In this document: one piece after another, positions 1-64,000 of the stretch
How positions within the stretch are numbered: the first letter of the stretch is position 1
Layout of the letters: each line of letters opens with the position of its first letter
Assembly (NCBI GenBank): GCA_963845565.1
Contig: CAWJSJ010000004.1
Location: 96,001 to 160,000, forward strand
Direction of reading: 5' to 3'
DNA length: 64,000 bases
Origin: an uncultured Methylomirabilota bacterium
Lineage (GTDB): Bacteria; Methylomirabilota; Methylomirabilia; Methylomirabilales; 2-02-FULL-66-22
The notes under the pieces: generated by a model
What the model saw: the letters and a program-made list of their open reading frames with translations, nothing else
What the model was told of the DNA's origin: nothing
Database searches by the model: none
Made by a program: the position numbers and the translations under genes

Positions 1-200
1 CGCTCCGCGCGGGCCGCCTGTTTGACCTTCCGATACTCCGCAAACCCCGCATCGAACTGGAAGACCCGCGTGTCGGCCGCCCCGTTCCCAAAGTCCGTTC
101 CCAACGGAACCAGCCCGGGCTTGACATCGTATTTGCCGCTGGCCGGGGGAAAGTACATGGCTGCGGTCGACGGCAACGCGATCCTATGCGGTTCGCTCAT
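1..200 (-). CDS. Partial CDS running off the window edge; resembles DUF3445 / heme-dependent oxidative N-demethylase alpha-like proteins
   Basis: Own translation from ATG at 200: MSEPHRIALPSTAAMYFPPASGKYDVKPGLVPLGTDFGNGAADTRVFQFD...; open to the edge; family recalled from the YFP/PGL/DFGNG/VFQ-D pattern. Confidence 0.5.
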   Translation of the reverse strand, partial: MSEPHRIALPSTAAMYFPPASGKYDVKPGLVPLGTDFGNGAADTRVFQFDAGFAEYRKVKQAARAE

Positions 201-249
201 GGCATTACCCCTTGTGTGTTCGCGAGACTGGGCGCACTCCGATGGGCGC

Positions 250-1695
250 TCACGCCAGCCCGTACTCGGCCCAGCGGCGGTCGACCAGTTCTTTGATCCG
301 CGGGTCCATCATGATCTCGTCCGGCCAGGGCCGGGTGAAGCCCTCCTCGGGCCATTTCCGCGTGGCGTCGATTCCCATCTTGGAGCCGTATTTCGGGAGG
401 CGGCTCGCGTGGTCCAGGGTCTCCACCGGGCCCAGGACGAACTCGGTATCCCGCTCCGGGTCGATATGGTTGAGGGCCTTCCAGGTGACCTCGGAATAGT
501 CGCGGATATTCACGTCTCGATCCACCACGACGATGACCTTAGTCACCATTGCCTGGCCCAGGCCCCACAGGGCGTGCATCACCTTGCGCGCGTGGCCGGG
601 GTACTGTTTGTCAATGCGCACCAGAACCAGGTTGTGGAAAATCCCCTCGAAGGGCATGTGGAAGTCCACAATCTCGGGGAGCTGCTTCTTCATGATGGGC
701 AGGAAGAGCGTCTCGATGGCAGCGGCCATGTGGCAATCCTCCATGGGCGGCCGCCCGACGATGGTGGTGTGGTAGATCGGGTTCCTGCGGTGTGTGAGGC
801 AGGTCAAATGGAACACGGGGTAGGTGTCGGCCAGTGAGTAATAGCCGGTATGGTCGCCGAAGGGGCCCTCGGTGCGCAACTCCTCGGTGTCCACGTATCC
901 TTCCAGGACGATCTCGGCATTGCCCGGCACTTCGACATCCACCGTCTCGCACTTGACCATCTCCACCGGTTTCTTGCGGATGAATCCCGCCACCAGCATC
1001 TCGTCGATGCCCTCCGGCAGCGGCAGCGTTCCGGCGAAGCAGACGGCCGGATCGGCGCCGATGGCCACCCCCACCTCGACCCGGCGTCCGCGGTGCTTTG
1101 CCTTGCGGTAGTGGGCGGCGCCGCCCTTCTGGACGTGCCAGTGCATGCCGGTGGTCCGCTCGTCGAAAAGCTGCATGCGATAGGTGCCGCAGTTCCGCAC
1201 GCCCGTCTCCGGGTCCTTGGTGAAGACGAGCGGGAAAGTGATATACCGGCCGGCGTCCTGCGGCCAGCATTGGAGGACGGGGATGCCCGCGAGGGACGGC
1301 GTGTCCCGCACGATCACCTCCTTGCAGGGACCGTCCTTGACGGTTTTCGGAAAGGCGCTCGCCAGCTCCTGGAGTTTGGGGAGCATCATAAGCTTGCTCA
1401 GCAGGCCCTGGGGCGGCTTGAGGTCCAGGATCTCCTGTAACCCGTCCGCGAGGTCCGTCAGAGAGTTCACTCCGAAGGCGAGACTCATCCGGGCCGGGCT
1501 GCCGAAGGCGTTGATCAGGACGGGCATGGAGGAGCCCTTCACCCGTTCGAACAGCAGCGCCGGTCCGCCCCGCTTGCTGACGCGATCCGTGATCTCGGTG
1601 ATCTCCAGCGCCGGGTCCACCTCGGCGCGGATGCGCCGGAGCTCGCCGGCTCGCTCCAGGACGGCGATGAACTCGCGCAAGTCAGCATGGGCCAT
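250..1695 (-). CDS. ubiD: UbiD-family (prFMN-dependent) decarboxylase, menaquinone-biosynthesis type
   Basis: MAHADLREFI start with GAGGAGG RBS; motifs RNCGTYRMQ, EGPFGDHTGYY, KMGIDAT. Confidence 0.9.
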   Translation of the reverse strand: MAHADLREFIAVLERAGELRRIRAEVDPALEITEITDRVSKRGGPALLFERVKGSSMPVLINAFGSPARMSLAFGVNSLTDLADGLQEILDLKPPQGLLSKLMMLPKLQELASAFPKTVKDGPCKEVIVRDTPSLAGIPVLQCWPQDAGRYITFPLVFTKDPETGVRNCGTYRMQLFDERTTGMHWHVQKGGAAHYRKAKHRGRRVEVGVAIGADPAVCFAGTLPLPEGIDEMLVAGFIRKKPVEMVKCETVDVEVPGNAEIVLEGYVDTEELRTEGPFGDHTGYYSLADTYPVFHLTCLTHRRNPIYHTTIVGRPPMEDCHMAAAIETLFLPIMKKQLPEIVDFHMPFEGIFHNLVLVRIDKQYPGHARKVMHALWGLGQAMVTKVIVVVDRDVNIRDYSEVTWKALNHIDPERDTEFVLGPVETLDHASRLPKYGSKMGIDATRKWPEEGFTRPWPDEIMMDPRIKELVDRRWAEYGLA

Positions 1696-1827
1696 CACGC
1701 CCTCCTCGATGGATGCCGGGTCAGCAACGAAAGGCCGGCGCGCGGTGGGCGCCCACCGCACACGGCGGCGACACTGTACCACATCACGGGCCGGGCTGGA
1801 AAGCGGGGCGCCGGTGCGGCTTTCCGC

Positions 1828-1857
1828 TTGACACCTCGGTTTGTCCTCGCGTAGCAT
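1828..1857 (+). promoter_or_regulatory. Sigma70-type promoter
   Basis: TTGACA-N18-TAGCAT upstream of the gene at 1910. Confidence 0.45.
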
Positions 1858-1909
1858 CGCCCGCAAGTTCTCGAATCCTGTGGGCGTTTCGCCCGGCAAA
1901 GGAATAAGC

Positions 1910-2665
1910 GTGCGCGCCATCATTCTCGCCGCCGGTGTGGGGTGGCAGCCCAAACCCCGCGCGGAAGCCGCGCCCAAGTGCCTTCTGGACATCGGCGGGA
2001 AAACGCTCCTGCGCCGGTATCTGGAGGCCCTCGCTGCCCTGGGGGTTTCCGAAGCCGTCCTGGTGGTGGGACTCCACAAGGAGCAAGTGATCGCCGAGGC
2101 GGCCACCGGACCCGCCACGGTGCGTGTTCGGGTCGTGGAGAACGATCGCTATCAGCGGGGAAGTATCCTCTCGTTGTGGCAAGCGCGGGACGAGTTTGAT
2201 GATGATGTCCTGATCATGGATGCCGGTCCGCTGTATCCGCACGAGCTCTTGGCACGTCTGCTCGCCACTCCCGATGCCAACGCCATCGCGGTGGACGAAC
2301 AGTGCCGGGACACCGGCGAGGTGAAAAAGGTCGTCTGCGAGGACGGCTGGGTCGTCGAGGTCAGCAAGAAGATCTCGCATGGTGCCCGCGTCCGCGGCGA
2401 GGCGGTTGGTATCGTCCGCTTGTCGGCGGAGGCCGCGGAGATTCTCCGGGGCATCCTGGAGGAGTTCATCGAGACCGGCAAGGATTCCGGGGAGTACGAG
2501 GAGGCCTTCCGAGAGCTGGCCGGGGAAGTTCCCATCGGTGTGGTCGAGGTCGGAGACCTCCCCTGGGTCGAAATCGATTCTCGAGAACACCTCGCCCGTG
2601 CCCAAGACGAAATCCTCCCCAAGGTCGACCGCCTGGATCGGGGCGAGGCCGTCCCTGCCCCGTAG
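1910..2665 (+). CDS. NTP-transferase, LicC / phosphocholine cytidylyltransferase-like, with degenerate motifs
   Basis: GTG start MRAIILAAG..., PKCLL, GEAVGI, WVEID. Confidence 0.75.
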   Translation: MRAIILAAGVGWQPKPRAEAAPKCLLDIGGKTLLRRYLEALAALGVSEAVLVVGLHKEQVIAEAATGPATVRVRVVENDRYQRGSILSLWQARDEFDDDVLIMDAGPLYPHELLARLLATPDANAIAVDEQCRDTGEVKKVVCEDGWVVEVSKKISHGARVRGEAVGIVRLSAEAAEILRGILEEFIETGKDSGEYEEAFRELAGEVPIGVVEVGDLPWVEIDSREHLARAQDEILPKVDRLDRGEAVPAP

Positions 2666-2873
2666 CGCGGGCCCTCCTTCCTGTGGTCGTTCCCTGGGTC
2701 ACCACCGTCGGGCTTCCGACCATTTCCCGTGCCGCGAATCCCGGTCCGTCCGGTGCCGACCGCCATGCGTTTTCCAGCCGCGCTGAATCCATCCGTGGGT
2801 CAAGGACGGGGAGACGAAGGCGTGAGAGGGAGCAGGGACGGTGATGCCGGGGGACGGTGGCTGGGCGGCCGGT

Positions 2874-3158
2874 CCCCCCGGCCAGGGGGGTGAACACATC
2901 AACGGTGGCTTTGTCCGGGATCACGGAGTCGAGCGCCAGAAAATCCCCGTTCATGAGGACGGCGGCCAGGTTGTTGAACGCGTCCTGGGTCAGGCCGCAG
3001 CGGAAAACCTGGAGGCGAAAACCCGGATGCTCTGCGGCGAGACGATGGAGGACCTCGCGAAGCGTGAGGCGGCCTTCCCAGTGCACGGTCACGGTGCGCT
3101 GTCCGATCCAGTCCCTGAACGGACTCGAGAACCAGAACGTCGCTTCCGGCATGGACAC
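2874..3158 (-). CDS. MoaD/ThiS-family ubiquitin-like protein (domain up to the GG; the ORF stays open to 2466)
   Basis: FSSPFRDWIG...TLREVLHRL...VLMNG...VDVFTPLAGG, a typical beta-grasp sulfur-carrier pattern. Confidence 0.7.
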
Positions 3159-3295
3159 TCCGGCTGGTTTAGGATAGGTTGGAAATCAAGCGGAAAGGCG
3201 GCCAGGCGGCCGACCGGCGCCCGAAGACGCCATCACCGGATTCGGCAAGCCGTTGGTAAAGAATTAGTTGAGCGGAGACATTCTGAAACGGCATA

Positions 3296-3348
3296 AGGAG
3301 CCGTAACGAAATAGAAAGAGATGTATAGGTTATTTCGTAACGGCTCCT
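3296..3348. repeat. 18-bp inverted repeat with a 17-nt AT-rich spacer
   Basis: AGGAGCCGTAACGAAATA (3296-3313) and TATTTCGTAACGGCTCCT (3331-3348), 1 mismatch. Confidence 0.8.
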
Positions 3349-3400
3349 AAGTGTGCAACGCACGTGCTCCCACGCATTCGGAGCCGTAATGGAGGGTGAC

Positions 3401-3709
3401 ATGGCAACTCCGGAAACCCCGGCGCAACCGCGGCAACAGCTCCAGGTGACCACCGGCGATGAGTTGTCGCGAGGACACTTCAGCAACAATCTCCTGATCG
3501 CCCACAGCAACGAGGAATTCATCCTGGACTGGATCCTGAACTCGCCCAGTGGGATGCACCTGGTGTCGCGGATCGTCGTGACTCCCGGCCACGCAAAGCG
3601 CATCATCGGCGCGCTGACCGAGAACCTGCGCCGGTACGAGCAGACGTTCGGCCCGATCAGCGCCTTCGACGCTCCCGATCAGAAATTCCATCAAACCGGC
3701 CGCGCCTGA
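3401..3709 (+). CDS. DUF3467-family protein
   Basis: GGAGG RBS; FSNNLLIAHSNEEFILDW...SRIVVTPGHAKR...YEQTFG pattern. Confidence 0.8.
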   Translation: MATPETPAQPRQQLQVTTGDELSRGHFSNNLLIAHSNEEFILDWILNSPSGMHLVSRIVVTPGHAKRIIGALTENLRRYEQTFGPISAFDAPDQKFHQTGRA

Positions 3710-3770
3710 CGACTCCTCCCGCGATCCGCGGCCGGATCTCGCGGCGGCCAGGTGGCCGGTGTGGCCGTGG

Positions 3771-4772
3771 CTAATTGCGGGGGGCGCCACCGATGGCGTG
3801 CCGGTCGACGGTCCGGACGCCGATCACCTGGAATTTCCCATCGCGCACGATGACGACCTTGACCTCTGTCCCGACGTCTGTCTTCCAGATCTTTCGATAG
3901 AAATCTTCCTGGCTCTCCACCTTTTCCCCGTTCAAGCGGATGATGACATCGCCCCGCTCGAACCCAGCCTCGATGGCAGGACCCGAGGGGGATGCGCCCG
4001 CCACGACCAACCCCTCCGCCGCCTCCACCGTGTAGAGCCCGAGCCAGGGGCGGGGCGGCCGGCTCTTGACGCGACCCTCGCGAAGCAGTTCCTCCCGCAC
4101 GGCGATGAAATACTCGATGGGAATGGCCAGGTTCACGTGGGGCGGGTCGCCGAGTCGGAGCGAGGTGACCCCGATGACCTCGCCTTGGGGATTGATCAAC
4201 GGGCTACCGCCGAAGGACGGATTCGCGGGGCTCACGATGAAGGCCCGCTCCAGCAGGTATTCCCAGTACCCGGTGAAGCGCTTGATCTCCCGAATGGTGC
4301 CCTGGGTGGCCGTCAGGGCGTTCTCGCTGTCCACGCCGACGATGGCCACCGGATCCCCCACGCCGACCGTCGCGGAATTCCCCAGGGGGGCGTGCGGCCA
4401 GGGCCCCGCCCCTTCGAGCTTGGCGATTCCGATGCCGCTCTCGAAGTCCTGTCCGACGAATCGGGCGGACACCGTGCGGCCGTCCCGCAGCGACACCTGG
4501 ATGAGCGCGGCGTCCGTCAGGATGTACCCGACCGTGGCGACATACCCGGCGGGGTCGAAGATGACGCCGCTCCCGGCGCGCACCGGACCGAGGGTGAGCA
4601 CCGAGGGTCGGTCGAGTGGAATCTTCGTCTGGATCCCGACCACGGCAGGGGCCACGCGCTGGACATAGGCCGGAGTGGTCGGGCTGAGCACCGGTGCTTG
4701 GTCTCGCTGGGCGACGGCAGGGATCACGGGAACGAGCAAAGCGGCGAGCAGTGCGGCGGCGGCATTATTCAT
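3771..4772 (-). CDS. Secreted HtrA/S1C-like trypsin-fold + PDZ protein with substituted catalytic residues
   Basis: Signal peptide; GSGVI, TVGYIL, NPSFGGSPL, RPWLG and GDVI PDZ motifs. Confidence 0.85.
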   Translation of the reverse strand: MNNAAAALLAALLVPVIPAVAQRDQAPVLSPTTPAYVQRVAPAVVGIQTKIPLDRPSVLTLGPVRAGSGVIFDPAGYVATVGYILTDAALIQVSLRDGRTVSARFVGQDFESGIGIAKLEGAGPWPHAPLGNSATVGVGDPVAIVGVDSENALTATQGTIREIKRFTGYWEYLLERAFIVSPANPSFGGSPLINPQGEVIGVTSLRLGDPPHVNLAIPIEYFIAVREELLREGRVKSRPPRPWLGLYTVEAAEGLVVAGASPSGPAIEAGFERGDVIIRLNGEKVESQEDFYRKIWKTDVGTEVKVVIVRDGKFQVIGVRTVDRHAIGGAPRN

Positions 4773-4947
4773 GGCGATCCTCCCCGGGAAAGTCTAGCGC
4801 ACGAGCCCGTTCGAGAAAAGCCCATGCTTCCAGGAGCGCTGTGCGCCCCCCGGCTTTGCCCCGGCGGGTCGGGTTCTGTCGGCGCCTGGTGTCGCTCGCG
4901 CCGCCGACCGGGGCGGAAACCTCGGGAAGGGGCCGCGGGCTCCGCCG

Positions 4948-5259
4948 CTACGTCAGCGGGCGCGGGGCGGCGTCAGGCGGCGATTTGGGCGCGAGGACGT
5001 CGGGCGGTCGGGGCGTGCGCAGGGCATCCAGCTCTTTCGCCTGCTGCCGCAGTCGCCGCCGATCCCGAAACCAGCTCGGGAGGCTGACCAGCGAGGCCAT
5101 GACCGCGCCGACCGCGGCGGCGACCAGGATGATGACCACCAGGGACATTTCCAACGACCAGAACCCGAAGCGGACCGTGACCGGCCCGGCGTTCTGCACG
5201 GCGAAGATGGCAACGCCGGTGGCCAGGAGCAGAAAAGCAATCAGAGCGGTCTGTCCCAC
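4948..5259 (-). CDS. LapA / DUF1049 family membrane protein
   Basis: GTG start after GGAGGAGG; FAVQN...V.VRF.FW, second TM helix, basic coiled tail. Confidence 0.75.
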   Translation of the reverse strand: MGQTALIAFLLLATGVAIFAVQNAGPVTVRFGFWSLEMSLVVIILVAAAVGAVMASLVSLPSWFRDRRRLRQQAKELDALRTPRPPDVLAPKSPPDAAPRPLT

Positions 5260-5421
5260 GGTGCGTTCCTCCTCCGCGCGAGTGGATGACCAAAGGCTAG
5301 CATAGCCGATGGGGCGACGCAAGGCGAACGACCGGCCCCGGCACCGCCGCGAAAGACTTGGGCTTGTCTCGGCACGAGAGAATGTCTATGCTAGGCGCCC
5401 GGTCACCGTGCGGAGGCAGGA

Positions 5422-6279
5422 ATGGCAGAACCGAGGTGGTGGTTGGGACGGGTGATCAGCGATTTCGCCCGCCGCCTGCGCCAGTACGATCTGATGATGA
5501 TGGCAGCCGCCATCGCCTTTTATTGGCTGCTGGGCATCATCCCGATTCTGCTGCTCGGCGGTTCCATCACCGGGTACGTGCTCGGCTCCTCCGACCGGGG
5601 AGTGGACGAGGTGATGACGCTGGCGCGCCGCCTGATCCCTAGGGCGACCGGCCGCGACGTGGAGGATTTCCTCCGTCCCCTCATCCAGAGCCGGCACATC
5701 ACCGGTGTCCTGGGTATCGGGTTCCTGCTCTGGGTGGCCATGGGGGTCTTCGAGGCGATCGCCTCGTCACTCACGGCGCTCAGCGGTGGGCGGGAGAGCC
5801 GATCCTATCTCCGGCGAAAACTGGTCGCCTTGGTGCTGATGGGCACCGCCGGGATGCTGTTCATCTCGGCGCTGATGGGTGGGTGGATCCTCGCCGCGTG
5901 GCCGGAGATCGAGATTCTGATCGGCGCCCGCATCGTCCTGCCTCCGTTCTTGACCCACCCCAGTTTCCCGCGGTACTTTACCTCCATCCTCATGACGTTG
6001 CTCCTCACCATCGTGTATCGGGTCGCCCCGGTCCGGGCCATCCGCTGGCCCTGGGCCATCACCGGGGCGACGGTGGCGGCGTTGCTCTGGCACCAAGCGC
6101 GGACGCTTTTCAACTGGTACCTGATCCACTACGCGCGTTATAACCTGTTCTACGGGATCCTGGGCGGTTTCATCGGCCTGGTACTGTGGATCTACTACAC
6201 GGCAATCATTCTACTGATCGGCGGCATGCTGGCGGACGTCCTCGATCGTGCGGGCCGGCCTGGCCGGAATCGCACCTAG
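5422..6279 (+). CDS. YihY / virulence factor BrkB family membrane protein
   Basis: AAAIAFY...P, YG.LGG.I..LWIYY motifs; multiple TM helices. Confidence 0.88.
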   Translation: MAEPRWWLGRVISDFARRLRQYDLMMMAAAIAFYWLLGIIPILLLGGSITGYVLGSSDRGVDEVMTLARRLIPRATGRDVEDFLRPLIQSRHITGVLGIGFLLWVAMGVFEAIASSLTALSGGRESRSYLRRKLVALVLMGTAGMLFISALMGGWILAAWPEIEILIGARIVLPPFLTHPSFPRYFTSILMTLLLTIVYRVAPVRAIRWPWAITGATVAALLWHQARTLFNWYLIHYARYNLFYGILGGFIGLVLWIYYTAIILLIGGMLADVLDRAGRPGRNRT

Positions 6280-6410
6280 CGCGGCGGCGCCGCTCGAGGC
6301 CGGGACCGTGACTGTTTCCTCGATTACGCCGGCGCTCACGGAGCGGGGTAGAAACACAGTGGCGCGACATGCCCTGCCGGGATAAGCTCTGGGCGAGGAG
6401 GGGTCATCTT

Positions 6411-7148
6411 ATGGAAACCAAGGTTCTCACGCATCGCCGGTATCAGCCAAAGTCGTATGTTATCGGTGCCCTGCTCACCCTCTGGAGCAGCTCCATCGGG
6501 AAGAAGGCCGTCATGTCGCTCACCGGAATCGCCATGATGAGCTTTGTCCTGATGCACACCTATGGCACACTCAAGATCTTCAAGGGCGAGCAGGTATTCA
6601 ATGACTATGCCGTGTGGCTGCGGGAGGTCGGCAGCCCGCTTCTTTCTCACGGGATGGCATTGTGGATCACGCGGATCGGCCTGCTGGGGGCGGTGTCGCT
6701 GCACATGCTGGCGGCCTGGCTGGTGACCCGGAGAAGCTGGGCGGCGCGGCCGACGCGCTACCAGGAGGTCGAGCCGCTCCAATCCACCTTCGCGTCGCGG
6801 ACGATCCGCTGGGGCGGGGTCGTCATCGCGCTCTTTGTGGTCTACCACATCCTGCACTTCACCTTCGGTGCCGTCGGTTACGGCGCCGGCCAGTATTCGT
6901 CGACGTCCGTGTACCGCAATGTGGTCGTGGGGTTCTCCGTGTGGTACGTGTCGGCTTTTTATATCGTTGCCCAGCTCTTCCTGGGGCTCCACTGGTATCA
7001 CGGAGGTTGGAGCATCCTGCACACGCTCGGCGTCGCGACCGCGTGGGGGGACCGTGTCTATGCGGCAGTGGGTGGCCTGATCGCGTTGGGCGTGACTCTT
7101 GGAAACATCTCGGTGCCGGTTGCCGTTCTGACCGGCCTAGTCAAGTAG
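6411..7148 (+). CDS. sdhC: Succinate dehydrogenase / fumarate reductase cytochrome b subunit
   Basis: [13 protein letters not shown], conserved His heme ligands; first gene of sdhCAB. Confidence 0.9.
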
Positions 7149-7161
7149 GGGGGTGTCTGCG

Positions 7162-9107
<1,946 letters not shown>

Positions 9108-9111
<4 letters not shown>

Positions 9112-9890
9112 ACCTCTCTCTCAAGGTCTGGCGACAACGGAATGCGGAGGATCCCGGGCACTTCGAGACCTACGAGGCCACGAACGTCAGCCACGAGATG
9201 TCGTTCCTGGAGATGCTGGACGTCGTCAACGAGGGCCTGATCCTGGACGGCAAGGACCCCATCGTGTTCGAGCACGACTGCCGGGAGGGCATCTGCGGTT
9301 CGTGCGGTTTCGTGATCAACGGTCGGCCGCACGGCCCGTGGCCGGGCACCACCGTCTGCCAGTTGCACATGCGGGCCTTCCGGGACGGCGACCGCCTGCT
9401 CATCGAGCCGTGGCGCGCCGCCGCCTTCCCCGTCATCAAAGATCTGATGGTGGATCGGAACGCGTTCGACCGGATCATCCAGTCCGGCGGTTTCATCGAT
9501 GCCCCGACCGGCGCGGCGCAAGACGCCAACGCCATCCTGGTGCCGAAAGAGCGGGCGGAGTTGGCCTTCGAGGCCGCGGCCTGCATCGGCTGCGGGGCCT
9601 GCGTGGCCGCCTGCCCGAACGCCTCGGCCATGCTCTTCACCGCCGCCAAGATCTCGCATCTCGGCCTGCTGCCTCAGGGACAGCCGCGCCGGCCCCACCG
9701 TGTCCTGGACATGGTGGCGCGGATGGACGCGGAAGGGTTCGGCGGCTGCACCAATCATGGGGAATGCGAGGGGGCCTGCCCAAAGCAAATCCGCATGCAT
9801 TTCATCGCCCGGATGAACCGCGAGCTCCTGACCGCCAGCCTCTGGCGCCCGACATTGGTGGGCCCCCTGCACACACTGGTCGAGGCGTAG
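9108..9890 (+). CDS. sdhB: Succinate dehydrogenase / fumarate reductase Fe-S subunit
   Basis: ATGA overlap with sdh[28 protein letters not shown]. Confidence 0.95.
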
Positions 9891-9973
9891 CCGGGCGGCG
9901 CGCTCGCGCTGCCCGCGGTGGTTGTTCCGTGCGGCGCTCGCCGCCAATGTGTCGCCCCATGCGAGAGGAAACG

Positions 9974-11787
9974 ATGATGCGCAGCGCGACGTGGTTGCGG
10001 CACCCCGGTCGCACCGGCCGCGAGACGGCGGTGTGCGTGCGGACACCGCCTGGACCTCCTGGCGAGGAGCCGTCGCCGCATCGGGGATCGACGCGCCGCG
10101 CACGGGGTCTGGGGGTGCCGCGGGTGATCCTGGGCACGCTGGTGACGTCGATCTGCCTGGCTGCGGCCTTGACCGGGCAGGCCCTGGCCGCTGCGGACCA
10201 GGCCGCGCCCTCTGCGGCGGGGATCGACGCGGGGACGGAGTACGCGCGGGCGTCGGTCACCTTGGACGGCGAGGAGCTGTTCTCTGTCCGCGGGGTCGAG
10301 GCCTACCCGGCCGACACGCGGGCCCAGGCCATCGGCGGACGCATCACGGCCATGGCGGCCGATCGCTGCCGTGTCGGTCGAGGCGCTCCGACTGGTGGAG
10401 ACGGAGCGTGGGACCGATATCCTGGCCGGCGATCGGTTCCTGATGACCGTGACCGACGCAGACGCCAAACGCGACGGCGTGACGCACCAGTTCATGGCGA
10501 GCGCGGTCCGGCGGCGGATCGCGGATGCGGTGGCGTCGTACCGCAGCGAGCGGACTCCCAAGGCCCTGTTGATCAAGACCGGTGTCGCCGCGGGCGCCAC
10601 GTTGGTGGCCTGGCTTCTGCTGCTCGGGCGTGCGTCGCGCATTTCGGTGGATCGATGCATTCCTGGGGCGGCGGGCCAAGGGTGCCGTGGAGGGTCTGGA
10701 GACCCAAGCCTTTCGACTCATTCAGGCGAAGCAGCTTGTCGCGGCGCTCCACGGCCTCGTCGTCTCGCTCCGGGTGCTGGCGATCGTGGCGGTCGTGTAC
10801 GCCTATCTCCAGGTGGTCCTCGAGTTGTATCCCTGGAGTCGTCCGCTGTCCCGCCACCTGTCCGCCATGTTTCTCGACCCGCTCGCCAGCATGGGCGTGT
10901 CGTTCCTGGAGGCCCTGCCCAACCTGGTGTTCCTCGTCGTCTTGACGCTGCTGACACGCTACTTCCTCAGGCTCCTCAAGCTTTTCTTCAGCGGCGTCGA
11001 GAAGGGCACCGTCGCCCTCGCCGGCTTCGACCCGGACTGGGCCTGGCCGACCTATCGGATTATCCGGCTCCTCGTCGTCGCGTTCGCGGTGGTGGTGGCC
11101 TACCCCTACATTCCGGGCTCGCGGTCGGCCGCCTTTCAGGGGGTGTCGATCTTCATCGGGGTGATATTCTCGCTCGGCTCCTCGTCGTTGATTGCCAACC
11201 TGATTGCGGGGTACAGCATGACCTACCGGCGCACCTTCCGGGTCGGGGACCGGATCCAGGTGGGCGACGTCATGGGGGATGTCACCGAGAGCGGACTGAT
11301 GGTCACGCGCGTGCGGACGCCCAAGAACGAAGAGGTCGTCGTGCCGAACTCCTCGATTCTGAGCAACCATATCGTGAACTACAGCGCGCTGGCCACGCAG
11401 CACGGACTGATCCTGCATACCACGGTGGGAATCGGGTACGAGACCCCCTGGCGCCAGGTGGAGGCGATGCTGATCATGGCGGCTGAGCGGACGCCCGGAC
11501 TGCTCAGGGAGCCGCCGCCGTTCGTCCTGCAGAAGAACCTCGGTGACTTCTGTGTGACGTACGAGATCAACGCCCACTGCGACAATGCGCAGGCCATGGC
11601 CAGGCTGTACACTGACCTGCACCGGAACATCCTCGACCTCTTCAACGAGTACGGCGTGCAGATCATGACGCCGGCATACGAGGGGGACCCGCACCAGCCA
11701 AAGGTGGTGCCGAGGGAGCAGTGGTTCACCGCGCCGGCGCGGTCGCCGGAGACCAGGCCGCCGACGGCGCACGGGACGCAACCGTGA
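9974..11787 (+). pseudogene. MscS-family mechanosensitive channel broken by two +1 frameshifts (~10367 and ~10627), possibly sequencing errors
   Basis: Signal peptide and periplasmic region in ORF 9008, middle in ORF 10371, MscS core (FRVGDRI, VVVPNS, VGIGYE) in ORF 10582. Confidence 0.75.
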
Positions 11788-11833
11788 CCGCGTCCCTGAG
11801 GCGGCGACGCGGCCGGGCGGCAATCCTACGAGG

Positions 11834-12919
11834 ATGAATGGCATGAGCGACCCATCGAGAGATCTAACCCGCACCATGCTCCAGGCGGCGTTCGTCGGCG
11901 CGCTGGTCGCCGGAACCTTCTGGATCCTGTACCCGTTCCTGCTGCCAGCCATCTGGGCCGTGACCATCGTGGTGGCGACGTGGCCGGTGATGCTGTTCGT
12001 GCAGTCGCGACTCTGGGGCAAGCGGGGCTTGGCCGTGACGGTCATGACGCTGGCGTTGCTCCTGATGCTCCTCGTTCCGCTGGCTCTCGGGATCATCACG
12101 ATTGCGCAAAACGCCGACCGGATCGTCGGGTGGGTCAAGTCTCTGATGACCTTCAGGGTTCCGCCGCCGCCGGAATGGCTCGGGGGAGTTCCGATTGTCG
12201 GACCGAGGGTGGCGGCGCAATGGGAACAACTGATCGCCGTCGGCCCGGGGGCGATTTCCGAACAACTGGCGCCCTATGTCAGCACCGTCGCCGGTTGGTC
12301 CGCCGCCCGGGTCGGGGGCGTGGGTGTGATGCTGGTGCAGTTCCTTCTGACGGTCGTGATCGCGGCGATCCTCTATGGCCATGGGGAAACCGCCGCCGCA
12401 ACCGTGTGCCGACTGGCGCGCCGGTTGGGCGGTGTCCGCGGCGAGGGCGTGGTCGAGCTGTCCGCCCAGGCCGTGCGCGCCGTCGCTCTCGCCGTCGTCG
12501 TCACCGCGATCGTGCAATCGGCCCTGGGCGGAGTCGGTCTGGTTATCGCCGGCGTGCCCTTCGCGCCCATCTTGACGGCGGTGATGCTGCTGGGCGCGGT
12601 CGCGCAGGTCGGCGTTGGCCCCGTGCTCATCCCGGCGGTGGGGTGGCTCTACTGGAGGGGCGATTCCGGTTGGGGCACCTTCCTGCTGGTATGGGCGGTC
12701 GTCGTCCTGAGTCTCGACAATTTCCTTCGGCCGGTACTCATCCGCAAGAGTGCCGACCTCCCGCTGTTGCTGATCTTCACGGGTGTGATCGGCGGCCTGA
12801 TCGGTTTTGGAATCATCGGGCTGTTCGTCGGGCCGCCGGTGCTCGCCGTCGCCTACACCCTGGCCAAGGCGTGGCTGGGGGACGGAGAGCGCGACGGCGT
12901 GCCGCCGCCGCTGTCCTGA
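11834..12919 (+). CDS. AI-2E family transporter (YdiK-like)
   Basis: DNFLRP, GVIGGL.FG..GLF.GP motifs; multi-TM. Confidence 0.88.
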   Translation: MNGMSDPSRDLTRTMLQAAFVGALVAGTFWILYPFLLPAIWAVTIVVATWPVMLFVQSRLWGKRGLAVTVMTLALLLMLLVPLALGIITIAQNADRIVGWVKSLMTFRVPPPPEWLGGVPIVGPRVAAQWEQLIAVGPGAISEQLAPYVSTVAGWSAARVGGVGVMLVQFLLTVVIAAILYGHGETAAATVCRLARRLGGVRGEGVVELSAQAVRAVALAVVVTAIVQSALGGVGLVIAGVPFAPILTAVMLLGAVAQVGVGPVLIPAVGWLYWRGDSGWGTFLLVWAVVVLSLDNFLRPVLIRKSADLPLLLIFTGVIGGLIGFGIIGLFVGPPVLAVAYTLAKAWLGDGERDGVPPPLS

Positions 12920-12937
12920 CGCGCAGCCGGACGTGTT

Positions 12938-15628
12938 ATGGACGTCATCAGCACGCATATCCATGCCGACTTCGACGCCCTGGCCTCGATGGTGGCGGCG
13001 GCGAAGCTGTACCCCAAGGCACGCCTGCTGTTCCCGGGCTCTCAGGAGCAAAACGTCCGGGAATTCCTCCAGGACACGCGATTCCCGCTGGCGACGGAGC
13101 GGTTGAAGGGGTTTCCCATTGCGTCGATCGCGCGCTTGATCCTGGTGGACGTCAAGCGGGGGACTCGGGTCGGCCCGCTCCGGGAGATCCTGGGGCGGCC
13201 GGGGCTGGACGTGCACATCTACGACCACCATCCGGCCCACCCCAAGGATATCGCCGGGAGCCTGGAAGTCTTGCGTGAGGTGGGGGCCACCACGACGATC
13301 CTGCTCGGCCTCTTGCGGGATCAGGAGGCGGCCATCACGCCGCAGGAGGCCACGCTCTTCGCCCTGGGGATTTACGAGGAGACGGGATTCCTCACCTTCA
13401 CCAACACGACCGAGGCCGACTTTCACGCGGCGGCGTATTGTCTGTCGCATGGGGCCAACCTGTCGCTGGTGGCGGACTTCATTCGGCGAGAGCTCACGGC
13501 GGTGCAGGTGGGGCTGCTGAACGAACTGATCCGCTCGGCGGAGACCCACACCGTCAACGGCGTCCGTGTCGTCATCGGCACCGCCTCGTCGGATCGGTAC
13601 GTGGGCGATCTGGCGATGTTGACCCACAAGCTTCGCGACATGGAGAACATCAACGTCCTGTTCACCCTGGTGCGGATGGACAATCGGGTGCACCTGGTGG
13701 CACGCAGCCGGCTGGAGGTGGTGGACGTCAGCCGGATCGTGGAGCCCTTCGGAGGCGGCGGCCACGCCACGGCGGCTTCGGCCACCATCAAGGACCTGAC
13801 GCTCTTTCAGGCCAAGGAACGCTTGCTGGGCCTGCTGCGCGAGTCCATTCGACCGCTCACGCGGGCGCGGGACATCATGACGGCCCCCGTGAAGGCCATC
13901 CCGGAGCGGTTTACGATCCGGGGCGCCGCGGAGATCATGAACCGGTTCAACTTGGCGCACCTGCCGGTGATCCGGCGGGGCGACATGATCGGGTTGATCA
14001 CCCGCGAGGTGGTGGACAAGGCGATCTTTCACGGTCTCGGCGACGCGGCGGTCCACGAGTATATGACCGGGGAGTTTGCCCGGGTGACCCCCGAGGCGCC
14101 TCTCTCCGAGGTGCAGCGGCTGATGGTGGAACGGAGCCTGGGTTTCGTGCCGGTGATGCAGGGGCAGCGGCTGCACGGGGCGGTGACGCGGGCGGACGTG
14201 CTCCGCCATGCGTACGAGGATCTGCTCACCCGTCCGACGTTCTCGACCTCGGAGGACCGGGAGCCCGCCGGGCCGACCGTCCGTACCGTCGCCAACCTCC
14301 TCGCCAACCACCTGCCGGGACGCGTGCAGGCGCTCTTGCGGTCGGCCGGCGCGGTGGCGGACGAGATCGGCACCCGGATCTACACCGTCGGCGGGTTCGT
14401 TCGGGATCTCTTGCTGCGGCATGAGAACCTGGATGTGGACCTGGTGGTCGAGGGCGACGGGATCGCGTTCGGGGAGCGACTCGGGCTGCGGCTGAACGCC
14501 AAGGTGACGAGCCACCCGAAGTTCGGCACGGCGGTGCTCATCCTTCCCGACGGATTCCGAGTGGACGTGGCCACGGCTCGCACGGAATATTACGAGTATC
14601 CGGCGGCGCTGCCCACGGTCGAACACAGCTCCATCAAGATGGACCTGTACCGTCGAGACTTCACCGTCAACGCGCTGGCGGTGTGCCTGAACGGCGCCCG
14701 GTACGGGGAGCTGTTGGATTTCTTCGGCGGCCAGCAGGACCTGCGGGACAAGACGCTGCGGATCATTCACAACCTGAGCTTTGTCGAGGATCCGACGCGC
14801 ATCCTCCGTGCAGCCCGCTTCGAGATGCGCTTCGGGCTGCATCTGAGCCGGCATGCGGAGCAGCTCAGCGTCAACGCGGTGCAGATGGGGCTTCTCGACA
14901 AGGTGGCCGGCCCACGGGTCTTCACCGAACTGCAATCGATCCTGCGCGAGCCCCGACCCTGGGCGATCCTGCGGCGGGTGGAGGCGTTGGGCGCGCTGGC
15001 GGCCATCCACCCACGGCTCGTGCTGGGGCGGGCGACGGAGCAGCGCTGCCAGCGCGTCGGAGAGGTCCTCACCTGGTACACCCTGCTGTATCTTCAGGTC
15101 CAGCCCGCACCCTGGCTGGTGTATTTCCTGGTGTTGCTGGAGGAGCGGCCCGGCACCGAGGCCCGGGCGATCCTGCGGCGGTTGGGCCCGCCTGCGAAGA
15201 TTGCGAATGTGGTGGCGCGGGACTTGGCCCGGCTGCGGTCGCTGGCGCGGAGTCTCCAGCGCACGCGCGAGGTCGCGCCGAGTCGCATGTATCGATGGTT
15301 GGCAGAGGTCTCGGTGGAGGTGGTCCTGGCTCTCATGGCGGTGGTCGGCCGCCCGGAACTCCGCAAGGCCATCGGTGATTTCCTGGGAGCCAGCGGCCGC
15401 GTGCGGCCCTTGCTCCGGGGCGACGATCTGCGGGCGCTGGGTATCCAGCCGGGGCCGGTGTATCGGGACATCCTGAACTCGCTGCTGTATGCACGGCTGG
15501 ACGGGCACGTGCAGAGCCGTGACGATGAATTGCGGTTCGTGCGTCGCCGGTTCGCCCGGGCGTTTCCCGCGGAGATGACCGGTCCGGCGAAAGCGCCGCG
15601 CACCCGATCCGCCCGACCTGGCGACTGA
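12938..15628 (+). CDS. DHH/DHHA1-CBS-class II tRNA nucleotidyltransferase (A-adding type)
   Basis: THIHADFD, DHH, GGGH, CBS pair, VGGFVRD/DVDLV, RRDFTVNA, EDPTRILRA. Confidence 0.88.
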   Translation: MDVISTHIHADFDALASMVAAAKLYPKARLLFPGSQEQNVREFLQDTRFPLATERLKGFPIASIARLILVDVKRGTRVGPLREILGRPGLDVHIYDHHPAHPKDIAGSLEVLREVGATTTILLGLLRDQEAAITPQEATLFALGIYEETGFLTFTNTTEADFHAAAYCLSHGANLSLVADFIRRELTAVQVGLLNELIRSAETHTVNGVRVVIGTASSDRYVGDLAMLTHKLRDMENINVLFTLVRMDNRVHLVARSRLEVVDVSRIVEPFGGGGHATAASATIKDLTLFQAKERLLGLLRESIRPLTRARDIMTAPVKAIPERFTIRGAAEIMNRFNLAHLPVIRRGDMIGLITREVVDKAIFHGLGDAAVHEYMTGEFARVTPEAPLSEVQRLMVERSLGFVPVMQGQRLHGAVTRADVLRHAYEDLLTRPTFSTSEDREPAGPTVRTVANLLANHLPGRVQALLRSAGAVADEIGTRIYTVGGFVRDLLLRHENLDVDLVVEGDGIAFGERLGLRLNAKVTSHPKFGTAVLILPDGFRVDVATARTEYYEYPAALPTVEHSSIKMDLYRRDFTVNALAVCLNGARYGELLDFFGGQQDLRDKTLRIIHNLSFVEDPTRILRAARFEMRFGLHLSRHAEQLSVNAVQMGLLDKVAGPRVFTELQSILREPRPWAILRRVEALGALAAIHPRLVLGRATEQRCQRVGEVLTWYTLLYLQVQPAPWLVYFLVLLEERPGTEARAILRRLGPPAKIANVVARDLARLRSLARSLQRTREVAPSRMYRWLAEVSVEVVLALMAVVGRPELRKAIGDFLGASGRVRPLLRGDDLRALGIQPGPVYRDILNSLLYARLDGHVQSRDDELRFVRRRFARAFPAEMTGPAKAPRTRSARPGD

Positions 15629-15823
15629 ATCCGAGGAGCCCGATGAGCCAGCAGCCCAGACTCCCCATAAGGCTGGGCTGTTTCTCCTCCTCGTCGGGTA
15701 CGGTCTGGTGGGAGTGTACACGCTCCGGCGCCGGCGTGGCAGGCCGTCGTGGTCGGCGTGAACTCCGGCCACCCGAAAAGCCCTTAACTTCTCGTATCTT
15801 CTGAGCCGGAGCCGAGTCTCCAA

Positions 15824-15852
15824 TTGACAAAACTGGGGGGATCGGGTACGGT
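15824..15852 (+). promoter_or_regulatory. Sigma70-type promoter for the S2P-trpS-guaBA run
   Basis: TTGACA-N17-TACGGT. Confidence 0.55.
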
Positions 15853-15885
15853 TCTCCATTCATCCGAATGGCAAGAAGGGAGCCT

Positions 15886-16524
15886 ATGTTCGACCTCTCC
15901 GGCACGATCCAGGACCTGGCGATTCGCATCCCCGTTTTCCTCCTGGCGCTGACAATTCACGAATTCGCTCATGCGTGGGTGGCCTACCGCCTGGGGGATC
16001 CGACCGCCCGGTCGCAGGGCCGCCTGACCCTCAACCCTCTGGCCCACCTGGACGTCATCGGGACGATCGCCATCGTCCTCATCGGGTTCGGATGGGCGAA
16101 GCCGGTACCGGTTGATGCGCGGTATTTCCGGCAACCCCGGCGGGACACCATTCTGGTCTCGGCGGCCGGACCGCTCAGCAATCTGCTGCTGGCCGCGGCC
16201 ATGGCGTTCTGCTATCGGATGATCCCCTGGGGGGCGTGGGGGATCGAGGCCGCGTGGCTCGTGGTGCCGCTTCGCGCAATGATCCGGACGGCGGTCTGGG
16301 TCAACGTACTCCTGGCCATCTTCAACTTGCTGCCGATTCCACCCCTGGATGGCAGCCGCGTCGTGTCGGGTCTGTTGCCTCTGCGCCAGGCCATCACGTA
16401 CAGCCAGCTGGAACCGTACGGGTTTGTGATCATCTTCCTGTTGTTCTTCACCGGGATCATGGATCCCATTTTCGGCGCGGCGGTCCGGACTGTGACACTG
16501 GCGCTGTTCCAGATCTGGGGGTAA
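15886..16524 (+). CDS. Site-2 protease (M50) family metalloprotease
   Basis: HEFAH and FNLLPIPPLDG motifs. Confidence 0.92.
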   Translation: MFDLSGTIQDLAIRIPVFLLALTIHEFAHAWVAYRLGDPTARSQGRLTLNPLAHLDVIGTIAIVLIGFGWAKPVPVDARYFRQPRRDTILVSAAGPLSNLLLAAAMAFCYRMIPWGAWGIEAAWLVVPLRAMIRTAVWVNVLLAIFNLLPIPPLDGSRVVSGLLPLRQAITYSQLEPYGFVIIFLLFFTGIMDPIFGAAVRTVTLALFQIWG

Positions 16525-16633
16525 CGCGACGTCGGAGTAACGGCCCATGTCCGATGCGTTTCCCGGGCGCGGCCCTTTATGGGCTGGCGGCTGACCGCTG
16601 ACGGCTGATAGCTTCTCTTCACACGGAGACCGC

Positions 16634-17620
16634 ATGACACGGAAGCGCGTTTTGAGCGGGATGCGCCCGACGGGGCGACTGCACATGGGGCACCTCTTTG
16701 GGGCGCTGGACAACTGGCGGAAGCTCCAGGAGACCTACGACTGCTTCTTTTTCATCGCCGACTGGCACGCCCTGACGACCGACTACGCCGACCCCTCGAA
16801 GGTCAGGGAGTTCACCACCGAGGTGGTCCTGGATTGGCTTGCGGCCGGTCTGGACCCTCAGAAATCCACTTTTTTCGTGCAGTCCCGGCTGCCGGAGCAC
16901 GCGGAGCTGCACCTGCTCTTTTCGATGTTCACGCCGTTGGCTTGGCTGGAGCGGGTGCCCACCTACAAGGAGCAACGGGAGCAGATCACCGACAAGGACC
17001 TGAGCACGTACGGGTTCCTCGGTTATCCCCTCTTGCAGGCAGCCGACATCCTGATCTACAAGGCGCACTACGTGCCGGTGGGCGTGGACCAGGTGCCGCA
17101 CGTGGAGTTGACGCGGGAGGTGGCGCGGCGGTTCAATTTCCTTTACAAGACCGTCCTGGTGGAGCCCGAGGCGTTGCTGACGGAGTTTCCCAAGATCCCC
17201 GGAACGGACGGCCGCAAGATGAGCAAGAGCTACGACAACGCCATCTTCCTGTCCGACTCCCCCGAGGCGGTGACGGCCAAGATCAAGCCCATGATCACGG
17301 ACCCGGCGCGCCAGCGTCGGCGCGACCCCGGTAATCCGGAGGTGTGTCCCGTCTACGATCTCCACAAGGTGTTCACCCCGCAGGGCGAACGAGAGACGGT
17401 GATCGTCCCGGGCTGTACCAGCGCCGGTATCGGGTGCCTGGACTGTAAGCAGGTCCTGCTGAAGCACGCACTCCCGGTCCTGGGCCCGGTCTCGGCGCGG
17501 CGCGCCACGCTGGCCGAGAACCCGGATGCGGTCCGGGCAATCTTAGAGGACGGGACCGCCCGCGCGCAGCAGGTGGCACGCCAGACCCTGGCCGAGGTGA
17601 AGTCGGCGATGCAGATCTAG
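16634..17620 (+). CDS. trpS: Tryptophan-tRNA ligase
   Basis: [27 protein letters not shown]. Confidence 0.96.
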
Positions 17621-17661
17621 GAACCCATTTCCGGCAGGTCAGAGCCGCAAGGGGGACGCGC

Positions 17662-19137
<1,476 letters not shown>

Positions 19138-19146
19138 GCTCGTTTC

Positions 19147-20679
19147 ATGGACAAAGTCCTCATCCTCGACTTCGGCTCGCAGTACACGCAGCTCATCGCG
19201 CGGCGGGTACGCGAACTCAAGGTGTATTCCGAGATCCATCCGTACTCGATGTCGGCGGCCGAGATCCGCGCGTTCGGGCCGACGGCGCTGATCCTGTCCG
19301 GAAGCCCTGCCAGCATTTACCAGGCGGACGCACCCCGACCCGACCCCGGCATCCTGGATCTCGGCGTTCCGGTCCTCGGGATCTGTTACGGGCTGTGCGC
19401 CCTGACGGTTTTGGCGGGCGGGCAGGTGGCGCGGGCGGCGCGGCGGGAGTACGGGCCGGCGGACCTGCTCGTCGATCACGGCGAGGACCTGTTCGCCGAT
19501 CTGCCGAGCCGGCTGCCGGTCTGGATGAGTCACGGGGACCAAGTGACCGATCTCCCCGGCACGTTTCGGGTGCTGGCCCATACGGACAATTCCCCCTACG
19601 CCGCCTTCCGGCACCGGGAGCGCCCGTTCTACGGCGTCCAGTTCCACCCGGAGGTCGTGCACACGCCCCAGGGGAAGGCGATTCTGGGGAACTTCCTCTT
19701 CCGGGTTGCCAAGTGCCGGCCGACCTGGACCATGCGCTCCTTCGTGGAAGCGAGCGTGGCGCGTATTCGTGAACAGGTCGGCGCCGGCCGCCTCTTGTGC
19801 GGTTTGTCGGGCGGTGTGGATTCGTCGGTGGCCGCGGTGCTGGCGCACCAGGCGGTGGGCGATCGGTTGACCTGCGTGTTCGTGGACAACGGCCTGCTGC
19901 GGATGAACGAGGCTGCCCAGGTGGTGGAGATGTTCGGAAAGCACCTGGGCCTGCGCCTCATCGCGGTGGACGCCGGGGCGCGGTTTCTGGAGCGGCTCTC
20001 CGGCGTGACCGACCCCGAACGGAAGCGAAAGATCATCGGCGCCGAGTTTATCGCGGTCTTCGAGGCGGAGGCCAAGCGCCTGGGCAGGACGGAGTTCCTG
20101 CTGCAGGGGACGCTCTATCCGGATGTGATCGAGAGCGTATCCGTCAAGGGGCCGTCGGTCACCATCAAGACGCATCACAATGTTGGCGGCCTACCGGAGA
20201 AGATGGGGTTCGCGCTGGTCGAGCCGCTCCGCGAGCTGTTCAAGGATGAGGTCCGGGAAGTCGGCAAGGAACTCGGTCTGCCGGAGGTGCTCCTCTGGCG
20301 TCAACCGTTTCCGGGGCCGGGACTGGCCGTCCGTTGCGTGGGGGAGATCACCCGGGACCGACTGGACCTCTTGCGGCGCGCCGACGTCATCGTCGAAGAG
20401 GAGATCCGCAGGGCCGGCCTGTACCGCGACATCTGGCAGGCGTTCGCCGTGCTGCTCCCTGTTCGCACGGTGGGCGTGATGGGCGACGAGCGGACCTACG
20501 AGCACGTGGTCGCCATTCGCGCCGTCCAGAGCCACGACGGCATGACGGCCGACTGGGTCCGACTGCCTTACGAGGTACTGGGCACCATCAGCAGCCGCAT
20601 TGCCAACGAAGTCAAGGGTGTGAACCGGGTCGTGTACGACGTCAGCAGCAAGCCGCCCAGCACCATCGAGTGGGAGTGA
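19147..20679 (+). CDS. guaA: GMP synthase (glutamine-hydrolysing)
   Basis: [32 protein letters not shown]. Confidence 0.97.
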
Positions 20680-20719
20680 GGGGAGCGCTCCCGCTGTCGT
20701 TTGCGACGCCGTGCCCGCC

Positions 20720-21152
20720 ATGACCGACGAACGGCTGGACCTAGCCGACTTTCTCTTCGACGAGGATCTCCCGGCGGAGATCGTGGCGCCTGGGGCGCAC
20801 ATGCCCACCGTGGATGCCGCCGCGGCCGCCATGCGGGTCGCGCCCGAGCAGATCTTCAAGTCCATCCTGTTCGTCGCGGCCGGTGCGTTGGTGGCGTCGG
20901 AACGCCGCGTGGATCGGCGGGTCGAGGCCTCACGGGATCGGTCTCAAGCTGGCAGCCGGACGTCTGGCGACGGGTATCCCGCGGGCGGACGCCGCCGGTG
21001 GGCACCGGGAGCGGTCCGGTGTCGTGGACAGGTCGCACCAGCTGGGGTACGCCGGCGGCGGGCGGGCCGAGCTCTTGGTGAAGATCCGCTCGGCGGATAT
21101 CATCCGCCTGACGGGCGCCTAGGTCGCCGATGTCATCGCGAATGACCGATGA
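20720..21152 (+). pseudogene. Degenerate YbaK/EbsC tRNA-editing protein
   Basis: TVDAAAAAM..EQIFKSILF, GYPAGG and YAGGG...LLVKI lie in different frames with apparent deletions; in-frame TAG (21120-21122) precedes the VADV tail. Confidence 0.65.
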
Positions 21153-21256
21153 GGAATGAAGAATGTAAAACCGACAACCGACAACCGGCCGATCGCTTCC
21201 ATTGACCGGTTTTCCGTCGTGTCCGTTATTCATTGAGCACTCGCTGAAGGGTAGCC

Positions 21257-24200
21257 ATGCCACACGCCGATTTTGTTCATCTCCACCTGCACACGCAGTA
21301 CTCGCTCCTGGACGGGGCGTGCCAGCTGGATCGGTTGATCGCCAAGGCCAAGGAATACAGGATGCCGGCCCTGGCGATGACGGATCACGGCAACCTGTTC
21401 GGAGCGGTGGACTTCTACGCGCAGGCCTCCAAAGAGGGGATCAAGCCCATCATCGGGTGCGAGCTCTACATGGCCCCGGGCAGCCGCTTCGAGCGCACGC
21501 CGCAGGACGGCCAGTACGAGGGGGCGAACCATATCACGCTCTTGTGCCGGGACCTCGTCGGATACAAGAACCTGATCAAGCTGGTGACGGCGGGATACTT
21601 GGAGGGGTTCTACTACAAGCCCCGCATCGATCGGGAACTGTTCGCACAGCACGCCCAGGGCCTGGTGGTGCTGTCGGGGTGCCTGAACAGCGAACTGGGT
21701 CACGCCCTGCTCGACACGGACGAAGCCAAGGCCGCGCAGATCGCCAAGTTCTACCTGGACGCGGTGGGCAAGGAGAACTACTACCTGGAGATCCAGGATC
21801 ACGGCTTGGAGGACCAGCGTACGATGACGCGCGGGGTCCTGCCGCTCGCCAAGCGGCTGGGCATCCCGGTGGTCGCCAGCAACGACGTCCACTACCTGAA
21901 CGCGAGTGACCACAAGGCCCACGAGGTCCTGCTCTGCGTCCAGACCGGCAAGACGCTGCGGGACGCGGACCGCTGGCGCTTCAGCTCCCAGCAGTTCTAC
22001 CTCAAGTCGCCGCTGGAGATGCAGACGCTCTTCGGCGAAGTGCCGGAAGCCCTGCGCAACACCATCGCCATCGCGGAACGCTGCAATCTGGAGCTGACCT
22101 TCGGCAAGATCCGGCTGCCCAAGTACGCGGTGCCCGACGGGTACACGCTGGATTCCTACCTGCGGAAGCTGGCCGAGGAGGGCCTCCGCAAGCGGTACGA
22201 CGAGCCTGGCGCGGAGGCGCTCGACCGGCTGAACCGGGAGCTCGAGGTCATCAAGAAGATGGGGTTCGCGGGCTACTTCCTGGTGGTCTGGGACTTCATC
22301 AGCTACGCCCGGTCGCGCGGGATCCCGGTGGGACCCGGGCGCGGCTCGGCGGCCGGGTCTCTGGTGGCGTACAGCTTGGCGATCACCAACATCGACCCGC
22401 TTACGCTACGGCCTGCTGTTCGAGCGGTTCCTGAACCCCGAGCGGATCAGCATGCCGGACATGGACATCGACTTCTGCGACGAGCGGCGAGACGAGGTCA
22501 TCGAGTACGTCCGAAAAAAATACGGGGCCGAGAACGTCTCCCAGATCATCACCTTCGGGACCCTGGGCGCCAAGGCGGTCATCCGGGACGTCGCCCGGGC
22601 GATGGGGATGACGTACGCGGAGGGGGACAAGATCGCCAAGATGGTCCCCAACACCCTGAACATCTCCCTGGACGAGGCCGTCAAGGATTCGGCGCCGCTG
22701 AAGCAGGCGATCGAGCAGCAGCCGGGGGTGGCGGAATTGATCGAGACGGCGAAGGTGCTGGAGGGGCTGACCCGCCACGCCTCGACCCACGCCGCCGGGG
22801 TGGTGATTTCCAGCGAGCCCCTCACCGAGCACGTCCCGCTGTACAAGGGGGCCAAGGGCGAAATCACGACCCAGTACGCCATGACGGCCATCGAGAAGAT
22901 CGGCCTGCTCAAGATGGATTTCCTGGGCCTCCGGACGCTGAGCGTGATCGCCAACAGCGTCAAGCTGATCGCGCAGAGCCGCGGCGTCACGGTGGATGTC
23001 GAGCGCATTCCCCACGACGATCCGGCGGCCTTTCAGCTCCTGGGGGAGGCCAAGACGTTCGGTGTCTTCCAGCTGGAGTCCTCGGGCATGCGCGATCTGC
23101 TCCGGCAGCTTCGCCCAGGCCGGATCGAGGACGTGGTGGCCCTGGTGGCCATGTACCGGCCGGGACCGATGGAGCAGATCCCCAAGTTCATCGAGCGAAA
23201 GCACGGTCGGACCAAAGTGGAGTACGAGCACCCGCTGATGGAGGCCATCCTCAAAGAGACCTACGGGATCATGGTCTACCAAGAGCAGGTCATGCGGATT
23301 GCCTCGGACCTTGCGGGCTTCTCCATGGGCGAGGCGGATATCCTCCGGCGAGCGATGGGCAAGAAGAGCCCGGAGTTGATGGCCGAGCAACGGAAGAAAT
23401 TCGTGGACGGGGCCCTGGCGCATGGCGTGCCGGAGAAGAAGGCGGACAAGATCTTCAGCCTGATGGAGCAATTCGCGGGGTACGGCTTCAACAAGTCCCA
23501 CGCGGCGGCGTACGCCATCATCGCGTACCAGACGGCGTACCTGAAGGCCAACTACCCGGTCGAGTTCATGGCCGCCCTGCTCACCTCGGAGACTTCCGAC
23601 ACCGACAAGATCGTCAAGTACATCGAGGAATGCCGGACCATGGGGATCCAGGTGCTGCCCCCGGACGTGAACGAGTCGAGCAGCGACTTCACGGTGGTGG
23701 GGGACAAGATCCGGTTCGGACTGGTGGCGGTCAAGAACGTGGGGGAGACGGCCATCCACTCCATTCTGGCGGCGCGGACCGGGGAGGGGCGTTTCCGCGA
23801 CCTCTTCGATTTCTGTGAGCGCGTGGACCTGCGGCTGGTCAACAAGCGCGTGGTCGAGGCCCTCATCAAGTGCGGCGCGTTCGACTCGCTGGGAGCGCGG
23901 CGCGCTCAGCTCATGGCCGTGCTGGACAAAGCCGTGGAGGCGGCCGCCTCCACGCAGCGGGACCGCGCCCGCGGTCAGGGGTCCCTCCTGGATGTCCTGT
24001 CGCCGACGGGCACCGGGCACCGCGCGTCGCCGGCCATGCCCGACCTGCCGGAGTGGGACCGGTTGCAGCTCCTGGCGACGGAGAAAGAGACGCTGGGGTT
24101 CTATATCACCGGGCATCCCCTGGCGGAGCACCGCGGGCTGTTGGCCAAGTACGCCACGACCCCGGCGGAGGAGTTGCCCACCCTCCAGGACAAGGCCACG

Positions 24201-24695
24201 GTGCGTGTGGGGGCCATTGTGACCGCGGTGAAAGAGATCAGCACCAAGAGCGGGGATCGGATGGCGTTTGTGACGCTGGAAGACCTGACGGGCTCGGTGG
24301 AGACGGTGGTCTTTCCCGACGTGTATCGGTCCAGCATGCTGCATCTGGCCAAGGACTCGGCGGTTCTCGTCAAGGGGCAGCTTGACCTCGCCGAGGATGG
24401 CGCGGTCAAGCTGCTCGTGAGCGAGGTGCGGCCGCTGGCATTGTCGGGCAATGGGGGCACGCCGCTCGTCGAAGTGACGCTCGGCGGGGCCGCCGCCACG
24501 CCCGAGGCACTGCGTCGACTGGAGGGCATCCTGCGGGCCCATCCGGGGAACGCTGCGCTGCGGCTGCACCTCGACCTGCCCGACGGGAAACGCGTGACGA
24601 TCGCACCGGCGACCTCCCTCAGTGTGACGCCCGACGAGAAGCTCCGACAGGCGTTGGAGGCGGAATTCGGCGTGGGGTGCCTGACGCTGCGATAG
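21257..24695 (+). CDS. dnaE: DNA polymerase III alpha subunit, with a +1 frameshift at ~22401
   Basis: [13 protein letters not shown] (PHP), [10 protein letters not shown]; removing one base gives [33 protein letters not shown]. Confidence 0.93.
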
Positions 24696-24793
24696 TCCGA
24701 CGAGTCGGCCCATCCGCAACGACACGGGTTGGCATCCGAAGGGATCGTTGGTCATTTGGTGTTCAGTGTGGGGTTTCCGAGGGGGTGAGGGGC

Positions 24794-25753
24794 ATGCCGG
24801 GCTACACCTTGGAATTCGAGCGGCCAATTCTCGAACTCCAGACGAAGATCCAGGAACTGAAGCAGCTGGCACAGGACGAGCGGGCGGACTTCACTGCGGA
24901 GATCGTGCGCTTGGAGCGGAAAGTGGCGCGTCTCCAGGACGAGGTGTTTGCCAGCCTGACCGCCTGGCAGCGGGCGCAGATCGCGCGCCATCCGAGCCGG
25001 CCGTACAGCCTGGACTATATTCGACTCATGCTCACCGACTTCGTTGAACTGCACGGCGATCGCGGCTACGCCGACGACCGGGCCATCGTGGGCGGGCTGG
25101 CGCGCCTGGATGGCACGCCCTTGGTCGTGATCGGTCAGCAGAAGGGGCGAGATACCAAAGAGAAGCTGATGCGGAACTTCGCCATGGCCCACCCCGAAGG
25201 ATACCGGAAGGCCTTGCGCCTGATGCACCTGGCAGAGAAGTTCCGACGGCCGATTCTCACCCTGGTGGATACCCCCGGGGCGTATCCGGGGATCGGGGCC
25301 GAAGAGCGAGGTCAAGCCGAGGCGATCGCGCGGAACCTGCGGGAGATGGCGCACCTCCCGGTCCCGGTCGTGGTGGCGATCGTGGGGGAGGGCGGATCGG
25401 GGGGCGCGCTTGGTTTGGCCGTGGGGGATCGCATCCTGATGCTCGAATACGCCATCTACTCCGTCATCTCCCCCGAGGGCTGCGCGTCCATCCTCTGGCG
25501 GGACCCCGGCAAGGCCCCGGAGGCGGCTGCCGCCATGCGGATTACCGCCCATGACCTCCAGCGACTCGACCTGATCGACGAGATCGTTCCGGAGCCGGTG
25601 GGCGGCGCGCATCGGAACCATCCGGAGATGGTCGCCACGCTCAAGGAGGCGGTGATCAAGGCGTTCCGGGCGTTGCGCCAGGTACCGGTCGATGTGCTGC
25701 TGGAGCAGCGGTATCAGAAGTTTCGACGCATGGGCGTCTTCGAGGAAGGGTAG
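24794..25753 (+). CDS. accA: Acetyl-CoA carboxylase carboxyltransferase alpha
   Basis: LEFERPI, DTPGAYPG, GEGGSGGA, SVISPEG. Confidence 0.96.
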   Translation: MPGYTLEFERPILELQTKIQELKQLAQDERADFTAEIVRLERKVARLQDEVFASLTAWQRAQIARHPSRPYSLDYIRLMLTDFVELHGDRGYADDRAIVGGLARLDGTPLVVIGQQKGRDTKEKLMRNFAMAHPEGYRKALRLMHLAEKFRRPILTLVDTPGAYPGIGAEERGQAEAIARNLREMAHLPVPVVVAIVGEGGSGGALGLAVGDRILMLEYAIYSVISPEGCASILWRDPGKAPEAAAAMRITAHDLQRLDLIDEIVPEPVGGAHRNHPEMVATLKEAVIKAFRALRQVPVDVLLEQRYQKFRRMGVFEEG

Positions 25754-25936
25754 GGTGGGGAACGCAGAGCCACGAGCCACGAGACGAGAGCCGAGAGCGC
25801 AGGGGGGCGGGTGGCCGAAGCCGGAACGCGCGCGCCACTAATCGCCGACCCCCGAGCTGACCGCTGCCGTCTGACCTCTGATCTCTGCCCTCGGTCCTCT
25901 GATCGTATACGGCCCGATGCATCCGGAGGTGGAGCG

Positions 25937-26209
25937 ATGTTATTTATGGTGATCGAGCGATTCAAGAACCGCGATGCCAAGGCGGTATACCGACGATTCC
26001 GGGAGAAGGGCCGCATGGCGCCGGAGGGCCTGACCTACGTCGGGAGCTGGATCGAGGCGAACTGGGACCGCTGCTTCCAGTTGATGGAGTGCCAGGATGC
26101 CCGATTGCTCCAGCAGTGGGTGACCCAGTGGCAGGATCTGTGTGAGTTCGAGTTCGTCCCCGTCGTTCCATCCAAAGAGACCGTGGACATCATCACCCCG
26201 TTGCTCTAA
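25937..26209 (+). CDS. DUF3303-family protein
   Basis: MLFMVIERF...YRRF..KGR..PEGL.Y.GSW...CFQLMEC pattern; GGAG RBS. Confidence 0.75.
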   Translation: MLFMVIERFKNRDAKAVYRRFREKGRMAPEGLTYVGSWIEANWDRCFQLMECQDARLLQQWVTQWQDLCEFEFVPVVPSKETVDIITPLL

Positions 26210-26242
26210 ATCCCTCGCAGCCCGTGAAGGAGCGCCCCAACT

Positions 26243-27286
26243 ATGCCGACCCTGAAATGTGAACCACTCGAATCGTTGGCCTGCGACGTCTTCCGGGCCA
26301 TCACCGTTCCGCCGGCCGGCGCGGCCTGGATGGCCAAGCTGCTGATTCGGGCCAACCTGCGCGGGCATGACTCTCACGGCGTGATCCGGGTTCCTCAATA
26401 TGTTGCCTCCTGGAAGAAAGGGGAGGCGGACCCCAAGGCCGAACCGGTGGTGGTCCAGGATGGGCCGGCGACCGCGCTGGTGGATGGGAAGCGCGGGTTC
26501 GGACAGATTGTGGCCAGGCGTGGCATGGAGGTGGCGATGGCCAAGGCGGCCGCCATCGGCGTCGCCGCCGTGGGCGTGTACAACAGCAATCACATCGGCC
26601 GCCTGGCGGACTACACCGAGATGGCGCTGGAGCGGGACATGCTCGCCCTGCTTGCCGTGAACGCGGGCGGCGCGGGGCAGCGCATGGCACCGTGGGGTGG
26701 GCGGGCGCCGCGCCTCAGCACCAATCCGTTCGCGTTCGCCTGTCCCACCGGCAGCGCGGTCCCCATCAGCTTCGATGTGGCGACTACGGTGGCCGCGGAA
26801 GGCAAAGTGCGGCTCAAGCGCAACCGTAAGGAGCAGGCACCACCCGGATGGCTCATCGACGCCGACGGCAAGCCGACGACCGATCCGAACACCCTCTACG
26901 GCACGCCGGAGGGGAGCATCTTGCCGGTGGGCGGCCACAAGGGATACTCCCTGGCCCTGATGGTGGAGGTGCTGGGAGGTATCATGGCACGGGCGGGCCA
27001 CTCCCGCGAGAATCCGGGACCCGTCATGAACGGGATTTTCATGGTGGTGGTGGACATCGCCCGCTTCGTTTCGCCGCAGAACTTCCGGTCGGAGGCGGAC
27101 GACCTGATCCGCTATCTGAAGACATCTCCCCTGGTGCCCGGGGTGAGCGAGATCATGTACCCGGGAGAGCCCGAGGCGAGGTCGGAAGCGGAGCGGTTGC
27201 AGAAGGGCATCTTTGTCGAGGAGGAGACCTGGGGCCAGATCGTCCAGGCGGCGCGGGACCTCGGTGTGACGGTTCCGGCGGTCTGA
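26243..27286 (+). CDS. Ldh_2 (malate/L-lactate/sulfolactate-type) oxidoreductase
   Basis: GHDSHG, NHIGRL, STNP, GGHKGYSL. Confidence 0.9.
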   Translation: MPTLKCEPLESLACDVFRAITVPPAGAAWMAKLLIRANLRGHDSHGVIRVPQYVASWKKGEADPKAEPVVVQDGPATALVDGKRGFGQIVARRGMEVAMAKAAAIGVAAVGVYNSNHIGRLADYTEMALERDMLALLAVNAGGAGQRMAPWGGRAPRLSTNPFAFACPTGSAVPISFDVATTVAAEGKVRLKRNRKEQAPPGWLIDADGKPTTDPNTLYGTPEGSILPVGGHKGYSLALMVEVLGGIMARAGHSRENPGPVMNGIFMVVVDIARFVSPQNFRSEADDLIRYLKTSPLVPGVSEIMYPGEPEARSEAERLQKGIFVEEETWGQIVQAARDLGVTVPAV

Positions 27287-27288
27287 GT

Positions 27289-27360
27289 GACAAGAGCCGA
27301 CAGGGACAGGGACAGGGGGGTGAGGTCGGATATCCCTGTCTCTGTCGCTGTCGGTTTTTA
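27289..27360. terminator. Probable bidirectional terminator built from GACAGG / CCTGTC hexamer repeats
   Basis: GACAGGGACAGGGACAGG ... CCCTGTCTCTGTCGCTGTCGG followed by TTTTT, between convergent genes. Confidence 0.5.
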
Positions 27361-28740
27361 TCCCTGGAGGGCGGCGATCGGCCGGCCCGTGTTGTAGAGG
27401 CGGAGTTTCCGGTAGAGAGTGCGCTCCGCCAGGCCGAGCATCTTGGCGGCGGCGGCGCGGTTCCCGTTGCAGTGCGCCAGTGTGCGCAGGATGGCTTCTC
27501 GCTCCAGGTGTTCCAGCGTGATCCCCACCGGCAACCGCAAGCCTTCCCTCTGCTGTAAGGCCCGCACCGAGGGCGGGAGTTCCACGGCCGTGATGCTGGA
27601 CCCCTTGGCCAACACCACGGCGCGCTCGATGCAATTCTCCAGCTCGCGCACATTTCCGGGCCACGGATAATCCATGAGGAGGGCCAGGGCATCCTCCTCG
27701 ATCCGCTCCACCGGTTTTCGCAGCTTCTTGGCGAAACGCTCCAGGAAATGACTGGCGAGGAGCGGGATATCTTCGGTGCGCTCGGCCAGATCCGGCAAGG
27801 TGATCGTGATGACGTTGACCCGATAGTACAGGTCTTCCCGGAAGGTCCCCTCGTCCACCGCCGTCAGCAAATCCCGGTTGGTGGCGGCGATGAACCGGAC
27901 GTTCACTTTAATCGTCTGGTTGGAGCCTACCGGTTTGATCTCCCCCTCTTGGATGGTACGGAGGAGCTTCACCTGCATGGACAACGGCATGTTGGCGATC
28001 TCGTCCAGGAAGAGGGTCCCGCCGTCGGCTTCCTGGAACACGCCCGGCTTGCTGCTGATGGCCCCGGTGAACGCCCCTTTCATGTGACCGAACAGTTCGC
28101 TTTCCAGGAGCGTCTCGGTCAGCCCGCCGCAGTTCAAGGCCACGAAGCGGCGGTCCTTCCGCGGGCTCTGGGCATGAATCGCGCGCGCCACCAACTCCTT
28201 CCCTGTCCCGCTCTTTCCCTGGACCAGGACGTTGCTCTCGGTTCCCGTCAGGTTCTCCAGCAGCTGAAAGACCTCCTGCAACCGGACGCTCTTCCCGATG
28301 AGGTCCTTGTAGGTGTACCGCCGATCCAGCTCCTGACGCAACGCCTCGTTCTCGCGGCGGAGTCGGATCTCCTCCACGGCCTTGCGGGTCAGGTGCAACA
28401 GGCGGTCGCGGGTGATCGGCCGGGTAATATAGCAGAGGGCCCCCCGCTTGACGGCCTTGACCGCCGAGTCGATGGTCTCGTAGGCCGTGATGAAGATCAC
28501 CTCGGGCGGATCGGGCAGGCTGCGGATCGTGTCCAGCAGGACCAGCCCGCTCGTGTCGGGTAGCGATGAAGCGGTGAAGACCAGGTCCGCCGGATCCTGT
28601 TGCAGCGCGGTCAGGGCCGCCGCCCCGGTGTCGGCCGTCCGGACGCGAAAGCCGTCGGCCTCCAGGGTCTCCCGGACGAGGCCGCAGGCGTCGGGGTCGC
28701 TCTCCACCACGAGGGCACGTCGCTCGAAGGTCATGGCCAC
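27358..28740 (-). CDS. Sigma-54-dependent transcriptional activator (NtrC/AtoC type) with an atypical receiver domain
   Basis: GKSGTGKE, ESELFGH.KGAFTGA, FLDEI, WPGNVREL, Fis-type HTH. Confidence 0.92.
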   Translation of the reverse strand: MAMTFERRALVVESDPDACGLVRETLEADGFRVRTADTGAAALTALQQDPADLVFTASSLPDTSGLVLLDTIRSLPDPPEVIFITAYETIDSAVKAVKRGALCYITRPITRDRLLHLTRKAVEEIRLRRENEALRQELDRRYTYKDLIGKSVRLQEVFQLLENLTGTESNVLVQGKSGTGKELVARAIHAQSPRKDRRFVALNCGGLTETLLESELFGHMKGAFTGAISSKPGVFQEADGGTLFLDEIANMPLSMQVKLLRTIQEGEIKPVGSNQTIKVNVRFIAATNRDLLTAVDEGTFREDLYYRVNVITITLPDLAERTEDIPLLASHFLERFAKKLRKPVERIEEDALALLMDYPWPGNVRELENCIERAVVLAKGSSITAVELPPSVRALQQREGLRLPVGITLEHLEREAILRTLAHCNGNRAAAAKMLGLAERTLYRKLRLYNTGRPIAALQG

Positions 28741-28937
28741 ATCCGACTCCAGGTCACGGTGTTACCCCCGAGGGGACCGTGGGCGGGGAGCTCCCGCCGA
28801 TTGCGGGGTCGCCACGTTGCAGGATTTCCGCCAAGCGCACCGCGAATGCGGACCGAGGCAGCACTTCGTCGCAGCCTGCCTCGGCCGCCACCGTCCGTAC
28901 GACGCCGGTCGCGACGGTGCCATCCTCTCCCGCGCGG

Positions 28938-30155
28938 TTAGTCATGTAGTCGCTTCGGTACCTTCGGGGCCCGCAGTCGGTGGGCCGATTGCAGCCCCGA
29001 ACCGAGCAAAGGCCGGCAGTAGTACCGGAAGGCGTCGGTCACGTTGTTGCCCGCGGCATTGATGAAGTCGTCCGGCATGTGCCGCGTCTTGCCGGCGACC
29101 TCGTTCAATGGGACGAGGCGGTAGTCGACCGAATACTCCCCGATCCGCTGGATCGTGATGGACCCGTCCTGATTGTGCCAGATGGCGTACTGGGCGGCCT
29201 TTTCGCCGACCTCCCGCGCCTCGTGTTGGTCCACGTCCGACACGCAGCCGAAAAACGAGCGTTGCAGATAGCCGAAGGTGTCGGAGCGCACCCGCTTGAT
29301 GTTCAGCTTCTTGCGGACCATCTCGGCCAGCAAGTCCCCCAGGGCACCCGTTCCCGACAGCTGCACGTTGCCGTGGGCGTCCTTTTCCAGGGCCTCCATC
29401 GACTTCATCAGGATGGGGGTCCCCTGGGCGTCCTGGATGCCCTCCGAGGCCGCCACCACACAGCGGCCGAACTTGTCGTGGACCGTTTTCACGTCCCCCA
29501 GGAATCGGTCCATGTCGAATGGCCGCTCCGGGAGATACACCAGGTGCGGGCCGTCGTCCGGGTACTTCCGGGCGAGAGACGAAGCCGCCGTCAGGAACCC
29601 GGCATGCCGTCCCATGACGATGGCGATGTAGACGCCCGGCAGGGCCCGGTTGTCCAGATTGGCGCCGATGAACGCCTGGGCCACGAAGCGCGCCGCGGAC
29701 CCATAGCCTGGGGTATGGTCGTTCACCGTGAGGTCGTTGTCGATCGTCTTGGGGATATGAATCGCGCGAAACTCGTAGTTGGCCGCCTCGGCCTGCTCGT
29801 TCACGATGTGCACCGTGTCCGCCGAGTCGTTCCCGCCGATATAGAAGAAGTAGCGCGCGTCGTGGGCCTTCAGGACGCGGAAAATCTCCTGGCAGTATTT
29901 CTTGTCCGGTTTGTCCCGGGTAGAAAACAGCGCCGAGGACGGCGTGATGGCCACCTGCTCCAGATTGTGGGTGGTTTCCTGGGTCAGATCCACGAACTCC
30001 TCGTTGATGATTCCCCGCACCCCGTTGATGGCTCCATACACGCTGGTGACCTGGGGAAATTTCCGGGATTCGAGGACCACGCCAGCGAGGGACTGGTTGA
30101 TTACCGCAGTGGGACCGCCCCCTTGGGCGACCACGACCTTTCCGACGAGCGCCAT
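28938..30155 (-). CDS. pfp: 6-phosphofructokinase, predicted pyrophosphate-dependent
   Basis: QGGGPT, GGNDS (Asp at the PPi-specifying position), PKTIDND, MGRHAG. Confidence 0.88.
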   Translation of the reverse strand: MALVGKVVVAQGGGPTAVINQSLAGVVLESRKFPQVTSVYGAINGVRGIINEEFVDLTQETTHNLEQVAITPSSALFSTRDKPDKKYCQEIFRVLKAHDARYFFYIGGNDSADTVHIVNEQAEAANYEFRAIHIPKTIDNDLTVNDHTPGYGSAARFVAQAFIGANLDNRALPGVYIAIVMGRHAGFLTAASSLARKYPDDGPHLVYLPERPFDMDRFLGDVKTVHDKFGRCVVAASEGIQDAQGTPILMKSMEALEKDAHGNVQLSGTGALGDLLAEMVRKKLNIKRVRSDTFGYLQRSFFGCVSDVDQHEAREVGEKAAQYAIWHNQDGSITIQRIGEYSVDYRLVPLNEVAGKTRHMPDDFINAAGNNVTDAFRYYCRPLLGSGLQSAHRLRAPKVPKRLHD

Positions 30156-30321
30156 TGGTTCCTCCTCAGGACCGCGAACCGAACTGCTACGACCGACGAC
30201 GAATGCGACACATCGAAACCGCGTGTATTTCTATCACATCGGCGGAACGTAGGTAAAGCGGAAAGGCCGCCATGCGGGGTAGGAAGGCCCACCCACCGGA
30301 AGGTCCGCTCACCGCGAGGCG

Positions 30322-31014
30322 TCACTCGGCGCGGCGGAAGCGAAACTCCAGAGACGGCGTTCCGGCCAGATCCCGGAGGACGGCGACCAGGCGCAGGTCC
30401 TGGACCTCGGGAGCGGGGCGCGGGAAGTAGAGAAAACCGCGGACCTCCGCCCCGGGCTGGATCGGCCCCTCCGCCAGGCCGAGCGGGATGATGTCCCGGG
30501 TGTCGCTTCCCCAGGAGCCGAAGGTGACTCCCAGTCCGCCCCCAAAGGAGGATCTCCCGCCGGAGGAGCCGCCGAAACCCACCGAGGGTGAGATGCCGAC
30601 GCCGGATCCCGACCCGCCCCCATACATGGCCGCCACGTCGGCCGGGGGGATGGGCAGGTACTGGCGATTGGACTGGTCGAGGAGCGCGAAATCCTGACGC
30701 GCCGCCATCACCGGGCGCGTGCCGGTGTTTCTGAGCGTGATCTGCAGCGGGAGGACGGTGTCGGTGAGGCCGCTGGGTCGCGCCTTCCAGGCGCCGATCT
30801 CCACCGCGACGAGGAGGCCGGGGACCTCCTGCAGGATCGGCCCCGCCATGCCCGGCGCATCCGGGACCAGCGCCGGTCCGGCGCAGGCGCCGATATTCGC
30901 GCACACGAGGAGCAGGCCGAACAGGCGGCCTTTCCCCTTGACACGGTGGAGGCGGCCGAGTACGGTGGCGTCGAAACCGAGCAGCGGTCGGCGCGTCGTC
31001 AGTTGCGGTCGCAT
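30322..31014 (-). CDS. Hypothetical, probably a lipoprotein with a Gly-rich insert
   Basis: Hydrophobic stretch ending NIGAC; GISPSVGFGGSSGG...; I.PGAEVRGFLYF; start position uncertain. Confidence 0.55.
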   Translation of the reverse strand: MRPQLTTRRPLLGFDATVLGRLHRVKGKGRLFGLLLVCANIGACAGPALVPDAPGMAGPILQEVPGLLVAVEIGAWKARPSGLTDTVLPLQITLRNTGTRPVMAARQDFALLDQSNRQYLPIPPADVAAMYGGGSGSGVGISPSVGFGGSSGGRSSFGGGLGVTFGSWGSDTRDIIPLGLAEGPIQPGAEVRGFLYFPRPAPEVQDLRLVAVLRDLAGTPSLEFRFRRAE

Positions 31015-31072
31015 GTCATCCTCCGAGGTTACGCGGGTCGCGTGACCTTTTTTCATTTCCCGAGGGGGGCCC

Positions 31073-32419
31073 ATGGCCGAGATCATTCCGTTTCGCGCGC
31101 TCCGGTACGACCCGCACCGCATCCCAGACCTCGCGCAGGTGGTGACGCCCCCATACGACATCATCTCGCCCGAGGCGCAGGACCGGTATTACGCCCGGCA
31201 CCCGCAGAGTGTCGTTCGGTTGGTCCTGGCCAAGTCCGAGACGCAGGGCGGGCCGGGAGCCAGCCGGTACGCGCAAGCCGCCGCGACCTATGCGGCGTGG
31301 CGGCGCGACGGGATCCTTCGTCGCGACCCGACGCCAACGATCTATCTGTACGAACAGGAGTTCTCGGCGGGCCAGACATCCCGCCTGCGGCGGCGCGGGT
31401 TGCTGGCATTGGTCCGGCTTCACGAGTACGCCGAGCGGGTGATCCTTCCCCACGAGCGCACCTTTTCCCGCCACAAAGATGACCGCCTGCAACTCATGCG
31501 CGCCTGCCCCGCCAACCTGGAGGCCATCCTCGGATTCTACCCGGGCGCGAACCAGGCGATCGGTGCCCTTCTGGATCGGTATATGAATACGAAACCGGCG
31601 GTCCGCTTGGTGGACGAGGAGGGGATCGGCCACCGGCTGTGGCAGGTGGCAGCCCCGCCAGACGTGGTGACCCTGTGCGCCGCGCTCCGCGACCGCCCGG
31701 TCGTGATCGCGGACGGCCACCATCGGTACGAGACGGCGCTCACCTTCCGGAACGAGCGTCGGAGCCAAGACCCAACACCGGCGGCCGCGGCGGGCCACCG
31801 ACTCGACGATTTCGTCTTGATGAATCTGGTGTCGTCGGACGATCCCGGGCTGGTGATCCTGCCGACCCACCGGGTGATCCGCCGGCCGCCCGCACGCCGG
31901 GGGGCCGCGCTCGCCGAGGCCCTCGCAGGCCACTTCCGCATCGTGGTGTTTCCGCTGGACGCCGGCAACCCCTTGCCATCCCTCCAGGCGGCGTTAGCCG
32001 ACCTGGCGCGACGAGCCGGGACCGGCGTCGCCTGTGCGCTCTATACGGGCGGACACGAGATCCTCGTCATGGAACTGACCGACCCCACCGTGCCGCGCGC
32101 GTTCCTCGCCGAGGGGCGCGCTGCCGCCTACGCAGAACTCGACGTGGCAGTCCTCCATCGCCTGCTGGTCGAGGAGATCCTGGGGATTCCGCAGGCGACG
32201 CAGACCGACGATACCATCCAGTACACGCGGGATGCGTCGTGCGCGCTGGCGACCGTGCGGTCGGGCGAAGCCGCCGCCGCCCTCTTCCTCAACCCACCCC
32301 GCGTGGATCAGGTGCAGGCCATTGCCATGGTCGGGGAGCGCATGCCCCAGAAATCCACCTTTTTTTATCCCAAGGTCTTGAGCGGACTGGTGATGAGCCC
32401 GCTGGACGAGGAGGGGTAG
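31073..32419 (+). CDS. DUF1015-family protein
   Basis: PFRALRY, PPYDII, PHERT, IADGHHRYET, MPQKSTFFYPK. Confidence 0.9.
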   Translation: MAEIIPFRALRYDPHRIPDLAQVVTPPYDIISPEAQDRYYARHPQSVVRLVLAKSETQGGPGASRYAQAAATYAAWRRDGILRRDPTPTIYLYEQEFSAGQTSRLRRRGLLALVRLHEYAERVILPHERTFSRHKDDRLQLMRACPANLEAILGFYPGANQAIGALLDRYMNTKPAVRLVDEEGIGHRLWQVAAPPDVVTLCAALRDRPVVIADGHHRYETALTFRNERRSQDPTPAAAAGHRLDDFVLMNLVSSDDPGLVILPTHRVIRRPPARRGAALAEALAGHFRIVVFPLDAGNPLPSLQAALADLARRAGTGVACALYTGGHEILVMELTDPTVPRAFLAEGRAAAYAELDVAVLHRLLVEEILGIPQATQTDDTIQYTRDASCALATVRSGEAAAALFLNPPRVDQVQAIAMVGERMPQKSTFFYPKVLSGLVMSPLDEEG

Positions 32420-32461
32420 CCGGTCGGCGGAGCCCCGCGCCCTCCTCCTCGATCTCCCCGC

Positions 32462-33181
32462 TCAGCGAGGCAGTCCCGCCCCGGACGTCGCCAGCAGGTA
32501 GCCCAGGGTGTTCTGAATGAACAGATCCCGGTCGCGCATCCCGGCGATGTCGTTCAGATCGAAGGCGATGCCGATGACGCGGCCTGCGCCAACCGACAGT
32601 TCGGCGATAAGGGCGGAGGGGAACGAGCCGCCGCCTCCGCCGCCGGCTGCGGTGGTAGCGCGTCCGCCCCCGGGAGATTGGAGAATCTCGGTGGCGTCCG
32701 GGCGCGGGTTCATGTCGTTCACGGTCCCCACGGTGATGAAGCTCACGCCGGCCAGGATCGGGTGACCCGGCTGCAGCGCGACCGGCGAACGGAAGCCGAT
32801 GAAACGCCAATCGTTGTCCGACCGGATCTGGAACGGAATGATCGAGGCCACCGCCTGATAGCCGCCGCTGCCGAACGCCTGCGAACCCCCGGTGATGAGC
32901 AGGGCGCCGCCAGAACTGACGTACTCCACGAGGCGCTCCTGGAGCGCCTGCGGGAGCGAACGCAGGGGTGCGTTCGCCAGGACCAGGACCGCAACATTTT
33001 GCAGGGGCATACCGGCATCCTGGCTCACCTGGGCGCCGATCGCCTGTTGCGCCGCTGCGGCATTGATGAACGAGGGATTCCCAAGGGCGAGAATCACACG
33101 GGGCCCCTGGCCGGCGGGCGCGACGGACGCCAGGCCAAGGAGCAGGGACACACCCACCACAACCGCGAAACGGATCCGCAT
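32462..33181 (-). CDS. Secreted class I glutamine-amidotransferase-like (DUF1355-like) protein
   Basis: Signal peptide; L.EYV..GGALLITGG..AFG.GGY; HPIL; GAGRV. Confidence 0.6.
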   Translation of the reverse strand: MRIRFAVVVGVSLLLGLASVAPAGQGPRVILALGNPSFINAAAAQQAIGAQVSQDAGMPLQNVAVLVLANAPLRSLPQALQERLVEYVSSGGALLITGGSQAFGSGGYQAVASIIPFQIRSDNDWRFIGFRSPVALQPGHPILAGVSFITVGTVNDMNPRPDATEILQSPGGGRATTAAGGGGGGSFPSALIAELSVGAGRVIGIAFDLNDIAGMRDRDLFIQNTLGYLLATSGAGLPR

Positions 33182-33313
33182 CTGGTCCTCCTTTCCGCGC
33201 TCTCCGGTGCACGGAACATCTATTCTATCCTCGGGTCCACGACATGACTATACAGGGCCGCTGTGGCGAAGTAAAGGTCGTGGGCCGCTCACCGCACCTT
33301 CCGATGTTTCGCG

Positions 33314-33342
33314 TTGACTTTCCCCGTCCCCTTGGCTAGCGT
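33314..33342 (+). promoter_or_regulatory. Sigma70-type promoter
   Basis: TTGACT-N17-TAGCGT upstream of the HhH-GPD gene. Confidence 0.45.
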
Positions 33343-33369
33343 ACCCCCTGTGCCCGCGTCGAGGTACCG

Positions 33370-34077
33370 ATGCCATCTTCCGGTAAGCTTTCCCAGATCG
33401 CGTCCCGTCTCCGTCGGACCTACGGACCTAGCCAGCCACCGCGCCGCTGGGACAACCCGCTGGATGCCTTGATTCATACGCTGTTGTCGCAGGGCGCCAC
33501 CGCCACGAACTGCGAGCGGGCGTATGCGAATCTGCGCCGCCGTTTCAGAACCTGGGAGGCCGTCCGGGGAGCACCCCTCAAGGACGTGGTTGCGGTCATC
33601 CGCGCGGGTGGGCTGGCGAGCATCAAGGCGGTGCACATCAAGGGGTTGCTGGAGGAGATCTGGCGGGAGCAGGGCCACTTCGACCTCAGCTTTCTCCGGG
33701 ACGTGTCGGACGACGAGGTCCGCGCCTACCTGGGTCGGTTCAGGGGTGTCGGCCGCATGATGACCGCCTGCGTCCTGCTGTTCGGGTTGGGCCGCGCGGC
33801 GTTTCCAGTAGACACCCACGTCCTCCGCGTCTGTCGGCGACTGGGTCTTCTCAACGGACGACGGGCGCCGGAGAACGCGGAGGCATTCCTGGCGCCGCCT
33901 CTCCGGCCCCGCGACTGTCAGGCGCTCCACGGGCATCTGGTGGAGCACGGCCGCGCCGTGTGCACGGCCCACCATCCCGGCTGCGATCGGTGTGCACTGG
34001 CGGAACTGTGCGATTTCTCCCGGCGGTTGCCAGGGCCGCCGAGGACCGCTCGGCGGGCTCGTCCCCCGGCCGGATGA
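33370..34077 (+). CDS. Endonuclease III-like HhH-GPD DNA glycosylase with a 4Fe-4S motif
   Basis: LSQ, GVG HhH, PVDTHV.RV..RLG, C-x6-C-x2-C-x5-C. Confidence 0.85.
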   Translation: MPSSGKLSQIASRLRRTYGPSQPPRRWDNPLDALIHTLLSQGATATNCERAYANLRRRFRTWEAVRGAPLKDVVAVIRAGGLASIKAVHIKGLLEEIWREQGHFDLSFLRDVSDDEVRAYLGRFRGVGRMMTACVLLFGLGRAAFPVDTHVLRVCRRLGLLNGRRAPENAEAFLAPPLRPRDCQALHGHLVEHGRAVCTAHHPGCDRCALAELCDFSRRLPGPPRTARRARPPAG

Positions 34078-34134
34078 CGGCTCTGGGAGCGGGCTATGCG
34101 CGACGCCTTGCGCCGCGGTGCCGTGTCGTTTCTG

Positions 34135-34163
34135 TTGACAGGGGGTCCGGAATCTGGTAGGAA
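34135..34163 (+). promoter_or_regulatory. Promoter for tRNA-Gly
   Basis: TTGACA-N17-TAGGAA with TG extension, 11 nt before the tRNA. Confidence 0.5.
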
Positions 34164-34174
34164 AAGCGTCACTT

Positions 34175-34248
34175 GCGGGTATCGTCCAATGGTAGGGCAC
34201 AGGCTTCCCAAGCCTGGGATGCGGGTTCGATCCCCGCTACCCGCTCCA
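34175..34248 (+). tRNA. tRNA-Gly (anticodon CCC)
   Basis: Cloverleaf: acceptor GCGGGTA/TACCCGC, anticodon arm CAGGC-TTCCCAA-GCCTG, T arm GCGGG-TTCGATC-CCCGC, encoded CCA. Confidence 0.95.
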
Positions 34249-34260
34249 ATCGGTACCGGA

Positions 34261-34297
34261 AAGGGGCTTCGGGTGTCGCCGAAGCCTCTTGCTGTTT
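34261..34297 (+). terminator. Intrinsic terminator after the tRNA
   Basis: AAGGGGCTTCGG / CCGAAGCCTCTT 12-bp stem followed by a T-rich tail. Confidence 0.65.
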
Positions 34298-34322
34298 ATA
34301 GACCCCGCCCGATCGTCCGCGT

Positions 34323-34967
34323 GTGTCGAGACATCTCCCGGAACCTCCTGGGCGCGAGCCCGTCGTGGAGGTGGGCGTGACCTTCCGAGAAACCGTCATG
34401 CGCATTCTGGAGGCCCGGCGTCCCCGGCAGGAAACGCCGCCGGGGTATCGCCGGGCGGCGGTCCTCCTCCCGCTGTATGAGACGGCGGCAGGCCCATGCC
34501 TCGTGTTGACGAAGCGGACCGACCGGGTCCCGACCCATAAAGGGCAGATCAGCTTTCCCGGCGGCGGGTTCCACGAGACCGACGGCGATTTGCTGACAAC
34601 CGCGCTCCGTGAGTCGGCGGAAGAGATCGGCCTGCGGGCACACGATGTGGCGGTGGCGGGTGTCCTGGACGATGCGGCAACGGCGGCCTCGGCCCATGTC
34701 GTGCGGCCGTTCGTCGGGTTTATCCCGCATCCCTATCCGTTTCGCCTCGACACGTTCGAGATCGAGACCCTGATCCACCTGCCGCTCGGCCCCCTGCTTG
34801 CCGAGAACTGTTTTCGGGAGGAGATCTGGGACCAGGGCGGTCACCCTCATCCGGTCTTTTTTTACGACCACGCCGGCCAGATGATTTGGGGATTGACGGC
34901 GAGGATCTTGAAGCAATTCGTGGAGGTCATCCGTCCGTCGCTCCAACACGGCGGCCAGGCAGGGTAA
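34323..34967 (+). CDS. NUDIX hydrolase, CoA pyrophosphatase (NudL) type
   Basis: AAVL.PL, HKGQISFPGG, TALRESAEEIG, IWGLTA.IL. Confidence 0.88.
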   Translation: MSRHLPEPPGREPVVEVGVTFRETVMRILEARRPRQETPPGYRRAAVLLPLYETAAGPCLVLTKRTDRVPTHKGQISFPGGGFHETDGDLLTTALRESAEEIGLRAHDVAVAGVLDDAATAASAHVVRPFVGFIPHPYPFRLDTFEIETLIHLPLGPLLAENCFREEIWDQGGHPHPVFFYDHAGQMIWGLTARILKQFVEVIRPSLQHGGQAG

Positions 34968-35022
34968 GCGGCTCGAGCATCGCGCCCCACTGGCGGTCTT
35001 TCTCTTCGCGATGCGCCCTTAG

Positions 35023-35194
35023 CAGGCTGCGGAAAAACGCGCTTTCGCTCAGGCTGCTCAAAAAGGCCCAGGTGCAAGGCGGCGCGCCGGGTACCCATCC
35101 GGAGGATGGGTGCTGGTGCGAGGCGTACTCACGCGTACGTCGCAGCGCCGCGCGAGCGTGCCAACGTGGCAGATGGGCCTTTTTCGGCAGCCTG
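35023..35194. mobile_element. MITE-like non-autonomous element
   Basis: Left ends CAGGCTGCGGAAAAA (35023) and CAGGCTGCTCAAAAAGGCCCA (35050-35070); right end TGGGCCTTTTTCGGCAGCCTG (35174-35194); TTAG on both flanks. Confidence 0.65.
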
Positions 35195-35821
35195 TTAGGC
35201 GTGTGCCCGGTGTCGGGCCTGGCCCCGCAGGAAGATTCCCAGCGGACGCCGCTCGACCAGAGCCAACCCGGCCGCCTCGTTCCGATACTCCCACCGATCC
35301 AGGGCCAGCGGCCGCAAGTCGACCTGAAACCCGGCGCCGATCTCCGAGGCGGCCTGTGTGACGATAGCGGCAGCCTCGTTTTCGGAGTAGTTCCCGCAGA
35401 TGGCGAAACGGATGATCCGGGACCCTTCGTCCACCATGATGGTGGGCAGGCCGGTCGCTCCGTCATCCGGGTGACAGATGAAGCCGCCCGGAACGTACTC
35501 CACCGTGCCGACATTGTCGAAGAGGTGCTCCAGGAGTGCGGGCGGGTCCCACGTCCCTTCCACGGCGTAGGAGACACCGAACCCGAACGCCTCCGCGTGG
35601 GGCGATCGGGGGGGCGCGTCGTTCTTGACGCGATAGAGCCCTCGGCATCTGAGGCACGCCACCGCGGTGCCGTGTGATCCGTCCGCCTCCAGGGCGATGC
35701 TGAGGCGGGCCCCACAGGTCGGGCAGTCTCCCGCCAGGCAGGTGCAATCATCGTCGGGGCGCACTTCCACAACGCCGGCCAGCAGTGGCGGCGACGCCGC
35801 GTCTCGCGAGGGGCCTTCCAT
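35195..35821 (-). CDS. Hypothetical protein with an N-terminal zinc-ribbon-like region
   Basis: AAGGAAGG RBS; CTC...CPTC...CLRC. Confidence 0.55.
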   Translation of the reverse strand: MEGPSRDAASPPLLAGVVEVRPDDDCTCLAGDCPTCGARLSIALEADGSHGTAVACLRCRGLYRVKNDAPPRSPHAEAFGFGVSYAVEGTWDPPALLEHLFDNVGTVEYVPGGFICHPDDGATGLPTIMVDEGSRIIRFAICGNYSENEAAAIVTQAASEIGAGFQVDLRPLALDRWEYRNEAAGLALVERRPLGIFLRGQARHRAHA

Positions 35822-35900
35822 CGGTGCCGTTCCTTCCTTGAGCGCCGGGATAGCCGGGAAGATCGGCAGACGCCTGTGGCGCGTCCCCGATTCCTCCTGC

Positions 35901-35918
35901 TTGCAGGCTGCGTACCAA
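35901..35918 (-). promoter_or_regulatory. Candidate sigma-54 (-24/-12) promoter
   Basis: Minus strand TTGGTACGCAGCCTGCAA = GG-N10-GC, ~80 nt upstream of the ATG at 35821. Confidence 0.45.
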
Positions 35919-36145
35919 GGGCGTGCAAGGGCAAGCCTGTAAAACGCACGAGTTCCGGGGGATTTCACATGTCGCGGCGGGTATGGGCCGTGGCGGGCCC
36001 CACCCGGCACGCTCGGTCACGCGTTCTTCGGAGACGTCAGGCTGGGCGCGATCCTTCCCGGGCAGGATTTGCGCCGCGGTGGAACTTACTGCCGGTCTTC
36101 GCGAGCCGTGTGGACCACCGGCCGGATTTCTACCCGGCTTTTTGC

Positions 36146-36174
36146 TTGACACCGGAAGGGTGGCAGATTAGCGT
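36146..36174 (+). promoter_or_regulatory. Sigma70-type promoter of the GT4-PTPS-folE operon
   Basis: TTGACA-N17-TAGCGT. Confidence 0.55.
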
Positions 36175-36301
36175 CCTGTCCAGCGGCCCACCGAGGATCT
36201 CCCCGGCTCGCCCGGAATCGCAGTGGTTGCCCTGTGTTTCGAATTCTCGAGCGGCGAGGAAAACTCCCTCGCGCTGAGTCACGGCCTCGCAATCTTCGAC
36301 C

Positions 36302-37531
36302 ATGCCGGAATTCCCCACAATCCTCCCGCGAACAGAGGCGGGTCCGCCCGCCGGACCCGCCGATCTGGCGTTCGTGACCTCCACCCCCCTCACGGTTGCG
36401 GGGGGGAGCGGAACCTACGTGGGCATTCGTGAGTTGGCGCGATGCCTGGCGGACCGGCAGGTTCGCATCGCGACCTACGCGCCCGGTTTTTGGGCACCCA
36501 GCTTTACCCTGAAGCGCCTGCTGTTCAACCTCCAGGTGGCGCCGCGCCTCCGGGCCGGACGGCACGACTGGGTGGTCGGTTTCGACTTGGACGGGTTTCA
36601 CTACGGGCGCCGGCCCACCGCGCCCTACGTTGCCAGCATCAAGGGCGTGATTGCCGACGAACTCCGGAACGAACGGGGCCTCGTCCGCCGGATGCTGGCG
36701 ATCCAAGCGGCGTTCGAGCGACTGGCCGTGCACCGTGCCGATGTGGTGGTCGCCACCAGCGCTTACTCTCGGGGTCGGATCGCGGAGGCCTATGGGGTTC
36801 CCATTGCCAAGGTGGTGGTGGTTCCGGAATTGATCGACCTCCGCGCCTGGGAGGCCACCGGGGAACCGGGGAGCGCGATGGAGGAGGATCCTCCGGCGGT
36901 CCTGACCGTGGCCCATCTGTACCCTCGGAAAAACGTCGGCGTCCTGCTCCGGGGCTACGCCCGGCTGCGCTCGGCCGGCGTGTCCTTCCAGGGCTGGATC
37001 GTGGGGGACGGGCCGTGCCGGCGTGCGTGGGAGCGGCTGCGAGACGATCTTTCCTTGCAGGGCCGTGTCGAGTTCCTGGGAACCATCTCGCGCCGCGAGT
37101 TGGCGGATCGGTACCGCCGGGCCGCCGTCTTCTGTCTGCCGAGCCGGCAGGAGGGGTTCGGCATTGTTTTTCTGGAGGCCATGGCCCACGCGCGGCCAAT
37201 CGTGGCGGCCCGGGCCGCTGCGGTCCCCGAGACGGTGACGGACGGCGAGGTCGGTATCCTGGCCGACCCCAACGATCCCGAGGAGTTTTCGCAGGCGCTG
37301 GCGACCCTGCTGGCGGATCGCGACCTGCGACGGCGCATGGGGCAGGCCGGCCGTCGGCGGGTGGAGTGCTATCGTTCCGATCGCGTGACGGCGCGATTCC
37401 TGGAAACGGTCCGGGTCGCCCTGCGCGACCGGTCCGGGCCGGCGGTCCGACAGGATTCGGGTCCAGAGCGCGCCGGGGACCGCTCACTCGCCGTCGGCGA
37501 GGCCGGCAGGCGGAGGGAGGGTATGCAATGA
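36302..37531 (+). CDS. Family 4 (GT-B) glycosyltransferase
   Basis: RKNV, VGDGP, PSRQEGFGIVFLEAMA (E-x7-E). Confidence 0.9.
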   Translation: MPEFPTILPRTEAGPPAGPADLAFVTSTPLTVAGGSGTYVGIRELARCLADRQVRIATYAPGFWAPSFTLKRLLFNLQVAPRLRAGRHDWVVGFDLDGFHYGRRPTAPYVASIKGVIADELRNERGLVRRMLAIQAAFERLAVHRADVVVATSAYSRGRIAEAYGVPIAKVVVVPELIDLRAWEATGEPGSAMEEDPPAVLTVAHLYPRKNVGVLLRGYARLRSAGVSFQGWIVGDGPCRRAWERLRDDLSLQGRVEFLGTISRRELADRYRRAAVFCLPSRQEGFGIVFLEAMAHARPIVAARAAAVPETVTDGEVGILADPNDPEEFSQALATLLADRDLRRRMGQAGRRRVECYRSDRVTARFLETVRVALRDRSGPAVRQDSGPERAGDRSLAVGEAGRRREGMQ

Positions 37532-37941
37532 TCCGCGTGACGAAGCGGGTGGAGTTCTGCGCCGCCCATCGCTACGTGAACCGGGCGTGGGACGACGCAG
37601 AGAACCGGCGGCGGTTCGGGAAGGCCGCGAACCTGCACGGCCATAACTACGTTCTGGAGGTCACGATCCAGGGGACGCCGTCCCCGGACACCGGCATGGT
37701 GATGGACCTCAAAGCCCTGAAGGACCTCATCACCGAGGCGGTGCTGGATCGATTGGATCATAAGAATCTGAACGTGGACGTGGTCGCCTTTGCAGAGACG
37801 CTGCCCACGCCGGAAAACCTGGCCGTCGTGATCTGGGACTGGCTCGCGGTTCGACTCGCGGACGCCGGCCTGTACCGTGTGCGCCTGCGGGAGGACGGCG
37901 GATCGTGCGTCGACTACTTCGGAGAGACGGGGCAGCCATGA
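37528..37941 (+). CDS. 6-pyruvoyl-tetrahydropterin synthase / QueD-family protein lacking the active-site Cys
   Basis: ATGA overlap; FCAAH, KAANLHGHNY, GMVMDL, LDHKNLN, PTPEN. Confidence 0.88.
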   Translation: MIRVTKRVEFCAAHRYVNRAWDDAENRRRFGKAANLHGHNYVLEVTIQGTPSPDTGMVMDLKALKDLITEAVLDRLDHKNLNVDVVAFAETLPTPENLAVVIWDWLAVRLADAGLYRVRLREDGGSCVDYFGETGQP

Positions 37942-38396
37942 GCGGCCCCGGGGCGATCGCCCGCGCGTCGCGGGTTCCGGTCGTGGAGGTGACCCAGGAC
38001 TTTCGCTTCGCCGCGGCCCATCGGATGCACAACCCGCGCTTCTCGGCGGAGGAGAATCGGCGGCTCTACGGGCGATGCAATCACCCCAGCGGGCACGGCC
38101 ACACCTACCGCCTGGCGGTGACCATCCGCGGGGCCATCTCACCGGAGACTGGCCGCCTCGACGACGGGGAGCGGCTGGCCGCCTTGGTGCAGGCGCGGGT
38201 GTTGGATCGCGTCGATCAGGCGGATCTCGACGGTCTGATCACACCGGCCGATGGGGTGACCAGCACCACGGAAGTCCTGGCCGGCGTGCTATGGCGGATC
38301 CTGGAGGCGGCATTGCCGCCGGGGCGGCTGGTCCGGTTGCGCCTGGAGGAGACGCCGAACAATTTCTTTGAGCTGGATCGCGGCGACCGGCGATGA
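37938..38396 (+). CDS. 6-pyruvoyl-tetrahydropterin synthase, PTPS-II-type motif
   Basis: ATGA overlap; [19 protein letters not shown] (C-x5-HGH), STTE, LEETPNN. Confidence 0.85.
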
Positions 38397-38454
38397 CCGA
38401 CACCGCGGTCGATCGGAGGACTCCGACCCTCGGGGTCCGGAAAGCGAGCGGGAA

Positions 38455-39012
38455 ATGATCGAACCGTTGATTGTGGACCTGCTGAAGGAGTTGGGAGAGG
38501 ACCCGCATCGCGAAGGCCTGCGCAGGACGCCGGAGCGCGTGGCGAGTGCCATGCACTACTTCACCTCCGGATATCACAAGACCGTGGAGGAGGTGCTGAA
38601 CGAGGCGATCTTCACCGAACACTACGACGAAATGGTGGTGGTGAAGGATATCGAGATGTATTCGCTCTGCGAACACCACCTGCTACCCTTTTACGGGAAG
38701 GCGCACATCGCGTACCTCCCGGCCGGGAAGATCGTCGGTCTCAGCAAGCTGGCACGTCTGGTGGACATGTTTGCGCGTCGGCTCCAGGTCCAGGAGCGGC
38801 TCACCACGCAGATCGCTCAGGCCCTGCAGGACACCCTGCAACCGGCGGGGGTGGCGGTGGTCATCGAGGCCGTCCATTTCTGCATGATGATGCGCGGAGT
38901 GGAGAAACAGAACAGCAAGGCCATCACCTCCTGCATGCTGGGCGCCTTCCGGGATTCGCGCATGACCCGCGAGGAGTTCCTCCAGTTGATCCACAGCCAC
39001 CGCACGCTGTGA
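38455..39012 (+). CDS. folE: GTP cyclohydrolase I
   Basis: [42 protein letters not shown]. Confidence 0.96.
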
Positions 39013-39032
39013 CACAATGACCAACAACCTAC

Positions 39033-39069
39033 CCCGGACTCTTCACGAAGGATTCGTGAAGCGTCCGGG
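39033..39069. repeat. 37-bp imperfect palindrome, member of a dispersed family
   Basis: CCCGGACTCTTCACGAAGGATTCGTGAAGCGTCCGGG; close relative at 52029-52065 (reverse orientation), looser ones at 41685-41723, 51818-51854, 62766-62801. Confidence 0.65.
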
Positions 39070-39188
39070 CCGGGCCAACCGCGCGGCACGTCGTGCCCGC
39101 CGCTCCGCCATCTCGGGGGCACGGCGGCGGGCACGGACCGACCCCTGGCTACGGCGAGGAGCGTCCGCGGGCGCGGAGTTTCAGCCGC

Positions 39189-41568
<2,380 letters not shown>

Positions 41569-41748
41569 TCCGCATTATTCACGATCACGATCGCGGTTTC
41601 TGCGAGTTCACTGGCCAACGGTGGTACGTGCGTTCAGCGCGCCGTCAGCGCCGCGAGCAGTCGGCCTTTTCTGCGTTGGTCAGTCCCGGGAGTGTTCGCG
41701 AAGGTGTTCGTGAATGATCTCGGCAACAGGTGGGCTCGGGGGCGGGAG

Positions 41749-41910
41749 ATGTGCGCCAACGGTGAGGAACGGCTGGAGGCCATTCGCCGGGAGCTGCAGG
41801 CCATTCTCGAGGGCGGGAAACGCATTACCGAGCGAGATCTCCTGCGTTTGTCGGCACAGACGGGTATCGACTATTCCACCGTGGTGCGGATCCAGCAGGA
41901 GCTCTCCTAG
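41749..41910 (+). CDS. Small hypothetical protein, possibly helix-turn-helix
   Basis: GGGAG RBS; 53 aa, helical, ending LSAQTGIDYSTVVRI. Confidence 0.45.
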   Translation: MCANGEERLEAIRRELQAILEGGKRITERDLLRLSAQTGIDYSTVVRIQQELS

Positions 41911-42008
41911 CGCGGGGGATCCCCCGCAGTGACGGGTCCCTGCGGTGGCCTTCTGCGGCGGGGCCCGGAGGGCCGCGGATCAGCGTCGGGTTTGGAGGGA
42001 GACAGCGG

Positions 42009-42641
42009 GTGGAGATCACAACGTTCGTGATTGGGCCGTTGCAGAGCAATTGCTACCTGCTGGCGGACGAGGCCTCGGGTCAGGCCGCCGTGATCGACCC
42101 GGGCATGGAAAGCGGCGAGGTGCTCGAGGCGGTGCGGCGCCGGCGGCTTCACCTCGGGTCGGTGATCATCACCCATGGCCACTTCGATCATGTCTTTTCG
42201 AGCGCGCTCTTCAAGGCGGAAACGGGCGCTGGGATCGTCATGCACCCCGACGATCTCCCGCTGTTGGCGGAGGTGCCGGAGACCGCCCGCTTCTTCGGCG
42301 TGAAGGCCGCGACGCCACCGCAACCCGATCGGTTGGTGCGCGAGGGGGACACCATCGCGGTGGGCGGATTGTCTGTGCGCGTCCTGGAAACCCCCGGGCA
42401 TACCCCCGGGAGCATCTCGCTCTGGCTGGACGACGCGGTCTTCGTGGGGGACGCACTCTTCGCGGGCTCGGTGGGCCGCACCGATCTGCGGGGAGGGTCG
42501 CTGGACGCCCTGCTGCGTTCGATCCATGGCAAACTGCTCACGCTGCCAGAACGGACGGTGGTGTACGCGGGCCACGGTCCGGCCACCAGCATCGGAGTCG
42601 AGCGGCGGGACAATCCGTTCTTGCAGGCCGGAGGCCGCTGA
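42009..42641 (+). CDS. MBL-fold metallo-hydrolase (glyoxalase II-like)
   Basis: THGHFDH, TPGHTPG, GDALF.GS.GR, GHG. Confidence 0.92.
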   Translation: MEITTFVIGPLQSNCYLLADEASGQAAVIDPGMESGEVLEAVRRRRLHLGSVIITHGHFDHVFSSALFKAETGAGIVMHPDDLPLLAEVPETARFFGVKAATPPQPDRLVREGDTIAVGGLSVRVLETPGHTPGSISLWLDDAVFVGDALFAGSVGRTDLRGGSLDALLRSIHGKLLTLPERTVVYAGHGPATSIGVERRDNPFLQAGGR

Positions 42642-42643
42642 AC

Positions 42644-43150
42644 ATGGGCGCTCCGGATCATCGCGTCGCAGCGCAGGCGGTGAAGACCGTCTCCTACGCG
42701 ATCCTGACGGTGAGTGACAGCCGAACGGAGGCGACGGACGATTCGGGCCGGCTGATTCGGGCCCTCTTCACGGAGGCGGGGCACCGCTTGACGGATTACG
42801 AACTGGTGCGGAACTCCCCGGCGCACATCCGGGCGGCGGTCCGCCGATTCCTGCAGGGGGCGGCCCAATGTTTGGTCACGACCGGGGGTACGGGGGCCGG
42901 GCGGCGAGACATCACCGTGGAGACGCTCACGCCGCTCCTTGACAAGCTCCTCCCCGGGTTCGGCGAGTTGTTTCGCTGGCGCAGCGTTCAGGAGATCGGC
43001 ACCGCCGCCATGTTGAGCCGGGCGCTATGCGGAGTGAGTCGGGGAAAAGTGATCTGCTGTCTTCCGGGGTCCGAGGCTGCGGTGCGCCTGGGGATCGGAA
43101 CACTGTTGCTCCCGGAGCTTCCGCATCTAATTTGGGTTGCGAGCCGATGA
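42644..43150 (+). CDS. moaB: MogA/MoaB-family molybdenum cofactor protein
   Basis: TVSDS, DDSG, TTGGTG...RD.T.E, PGFGELFR, LSRA, LPGS. Confidence 0.88.
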   Translation: MGAPDHRVAAQAVKTVSYAILTVSDSRTEATDDSGRLIRALFTEAGHRLTDYELVRNSPAHIRAAVRRFLQGAAQCLVTTGGTGAGRRDITVETLTPLLDKLLPGFGELFRWRSVQEIGTAAMLSRALCGVSRGKVICCLPGSEAAVRLGIGTLLLPELPHLIWVASR

Positions 43151-43185
43151 GGGCCGGCCCGCTCTGACACGGAAGGAGGCTGGGC

Positions 43186-43383
43186 ATGCCGGAGCAGGAG
43201 CGAAAGCAAAAGCGGACCGATGCCGCGCCGCCGTCTGGAGGCGGCCAGGGGTCGGCCACCGCCGCGACCAAGGGCAAAAAGCTCAAAGAGGACATGGATC
43301 GGTTGGTCGATGAGATCGACGACGTGTTGGAGGAGAATGCCGAGGAGTTCGTGAAGAGTTACGTCCAGCGCGGTGGGGAATAA
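43186..43383 (+). CDS. pup: Prokaryotic ubiquitin-like protein Pup, ending in Glu
   Basis: DEIDDVLEENAEEFVKSYVQRGGE matches the Pup C-terminal signature; AGGAGG RBS. Confidence 0.93.
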   Translation: MPEQERKQKRTDAAPPSGGGQGSATAATKGKKLKEDMDRLVDEIDDVLEENAEEFVKSYVQRGGE

Positions 43384-43420
43384 CGCCGGCCGACCCGATC
43401 GATTGCCATGAGGAGCGTCC

Positions 43421-43639
43421 ATGCCGATCTACGAATTTGTTTGTGAGCAGTGTGCACACGCCTTCGAGAAGCGCGTCGCCTCCAGTCGGACGCGGGTCCG
43501 GTGCCCGCAGTGCGAGAGTGGGCGGGTGACCCGCCAGTTCTCCACCTTCGCCTTCAAGGGCGAACGCGGTTTTGTGGGATCGCACCGCGGAGGCTGTGCG
43601 GGCTGTTCCAGCGGCGGGTGAGGGACGTGCAGCCACTGA
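43421..43639 (+). CDS. FmdB-family zinc-ribbon protein, candidate selenoprotein (UGA at 43619-43621)
   Basis: MPIYEFVCEQC...CPQC; tail CAGCSSGG-TGA-GTCSH-TGA; SECIS-like hairpin downstream. Confidence 0.75.
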
Positions 43640-43669
43640 TCCCCCGCGGGCCGGGGGAACCTGCAAGTC
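43624..43669 (+). promoter_or_regulatory. Candidate bacterial SECIS element
   Basis: Upper stem TCCCCCG/CGGGGGA with loop CGGGC starting 25 nt after the UGA; lower stem TGCAG/CTGCA. Confidence 0.6.
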
Positions 43670-43760
43670 GAGTTCGGCGATCATGGCTGGGGATACCCCC
43701 CAGCCATTCGCGTCTTGGGTCGCGAGGCCTGCGCGGGCCGCGAACCCGGCCCGAAAGGGC

Positions 43761-43791
43761 TTGACACCCCTTTGAAGCCGATTAATATAAA
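43761..43791 (+). promoter_or_regulatory. Promoter upstream of arc
   Basis: TTGACA followed by AT-rich TAATATAAAA (spacer 16-19). Confidence 0.55.
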
Positions 43792-43887
43792 ACTTGGACG
43801 TCATTCCTGCGTGCGACGTGTTGCCAGGCCCTCCGCGGGCCGGTATCCGGGCGAACGCGGCGGGGGGTGGGTCGGAGGCGAACGATC

Positions 43888-45702
43888 ATGGGTGAATCGG
43901 ACACCAAGATGAACTCGCTGCGCAAGACGGTGCGGAGGCTCTCGGGGCAGGAGCCGCGATCGGAGGCCGGGAGTCCGCAACCCAGCGGCCAATACGAGAC
44001 GGACAACGACAACCTTCAGGCGCAGGTCAAGGCGCTGGAAGAAGAGATGTTCCACCTGCGTCGGCGGCTGGAGCAGACGCCGCGGGAGTTCGAGTTCCTG
44101 CGCAACAAGCTGAGCCAGTCGCGGGAGCAGTTGGACCACGCGCAGGCGCAGAACGAGCGGCTGGCGGGTGTGCTCGGCCAAGCAAAGGATCAGATCGCGG
44201 CGCTCCGCGCCGAGGTGGATAAGCTGGCGGCTCCGCCGTCCAGTTACGGGACGATCCTCCAGGTCCATCCGGACGACACGGTGGACGTGTGGACCGGCGG
44301 GCGGAAGCTCAAGGTGAACGTCACTCCCAGCGTGGATCCGGCGGCGCTGCGCCGCGGCCGCGAGGTGGTGCTGAACGAGGCGCTGAACGTCGTGGATCTG
44401 AGCGGCGGCGACCCGCAGGGCGAGATCGTCCGCCTGAAGGACCGCCTGGACGAGACGCGCGCCATGGTGACGCTGCGTGCCGACGAGGAGCGGGTGGTCG
44501 AACTGGCGGCCGACCTCGCCGCCGCCTTGCAGCCGGGGGACCTGCTGCGCCTGGACGCCAAAGCGGGGGTGGTCCTGGAGAAGCTCCCCAAGGCGGAGGT
44601 CGAGGATCTCGTCTTGGAAGAGGTCCCCAACATCACCTACACCGATATCGGCGGGTTGGCGGCGCAGATCGACCAGATCCGCGACGCCATCGAGCTGCCG
44701 GTCCTGTACGCCGACCACTTTGCGGTGCACAAGCTCTCGCCCCCCAAGGGGGTGCTGCTGTACGGGCCGCCGGGGTGCGGCAAGACGCTCATCGCCAAAG
44801 CGGTGGCCAATGCCTTGGCGCAGCAGCTCAGCCGCCAGACCGGCACGCCCAGCCGGGCGTACTTCCTCAACGTGAAGGGGCCCGAACTGCTCAACAAGTA
44901 CGTGGGCGAAACAGAGCGGAAGCTCCGCGAGATCTTCGCCCGCGCTCGGGAGAAGGCCAGCGCCGGTGCCCCCGTGGTCATCTTCTTCGACGAGATGGAT
45001 TCCCTCTTCCGGACGCGCGGATCGGGCATCTCCTCGGACGTGGAATCCACCATCGTCCCGCAGTTCTTGGCGGAGCTGGACGGCGTGGAGGGGCTCCGGC
45101 ATGTGATCGTGATCGGCGCCAGCAACCGGCAGGACCTGATCGATCCGGCCGTCCTCCGGCCGGGCCGCTTCGACGTGAAGATCCGCATCGACCGCCCCAA
45201 CCGGGAGGCGGCGCGCGAGATCTTCGCCAAGTACCTGACGACCGATCTGCCGTGGGCCGCCCCGGCGTTGGCAGCCCACGGGGACGACCCGGCGGCCACG
45301 GCGGCCGCCCTGATCGAGGAGGCGCTGACGGAGATGTTTTCCGGCGACGACGCCCACCGTTTCCTGGAGGTCACCTATGCGTCCGGGGAGAAGGAGACGC
45401 TCTACTTCAAGGACTTCGTGAGTGGGGCGATGATCGAGAGCGTCTGCACGCGGGCCAAGAAGACGGCGGTCAAGCGCATGATCACCACCGGCGTCAAGGG
45501 GATCGGTGCGGCGGATCTGACGGACGCGGTCAAGGCGGAGTTCCGGGAGAACGAGGATCTTCCCAACACCACCAACCCCGACGACTGGGCCAAGATTGCC
45601 GGCCGCCGCGGGGAACGCATCGTGCATGTCCGGCCGGTGTTCGACCGCGAAGCGAAGAAGCCCCGCAAGGTCGAGAACATCAGCACGGGCCACTATCTCT
45701 GA
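43888..45702 (+). CDS. arc: Proteasome ATPase ARC/Mpa
   Basis: N-terminal coiled coil, OB domains, GPPGCGKT, FFDEMD, LPNTTNPDDWA, C-terminal GHYL (HbYX-type). Confidence 0.96.
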   Translation: MGESDTKMNSLRKTVRRLSGQEPRSEAGSPQPSGQYETDNDNLQAQVKALEEEMFHLRRRLEQTPREFEFLRNKLSQSREQLDHAQAQNERLAGVLGQAKDQIAALRAEVDKLAAPPSSYGTILQVHPDDTVDVWTGGRKLKVNVTPSVDPAALRRGREVVLNEALNVVDLSGGDPQGEIVRLKDRLDETRAMVTLRADEERVVELAADLAAALQPGDLLRLDAKAGVVLEKLPKAEVEDLVLEEVPNITYTDIGGLAAQIDQIRDAIELPVLYADHFAVHKLSPPKGVLLYGPPGCGKTLIAKAVANALAQQLSRQTGTPSRAYFLNVKGPELLNKYVGETERKLREIFARAREKASAGAPVVIFFDEMDSLFRTRGSGISSDVESTIVPQFLAELDGVEGLRHVIVIGASNRQDLIDPAVLRPGRFDVKIRIDRPNREAAREIFAKYLTTDLPWAAPALAAHGDDPAATAAALIEEALTEMFSGDDAHRFLEVTYASGEKETLYFKDFVSGAMIESVCTRAKKTAVKRMITTGVKGIGAADLTDAVKAEFRENEDLPNTTNPDDWAKIAGRRGERIVHVRPVFDREAKKPRKVENISTGHYL

Positions 45703-45810
45703 GCCCCGACCCCGCGTTCCGAATCCCCCGAGAGGCGAACCGCCGCGTGGGGCGGCGGTGTGGGTGACCAGCCGTGCGGCGCTGCGGCGCCGTACCGAAA
45801 GGATAGCTGC

Positions 45811-47295
45811 ATGGCGATCGAGAAGATCATGGGGAGCGAGACGGAGCTCGGCATCACTACCCACACCGCGTCCGGTTTCGATCCCGTGGGCGGCGCCATC
45901 TTTCTGATCAACGCCGTGCCCGAGGAGGCGTCCTCGCGGGCGTTGTGGGACTACACGGGAGAGAACCCACTCCTGGACGCGCGGGGCTACGAGGCGACCG
46001 GAGAACGCGAGCGGCCCACGGCCCAGGATAACCGTGCGCTCAACAAGGTGCTGGCGAACGGCGGGCGCCTCTACGTCGACGGCGCCCACCCCGAGTACTC
46101 GACCCCCGAGACCAGCAACGCCCGGGATCTCGTGCTGTTCGAAAAAGCCGGGGAGCGGCTGGCCGACGCCTGCCGCGAGGCGGCCAACCGAACGCTTCCG
46201 CCGCACCAGCAGTTGGTGCTGTACAAGAACAACAGCGACGGCAAAGGGAACAGCTACGGCTATCATGAGAACTACCTGGTGGCCCGGAGCGTGCCCTTCG
46301 AGCGGTTGGTGGAGGCGTTGACCCCGTTCTTGGTTTCCCGCATCGTCGTGGCGGGTGCGGGCAAGGTGGGGGCCGAGAACGGCGCCGAGCCCTGCGCCTA
46401 CCAGATCTCCCAGCGGGCCGATTTCTTCGAGACGCTGATCGGTTTGGATACCATGGCGAAGCGGCCGATCATCAACACCCGCGACGAGCCCCACGCCGAC
46501 GAGGAGCGGTACCGCCGCCTCCACGTCATCGTGGGCGACTCCAACCTGGCCGAGGTGAGCACCTACCTCAAGGTCGGGACCACGGCCCTGGTGCTGGCCA
46601 TGGTGGAGGACGGCGCCCTCCGGAAGGACCTCGCCCTGGAAGATCCGGTGCGGGCCATCAAGGAGATCTCCCACGACACCACCTGCACCCGGAAGGTCCG
46701 CCTGAAGCGGGGGACGGAGGTCTCGGCGGTCGAACTCCAGCGGGAGTACCTGGAGCTGGCGCAGGCCTACTACGCCACGGTCGAGCAGTCCCCCCAGGTC
46801 ACCGACCTCCTGGAGCGCTGGGACCGGGTCCTGACCCAGCTCGCCGAGGACCCCCGCCAGTGCGCCCGGGAGCTGGACTGGGTCATCAAGCAGGCGCTCC
46901 TCGAGGCGTACACCAGCCGGAAGGGGATCGGGTTCGACGATCAGCGCGTCAGCATGCTGGATCTGCAGTACCACGATCTTCGCATGGACAAGGGGCTGTA
47001 CTACCGGTTGGAGCGAGAGGGAATGGTGGAGCGGCTGCTCAGCGACGAGGAGATTGGCCGGGCCATGCACCTGCCCCCCACGGACACCCGGGCCTATTTC
47101 CGGGGGACGTGCGTGCGGCGTTTCGGGGCGCAGGTGTGCGGCGCCAGCTGGACGTCCATCCTGCTGGACACCGGGGACGCCGCCGTGAAGCGCATCCCCA
47201 TGGCGGAACCCGCGCGAGGGACGCGGAAACTGGTGGGCGAGATCCTGGAGCGCGCGGACAGCGTGAAGGATCTCCTGGAGCGACTGGCCGGGTAG
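45811..47295 (+). CDS. dop: Depupylase/deamidase Dop
   Basis: GSETELG, Dop-loop WDYTGENPLLDARG, YVDGAHPEY, NNSDGKG.SYG.HENY, SQRADFFE, DTRAYFRG. Confidence 0.93.
   Translation: MAIEKIMGSETELGITTHTASGFDPVGGAIFLINAVPEEASSRALWDYTGENPLLDARGYEATGERERPTAQDNRALNKVLANGGRLYVDGAHPEYSTPETSNARDLVLFEKAGERLADACREAANRTLPPHQQLVLYKNNSDGKGNSYGYHENYLVARSVPFERLVEALTPFLVSRIVVAGAGKVGAENGAEPCAYQISQRADFFETLIGLDTMAKRPIINTRDEPHADEERYRRLHVIVGDSNLAEVSTYLKVGTTALVLAMVEDGALRKDLALEDPVRAIKEISHDTTCTRKVRLKRGTEVSAVELQREYLELAQAYYATVEQSPQVTDLLERWDRVLTQLAEDPRQCARELDWVIKQALLEAYTSRKGIGFDDQRVSMLDLQYHDLRMDKGLYYRLEREGMVERLLSDEEIGRAMHLPPTDTRAYFRGTCVRRFGAQVCGASWTSILLDTGDAAVKRIPMAEPARGTRKLVGEILERADSVKDLLERLAG
46468..46976 (+). repeat. 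Direct repeat copy 1 (509 bp) inside dop
   Basis: No mismatch found on manual comparison with 49575-50083; runs ATCATCAACACCCGC...CAGTACCACGA. Confidence 0.95.
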
Positions 47296-47443
47296 GGACA
47301 ACAGGACAATCCGGCACGCCGGCAATTGGGCGACTTGGCGATCCGGAAATCAGGCGACAGGGCGGATGGTCCGTCCCGTCTCCTGGCGGCCGAATTGCGG
47401 AATTGTCAAATTGCGGCTAATCAACGACGGAGGCGAGAGGCCT

Positions 47444-48241
47444 GTGGACGTCCATTTCAGTCGACATGACGCGGGATCCAGCTTTTTCGACTTGGTGCGG
47501 GAGCGTGAGCCGAATCTCCTGCCGCGGTTCGCGCCGGGGCGGGAGGGAGGCGAAGGAATGCCGGGGGTGCCGGTGGGCACGACCGTTCTGGCGCTGAAGT
47601 ACCAGGCCGGCGTGGTGATCGCCGGCGACCGGCAGGCCACCGAGGGATACCAGGTGGCCTCGCGGCGGATCGAGAAAGTGTACGCTGCCGACGAGTATTC
47701 CGCCGTCGCGATCGCCGGCGCGGCCGGGCCCTGTATCGAGATGGTCCGACTGTTCCAGACGGAGCTGGCCCATTACGAGAAGATCGAGGGGATGCACCTG
47801 AGTCTGGAGGGAAAGGCCAACCGGCTGGCCCAGATGGTGCGCGCCAACCTCCCGCTGGCAATGCAGGGCCTACTGGTGGTGCCCATCTTCGCGGGCTACG
47901 ACCTGAAACGCAGCGAGGGGCGGATCTTCAAGTACGACGTCGCCGGGGGGCGTTACGAGGAAGCGGAATATTTCTCCATCGGCTCCGGCGGCAAGGACGC
48001 CCGCTCCAGCTTGAAGAAGTTGTACCGGCCCGGCCTCGCCGAGGAGGAGGCCGTGCGCACGGCCCTGGAGGCGCTCTACGACGCCGCCGACGAGGACCGC
48101 GGGACGGGCGGCCCCGATTTCGTGCGGGGCATCTTTCCGACCGTGAAGCTGGTCACGAGGGGCGGGGCGCTGGACGTTCCCGAGGATCGGGTGGCGAGCG
48201 CCTGCGCGGCGATCGCGGAGGCACGCAAGACGGCCGCCTGA
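47444..48241 (+). CDS. prcB: 20S proteasome beta subunit
   Basis: Propeptide then G/TTVLALKY (Thr1), AGDRQAT, GSGG. Confidence 0.95.
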   Translation: MDVHFSRHDAGSSFFDLVREREPNLLPRFAPGREGGEGMPGVPVGTTVLALKYQAGVVIAGDRQATEGYQVASRRIEKVYAADEYSAVAIAGAAGPCIEMVRLFQTELAHYEKIEGMHLSLEGKANRLAQMVRANLPLAMQGLLVVPIFAGYDLKRSEGRIFKYDVAGGRYEEAEYFSIGSGGKDARSSLKKLYRPGLAEEEAVRTALEALYDAADEDRGTGGPDFVRGIFPTVKLVTRGGALDVPEDRVASACAAIAEARKTAA

Positions 48242-48296
48242 GTGGTGGGCGACCGATCGTCCCCATCACCGCCGGCCCATCGAGAAGGATGACATC

Positions 48297-48986
48297 ATGC
48301 CCTTACCGTATTACGTGTCGCCCGAGCAGATGATGCAGGATAAGGCGGAGTACGCCCGCAAGGGCATCGCCAAAGGCAAGTCCATCATCGCCCTGGAGTA
48401 TGCCGGCGGTGTGCTGATCGTGGCCGAGAACCCCAGCGCGTCGCTCAACAAAGTCTCGGAGCTCTACGACCGGATCGCCTTCGCCGGGGCCGGCAAGTAC
48501 GGCGAGTTCGAGCGACTGCGCAAGGAGGGGATCCGGTACGCGGACATGAAGGGCTACGCCTACGGGCGGGAGGACGTCACCGCCAAATCGCTCGCCAACG
48601 CGTACTCCCAGGTGATCGGGAATATCTTCAGCATGGAGATCAAGCCGCTCGAGGCGGAGATCCTCGTCCTGGAAGTGGGCGAGGAGGCCGACGTGAACGA
48701 GCTCTACCGGATCGCGTTCGACGGAAGCATCGCCGACGAGAAGGGCTACACCAGCATCGGGGGCCAGGCGGAGGAGCTGAAACTGTTCCTGAAGGACAAG
48801 TTCGCCGAGGGGCTCGGCCTCGAGGCGGCCCTGCAGATGGCCACGCGCGCCCTGGAGGCGGCGGCCAGCCAGAAGGTGAAGGCCGCGACCCTGGAGGTTG
48901 CGGTCCTGGATCGGGCCCGGCTGGGGCGAAAGTTTCGACGGCTGCCCCAGGCGGAGTTGCGGGCCATGGTCGAGGCGGGCGGCTAG
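48297..48986 (+). CDS. prcA: 20S proteasome alpha subunit
   Basis: PYYVSPEQMMQDKAEYARKGI, KVSELYDRI, KPLE.E, LEVAVLDR. Confidence 0.95.
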   Translation: MPLPYYVSPEQMMQDKAEYARKGIAKGKSIIALEYAGGVLIVAENPSASLNKVSELYDRIAFAGAGKYGEFERLRKEGIRYADMKGYAYGREDVTAKSLANAYSQVIGNIFSMEIKPLEAEILVLEVGEEADVNELYRIAFDGSIADEKGYTSIGGQAEELKLFLKDKFAEGLGLEAALQMATRALEAAASQKVKAATLEVAVLDRARLGRKFRRLPQAELRAMVEAGG

Positions 48987-49007
48987 GCGCCGCGCCGTGT
49001 GACCGCC

Positions 49008-50366
49008 ATGCAGCGGCGGATCTTTGGCCTGGAAACCGAATACGGCCTGATCTCCTCCTCCACCGGGGGGACCATGAGCCTCTCGGTCGAGAGCGCGCTG
49101 GGCTACCTTTTCGAAAAGGTGGTGTCGCGGCAGCGCGGCACCAACGACTTTCTGCGCAACGGGGCGCGGCTGTATCAGGACACCGGGTGCCACCCCGAGT
49201 ATGCGACCCCCGAGTGCGACAATCCTCTGGAACTCACCCTGCACGACAAGGCCGGCGAGCGGATCGTCGAGGAGTTGCTGCTCACCGCGGAGCAGCGACT
49301 GCGCGACGGCGGGATTGCCTGCGACATCTTCGTCTTCAAGAACAACACCGATTCCGTCGGGAACACGTACGGCTGTCACGAGAACTACCTGGTGGAGCGC
49401 ACGGTCAACTTCCACAAGCTGGCCGAACTGCTCATCCCCTTCTTCGTGACCCGGCAGGTGTTCGCCGGTGCCGGGAAGGTGTTGAAGACCCGCCTGGGGA
49501 ATCATTATTATATCTCCCAGCGGGCGCAGCATATTTACCAGGAGATTTCGGGGGCCACCACCAGCTCGCGGGGTATCATCAACACCCGCGACGAGCCCCA
49601 CGCCGACGAGGAGCGGTACCGCCGCCTCCACGTCATCGTGGGCGACTCCAACCTGGCCGAGGTGAGCACCTACCTCAAGGTCGGGACCACGGCCCTGGTG
49701 CTGGCCATGGTGGAGGACGGCGCCCTCCGGAAGGACCTCGCCCTGGAAGATCCGGTGCGGGCCATCAAGGAGATCTCCCACGACACCACCTGCACCCGGA
49801 AGGTCCGCCTGAAGCGGGGGACGGAGGTCTCGGCGGTCGAACTCCAGCGGGAGTACCTGGAGCTGGCGCAGGCCTACTACGCCACGGTCGAGCAGTCCCC
49901 CCAGGTCACCGACCTCCTGGAGCGCTGGGACCGGGTCCTGACCCAGCTCGCCGAGGACCCCCGCCAGTGCGCCCGGGAGCTGGACTGGGTCATCAAGCAG
50001 GCGCTCCTCGAGGCGTACACCAGCCGGAAGGGGATCGGGTTCGACGATCAGCGCGTCAGCATGCTGGATCTGCAGTACCACGACGTGCGGCGCGATCGCG
50101 GGTTCTACTCCATGCTCTGCCGCGCGGGAAAGGTGGACCGGCTTTTCGACGATGCGACGATCGAGCGGGCCATGACGATCCCACCCCAGACCACGCGGGC
50201 CAAGGTCCGGTCGGACTTCATCAACTTTGCCACCGAACGGAACAAGTCCTACGATGTGGGCTGGTCGTATCTGAAGCTGAACGATCGGTACCAGCGGACC
50301 ATCCTCTGCAAGGATCCGTTCAAGCCGTTCGATCCGCGCGTGGAAGAGTTGATCAACTCGGCTTGA
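49008..50366 (+). CDS. pafA: Pup-protein ligase
   Basis: RRIFGLETEYG, FL.NGARLY.D.G.HPEYATPEC, SQRAQHI...SGATT.SR, LCKDPF; no Dop loop. Confidence 0.94.
   Translation: MQRRIFGLETEYGLISSSTGGTMSLSVESALGYLFEKVVSRQRGTNDFLRNGARLYQDTGCHPEYATPECDNPLELTLHDKAGERIVEELLLTAEQRLRDGGIACDIFVFKNNTDSVGNTYGCHENYLVERTVNFHKLAELLIPFFVTRQVFAGAGKVLKTRLGNHYYISQRAQHIYQEISGATTSSRGIINTRDEPHADEERYRRLHVIVGDSNLAEVSTYLKVGTTALVLAMVEDGALRKDLALEDPVRAIKEISHDTTCTRKVRLKRGTEVSAVELQREYLELAQAYYATVEQSPQVTDLLERWDRVLTQLAEDPRQCARELDWVIKQALLEAYTSRKGIGFDDQRVSMLDLQYHDVRRDRGFYSMLCRAGKVDRLFDDATIERAMTIPPQTTRAKVRSDFINFATERNKSYDVGWSYLKLNDRYQRTILCKDPFKPFDPRVEELINSA
49575..50083 (+). repeat. Direct repeat copy 2 (509 bp) inside pafA
   Basis: Identical to 46468-46976; offset 3107 bp; codon-aligned in both genes. 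Confidence 0.95.
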
Positions 50367-50484
50367 GGGGTTACAGTAGAGAGGTAGTTGGGGGAAAGGT
50401 GCGGGGTCACCCGGGACCCGGCGGTTTCGGGTACATGGCGTCGGATGCCTTGAGTGCACGGCTCACGAAAGGAGAGGGACCACC

Positions 50485-50976
50485 ATGTTGTCCAAGACCA
50501 TGCAGGACGCGGTGAACGAGCAGATTCAGAAGGAGTACTATTCGTCGTACCTGTATCTGGCCATGTCCGCCTACTGCGAGGCGAACAATCTCCCGGGCTC
50601 CGCCAGGTGGATGCGGCTGCAGAGCCAGGAAGAGCTGTCTCACGCGATGAAGCTGTATGACCACGTGTGCGATCGGGGTGGGCGGGTGACCCTGCAGGCC
50701 CTCCAGCAGCCGCCGGCCGAGTACAAGTCGGCCCTGGACATCTTTCAGAAGGTCCTGGAGCATGAGCAACACGTGACCGCCTCCATCCACAAACTGTACG
50801 CCTTGGCCGTCAAGGAGAACGATTATCCCGGACAGATCGCGCTTCAGTGGTTCGTCACGGAGCAGGTGGAGGAAGAGAAGAACGCCGGCTTGATCGTGGA
50901 GCAGCTGAAGGCGGTCGGCGAGAGCAAGACCTCGCTGATGCTACTGGACCGGGCTCTCGGCAAACGGGGTCAGTAG
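50485..50976 (+). CDS. ftnA: Non-heme ferritin
   Basis: NEQIQKEYYSSYLYLAM, QSQEELSHA, HEQHVT, LQWFVTEQVEEE ferroxidase motifs. Confidence 0.93.
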   Translation: MLSKTMQDAVNEQIQKEYYSSYLYLAMSAYCEANNLPGSARWMRLQSQEELSHAMKLYDHVCDRGGRVTLQALQQPPAEYKSALDIFQKVLEHEQHVTASIHKLYALAVKENDYPGQIALQWFVTEQVEEEKNAGLIVEQLKAVGESKTSLMLLDRALGKRGQ

Positions 50977-51105
50977 GACGACACCTCCGGCGCCCATTTC
51001 GCGGCGGCGGACACACGACCAGGCGGGGCGGCGTGGATGACACGCCGCCCCGCGGCTATTTGGCGGTCCGGCGTCGCCAAGCGTGCCACCGGGCGGCCTC
51101 CGGCC

Positions 51106-51690
51106 CTATGGTGTCCGGACGCCGCCGTAGACGGGCCCGCCGTTGTCCACATACTGCCGGAGGACGGCGGCGGCCTCGCCGCGGCGCACGTCCCGGGTCA
51201 CGCCAATGCCCCTCCGTTCCAGCAGTCCGGGCCAGTTGACGGGCTTGTCCCCTTCATCGAATCCCACCGCGCGGGCATCCTCGTCCCGCGCGCCGCAGGC
51301 CAGCCGCCGGATTCCCGACCACGGAAGAGATCCGAGACACATCGCACACGGCTCGGTGCTCGTCACGAGTTCAAAAGGGGGAAGACCGGCCGCGCCGAGA
51401 TCGTGGGTGCCCATCAATCGTTGCGCGATGGCGATGGCCACCATCTCGGCGTGGGCGACGGCACACCCCAGGGGGACGACCAGATTGACGCCGGGCGCCA
51501 CCAGGGTGTGACGCCGCGAGTCGAATACCGCCGCCGCGAACGGGCCCCCTGTTCCCCGGCGCACGTTCTGGCGGGACAATTCGATCACGACCTGCATTCG
51601 GTCGTCGATCGCCGGATAGCTCTGGGTCGGATCCGGGACCACCTCGTCAACCCAGTCGGGCAGCCGAAGTGTCACCTCGGGATACCGCAT
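51106..51690 (-). CDS. Nucleoside / tRNA-adenosine deaminase family protein
   Basis: GGPFAA, AHAE, EPCAMC, GFDEG. Confidence 0.88.
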   Translation of the reverse strand: MRYPEVTLRLPDWVDEVVPDPTQSYPAIDDRMQVVIELSRQNVRRGTGGPFAAAVFDSRRHTLVAPGVNLVVPLGCAVAHAEMVAIAIAQRLMGTHDLGAAGLPPFELVTSTEPCAMCLGSLPWSGIRRLACGARDEDARAVGFDEGDKPVNWPGLLERRGIGVTRDVRRGEAAAVLRQYVDNGGPVYGGVRTP

Positions 51691-52347
51691 TTCCACCACC
51701 CTCCTTGCGGTTTCGCATGCACCGTCCATGCTCCGTGCGGTCACGCGCGAAACCGGCCCGCCATGGAGACGAGCAGCTCGTTCTTCATCGTGTTGAGCAA
51801 GAGCGCCACCCCCTAGCCCGCATTTTTCGCGAACACAGCTCGCGAAGAATGCGGACTTAATAGGAACCCCTGGGGGCGGCGGTCCGGAACGGATCAGGCG
51901 TCGCCGGTGCACGATGACACCGCACCCATCCTGGCGGATCGGGTACCCGTCCGTCAGGATGGGTGCCCGATCCGCCCGCCGCCACGTCTCCTCCCGCTGC
52001 AGGCGGGAATGGCTACGCGTCAGGTCAGCCCGGATTCTTCGCGAATCCTTCGTGAATAATCCGGGCGAGCGGAGGCCGCCGGTCCGCACGGATGCGCCGA
52101 GTGTCCGACAGTGTGATCCCCTCCCAGGGTCCGACCGAAGTATCGCGTACGCCTGGCGGGGGCTCAAGGGGAGAAGGGTGCTGCGGCGGATGTCGCGCGG
52201 TTCTCCTGACAACTCGGGGGGCGGAGATGGGGGAGCGGAGAGCCGAGAGCGTAGGCTGGAGACCGGAGGGTCGAGCCGCGAAAACCGAGCGCCGAGAACC
52301 GCGGGCAGACTTCCGAATGCTGAACGCTGATAACTGAACGCCGAAAG

Positions 52348-52809
52348 CTAGAAAGGCGGCTTCGAGTCGGGGGCTGAGATCCGTGGAGGAGCGTCGTCGG
52401 GGAGTGTGGGGTGGAAATGGTGATGGAGTTGGATGGCGATCTGGGCGAGCGCCTTGAAGAGACCGTCGCAGTATCGCTCGTCGTCGAAGTGGCGCTGGAG
52501 CTCGGAGTTCACCTGGGTCCAGAACGCCTGCGGTGCCACCCGCCGGATCTCCTCGCCCCCGACGACGGCGAACCGGCGCGTGGCCGTGTTGGCATACACC
52601 AGAACCGCCCGCGGCCGCGCCGCCGCCGGCATATCCCAGGTTTCGAAGAGAGAAACGGCGCGGGCCTCGGGTTCCCCCGAGGCCCGCGCGTCGATGATCA
52701 AGCCGATCGGTTCCCCGGCATGGCGGCAGGCATGGGCCAAGCCGTCCTGGAGTTGCGCCCGCTCGGCGTCCGTCAGGAACGGGCGTCGGAAGGCACGCAG
52801 GAACTCCAT
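52348..52809 (-). CDS. TPM-domain (DUF477-like) protein
   Basis: FLT..E...A..LF...AVLVY.....RRFAVVG..I...FW. Confidence 0.65.
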   Translation of the reverse strand: MEFLRAFRRPFLTDAERAQLQDGLAHACRHAGEPIGLIIDARASGEPEARAVSLFETWDMPAAARPRAVLVYANTATRRFAVVGGEEIRRVAPQAFWTQVNSELQRHFDDERYCDGLFKALAQIAIQLHHHFHPTLPDDAPPRISAPDSKPPF

Positions 52810-52816
52810 GTCGACC

Positions 52817-54184
52817 CTACGCCCGCGCGGGAAGCACCGCCGTGATGGCGCCGCGGGTCGCCTCGACCAGCCGGTCCACCTGGGCGGCGGTGATCACCAG
52901 GGGCGGCGCGAAGCACAGGATGTCGCGGACGTTCCGGGTGAAGACGCCGCGCGTTTCGAGTTCCGCCTTCACCTTGCCGACGATCTTCTTGGCCGGATCA
53001 AAGGCGGCCTTGGTTCCGCGATCCGCCACCAATTCCACGGCCACCATCAGACCCAGGCCGCGCACTTCGCCGACCGCCTGCAGATCCGTCAGCGTCCGCA
53101 TCCCGGCCAGGAGCCGCGCCCCCATCTTGGCGGCGTTATCCACCAGCCCTTCCTTCTCGATCAGTTCCAGGTTCCGGAGCCCGACCGCGCAGCAGGTGGC
53201 ATGGCCGGAGTAGGTATAGGCATGCATCCAGCGATCCCCATAGGGGGCGGCCAGCATGACGTCGAGCACCGATCGGGAAACCATGATGCCGCCGAGCGGG
53301 AGGTAGCCGCTGGTGATCCCTTTGGCGAAGGCGAGGATGTCCGGTTGCACGTTCCAGCGCGTGAGGGCGAACCAGTCGCCGGTCCGGCCAAAGCCGGTGA
53401 TCACCTCGTCGGCGATAAAGAGGACATCGTACTTGGTGCAGATCTGCCGGACCAGCGGGAAGTAGTCGTCCGGCGGCACGATGATGCCGCCCGCGCCCTG
53501 CACCGGCTCGGCGATGAAGGCGGCGACGGTCTCCGGGCCCTCCTTCAGGATCGTCTCCTCCAGCATCCGGGCCGCAGCCTGGCCGACCGTCTCGCCGGGC
53601 TTCGCCCCCTCGAACCGATACCCGTACGGGGTGGCGGTGTGGATGAAATTCGGGACCCGCGGCCCGAACATCCTGTCGTAGCCCGGGACGGCAGTGGCGC
53701 TCATGGCCGCCAGCGTGAGCCCGTGATATCCCATCTGGCGGGAGATCACCTTCACCTTGTCGGGCTTCCCCTTGACCTTCCAATAGAACCGGGCCGTCTT
53801 GAAGGCGCTTTCGTTCGATTCCGCCCCTCCACTGGTGAAGTACACAGCGGCGAGATTCGGGTAGGCGATCTCGGTCATCCGGTGCGCCAACCGAATGGCG
53901 GGGACGTTGGAGGAGCCGACGTAATTGGTGGAATACGCGAGGGTCGCCATCTGTTCGGCGGCGGCCTCGGCCAATTCGCGGCGTCCGTGACCCACATTGA
54001 CATTCCAGAGACAGGAGAGACCGTCCAGATACTCACGCCCCTCGGCGTCCGTCAGGACCGCCCCCTGACCCTTCACCCATACGTGCGGCTTCGCGTGGTC
54101 GTCGTGGTGATACAGGGGATGGAGCAGGTGATCGCGATCGTCCGAGAGTAGGGTGGAAACGTCCCAGTGTGCCATGCGCATCAT
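52817..54184 (-). CDS. Class III PLP aminotransferase
   Basis: LDGLSCLW.VNVGHGR, SGGAESNE, YHG, EPVQG, DEVITGFGRTG, AKG. Confidence 0.92.
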   Translation of the reverse strand: MMRMAHWDVSTLLSDDRDHLLHPLYHHDDHAKPHVWVKGQGAVLTDAEGREYLDGLSCLWNVNVGHGRRELAEAAAEQMATLAYSTNYVGSSNVPAIRLAHRMTEIAYPNLAAVYFTSGGAESNESAFKTARFYWKVKGKPDKVKVISRQMGYHGLTLAAMSATAVPGYDRMFGPRVPNFIHTATPYGYRFEGAKPGETVGQAAARMLEETILKEGPETVAAFIAEPVQGAGGIIVPPDDYFPLVRQICTKYDVLFIADEVITGFGRTGDWFALTRWNVQPDILAFAKGITSGYLPLGGIMVSRSVLDVMLAAPYGDRWMHAYTYSGHATCCAVGLRNLELIEKEGLVDNAAKMGARLLAGMRTLTDLQAVGEVRGLGLMVAVELVADRGTKAAFDPAKKIVGKVKAELETRGVFTRNVRDILCFAPPLVITAAQVDRLVEATRGAITAVLPARA

Positions 54185-54387
54185 CCTCCTACGGTGAAAT
54201 GAGAGAGCGAGAGAGATTAGAGGACCGACGGGCGCCTCGCTACCGGTGAGATACTAGCGCGAGCCCAGGTCGGATGTCCAGTCCAGGTGTCAGGTCGACC
54301 TGGACTGGTCCGGCTTTCTGGGCTATAACATCGCGCGGGAGTCAAAGGCAGGCGCATCCGGACCGAACCCGCGCAAAGGAGTCATAC

Positions 54388-55960
54388 GTGGATATCCGTG
54401 TGAGCATCGGGGATGTAGCGACGTTCGCGGGCGATGGACTCGTCATCAATTTGTTCGAAGGCGTCGGCGCGTCGGGCACGACGGGCGGCCGCGGACGGTT
54501 GCGCCGCGGGACGCCGCTCGGTGGCGCGACGGCCGCGGTGGACGCCGCGCTGGGTGGGGCGATCGCGCGGCTCATCCAGACGAGAGAGGCGACCGGCAAG
54601 TGGGGCGAGCAAGCGCTGATCCATACTCTGGGACGGCTCCGGGCAGAGCGGGTCCTGGTGGTGGGCCTGGGTAAGGCCGAGGAATTGACGCTGGACCGGA
54701 TCCGCGCCGCGGCGGGCGAAGCCGCCCGCGCACTTCGAAAGGCCGGCGCCCGCCGCATCGGCAGTATCGTCCACGGCGCAGGCGTCGGAGGATTCAATAT
54801 CGCTCAGGCGACGCAGGCGGTGGTCGAGGGCACGCTGCTCGGTCTCTACCGTTTCACGCGCTACCGGACGACCAACGACGCCGGCAAGGCGATCGAGCGC
54901 GTCACCTTGGTCGAACGAGACCGTCAACACCTCAAGGCCATGACCGACGCGGTACGCCGCGGCCGGATTCTGGCAGAGGCCGCCAACGCCGCCCGCGACC
55001 TGGTGAACGAACCCGGCAACACCCTCACCCCGACCGAGCTGGCCCGCCGCGCGCGGGCGATGGCTCGAGCCGCCCGCGTTCGCTGTGAAGTCCTCGGCCC
55101 GCGGGAACTCGCCCGACTCGGCGCCGGCGGACTCCTCGGGGTGGCCCGCGGCAGCCAGGAGCCCCCACGCCTGATCGTGCTGACCCATGACGGCCGCCGC
55201 AGCGGCCCCCACCTCGGTCTGGTCGGGAAGGGGGTGACGTTCGACTCGGGCGGCATCTCCATCAAGCCGGCGGAGAACATGGAGGCCATGAAGGGCGACA
55301 TGGCCGGCGCGGCCGCGGCCATCGCCGCCATCTGCGCGATTGCGCGTTTGAACCTGCCCCTGCGGGTCACGGCCGTCATCCCGGCGACGGAGAATCTTCC
55401 CGAGCGGTTCGGCGCTCAAGCCCGGGGATATCCTGCGGGCGATGAGCGGAAAGACGATCGAGGTCATCAACACGGATGCCGAGGGTCGTCTGATCCTGGC
55501 CGACGCCCTGGCGTACGCGCGCAAGCGCGAGGTGACGCATCTGGTGGATGCGGCAACCTTGACCGGAGCCTGCGTGGTAGCGCTGGGGACGATCAACAGC
55601 GGCGCCTTCACCAACAATCAGTCCTGGCTGGACACGGTGCTGGCGGCCGGCCGGGCGGCGGGGGAGCGGATCTGGCCCATGCCGATGGATGCCGAATATG
55701 ACGAGCTGATCAAGAGCGACATCGCCGAGATCAAGAACACCGGCGGGCGGAAGGGGGGCGCCGTCACGGCCGCCAAGTTCCTGCAGCATTTCGTGGGAGA
55801 GACGCCGTGGGTCCACCTGGACATCGCGGGGACCTCGGAGGCGGACAAGGAGAAGGGGTACCAGCCCAAGGGCGCCACCGGAGTCATGGCGCGCACCTTC
55901 GCCATGCTGGCGATGGAGATGGTGGGGAAGAAGGAAAGAAAAGACGCCGTCAGCGATTAG
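54388..55960 (+). CDS. pepA: M17 leucyl aminopeptidase, with a +1 frameshift at ~55397
   Basis: VGKGVTFDSGG, MKGDMAG; removing one base gives ENLPSGSALKPGD; NTDAEGRL, WVHLDIAG. Confidence 0.9.
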
Positions 55961-56052
55961 CTTTCAGCGGTCAGCCTTCGGAGGAAACCGCCTCGCCCTG
56001 GAGTTGAGCGCTGAACGCTTAAAGCTGACTGCTGATCGCTGATCGCTGATCG

Positions 56053-56280
56053 CTACACCACCACACAGGTGATGGTCCGGCCCACGCCGTCCACGGCCTG
56101 GATCCTGGCCATCACCAGCTTGCCGATGGCGGCCGGGTCCGTGCCTTCTACCAGAGCGATGATGTCGTACGGTCCCGTGACCAGGTGGGCCGAGGCCACC
56201 CCAGCGAGCTTCGCGATCTTCCCGCACGCGGCGCGAGCCTTCTTGGGGGCCGCCTCGATCAACACATACGCGCTGGCCAT
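56053..56280 (-). CDS. Stand-alone Lrp/AsnC ligand-binding domain protein
   Basis: AYVLIE...VTGPYDIIA...I..V.GV.RT.T; GGAGG RBS. Confidence 0.85.
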   Translation of the reverse strand: MASAYVLIEAAPKKARAACGKIAKLAGVASAHLVTGPYDIIALVEGTDPAAIGKLVMARIQAVDGVGRTITCVVV

Positions 56281-56371
56281 GGTTTTCCCTCCTTGCACGC
56301 GGACCATCCCGCCGCCACGACGACCTGTGCGCCTACCTTACGCGTCTCGGTCCGCCGCGGCAAGCGGATAA

Positions 56372-57115
56372 TCATTCCGCGGTCGGCGCGCTCACACGAT
56401 GCCAGGCGGCTTCCAGGGGTGCCGCAATCTCCGGCGGCACCAGGCCGGCGACCGGTTCACCCCGGGCCAGCCGCGCGCGAACAGCGGTCGCCGAGACCGC
56501 CGCGAGATCGGCGGAGAGTCGGATCACGCGAATACGATCCGCGAAGGGTGCGACGTCGGCCCGAGCCAGGAAGGCAGCGATCGCCTCCAGCGGCTCCGGT
56601 GCGCGGTTGGCAACCACGCACTCGCTCCTCTCGAAGAGCCGCGAGAGCGAGGCCGCCGGGTCGGTGTAATATTTTGGCTCGAACAGCCGGACGAGGGTGT
56701 CGAATCCCAGCAGAAACACCGGCCGCGTGCCCGCAGGATAGGCGGTGCGAATGGCCTCCAGTTTGTCGACGAAACGGCCGTGACCGACCGCCGCCACGGA
56801 GACCGTGGGGCGGGATTCGGCAAAGCGGCGCAGGAGATCCAGGCGCACGGCCAGGGGCACGCCGGTGATCGCCTTGTCCACGTTGGCGACCGCCAGGAGG
56901 AGCAAGACCTCCCCGGGCGGACTCAGCCGGCTTGCCTCTCCGATGAGGGCGGCGTGCGCTGTCGTCATTGGATTGAACGAGGCGGACAGACAGAGGAGCG
57001 TGCCCCCGTCCCCGCCGAGCCCTGCCGGCGCGCGACGCACATACGCCAGGCGCGCGGGGCCGGAGGGTGCAAGTTCCGCCAGGATGGCGGACACTGGCCG
57101 CATATTCGGCTCCAT
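56372..57115 (-). CDS. Cytidylyltransferase-fold NMN/NaMN adenylyltransferase-like protein
   Basis: SASFNPMTTAH, NVDK, FVDK, GFDTLVRLF.PKYY, VSATAVR. Confidence 0.75.
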   Translation of the reverse strand: MEPNMRPVSAILAELAPSGPARLAYVRRAPAGLGGDGGTLLCLSASFNPMTTAHAALIGEASRLSPPGEVLLLLAVANVDKAITGVPLAVRLDLLRRFAESRPTVSVAAVGHGRFVDKLEAIRTAYPAGTRPVFLLGFDTLVRLFEPKYYTDPAASLSRLFERSECVVANRAPEPLEAIAAFLARADVAPFADRIRVIRLSADLAAVSATAVRARLARGEPVAGLVPPEIAAPLEAAWHRVSAPTAE

Positions 57116-57299
57116 CGGGCGTCCCTTCCGCGTGAGGTTCCGGTCCATCGCCAAGGAAAAGAGCATATCGGTGTACCGCCGGACCGGTCAAGAGCTCTTC
57201 CCGACCCGGGGTGGGCCGTGGGAGACGAGGTGCGACACGGCGGGGCCCGCATCTCCAGTTCCGACGCGGGGTTGCCGACACTGACAGGGGATTTTCACC

Positions 57300-57328
57300 T
57301 TGACAAATATCCCTCGTACGGGTAGTTT
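57300..57328 (+). promoter_or_regulatory. Sigma70-type promoter for the ffh operon
   Basis: TTGACA-N17-TAGTTT. Confidence 0.6.
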
Positions 57329-57355
57329 CCCAGTTTACGTTTTGCGGGGGAATCC

Positions 57356-58697
57356 ATGTTCCAGGGGCTCAGCGACCGGCTGAACGACATCTTCAAGCGG
57401 CTGCGTGGCTTCGGCCGCCTCAGCGAGGACAACATCGCGGAGGCGTTGCGCGAGGTGCGTCTGGCCCTGCTCGAAGCGGACGTCAACGTCAAGGTCGTTC
57501 GCTCGTTCCTCGAGCGCGTCCGTGAGCGCGCCGTGGGGCGTGACGTTCTCGAATCGCTCACGCCGGGCCAGCAGGTGGTCAAGGTGGTCTATGAGGAGCT
57601 GGCGGCCCTCATGGGCGGCACGGCCAACCGCCTGCGGACCGCCGGGCAGCCACCCACCGTGCTCATGCTGGTCGGTCTGCAGGGGTCGGGAAAAACCACC
57701 ACGGCCGGGAAGCTGGCTCGGCTCCTCCGGGGCCAGGGTCAGCGGCCGCTCCTGGTGGCGGCCGACCTCCAGCGGCCGGCGGCGCAGGACCAATTGGTGA
57801 CCTTGGGCGGGATGGTGGAGGTCGAGGTCTACCGTGCCGCGGGCGCCACGTCCCCCGTCGCCGTGTGCCGCGAGGCCCTGAGCCACGCCAAGGCCCGCAT
57901 GCTGGATCCGGTCATCCTGGACACCGCCGGCCGCCTGCACGTGGACGAGCCGTTGATGGAGGAGCTTGCGGGCCATCAAGGCCGAACTCAAGCCGACCGA
58001 GATTCTCATGGTGGCGGACGCCATGACCGGCCAGGATGCGGTCAACTCCGCGGCGGCCTTTCATCAGGCACTGGAGCTGACCGGCTACATCCTGACCAAG
58101 CTGGACGGCGACACGCGGGGCGGTGCGGCCCTGTCCATCCGGTCGGTCACCGGGGCGCCGATCAAGTTCGTCGGGCTGGGCGAGAAACTCGACGCCCTGG
58201 AGGTCTTTCACCCCGAGCGCATGGCCTCGCGCATCCTGGGGATGGGCGATGTGCTGAGTCTGGTGGAAAAGGCCGAGCAAGCCGTCGACCAGAAACAGGC
58301 GGCCGTCCTCCAGAAGAAGCTCAAGGCGCAGACCTTCACCCTGGAGGACTTTCGGGATCAGCTTCGGCAGGTCCGGGGCATGGGGCCGCTCGATCAGTTG
58401 ATCGGGATGATCCCCGGCCTGTCGCGCGTCAAGGGATTGCCCGACTCTGCCCAGCAAGAGAAAGAGTTGAAGCGCGTGGAGGCCATCATCGACTCCATGA
58501 CGCCCGGCGAGCGGCGTCGCCCGGAGGTCCTGAACGGCTCCCGGCGAAAGCGGATCGCGGACGGGTCCGGCACCAGCGTGACCGACGTCAACCGGCTTCT
58601 GAAACAGTTTGGCGAGATGCAGAAGATGATGCGGCAGCTCATGCAGGCCGGCAAGGGCGGGCGCATGCCGCGGCATCTGCCGTTTTCGGTCCATTAA
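57356..58697 (+). CDS. ffh: Signal recognition particle protein, with a +1 frameshift at ~57966
   Basis: LLEADV, GLQGSGKTTT, DTAGR; continues DAMTGQDA, TKLDGD, RILGMGD, SMT..ER in the +1 frame. Confidence 0.93.
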
Positions 58698-58757
58698 CCC
58701 CGGTTTGACCGGCAGGACCGCCGCGCCCGCGGCGGTCCGGATTTCCTGGGAGGCTGT

Positions 58758-59042
58758 ATGGCTGTCAAGATTCGATTGCGGCGTATGGGAACGAAGAAGG
58801 TTCCATTCTACCGGGTGGTGGTGGCGGACGAGCGCGCCGCACGGGACGGACGGTTTCTGGAGAGCTTGGGCACATACGATCCCGTCAGTCAACCGATCGG
58901 GCTGAAGCTCGATGCCGACAAGGCCCTGCGCTGGCTGCAGAAGGGCGCTCAGCCGACCGACACGGTTCGGTCGCTCCTGCGGACGGTGGGGGTCATGCGG
59001 CGGTACGCCGAGAGCCGAGTCAAGGCTCCAGCCGCCTCCTAG
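58758..59042 (+). CDS. rpsP: 30S ribosomal protein S16
   Basis: [27 protein letters not shown]. Confidence 0.96.
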
Positions 59043-59109
59043 CGGAGGCGTTCGCGCTCGGCTCGCCGGCGGCTCTGCGAAGGGTGGGGCATGGATGGAG
59101 GGGACACCC

Positions 59110-59343
59110 GTGTTCAAAGAGCTGGTGGAGTACGTGGCGAAGGCGCTGGTGGACCAGCCGGACCAGGTGCACGTCGAGGCGGTGGAGGATTCGACCACCA
59201 CGACGCTCAGATTGCGCGTGGCCCCCGGGGACCTCGGGCGAGTGATCGGCAAGCAAGGGCGAACGGCCCGGGCGATCCGGACGCTGCTCCACGCCACGGC
59301 GGCCCGAGCCAAGCGGCGGGTGGTGCTGGAAATCCAGGAGTGA
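59110..59343 (+). CDS. khpA: KH-domain RNA-binding protein
   Basis: LVDQP, DLGRVIGKQGRTARAIR; between rpsP and rimM. Confidence 0.9.
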   Translation: MFKELVEYVAKALVDQPDQVHVEAVEDSTTTTLRLRVAPGDLGRVIGKQGRTARAIRTLLHATAARAKRRVVLEIQE

Positions 59344-59347
59344 GGCA

Positions 59348-59905
59348 ATGGGGCGGCCGGACTTCCTGATCCTCGGGCGGATCACCAAGGCGCACGGGAT
59401 CCGGGGCGAGGCGAAGGTGGCCCTGTACGCCGACGACTGGGCGCCTTTCCGTGGGTTTTCCCGGTGCTGGGTGGGCCCTCGGGGCGGCCCATTCCAGCCG
59501 GTCGAGATCGAGGCCGGAAGCGCGCACGGTCGGACGGTGACGCTGAAGCTGGTGGGGGTCGACACGCCGGAGGCTGTGGCGCCGCTGGTGGGACATGAAG
59601 TGGCCATCCCGCGGACCGATGCGCCTCCGCCGCCGGACGGCTCCTTCTATCACTACGACATCCTCGGGCTCGAGGTGGTGTCGGGTGACCGCTCGCTCGG
59701 GAGCGTGCGCGAGATCGTGGAAACGCCGGCCCACGATGTGTACGTGATCCAACGGGACGGCGGCGAATGGCTGTTGCCGGCGACGCGCGTGTGTATCCGC
59801 CGCATCGACCTTGCCGCCGGACGGATCGAATTGCACCCGTCCGCGGACGTGGCCGGGCTTGGCGGCGGCGACCAGAAAGAGGAGAGGGGTTCTGAATCGG
59901 TTTGA
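59348..59905 (+). CDS. rimM: Ribosome maturation factor
   Basis: GRI..AHGIRGE, FY.YDILGL, TPAHDVYV; synteny. Confidence 0.92.
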   Translation: MGRPDFLILGRITKAHGIRGEAKVALYADDWAPFRGFSRCWVGPRGGPFQPVEIEAGSAHGRTVTLKLVGVDTPEAVAPLVGHEVAIPRTDAPPPPDGSFYHYDILGLEVVSGDRSLGSVREIVETPAHDVYVIQRDGGEWLLPATRVCIRRIDLAAGRIELHPSADVAGLGGGDQKEERGSESV

Positions 59906-60659
59906 TGTTTTGACGTTGTTCCCCGCGATGTTCGACGGGCCGTTGCGGGAAAGCATCCTGAGTCGCGCCCAGGACAAGGGCCTCGCCGCGATTCACGTCC
60001 ATGACCTCCGGGGCTGGACGCACGACCGGCACCGCGTGGTGGACGACGTTCCGTACGGGGGCGGGGCGGGCATGGTGCTCAAGCCCGAGCCGGTGTTTGA
60101 GGCCGTCGAGGCGTTGCGACAGGGACCGGCCAGCACCGTGGTGGCCTTGACCCCGCAAGGCATACCGTTCACCCAGCGGTTGGCCTCCGAGCTCGCGTGC
60201 CTCCCGCACCTGATCCTGCTGTGCGGGCGGTACGAGGGGTTCGATGACCGGATCCCCGAGGGCCTGCAGGCCTTGGAAATTTCGGTCGGCGACTACGTCC
60301 TCTCCGGGGGGGAGATCCCTGCGCTGGTCGTCTTGGATGCCACGGTCCGGCTGATCCCGGGGGTGCTGGGGGACGAGACCTCGGCCTTGACCGACTCTTT
60401 TGCCACGGGACTGCTGGAACACCCGCATTACACGCGGCCACCGACGTTCCGTGGGATGAGGGTGCCTCCGGTGCTGTTGTCGGGGGATCATCAGGCCATC
60501 GCGCGCTGGCGGCGAAAGCAGGCGTTGCGGAGAACCCAGGAGCGGCGTCCGGACCTCCTCCGACAGACGAACCTGTCAGACGCAGATCGGGAACTCCTGG
60601 CCGAGGTCGAGGCAGAGGATGCGGGCATCTCGAGGACAGGTCACGGCGTGACGAAATGA
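59892..60659 (+). CDS. trmD: tRNA (guanine37-N1)-methyltransferase, apparent CTG start
   Basis: FDVLTLFP, DD.PYGGGAGM, CGRYEG.D, S.GDYVLSGGE, P.YTRP. Confidence 0.93.
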   Translation: MNRFDVLTLFPAMFDGPLRESILSRAQDKGLAAIHVHDLRGWTHDRHRVVDDVPYGGGAGMVLKPEPVFEAVEALRQGPASTVVALTPQGIPFTQRLASELACLPHLILLCGRYEGFDDRIPEGLQALEISVGDYVLSGGEIPALVVLDATVRLIPGVLGDETSALTDSFATGLLEHPHYTRPPTFRGMRVPPVLLSGDHQAIARWRRKQALRRTQERRPDLLRQTNLSDADRELLAEVEAEDAGISRTGHGVTK

Positions 60660-60772
60660 TCAGGCTCGGCTTCGAGACGGGTGCGGAGCGAGCCTGGATG
60701 GTGGTCACCGTTTTGGGCGAGGCATCGGGCCGCGGCGATCGGCCGACGTGATAGCCTCCAGGGGGTACGCGC

Positions 60773-61120
60773 ATGCAAGCGATTCAGGCAGTCGAGGAGA
60801 AACACCTGAGGACGGACCACCCGCCATTCAAGCCTGGGGACACGGTCAAGGTCCAGGTGAAGGTCGTGGAAGGGGACAAGGAGCGGTTGCAGGCCTTCGA
60901 GGGGATCTGCATCCGGCGGCGCGGGGCCGGGCTCAGCGCCACCTTCACCGTCCGGAAGGTGACGTACGGGGTCGGGGTCGAGCGCACCTTTCCTCTGCAC
61001 TCGCCCAGCATTGACCGGATCGAGGTCCTGCGGCAAGGGTTGGTGCGCCGGGCAAAGCTGTACTACCTCCGCAAGTTGAAGGGCAAGGCGGCGCGGATCA
61101 AGGAACGGCGCACCCGCTAG
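60773..61120 (+). CDS. rplS: 50S ribosomal protein L19
   Basis: [31 protein letters not shown]. Confidence 0.96.
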
Positions 61121-61137
61121 CTCCGCCAATACTACGC

Positions 61138-61815
61138 ATGGCCGGACGCCGCGTGACCTCCTTCCTTTCTCGGCGCGCCTCCCTGCCGGTGCTGTCGGCG
61201 GCCTGGGAGGGCGCGGTGCCTGTCGGGAGTCGTCTGGCCGGGGTGGACGAGGCCGGCCGGGGCAGCCTGGCCGGTCCGGTGGTGGCCGCGGCGGTGATCC
61301 TTCCGATGGAGGCCACGCTTCCCGGTCTGACGGACAGCAAACTGCTCTCGCCGTCGGTGCGTGTCCGCCTGGCGGAGATGATCCGGTCACAGGCTGTCGC
61401 CTGCGCGGTGGCCGCGGTGGAGGCGTCGCAGATCGACGCCACCAACATCCTGCGGGCGACCCTCGAGGCCATGGCGCGAGCGGTGCGTGATCTTGCCGTC
61501 CAGCCGGACCTGGTCCTGGTGGACGGGAATATGGTCCCACCCTTGGCGGTGCCGGCGCGGTGGGTCATCCGCGGGGATCAACTCGTGCCGGCCATCTCGG
61601 CCGCGTCCATCCTGGCGAAGGTCACCCGGGACGCCATCATGGACGAATGGGCGGTCCGGTTTCCCGCCTACGGTTTCGCCCAGCACAAAGGATACGGGAC
61701 CGCCGCCCACCGTTCGCGCATCGCGGCCATCGGGCCGTGCTCCATTCATCGCAAGACGTTTGCCGGCGTGCGCGAGCACCTGGGCGGGGCGGGCGCGCAG
61801 GGGAGTCTGTGGTGA
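61138..61815 (+). CDS. rnhB: Ribonuclease HII
   Basis: [36 protein letters not shown]. Confidence 0.94.
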
Positions 61816-62198
61816 CGGAGGCTCGCCGCGCCCTGGGGAAGCTCGGGGAAGCCGCCGCGGCCGCGTATCTCCAGCGGAACGGCGTCCGGATCCTGGCGGC
61901 CAACTTCGCGTGCGCCGCCGGCGAGATCGATCTGATCGGGACGGAGCGCGAGGCGCTCCTGTTCATCGAGGTGAAGACTCGGACCTCGGAGGCGTTCGGG
62001 CCGCCGCACCTGGCCGTTCACCAGCGCAAGCAGCGGCAGATCGTGCGGGTGGCGCAGTGGTTCCTGGCCGAACGGCGGATGCCCGAGACGGCGTGCCGCT
62101 TCGACGTCGTGGCGGTGACCTTCCCGCCGGGCGACGGGACGCCCCGGATTCACTGGGTACGGGATGCGTTTCCGGCAGAAGGGGTACAGGTATGGTGA
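61812..62198 (+). CDS. yraN: YraN / UPF0102 family protein
   Basis: LG..GE..A, GEIDLI, FIEVKTR, RFDVV. Confidence 0.9.
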   Translation: MTEARRALGKLGEAAAAAYLQRNGVRILAANFACAAGEIDLIGTEREALLFIEVKTRTSEAFGPPHLAVHQRKQRQIVRVAQWFLAERRMPETACRFDVVAVTFPPGDGTPRIHWVRDAFPAEGVQVW

Positions 62199-62683
62199 TG
62201 AATCCCAAGCCGGATCTGACGGTGGTGCCGGACATCCTGCGCACGGTTCCGTTCTTCCAGGAGCTGACCCAGGCGGAACTGGACCTGGTCATCGCCCTGG
62301 GGCACGTGGTTGCCTACCCCAAGGACATGGCGCTCTTCCAGGAAGGGGACAAGGGCGAGGCGCTCTATGTGGTCATCGAGGGCGCCGTGCGGATCATGAA
62401 GAACGCGCCGGACGCCGGGGCGGAAGTCATGGCCTTCCTGGAGCGGGGAGGATGTTTCGGCGAGATGGCCCTGGTGGACGACTTTCCTCGGTCTGCCACC
62501 GCCATCGCCCACGAGGAGTGCGTGGTCCTGTTCCTGGAGCGAGACGCCGTTCTGGACCTCTTCCGGGAGGCGCCCGTGGTCGGCCGGAAGATTCTCTGGG
62601 CTTTTTGCCGCAGCCTGTCGCTCCGGTTACGGGAAGCGGACGATCGGATTGCGGTGCTGTCCTCCTTTGGCCGTCCCGCCTGA
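62198..62683 (+). CDS. Stand-alone cyclic-nucleotide-binding domain protein
   Basis: F.EGD.G..LYV...G.V, FGEMAL....RSATA. Confidence 0.88.
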   Translation: MNPKPDLTVVPDILRTVPFFQELTQAELDLVIALGHVVAYPKDMALFQEGDKGEALYVVIEGAVRIMKNAPDAGAEVMAFLERGGCFGEMALVDDFPRSATAIAHEECVVLFLERDAVLDLFREAPVVGRKILWAFCRSLSLRLREADDRIAVLSSFGRPA

Positions 62684-62920
62684 CGCGGTCGGCCGGTGAC
62701 GGCCGGGGGGCGACCGACCTCGCGGGTCGCAATACGGCTTGTCGGTGCACGGTGTTGTCATTCGGTCCGGATCCGTCACGAATCCGTCGTGATAAGCCGG
62801 GCGAGGGTCTCTGCTTGACGGCCTCCGGTGGCGCCCTGTGGTGTGGAGACATCCGAAATGCCCCTTGCCTCGCACGCACGCCGTGCCGCAGGCGAGCGGT
62901 GCGGCGGAGAGGAGTCCGAT

Positions 62921-63373
62921 ATGCAGAACATTCAACGCGGTCCCAAAGCGGTCCAGGCGGGGCAGGGCCGAACGCTCGTCGCACTGGGCGAGCGGGTCAC
63001 GCTGAAACTGACAGGGGAGGACACCGAGGGGGCCTCTGCTCTGGTCGAAATATCCACGCCGCCCCAGGTCGGGCCGCCGTTGCACGTCCACCAGCGAGAG
63101 GACGAGAGTGTCTACGTGCTGGAGGGGATGTTCGAGATCCGCGTCGGCGGTCGGATGATCCCGGCTCCCCCGGGGACTTTTGCCTTCCTGCCCCGGGATA
63201 TCCCACACAACTATACGAACGTCGGCTACCGCACCGGACGACTGCTTGTCACCATCACCCCCGCGGGGTTTGAGACGTTCTTCGAGGAGCTGAGTCGGTT
63301 CTCGCCGGGGGCACCGCCCGCCCGAGACCAGCTCGTCGCGCTCGGCCGGAAGTACGGTCTCGAGATCCTGTAG
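62921..63373 (+). CDS. Cupin-domain protein (quercetinase-like)
   Basis: GPPLHVHQREDE..YVLEG, PRDIPH, PAGFE.FF. Confidence 0.85.
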   Translation: MQNIQRGPKAVQAGQGRTLVALGERVTLKLTGEDTEGASALVEISTPPQVGPPLHVHQREDESVYVLEGMFEIRVGGRMIPAPPGTFAFLPRDIPHNYTNVGYRTGRLLVTITPAGFETFFEELSRFSPGAPPARDQLVALGRKYGLEIL

Positions 63374-63472
63374 CCGCAGGCGTCTCCGAGGAGCCTCCGC
63401 CCGACCCCTGTGCCTCCTCCTACACGCCGCGCCCGGCGGTTGTCGGCGCGATTCCCCGGGGAGATCCGCCTG

Positions 63473-64000
63473 ATGATTGTGATCGCCAGCGCCAACGGCC
63501 GGATCGGCATCGAGGACGCCATGCGGGTGCTCCGGAACGGCGGATCGGCCCTGGATGCGGTCGAGGCCGGGATCCGGCCCGTCGAGAGCAACCCCGAAGA
63601 CCACACCGTCGGCTACTCGGGTCTCCCCAACCTCTTGGGTGAGGTCGAGGTGGACGCCAGCATCATGGACGGCGGGACGCTTCAAGCGGGCGCGGTGGGC
63701 GCGGTCCGACATTGCCTCCACGCCATCTCACTGGCCCGGAAGGTCATGGAGGAGCTTCCGCACGTTCTGCTGGTGGGCGCGGGTGCGGAGCGGTTTGCCC
63801 GGGAAATGGGGTTTCCGGAAACCGACCTGCTCACCCCGGAGGCCAAGGCGATCTGGCGGGAGATCTTCGACGCGAAAGTGCCCTCGGTGTACGAGGAACG
63901 GCTGGGCTACGTGGAAAGCATCCGCCGCTTCGCCAAGCTGGCGGCGGATCCGGAGCGGCCGAACGAGACCGTCAACGTCATCGCGCAGGACGCCCAGGGG
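63473..64000 (+). CDS. Isoaspartyl peptidase / glycosylasparaginase (Ntn hydrolase), partial
   Basis: Own translation: MIVIASANG...GGSALDAVEAG...TVGYSGLPN..GEVEVDASIMDG; runs off the window. Confidence 0.88.
   Translation, partial: MIVIASANGRIGIEDAMRVLRNGGSALDAVEAGIRPVESNPEDHTVGYSGLPNLLGEVEVDASIMDGGTLQAGAVGAVRHCLHAISLARKVMEELPHVLLVGAGAERFAREMGFPETDLLTPEAKAIWREIFDAKVPSVYEERLGYVESIRRFAKLAADPERPNETVNVIAQDAQG

Follow-up and report, generated by a model that had tools for sequence, protein, structure and literature searches.

A core segment shared by the predicted depupylase and Pup ligase genes of Methylomirabilales, very probably evolving in concert by gene conversion

Related systems and the Pup-proteasome locus

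Paralogous genes that are closer to each other within a genome than orthologues are between genomes have been described for tufA/tufB, for rRNA operons, and in the 26 long-lasting cases treated by Wang and Chen (2018, PMC6053082). The case presented here was similar in that the likeness included synonymous sites and recurred over long times. Moreover, the classic tuf case was present in the same genome, where two tuf copies located 16 kb apart were identical over 1234 bp. However, conversion in those known cases acts on copies with a common function and mostly covers the entire gene, whereas here the shared part was a fixed internal module of two enzymes predicted to catalyse opposite reactions, the depupylase Dop and the Pup ligase PafA. 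The main text of that paper contained no occurrence of pafA, Pup, or the proteasome, and a literature search returned no published report of a cassette shared by dop and pafA.

The reference enzymes are the Dop and PafA of Actinobacteria (TIGR03688 and TIGR03686; PDB 4B0R, 4B0T, and 4BJR), which have the same family alpha-loops as the proteins described here and carry the Dop-loop in Dop. In four Actinomycetota genomes the corresponding block of Dop and PafA was 45-49% identical at the amino acid level, no closer than the N-terminal flank, whereas it was 100% identical in the window, as we call the whole stretch of 64,000 nucleotides that was analysed. NC10 was named by Hecht et al. (2020, PMC7947786), in the part of that paper used here, merely as a sporadic holder.

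The window contained the complete gene set pup-mpa-dop-prcB-prcA-pafA, all on the + strand. It came from a 5.36 Mb genome in a 6-contig assembly with an estimated contamination of 6.4%. The pup gene (43186..43383; PF05639, 73.7 bits, above the cut-off) encoded 65 aa with the C-terminus ...QRGGE, so its product would be ready for ligation without deamidation. Unlike in the Actinobacterial reference system, pup was located 5' of mpa and Pup ended in GGE; no pup gene was found between dop and prcB. The proteasome ATPase gene mpa/arc (43867..45702) scored 725 bits with TIGR03689 against a cut-off of 504.75. It was followed by dop (45760..47295), whose ORF opened with GTG at 45760 and was likely to start at the ATG at 45811. 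The genes for the beta subunit of the proteasome, prcB (47366..48241; TIGR03690, 319.9 bits over ORF residues 68-287), and for the alpha subunit, prcA (48297..48986; TIGR03691, 308.2 bits), came next; the start of prcB was uncertain, with a propeptide preceding the matched part. The last gene was pafA (48999..50366), with a GTG at 48999 opening the ORF and an ATG at 49008. An Rfam search over 43000-51000 gave 0 matches and thus no functional RNA in the block.

Both predicted enzymes passed the curated equivalog cut-offs of their families, Dop as a whole protein with 570.1 bits (TIGR03688, cut-off 492.3) and PafA by a narrow margin with 575.3 bits (TIGR03686, cut-off 551.3). Dop contained the Dop-loop insert with LWDY and a Dop-type alpha-loop, FFETLIGLDTMAKRP, that aligned to F208-P222 of the Acidothermus protein and matched its states at E210, G214, L215, and K220 (E, G, L, K). 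PafA was without the Dop-loop and had a PafA-type alpha-loop, HIYQEISGATTSSRG, which matched the states of the C. glutamicum enzyme at H188, S194, A196, and S200 (H, S, A, S) and was kept in 16/16 aligned Methylomirabilales PafA. By sequence, however, the best solved relative of this PafA was the Dop structure 4b0r (363.5 bits) rather than the PafA structure 4b0t (347 bits).

Identity within genomes and divergence between them

The preliminary description had claimed that segments of dop and pafA matched base for base, in codon alignment and with abrupt flanks, and this was borne out. Positions 46468-46976 of dop were identical to 49575-50083 of pafA (both +) at 509/509 bases, which was the longest identical run at offset 3107; the next-longest were 14 and 9 bases. 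In the 30-base bins flanking the block 9-22 of 30 bases matched, and flank identity was ~55%. These were the only two copies of the block in the 5.36-Mb genome. Both began at codon position 1 (46468-45760=708; 49575-48999=576) and therefore encoded 169 identical residues plus 2 bases, namely ORF residues 237-405 of Dop and 193-361 of PafA in GTG numbering. Counted from the ATG codons (45811 and 49008) the ranges were Dop 220-388 and PafA 190-358, and the residue ranges given earlier were correct on that count. The alignment placed the counterpart of the dop copy at I223-H394 of Acidothermus Dop. In an AlphaFold model of PafA (from ATG 49008, mean pLDDT 87.5), residues 190-358 contained one strand of the cradle (204-209) together with a small hairpin and helices at 218-236, 249-258, 276-292, 298-316, 318-321, 326-341, and 348-357. 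A chance origin of the identity was excluded since the same columns of dop and pafA were only 55-70% identical in nucleotides (45-62% in amino acids) in 50 genomes of other phyla.

We compared the same columns of dop and pafA within each of 22 Methylomirabilales genomes. The ~507-bp block was at least 98% identical in 13 of them, two of which were closed, so the conversion proposed earlier appeared to be maintained rather than a one-off event. Identity was 100% in the genome of the window (G000) and in G014, G015, G016, G034, and G053, 99.6-99.8% in G005, G012, G023, G031, G039, and G057, and 98.2% in G026, while the flanks were 50-66% identical within the order. Among metagenome contigs, L169 had 506/507 and L188 had 166/171 identical positions. 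Distance between the copies did not appear to be limiting since pafA of G039 was 11 kb away and its cassette was still 99.6% identical. The remaining 9/22 genomes were below 98%: G009 (96.5%), G020 (95.7%), G047 (91.0%), G017 (86.5%, partial), G022 (83.6%), G002 (80.5%), G008 (78.9%), G025 (74.2%), and G029 (74.0%). Some lineages thus escaped despite an equal 3.1-kb spacing, and the concerted process was not universal in the order. In the sister order, the best self match of dop and pafA was 67-71% in 19/20 genomes; the exception was G149 with 78.9% over 546 bp.

Since polishing is able to homogenise repeats, and the genome of the window was in 6 contigs with 6.4% estimated contamination, collapse during assembly could in principle have made two merely similar segments identical. 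We regard this as almost certainly wrong. In 12 other assemblies, too, identity of the block reached at least 98%; several of them kept 1-9 scattered differences, while collapse would leave none, and its edges were codon-exact and constant across genomes. Moreover, Logan contigs of two runs from different studies represented it as a single unitig of double depth (X1: 46472-46973, depth 16.3 versus 6.9-9.6 in the flanks; X4: 46516-46976, depth 18 versus 7.4-9.5), so independent assemblies and both studies spoke against an artefact. The search covered 41 genomes, that of the window and 40 relatives, and in 13 of them contigs ended inside the cassette, as an unresolvable repeat would cause.

Phylogenetic trees pointed to the same process from another side. 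In the maximum likelihood tree of the cassette, dop and pafA paired by genome, which needed 19 label changes; all 32/32 Methylomirabilales cassettes fell in one clade (98/98), with between-genome branches of 0.03-0.15, and the AU test rejected monophyly of the 16 dop cassettes (p-AU 1.4e-42). In the flank tree, dop and pafA were split (100/100) with 1 label change, and grouping of the dop and pafA of G000 was rejected (AU p 3.8e-126). Segments thus clustered by genome and flanks by gene, the pattern of concerted evolution, and this supported the earlier proposal of recent or ongoing gene conversion. The cassettes differed by 0-9 per 507 nt within 11 genomes, while the median pS between orthologous cassettes was 0.44. 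A close strain carried two changes (46620, 46756) alike in both copies, the observation that came closest to a conversion event itself. The direction of transfer could not be read from the cassette of G000 since it was equally distant from nine outgroup Dop and PafA cassettes (54.0% versus 53.8% aa identity); at the 10 'uniquely conserved' positions listed by Hecht et al. (PMC7947786) that lie in it, some of its states were Dop-like and others PafA-like, as in a mosaic. For Nitrospirota, whose dop and pafA clades paired (95/97) in the cassette tree of the outgroups, an ancient conversion beyond the order was considered, yet Dop monophyly was not rejected by the AU test (p 0.07).

Taken at the level of sequence, dop and pafA very probably evolve in concert by recurrent gene conversion over their middle third (~507 bp, 169 codons). 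A different reading is that the identity itself is selected because both enzymes need the same surface for a shared partner (Pup, the nucleotide, the substrate, or each other); conversion would then be favoured as a means by which writer and eraser co-evolve in step. The pattern was persistent across an order, and the block holds the nucleotide-pocket residue H231, described in PMC8599861 as stacking with W47 of the Dop-loop and W453, as well as R207 and R218, which belong to the three arginines that PMC10465538 assigns to substrate site 2 of PafA. However, synonymous sites were identical too, which selection on the protein does not require, and pN/pS in the block (0.36-0.37) exceeded the 0.12-0.24 of the N-terminal flanks, which marks the block as the less constrained part. 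In addition, 9/22 genomes manage without near-identity, and the 50 genomes of other phyla use the same pathway at 45-62% amino acid identity in the block. Selected identity is therefore an unlikely explanation.

Edges of the block and enzyme specificity

Recurrent conversion would proceed by non-reciprocal homologous recombination between the two direct copies, whose usual spacing is 3.1 kb, probably through a RecA-type mechanism. New mutations in one copy would be overwritten from the other, and such overwriting would leave the block identical within a genome, synonymous sites included, and free to drift between genomes. The block encodes a part of the fold usable by both enzymes: it comprises the nucleotide-pocket loop IINTRDEPHAD, one of the strands that form the cradle of the active site, and, behind it, the helical bundle. 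At fixed edges conversion would halt, the alpha-loop directly upstream and the lead-in to the C-terminal domain downstream, where the paralogues have diverged and would offer no homology for extension of the heteroduplex. Since determinants of ligase versus hydrolase activity are located on the side of the alpha-loop, tracts overrunning the edges would probably also be selected against.

In 11/11 converting genomes the left edge fell on one and the same nucleotide, with an extension of 0-1 nt, and the right edge extended by +2 to +15 nt. Of the alpha-loop positions that had to be altered to make a ligase of Dop (Hecht et al. 2020, PMC7947786), the last was 3 residues ahead of the left edge, the alpha-loop of their work (Acidothermus F208-K220) ending 3 residues ahead of the block. 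If homology alone limited the tracts, inward erosion of the edges would be expected; it was not seen, so strongly conserved edge motifs or selection would be required. The GC3 of the cassette was above that of all four flanks in 10/11 converting genomes but in 0/5 non-converting and 0/4 outgroup genomes, counts that come from related and not independent genomes. This excess agrees with GC-biased conversion, in which repair would favour GC, although it may have another cause.

The earlier suggestion that specificity lies outside the shared segment was supported by published experiments as well. A 509-bp segment that is copied between both genes across the order cannot distinguish the two enzymes, and the comparison thus supports the view that what makes a ligase or a depupylase would lie outside the block. 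In Table 1 of Hecht et al. (PMC7947786), 22/22 rows concern positions N-terminal of the block, in the alpha-loop, or at Acidothermus Dop S452, so all the listed changes fall outside it; among their 'uniquely conserved' positions, 10/48 are inside. Their engineered conversion of Dop into a ligase led to the same conclusion by experiment and placed the difference in activity outside I223-H394, at positions in the N-terminal part, in the Dop-loop, in the alpha-loop, and at S452. In the work presented in that paper residues were altered in one actinobacterial enzyme, whereas here the entire remaining core appeared to be common to both.

Crossover products and implications

The preliminary description had also pointed out that the copies are spaced by 3107 bp and that a crossover between them would leave an in-frame chimera, and this arithmetic was correct. 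In the switch or amplifier proposed there, crossovers might delete, tandemly amplify, or circularise the prcB-prcA unit of 3107 bp at a frequency relevant to the cell and so control proteasome copy number. If so, recombination would change the dosage of the proteasome and the balance of writer and eraser, and the identity seen across the order would be a footprint of that traffic. Contigs of the required kinds existed. Seven metagenome contigs had the order DopN-cassette-PafAC, some beginning in mpa and some running into a ferritin gene, and three had PafAN-cassette-DopC, versus 10 canonical ones, all counted among contigs with the whole cassette and both sides visible. L171, a contig of 6498 bp with an identity of 99.7-99.8% to the window, comprised 2.09 head-to-tail laps of the unit, with 3387/3391 matches at period 3107, and contig G018:C331 (3143 bp) was a closed loop of the unit. 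The genome bin G001 had a hybrid contig, and prcB was not found in this 93%-complete bin.

However, 10/20 pass-throughs of the cassette were of recombinant type, which is the half that random joining predicts, and a perfect repeat of 509 bp cannot be phased by short reads, so recombinant-type short-read contigs decide nothing. The G001 hybrid resembled a misjoin, since 43 nt of its cassette were missing precisely at the switch point. The canonical order was present in 7/7 high-contiguity assemblies (G000, G014, G053, G020, G009, G039, and G026), and the depth between the repeats equalled that of the outer flanks (X1: 9.55 versus 6.9-9.6; X4: 7.76 versus 7.4-9.5). No recombinase gene or specific site was found beside the repeats at the locus, and the excised circle would be without a known origin of replication. 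We consider it very unlikely that natural populations really delete, amplify, or circularise prcB-prcA, with L171, the G018 loop, and the seven hybrid contigs being real molecules, and control of proteasome copy number in this way is highly improbable.

Candidate natural recombinants were also rejected individually: G001, with its 43-nt gap at the join, and G018, a loop contig, both in bins without the neighbouring genes, and G041, whose pafA contig ended in prcA and was not decisive. The single joint row of X2, from 48666 to 46164, had foreign letters in between and looked like another organism.

For annotators and assemblers, this is a locus at which assemblies of short reads break or are misjoined, and any tree built from entire Dop and PafA genes of these taxa is a mosaic. 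Recurrent conversion of the block would represent a clean and datable case in which bacterial paralogues with opposed functions evolve in concert along one segment, with fixed edges and lineages at every stage of escape, and the excess of GC at its silent sites is relevant to the question of whether bacterial conversion is GC-biased. In the biology of these bacteria it may amount to a natural domain swap, in which one core of 169 residues serves in the predicted Pup ligase and depupylase across a bacterial order. Such a shared core would independently confirm that it is the N-terminal part, together with the Dop-loop, the alpha-loop, and the C-terminal domain, that sets the opposite activities of the two enzymes.

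A segment common to dop and pafA

The depupylase gene dop (TIGR03688, 570.1 bits, cut-off 492.3), whose product removes Pup, and the Pup ligase gene pafA (TIGR03686, 575.3 bits, cut-off 551.3), whose product attaches it, each carried one copy of the same cassette. The base-for-base match claimed in the preliminary description was confirmed by self comparison: 509 of 509 bases were equal between copy 1 in dop (46468-46976) and copy 2 in pafA (49575-50083), at an offset of 3107 bp. The runner-up identical runs in these genes were 14 and 9 bases long, the 30-base bins adjoining the block had only 9-22 matching positions, and a whole-genome search found exactly two copies. As had also been proposed, the copies were codon-aligned. 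Namely, both started at codon position 1 and encoded 169 residues in common, so that the product of a dop/pafA crossover would be in frame.

The prcB and prcA genes were located between the two copies, a proteasome ATPase gene upstream of dop, and pup (43186-43383) upstream of the ATPase gene. The pup product ended in GGE, and therefore Dop would not be needed as a deamidase here. No Pup-like sequence was found between dop and prcB in the window. The position of pup varied among the window and contigs L169, L170, L180, and L188: in the window's genus it preceded mpa (the ATPase gene), and in some other Methylomirabilales-like contigs it lay in the dop-prcB interval. Downstream of pafA was a ferritin-like gene (50485-50976; NF007638, 123 bits, below the cut-off of 178), which likewise followed on L166, L174, and L181, three metagenome contigs of the hybrid type.

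Assemblers break contigs at unresolvable repeats, and contigs began or ended within the cassette in 13 of 41 genomes (the window's own and 40 relatives). In the Logan contigs of two sequencing runs from different studies, the block was a single unitig with a depth of 16.3 against 6.9-9.6 in the flanks (X1) and 18 against 7.4-9.5 (X4). This unitig bore a C-to-T change at 46620, and in the close-strain contig L171 positions 46620 and 46756 were altered in both cassette copies. The cassette identity was neither an artefact nor limited to the window's genome.

Codon alignments of dop and pafA were made for 16 Methylomirabilales genomes plus 9 outgroups, and identity was taken over the window's exact cassette columns. 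Within-genome cassette identity was 100% in the window's own genome (G000), G014, G015, G016, and G034; 99.8% in G005, G012, G023, and G031; 99.6% in G039; and 98.2% in G026. The remaining five genomes had 83.6% (G022), 80.5% (G002), 78.9% (G008), 74.2% (G025), and 74.0% (G029). The dop and pafA flanks were 50-66% identical in all these genomes, and the cassette columns of the outgroups 58-70%. Further cassette pairs were found in the closed 2.75 Mb genome G053 (100% over 510 bp), G057 (99.6%, zero mismatches), G047 (91.0%), and G017 (86.5%, partial, 245 bp only), as well as on metagenome contigs L169 (506 of 507 identical) and L188 (166 of 171). In G009 (96.5%) and G020 (95.7%) dop was frameshifted, and the cassette differences may be inflated by long-read errors. 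Frameshifts or stops broke dop in these high-contiguity assemblies (G020:C3, L049; G009:C40, L048), likely as uncorrected errors of the same kind.

At the protein level, a cassette match was present in 43 of the 66 surveyed genomes of the order. Two complete cassettes were found in 20 of them, with copy scores equal in 10, at most 4 bits apart in 4, and unlike in 6. Beyond the order, 50 genomes (Nitrospirota, Actinomycetota, and further phyla) had corresponding dop and pafA columns that were 55-70% identical in nucleotides and 45-62% in protein. Among sister families of the same class (20 genomes), the best self match was 67-71% in 19 genomes and 78.9% in G149. Three unpublished genomes entered one set of tallies, on which none of the statements made here depends. 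The identity recurred across Methylomirabilales genomes and was not a one-off event.

Support for recurrent gene conversion

In the maximum-likelihood tree of the cassettes, dop paired with pafA genome by genome, which required 19 dop/pafA label changes. All 32 Methylomirabilales cassettes formed a single clade (98/98), with between-genome branches of 0.03-0.15 substitutions per site. The flank tree of the same genes separated dop from pafA (100/100) with one label change. Forcing the 16 dop cassettes into one group cost 1339 log-likelihood units (p-AU 1.4e-42), and forcing the window's dop and pafA flanks together cost 295 units (p 3.8e-126). Cassettes grouped by genome and flanks by gene, a pattern characteristic of gene conversion that recurs between dop and pafA, as opposed to a single ancestral event. 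The separate trees and topology tests thereby upheld the earlier suggestion of recent or ongoing conversion. In G025 and G029, the dop cassettes were a sister pair and so were the pafA cassettes, and therefore these genomes shared an older conversion. In G002, G008, and G022 the cassettes paired inside each genome on long branches. Such patterns indicated that lineages escaped conversion and then diverged.

In Nitrospirota (L058-L117), cassette protein identity between Dop and PafA was 46-61% and that of the N flank 41-48%. The ten dop and ten pafA cassettes formed sister clades (95/97), a hint of ancient conversion, but Dop monophyly was not rejected by the AU test (p 0.07). Two Nitrospira genomes were nested within Methylomirabilales in the flank trees of both genes, suggesting that the locus was transferred.

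The exchange would be homologous, RecA-type, and non-reciprocal between the direct copies. Conversion tracts would be unable to extend into the diverged flanks, purifying selection may act against tracts overwriting the alpha-loop, and repair may be GC-biased. The GC3 of the block exceeded that of all four flanks in 10 of the 11 converting genomes (those with near-identical pairs), 0 of 5 non-converting genomes, and 0 of 4 outgroups; in G026 it was 90.5 against 69-77. Distance was tolerated, since the copies in G039 were 11 kb apart and still 99.6% identical. An insert of about 8 kb lay there between prcA and pafA (L042, 3750-11770), with genes for an ECF-type sigma factor, Eco57I-like restriction-modification, and HEPN (LA2681-like), and a 91-bp inverted repeat (5905-5995 / 10696-10785). 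Protein-level selection for sameness could also keep the copies alike. However, the block was the less constrained part of the proteins (its pN/pS was 0.36-0.37, whereas the N-terminal flanks had 0.12-0.24), which argued against such selection as the main cause.

The tuf genes are a classic conversion pair. Outside the window, two tuf (EF-Tu) genes separated by 16 kb shared a stretch of 1234 bp at 100% identity (G000:C2:2319974-2321207, 2336276-2337509; L142), and thus conversion was active in this genome. A 530-bp block of 98.3% identity, with copies 5 kb apart (G000:C1:283291-283820 / 288430-288959, outside the window; L139), was located in two proteins, a hybrid histidine kinase and a sigma-54 activator, within the PAS-containing region at the N-terminus of each. 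It was a second module common to neighbours with different outputs. Two further direct repeats had copies spaced 3-7 kb apart: L140 (G000:C1:587619-588001 / 590800-591182; 383 bp, 99.5%) in ORFs without a Pfam match, and L141 (G000:C2:780335-780650 / 786908-787223; 316 bp, 99.7%), which touched DoxX-like and TPP-enzyme ORFs.

Cassette edges and enzyme specificity

The left edge of identity fell on the same base within 0-1 nt, and the right edge 2-15 nt past the same codon, in each of the 11 converting genomes. On the left, the identity began after AKRP in the Dop sequence and after SSRG in that of PafA. By alignment, the block corresponded to I223-H394 of Acidothermus Dop. In the AlphaFold PafA model (mean pLDDT 87.5), it contained a single strand of the cradle, plus a small hairpin and seven helices, and was immediately preceded by the low-confidence alpha-loop.

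According to the available text of Hecht et al. 2020 (PMC7947786), Dop was turned into a ligase by deletion of the Dop loop combined with changes at positions S27-P103, in the alpha-loop (F208-K220), and at S452. None of the positions altered there was within the block, and the alpha-loop ended 3 residues upstream. Among the 48 uniquely conserved positions described in that text, 10 fell within the block, with 33 N-terminal and 5 C-terminal to it. At these 10 positions, mapped by alignment, the window's block was a mosaic of Dop-like and PafA-like states, in agreement with its equal distance from the outgroup cassettes of Dop (54.0% identity) and PafA (53.8%). According to passages of PMC8599861 and PMC10465538, respectively, the block also contains the nucleotide-pocket residue H231 and the PafA residues R207/R218, which belong to substrate site 2. 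Taken as sequence evidence, these comparisons supported the earlier proposal that ligase versus depupylase specificity would reside outside the shared segment.

Crossovers between the copies and known concerted evolution

It has been proposed that crossovers between the copies switch or amplify the proteasome genes. Between perfect direct repeats of 509 bp, homologous recombination must produce crossovers at some low rate; nothing showed that they matter. We mapped 32 Methylomirabilales-like metagenome contigs, of 78 loci returned. The 20 passes through the whole cassette comprised 10 canonical, 7 dopN-cassette-pafAC, and 3 pafAN-cassette-dopC arrangements (N and C being the gene parts before and after the cassette). 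These counts were ambiguous, since a recombinant-type half is the expectation of random joining across an unphaseable repeat. On contig L171 (6498 bp, 99.7-99.8% identical to the window), the 3107-bp unit prcA-pafA(N)-cassette-dop(C)-prcB was repeated head to tail for 2.09 laps, with 3387 of 3391 positions matching at that period, and in the 3143-bp contig G018:C331 (L019) the same unit was closed on itself. Both were ambiguous, being either assembly loop artefacts or tandem or circular molecules. On the other hand, gene order was canonical in all 7 high-contiguity assemblies, the inter-repeat depth equalled the outer-flank depth in X1 and X4, no recombinase gene was found in the locus, and a hybrid contig of G001 had a 43-nt gap at its join. 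A switch or amplifier was a candidate of low probability.

As a process, recurrent conversion was of a known kind, namely the concerted evolution of paralogues in bacteria. Conversion of a dop/pafA cassette was not found in the literature searched, although subscription journals and supplements may hold it, and a term search of the available text of a survey of 26 long-lasting cases (PMC6053082) gave no mention of these genes. In contrast to known cases, conversion was limited here to a fixed internal module and linked enzymes of opposite reactions, stably across the order. Such order-wide concerted evolution of one internal module between opposed enzymes was unusual.
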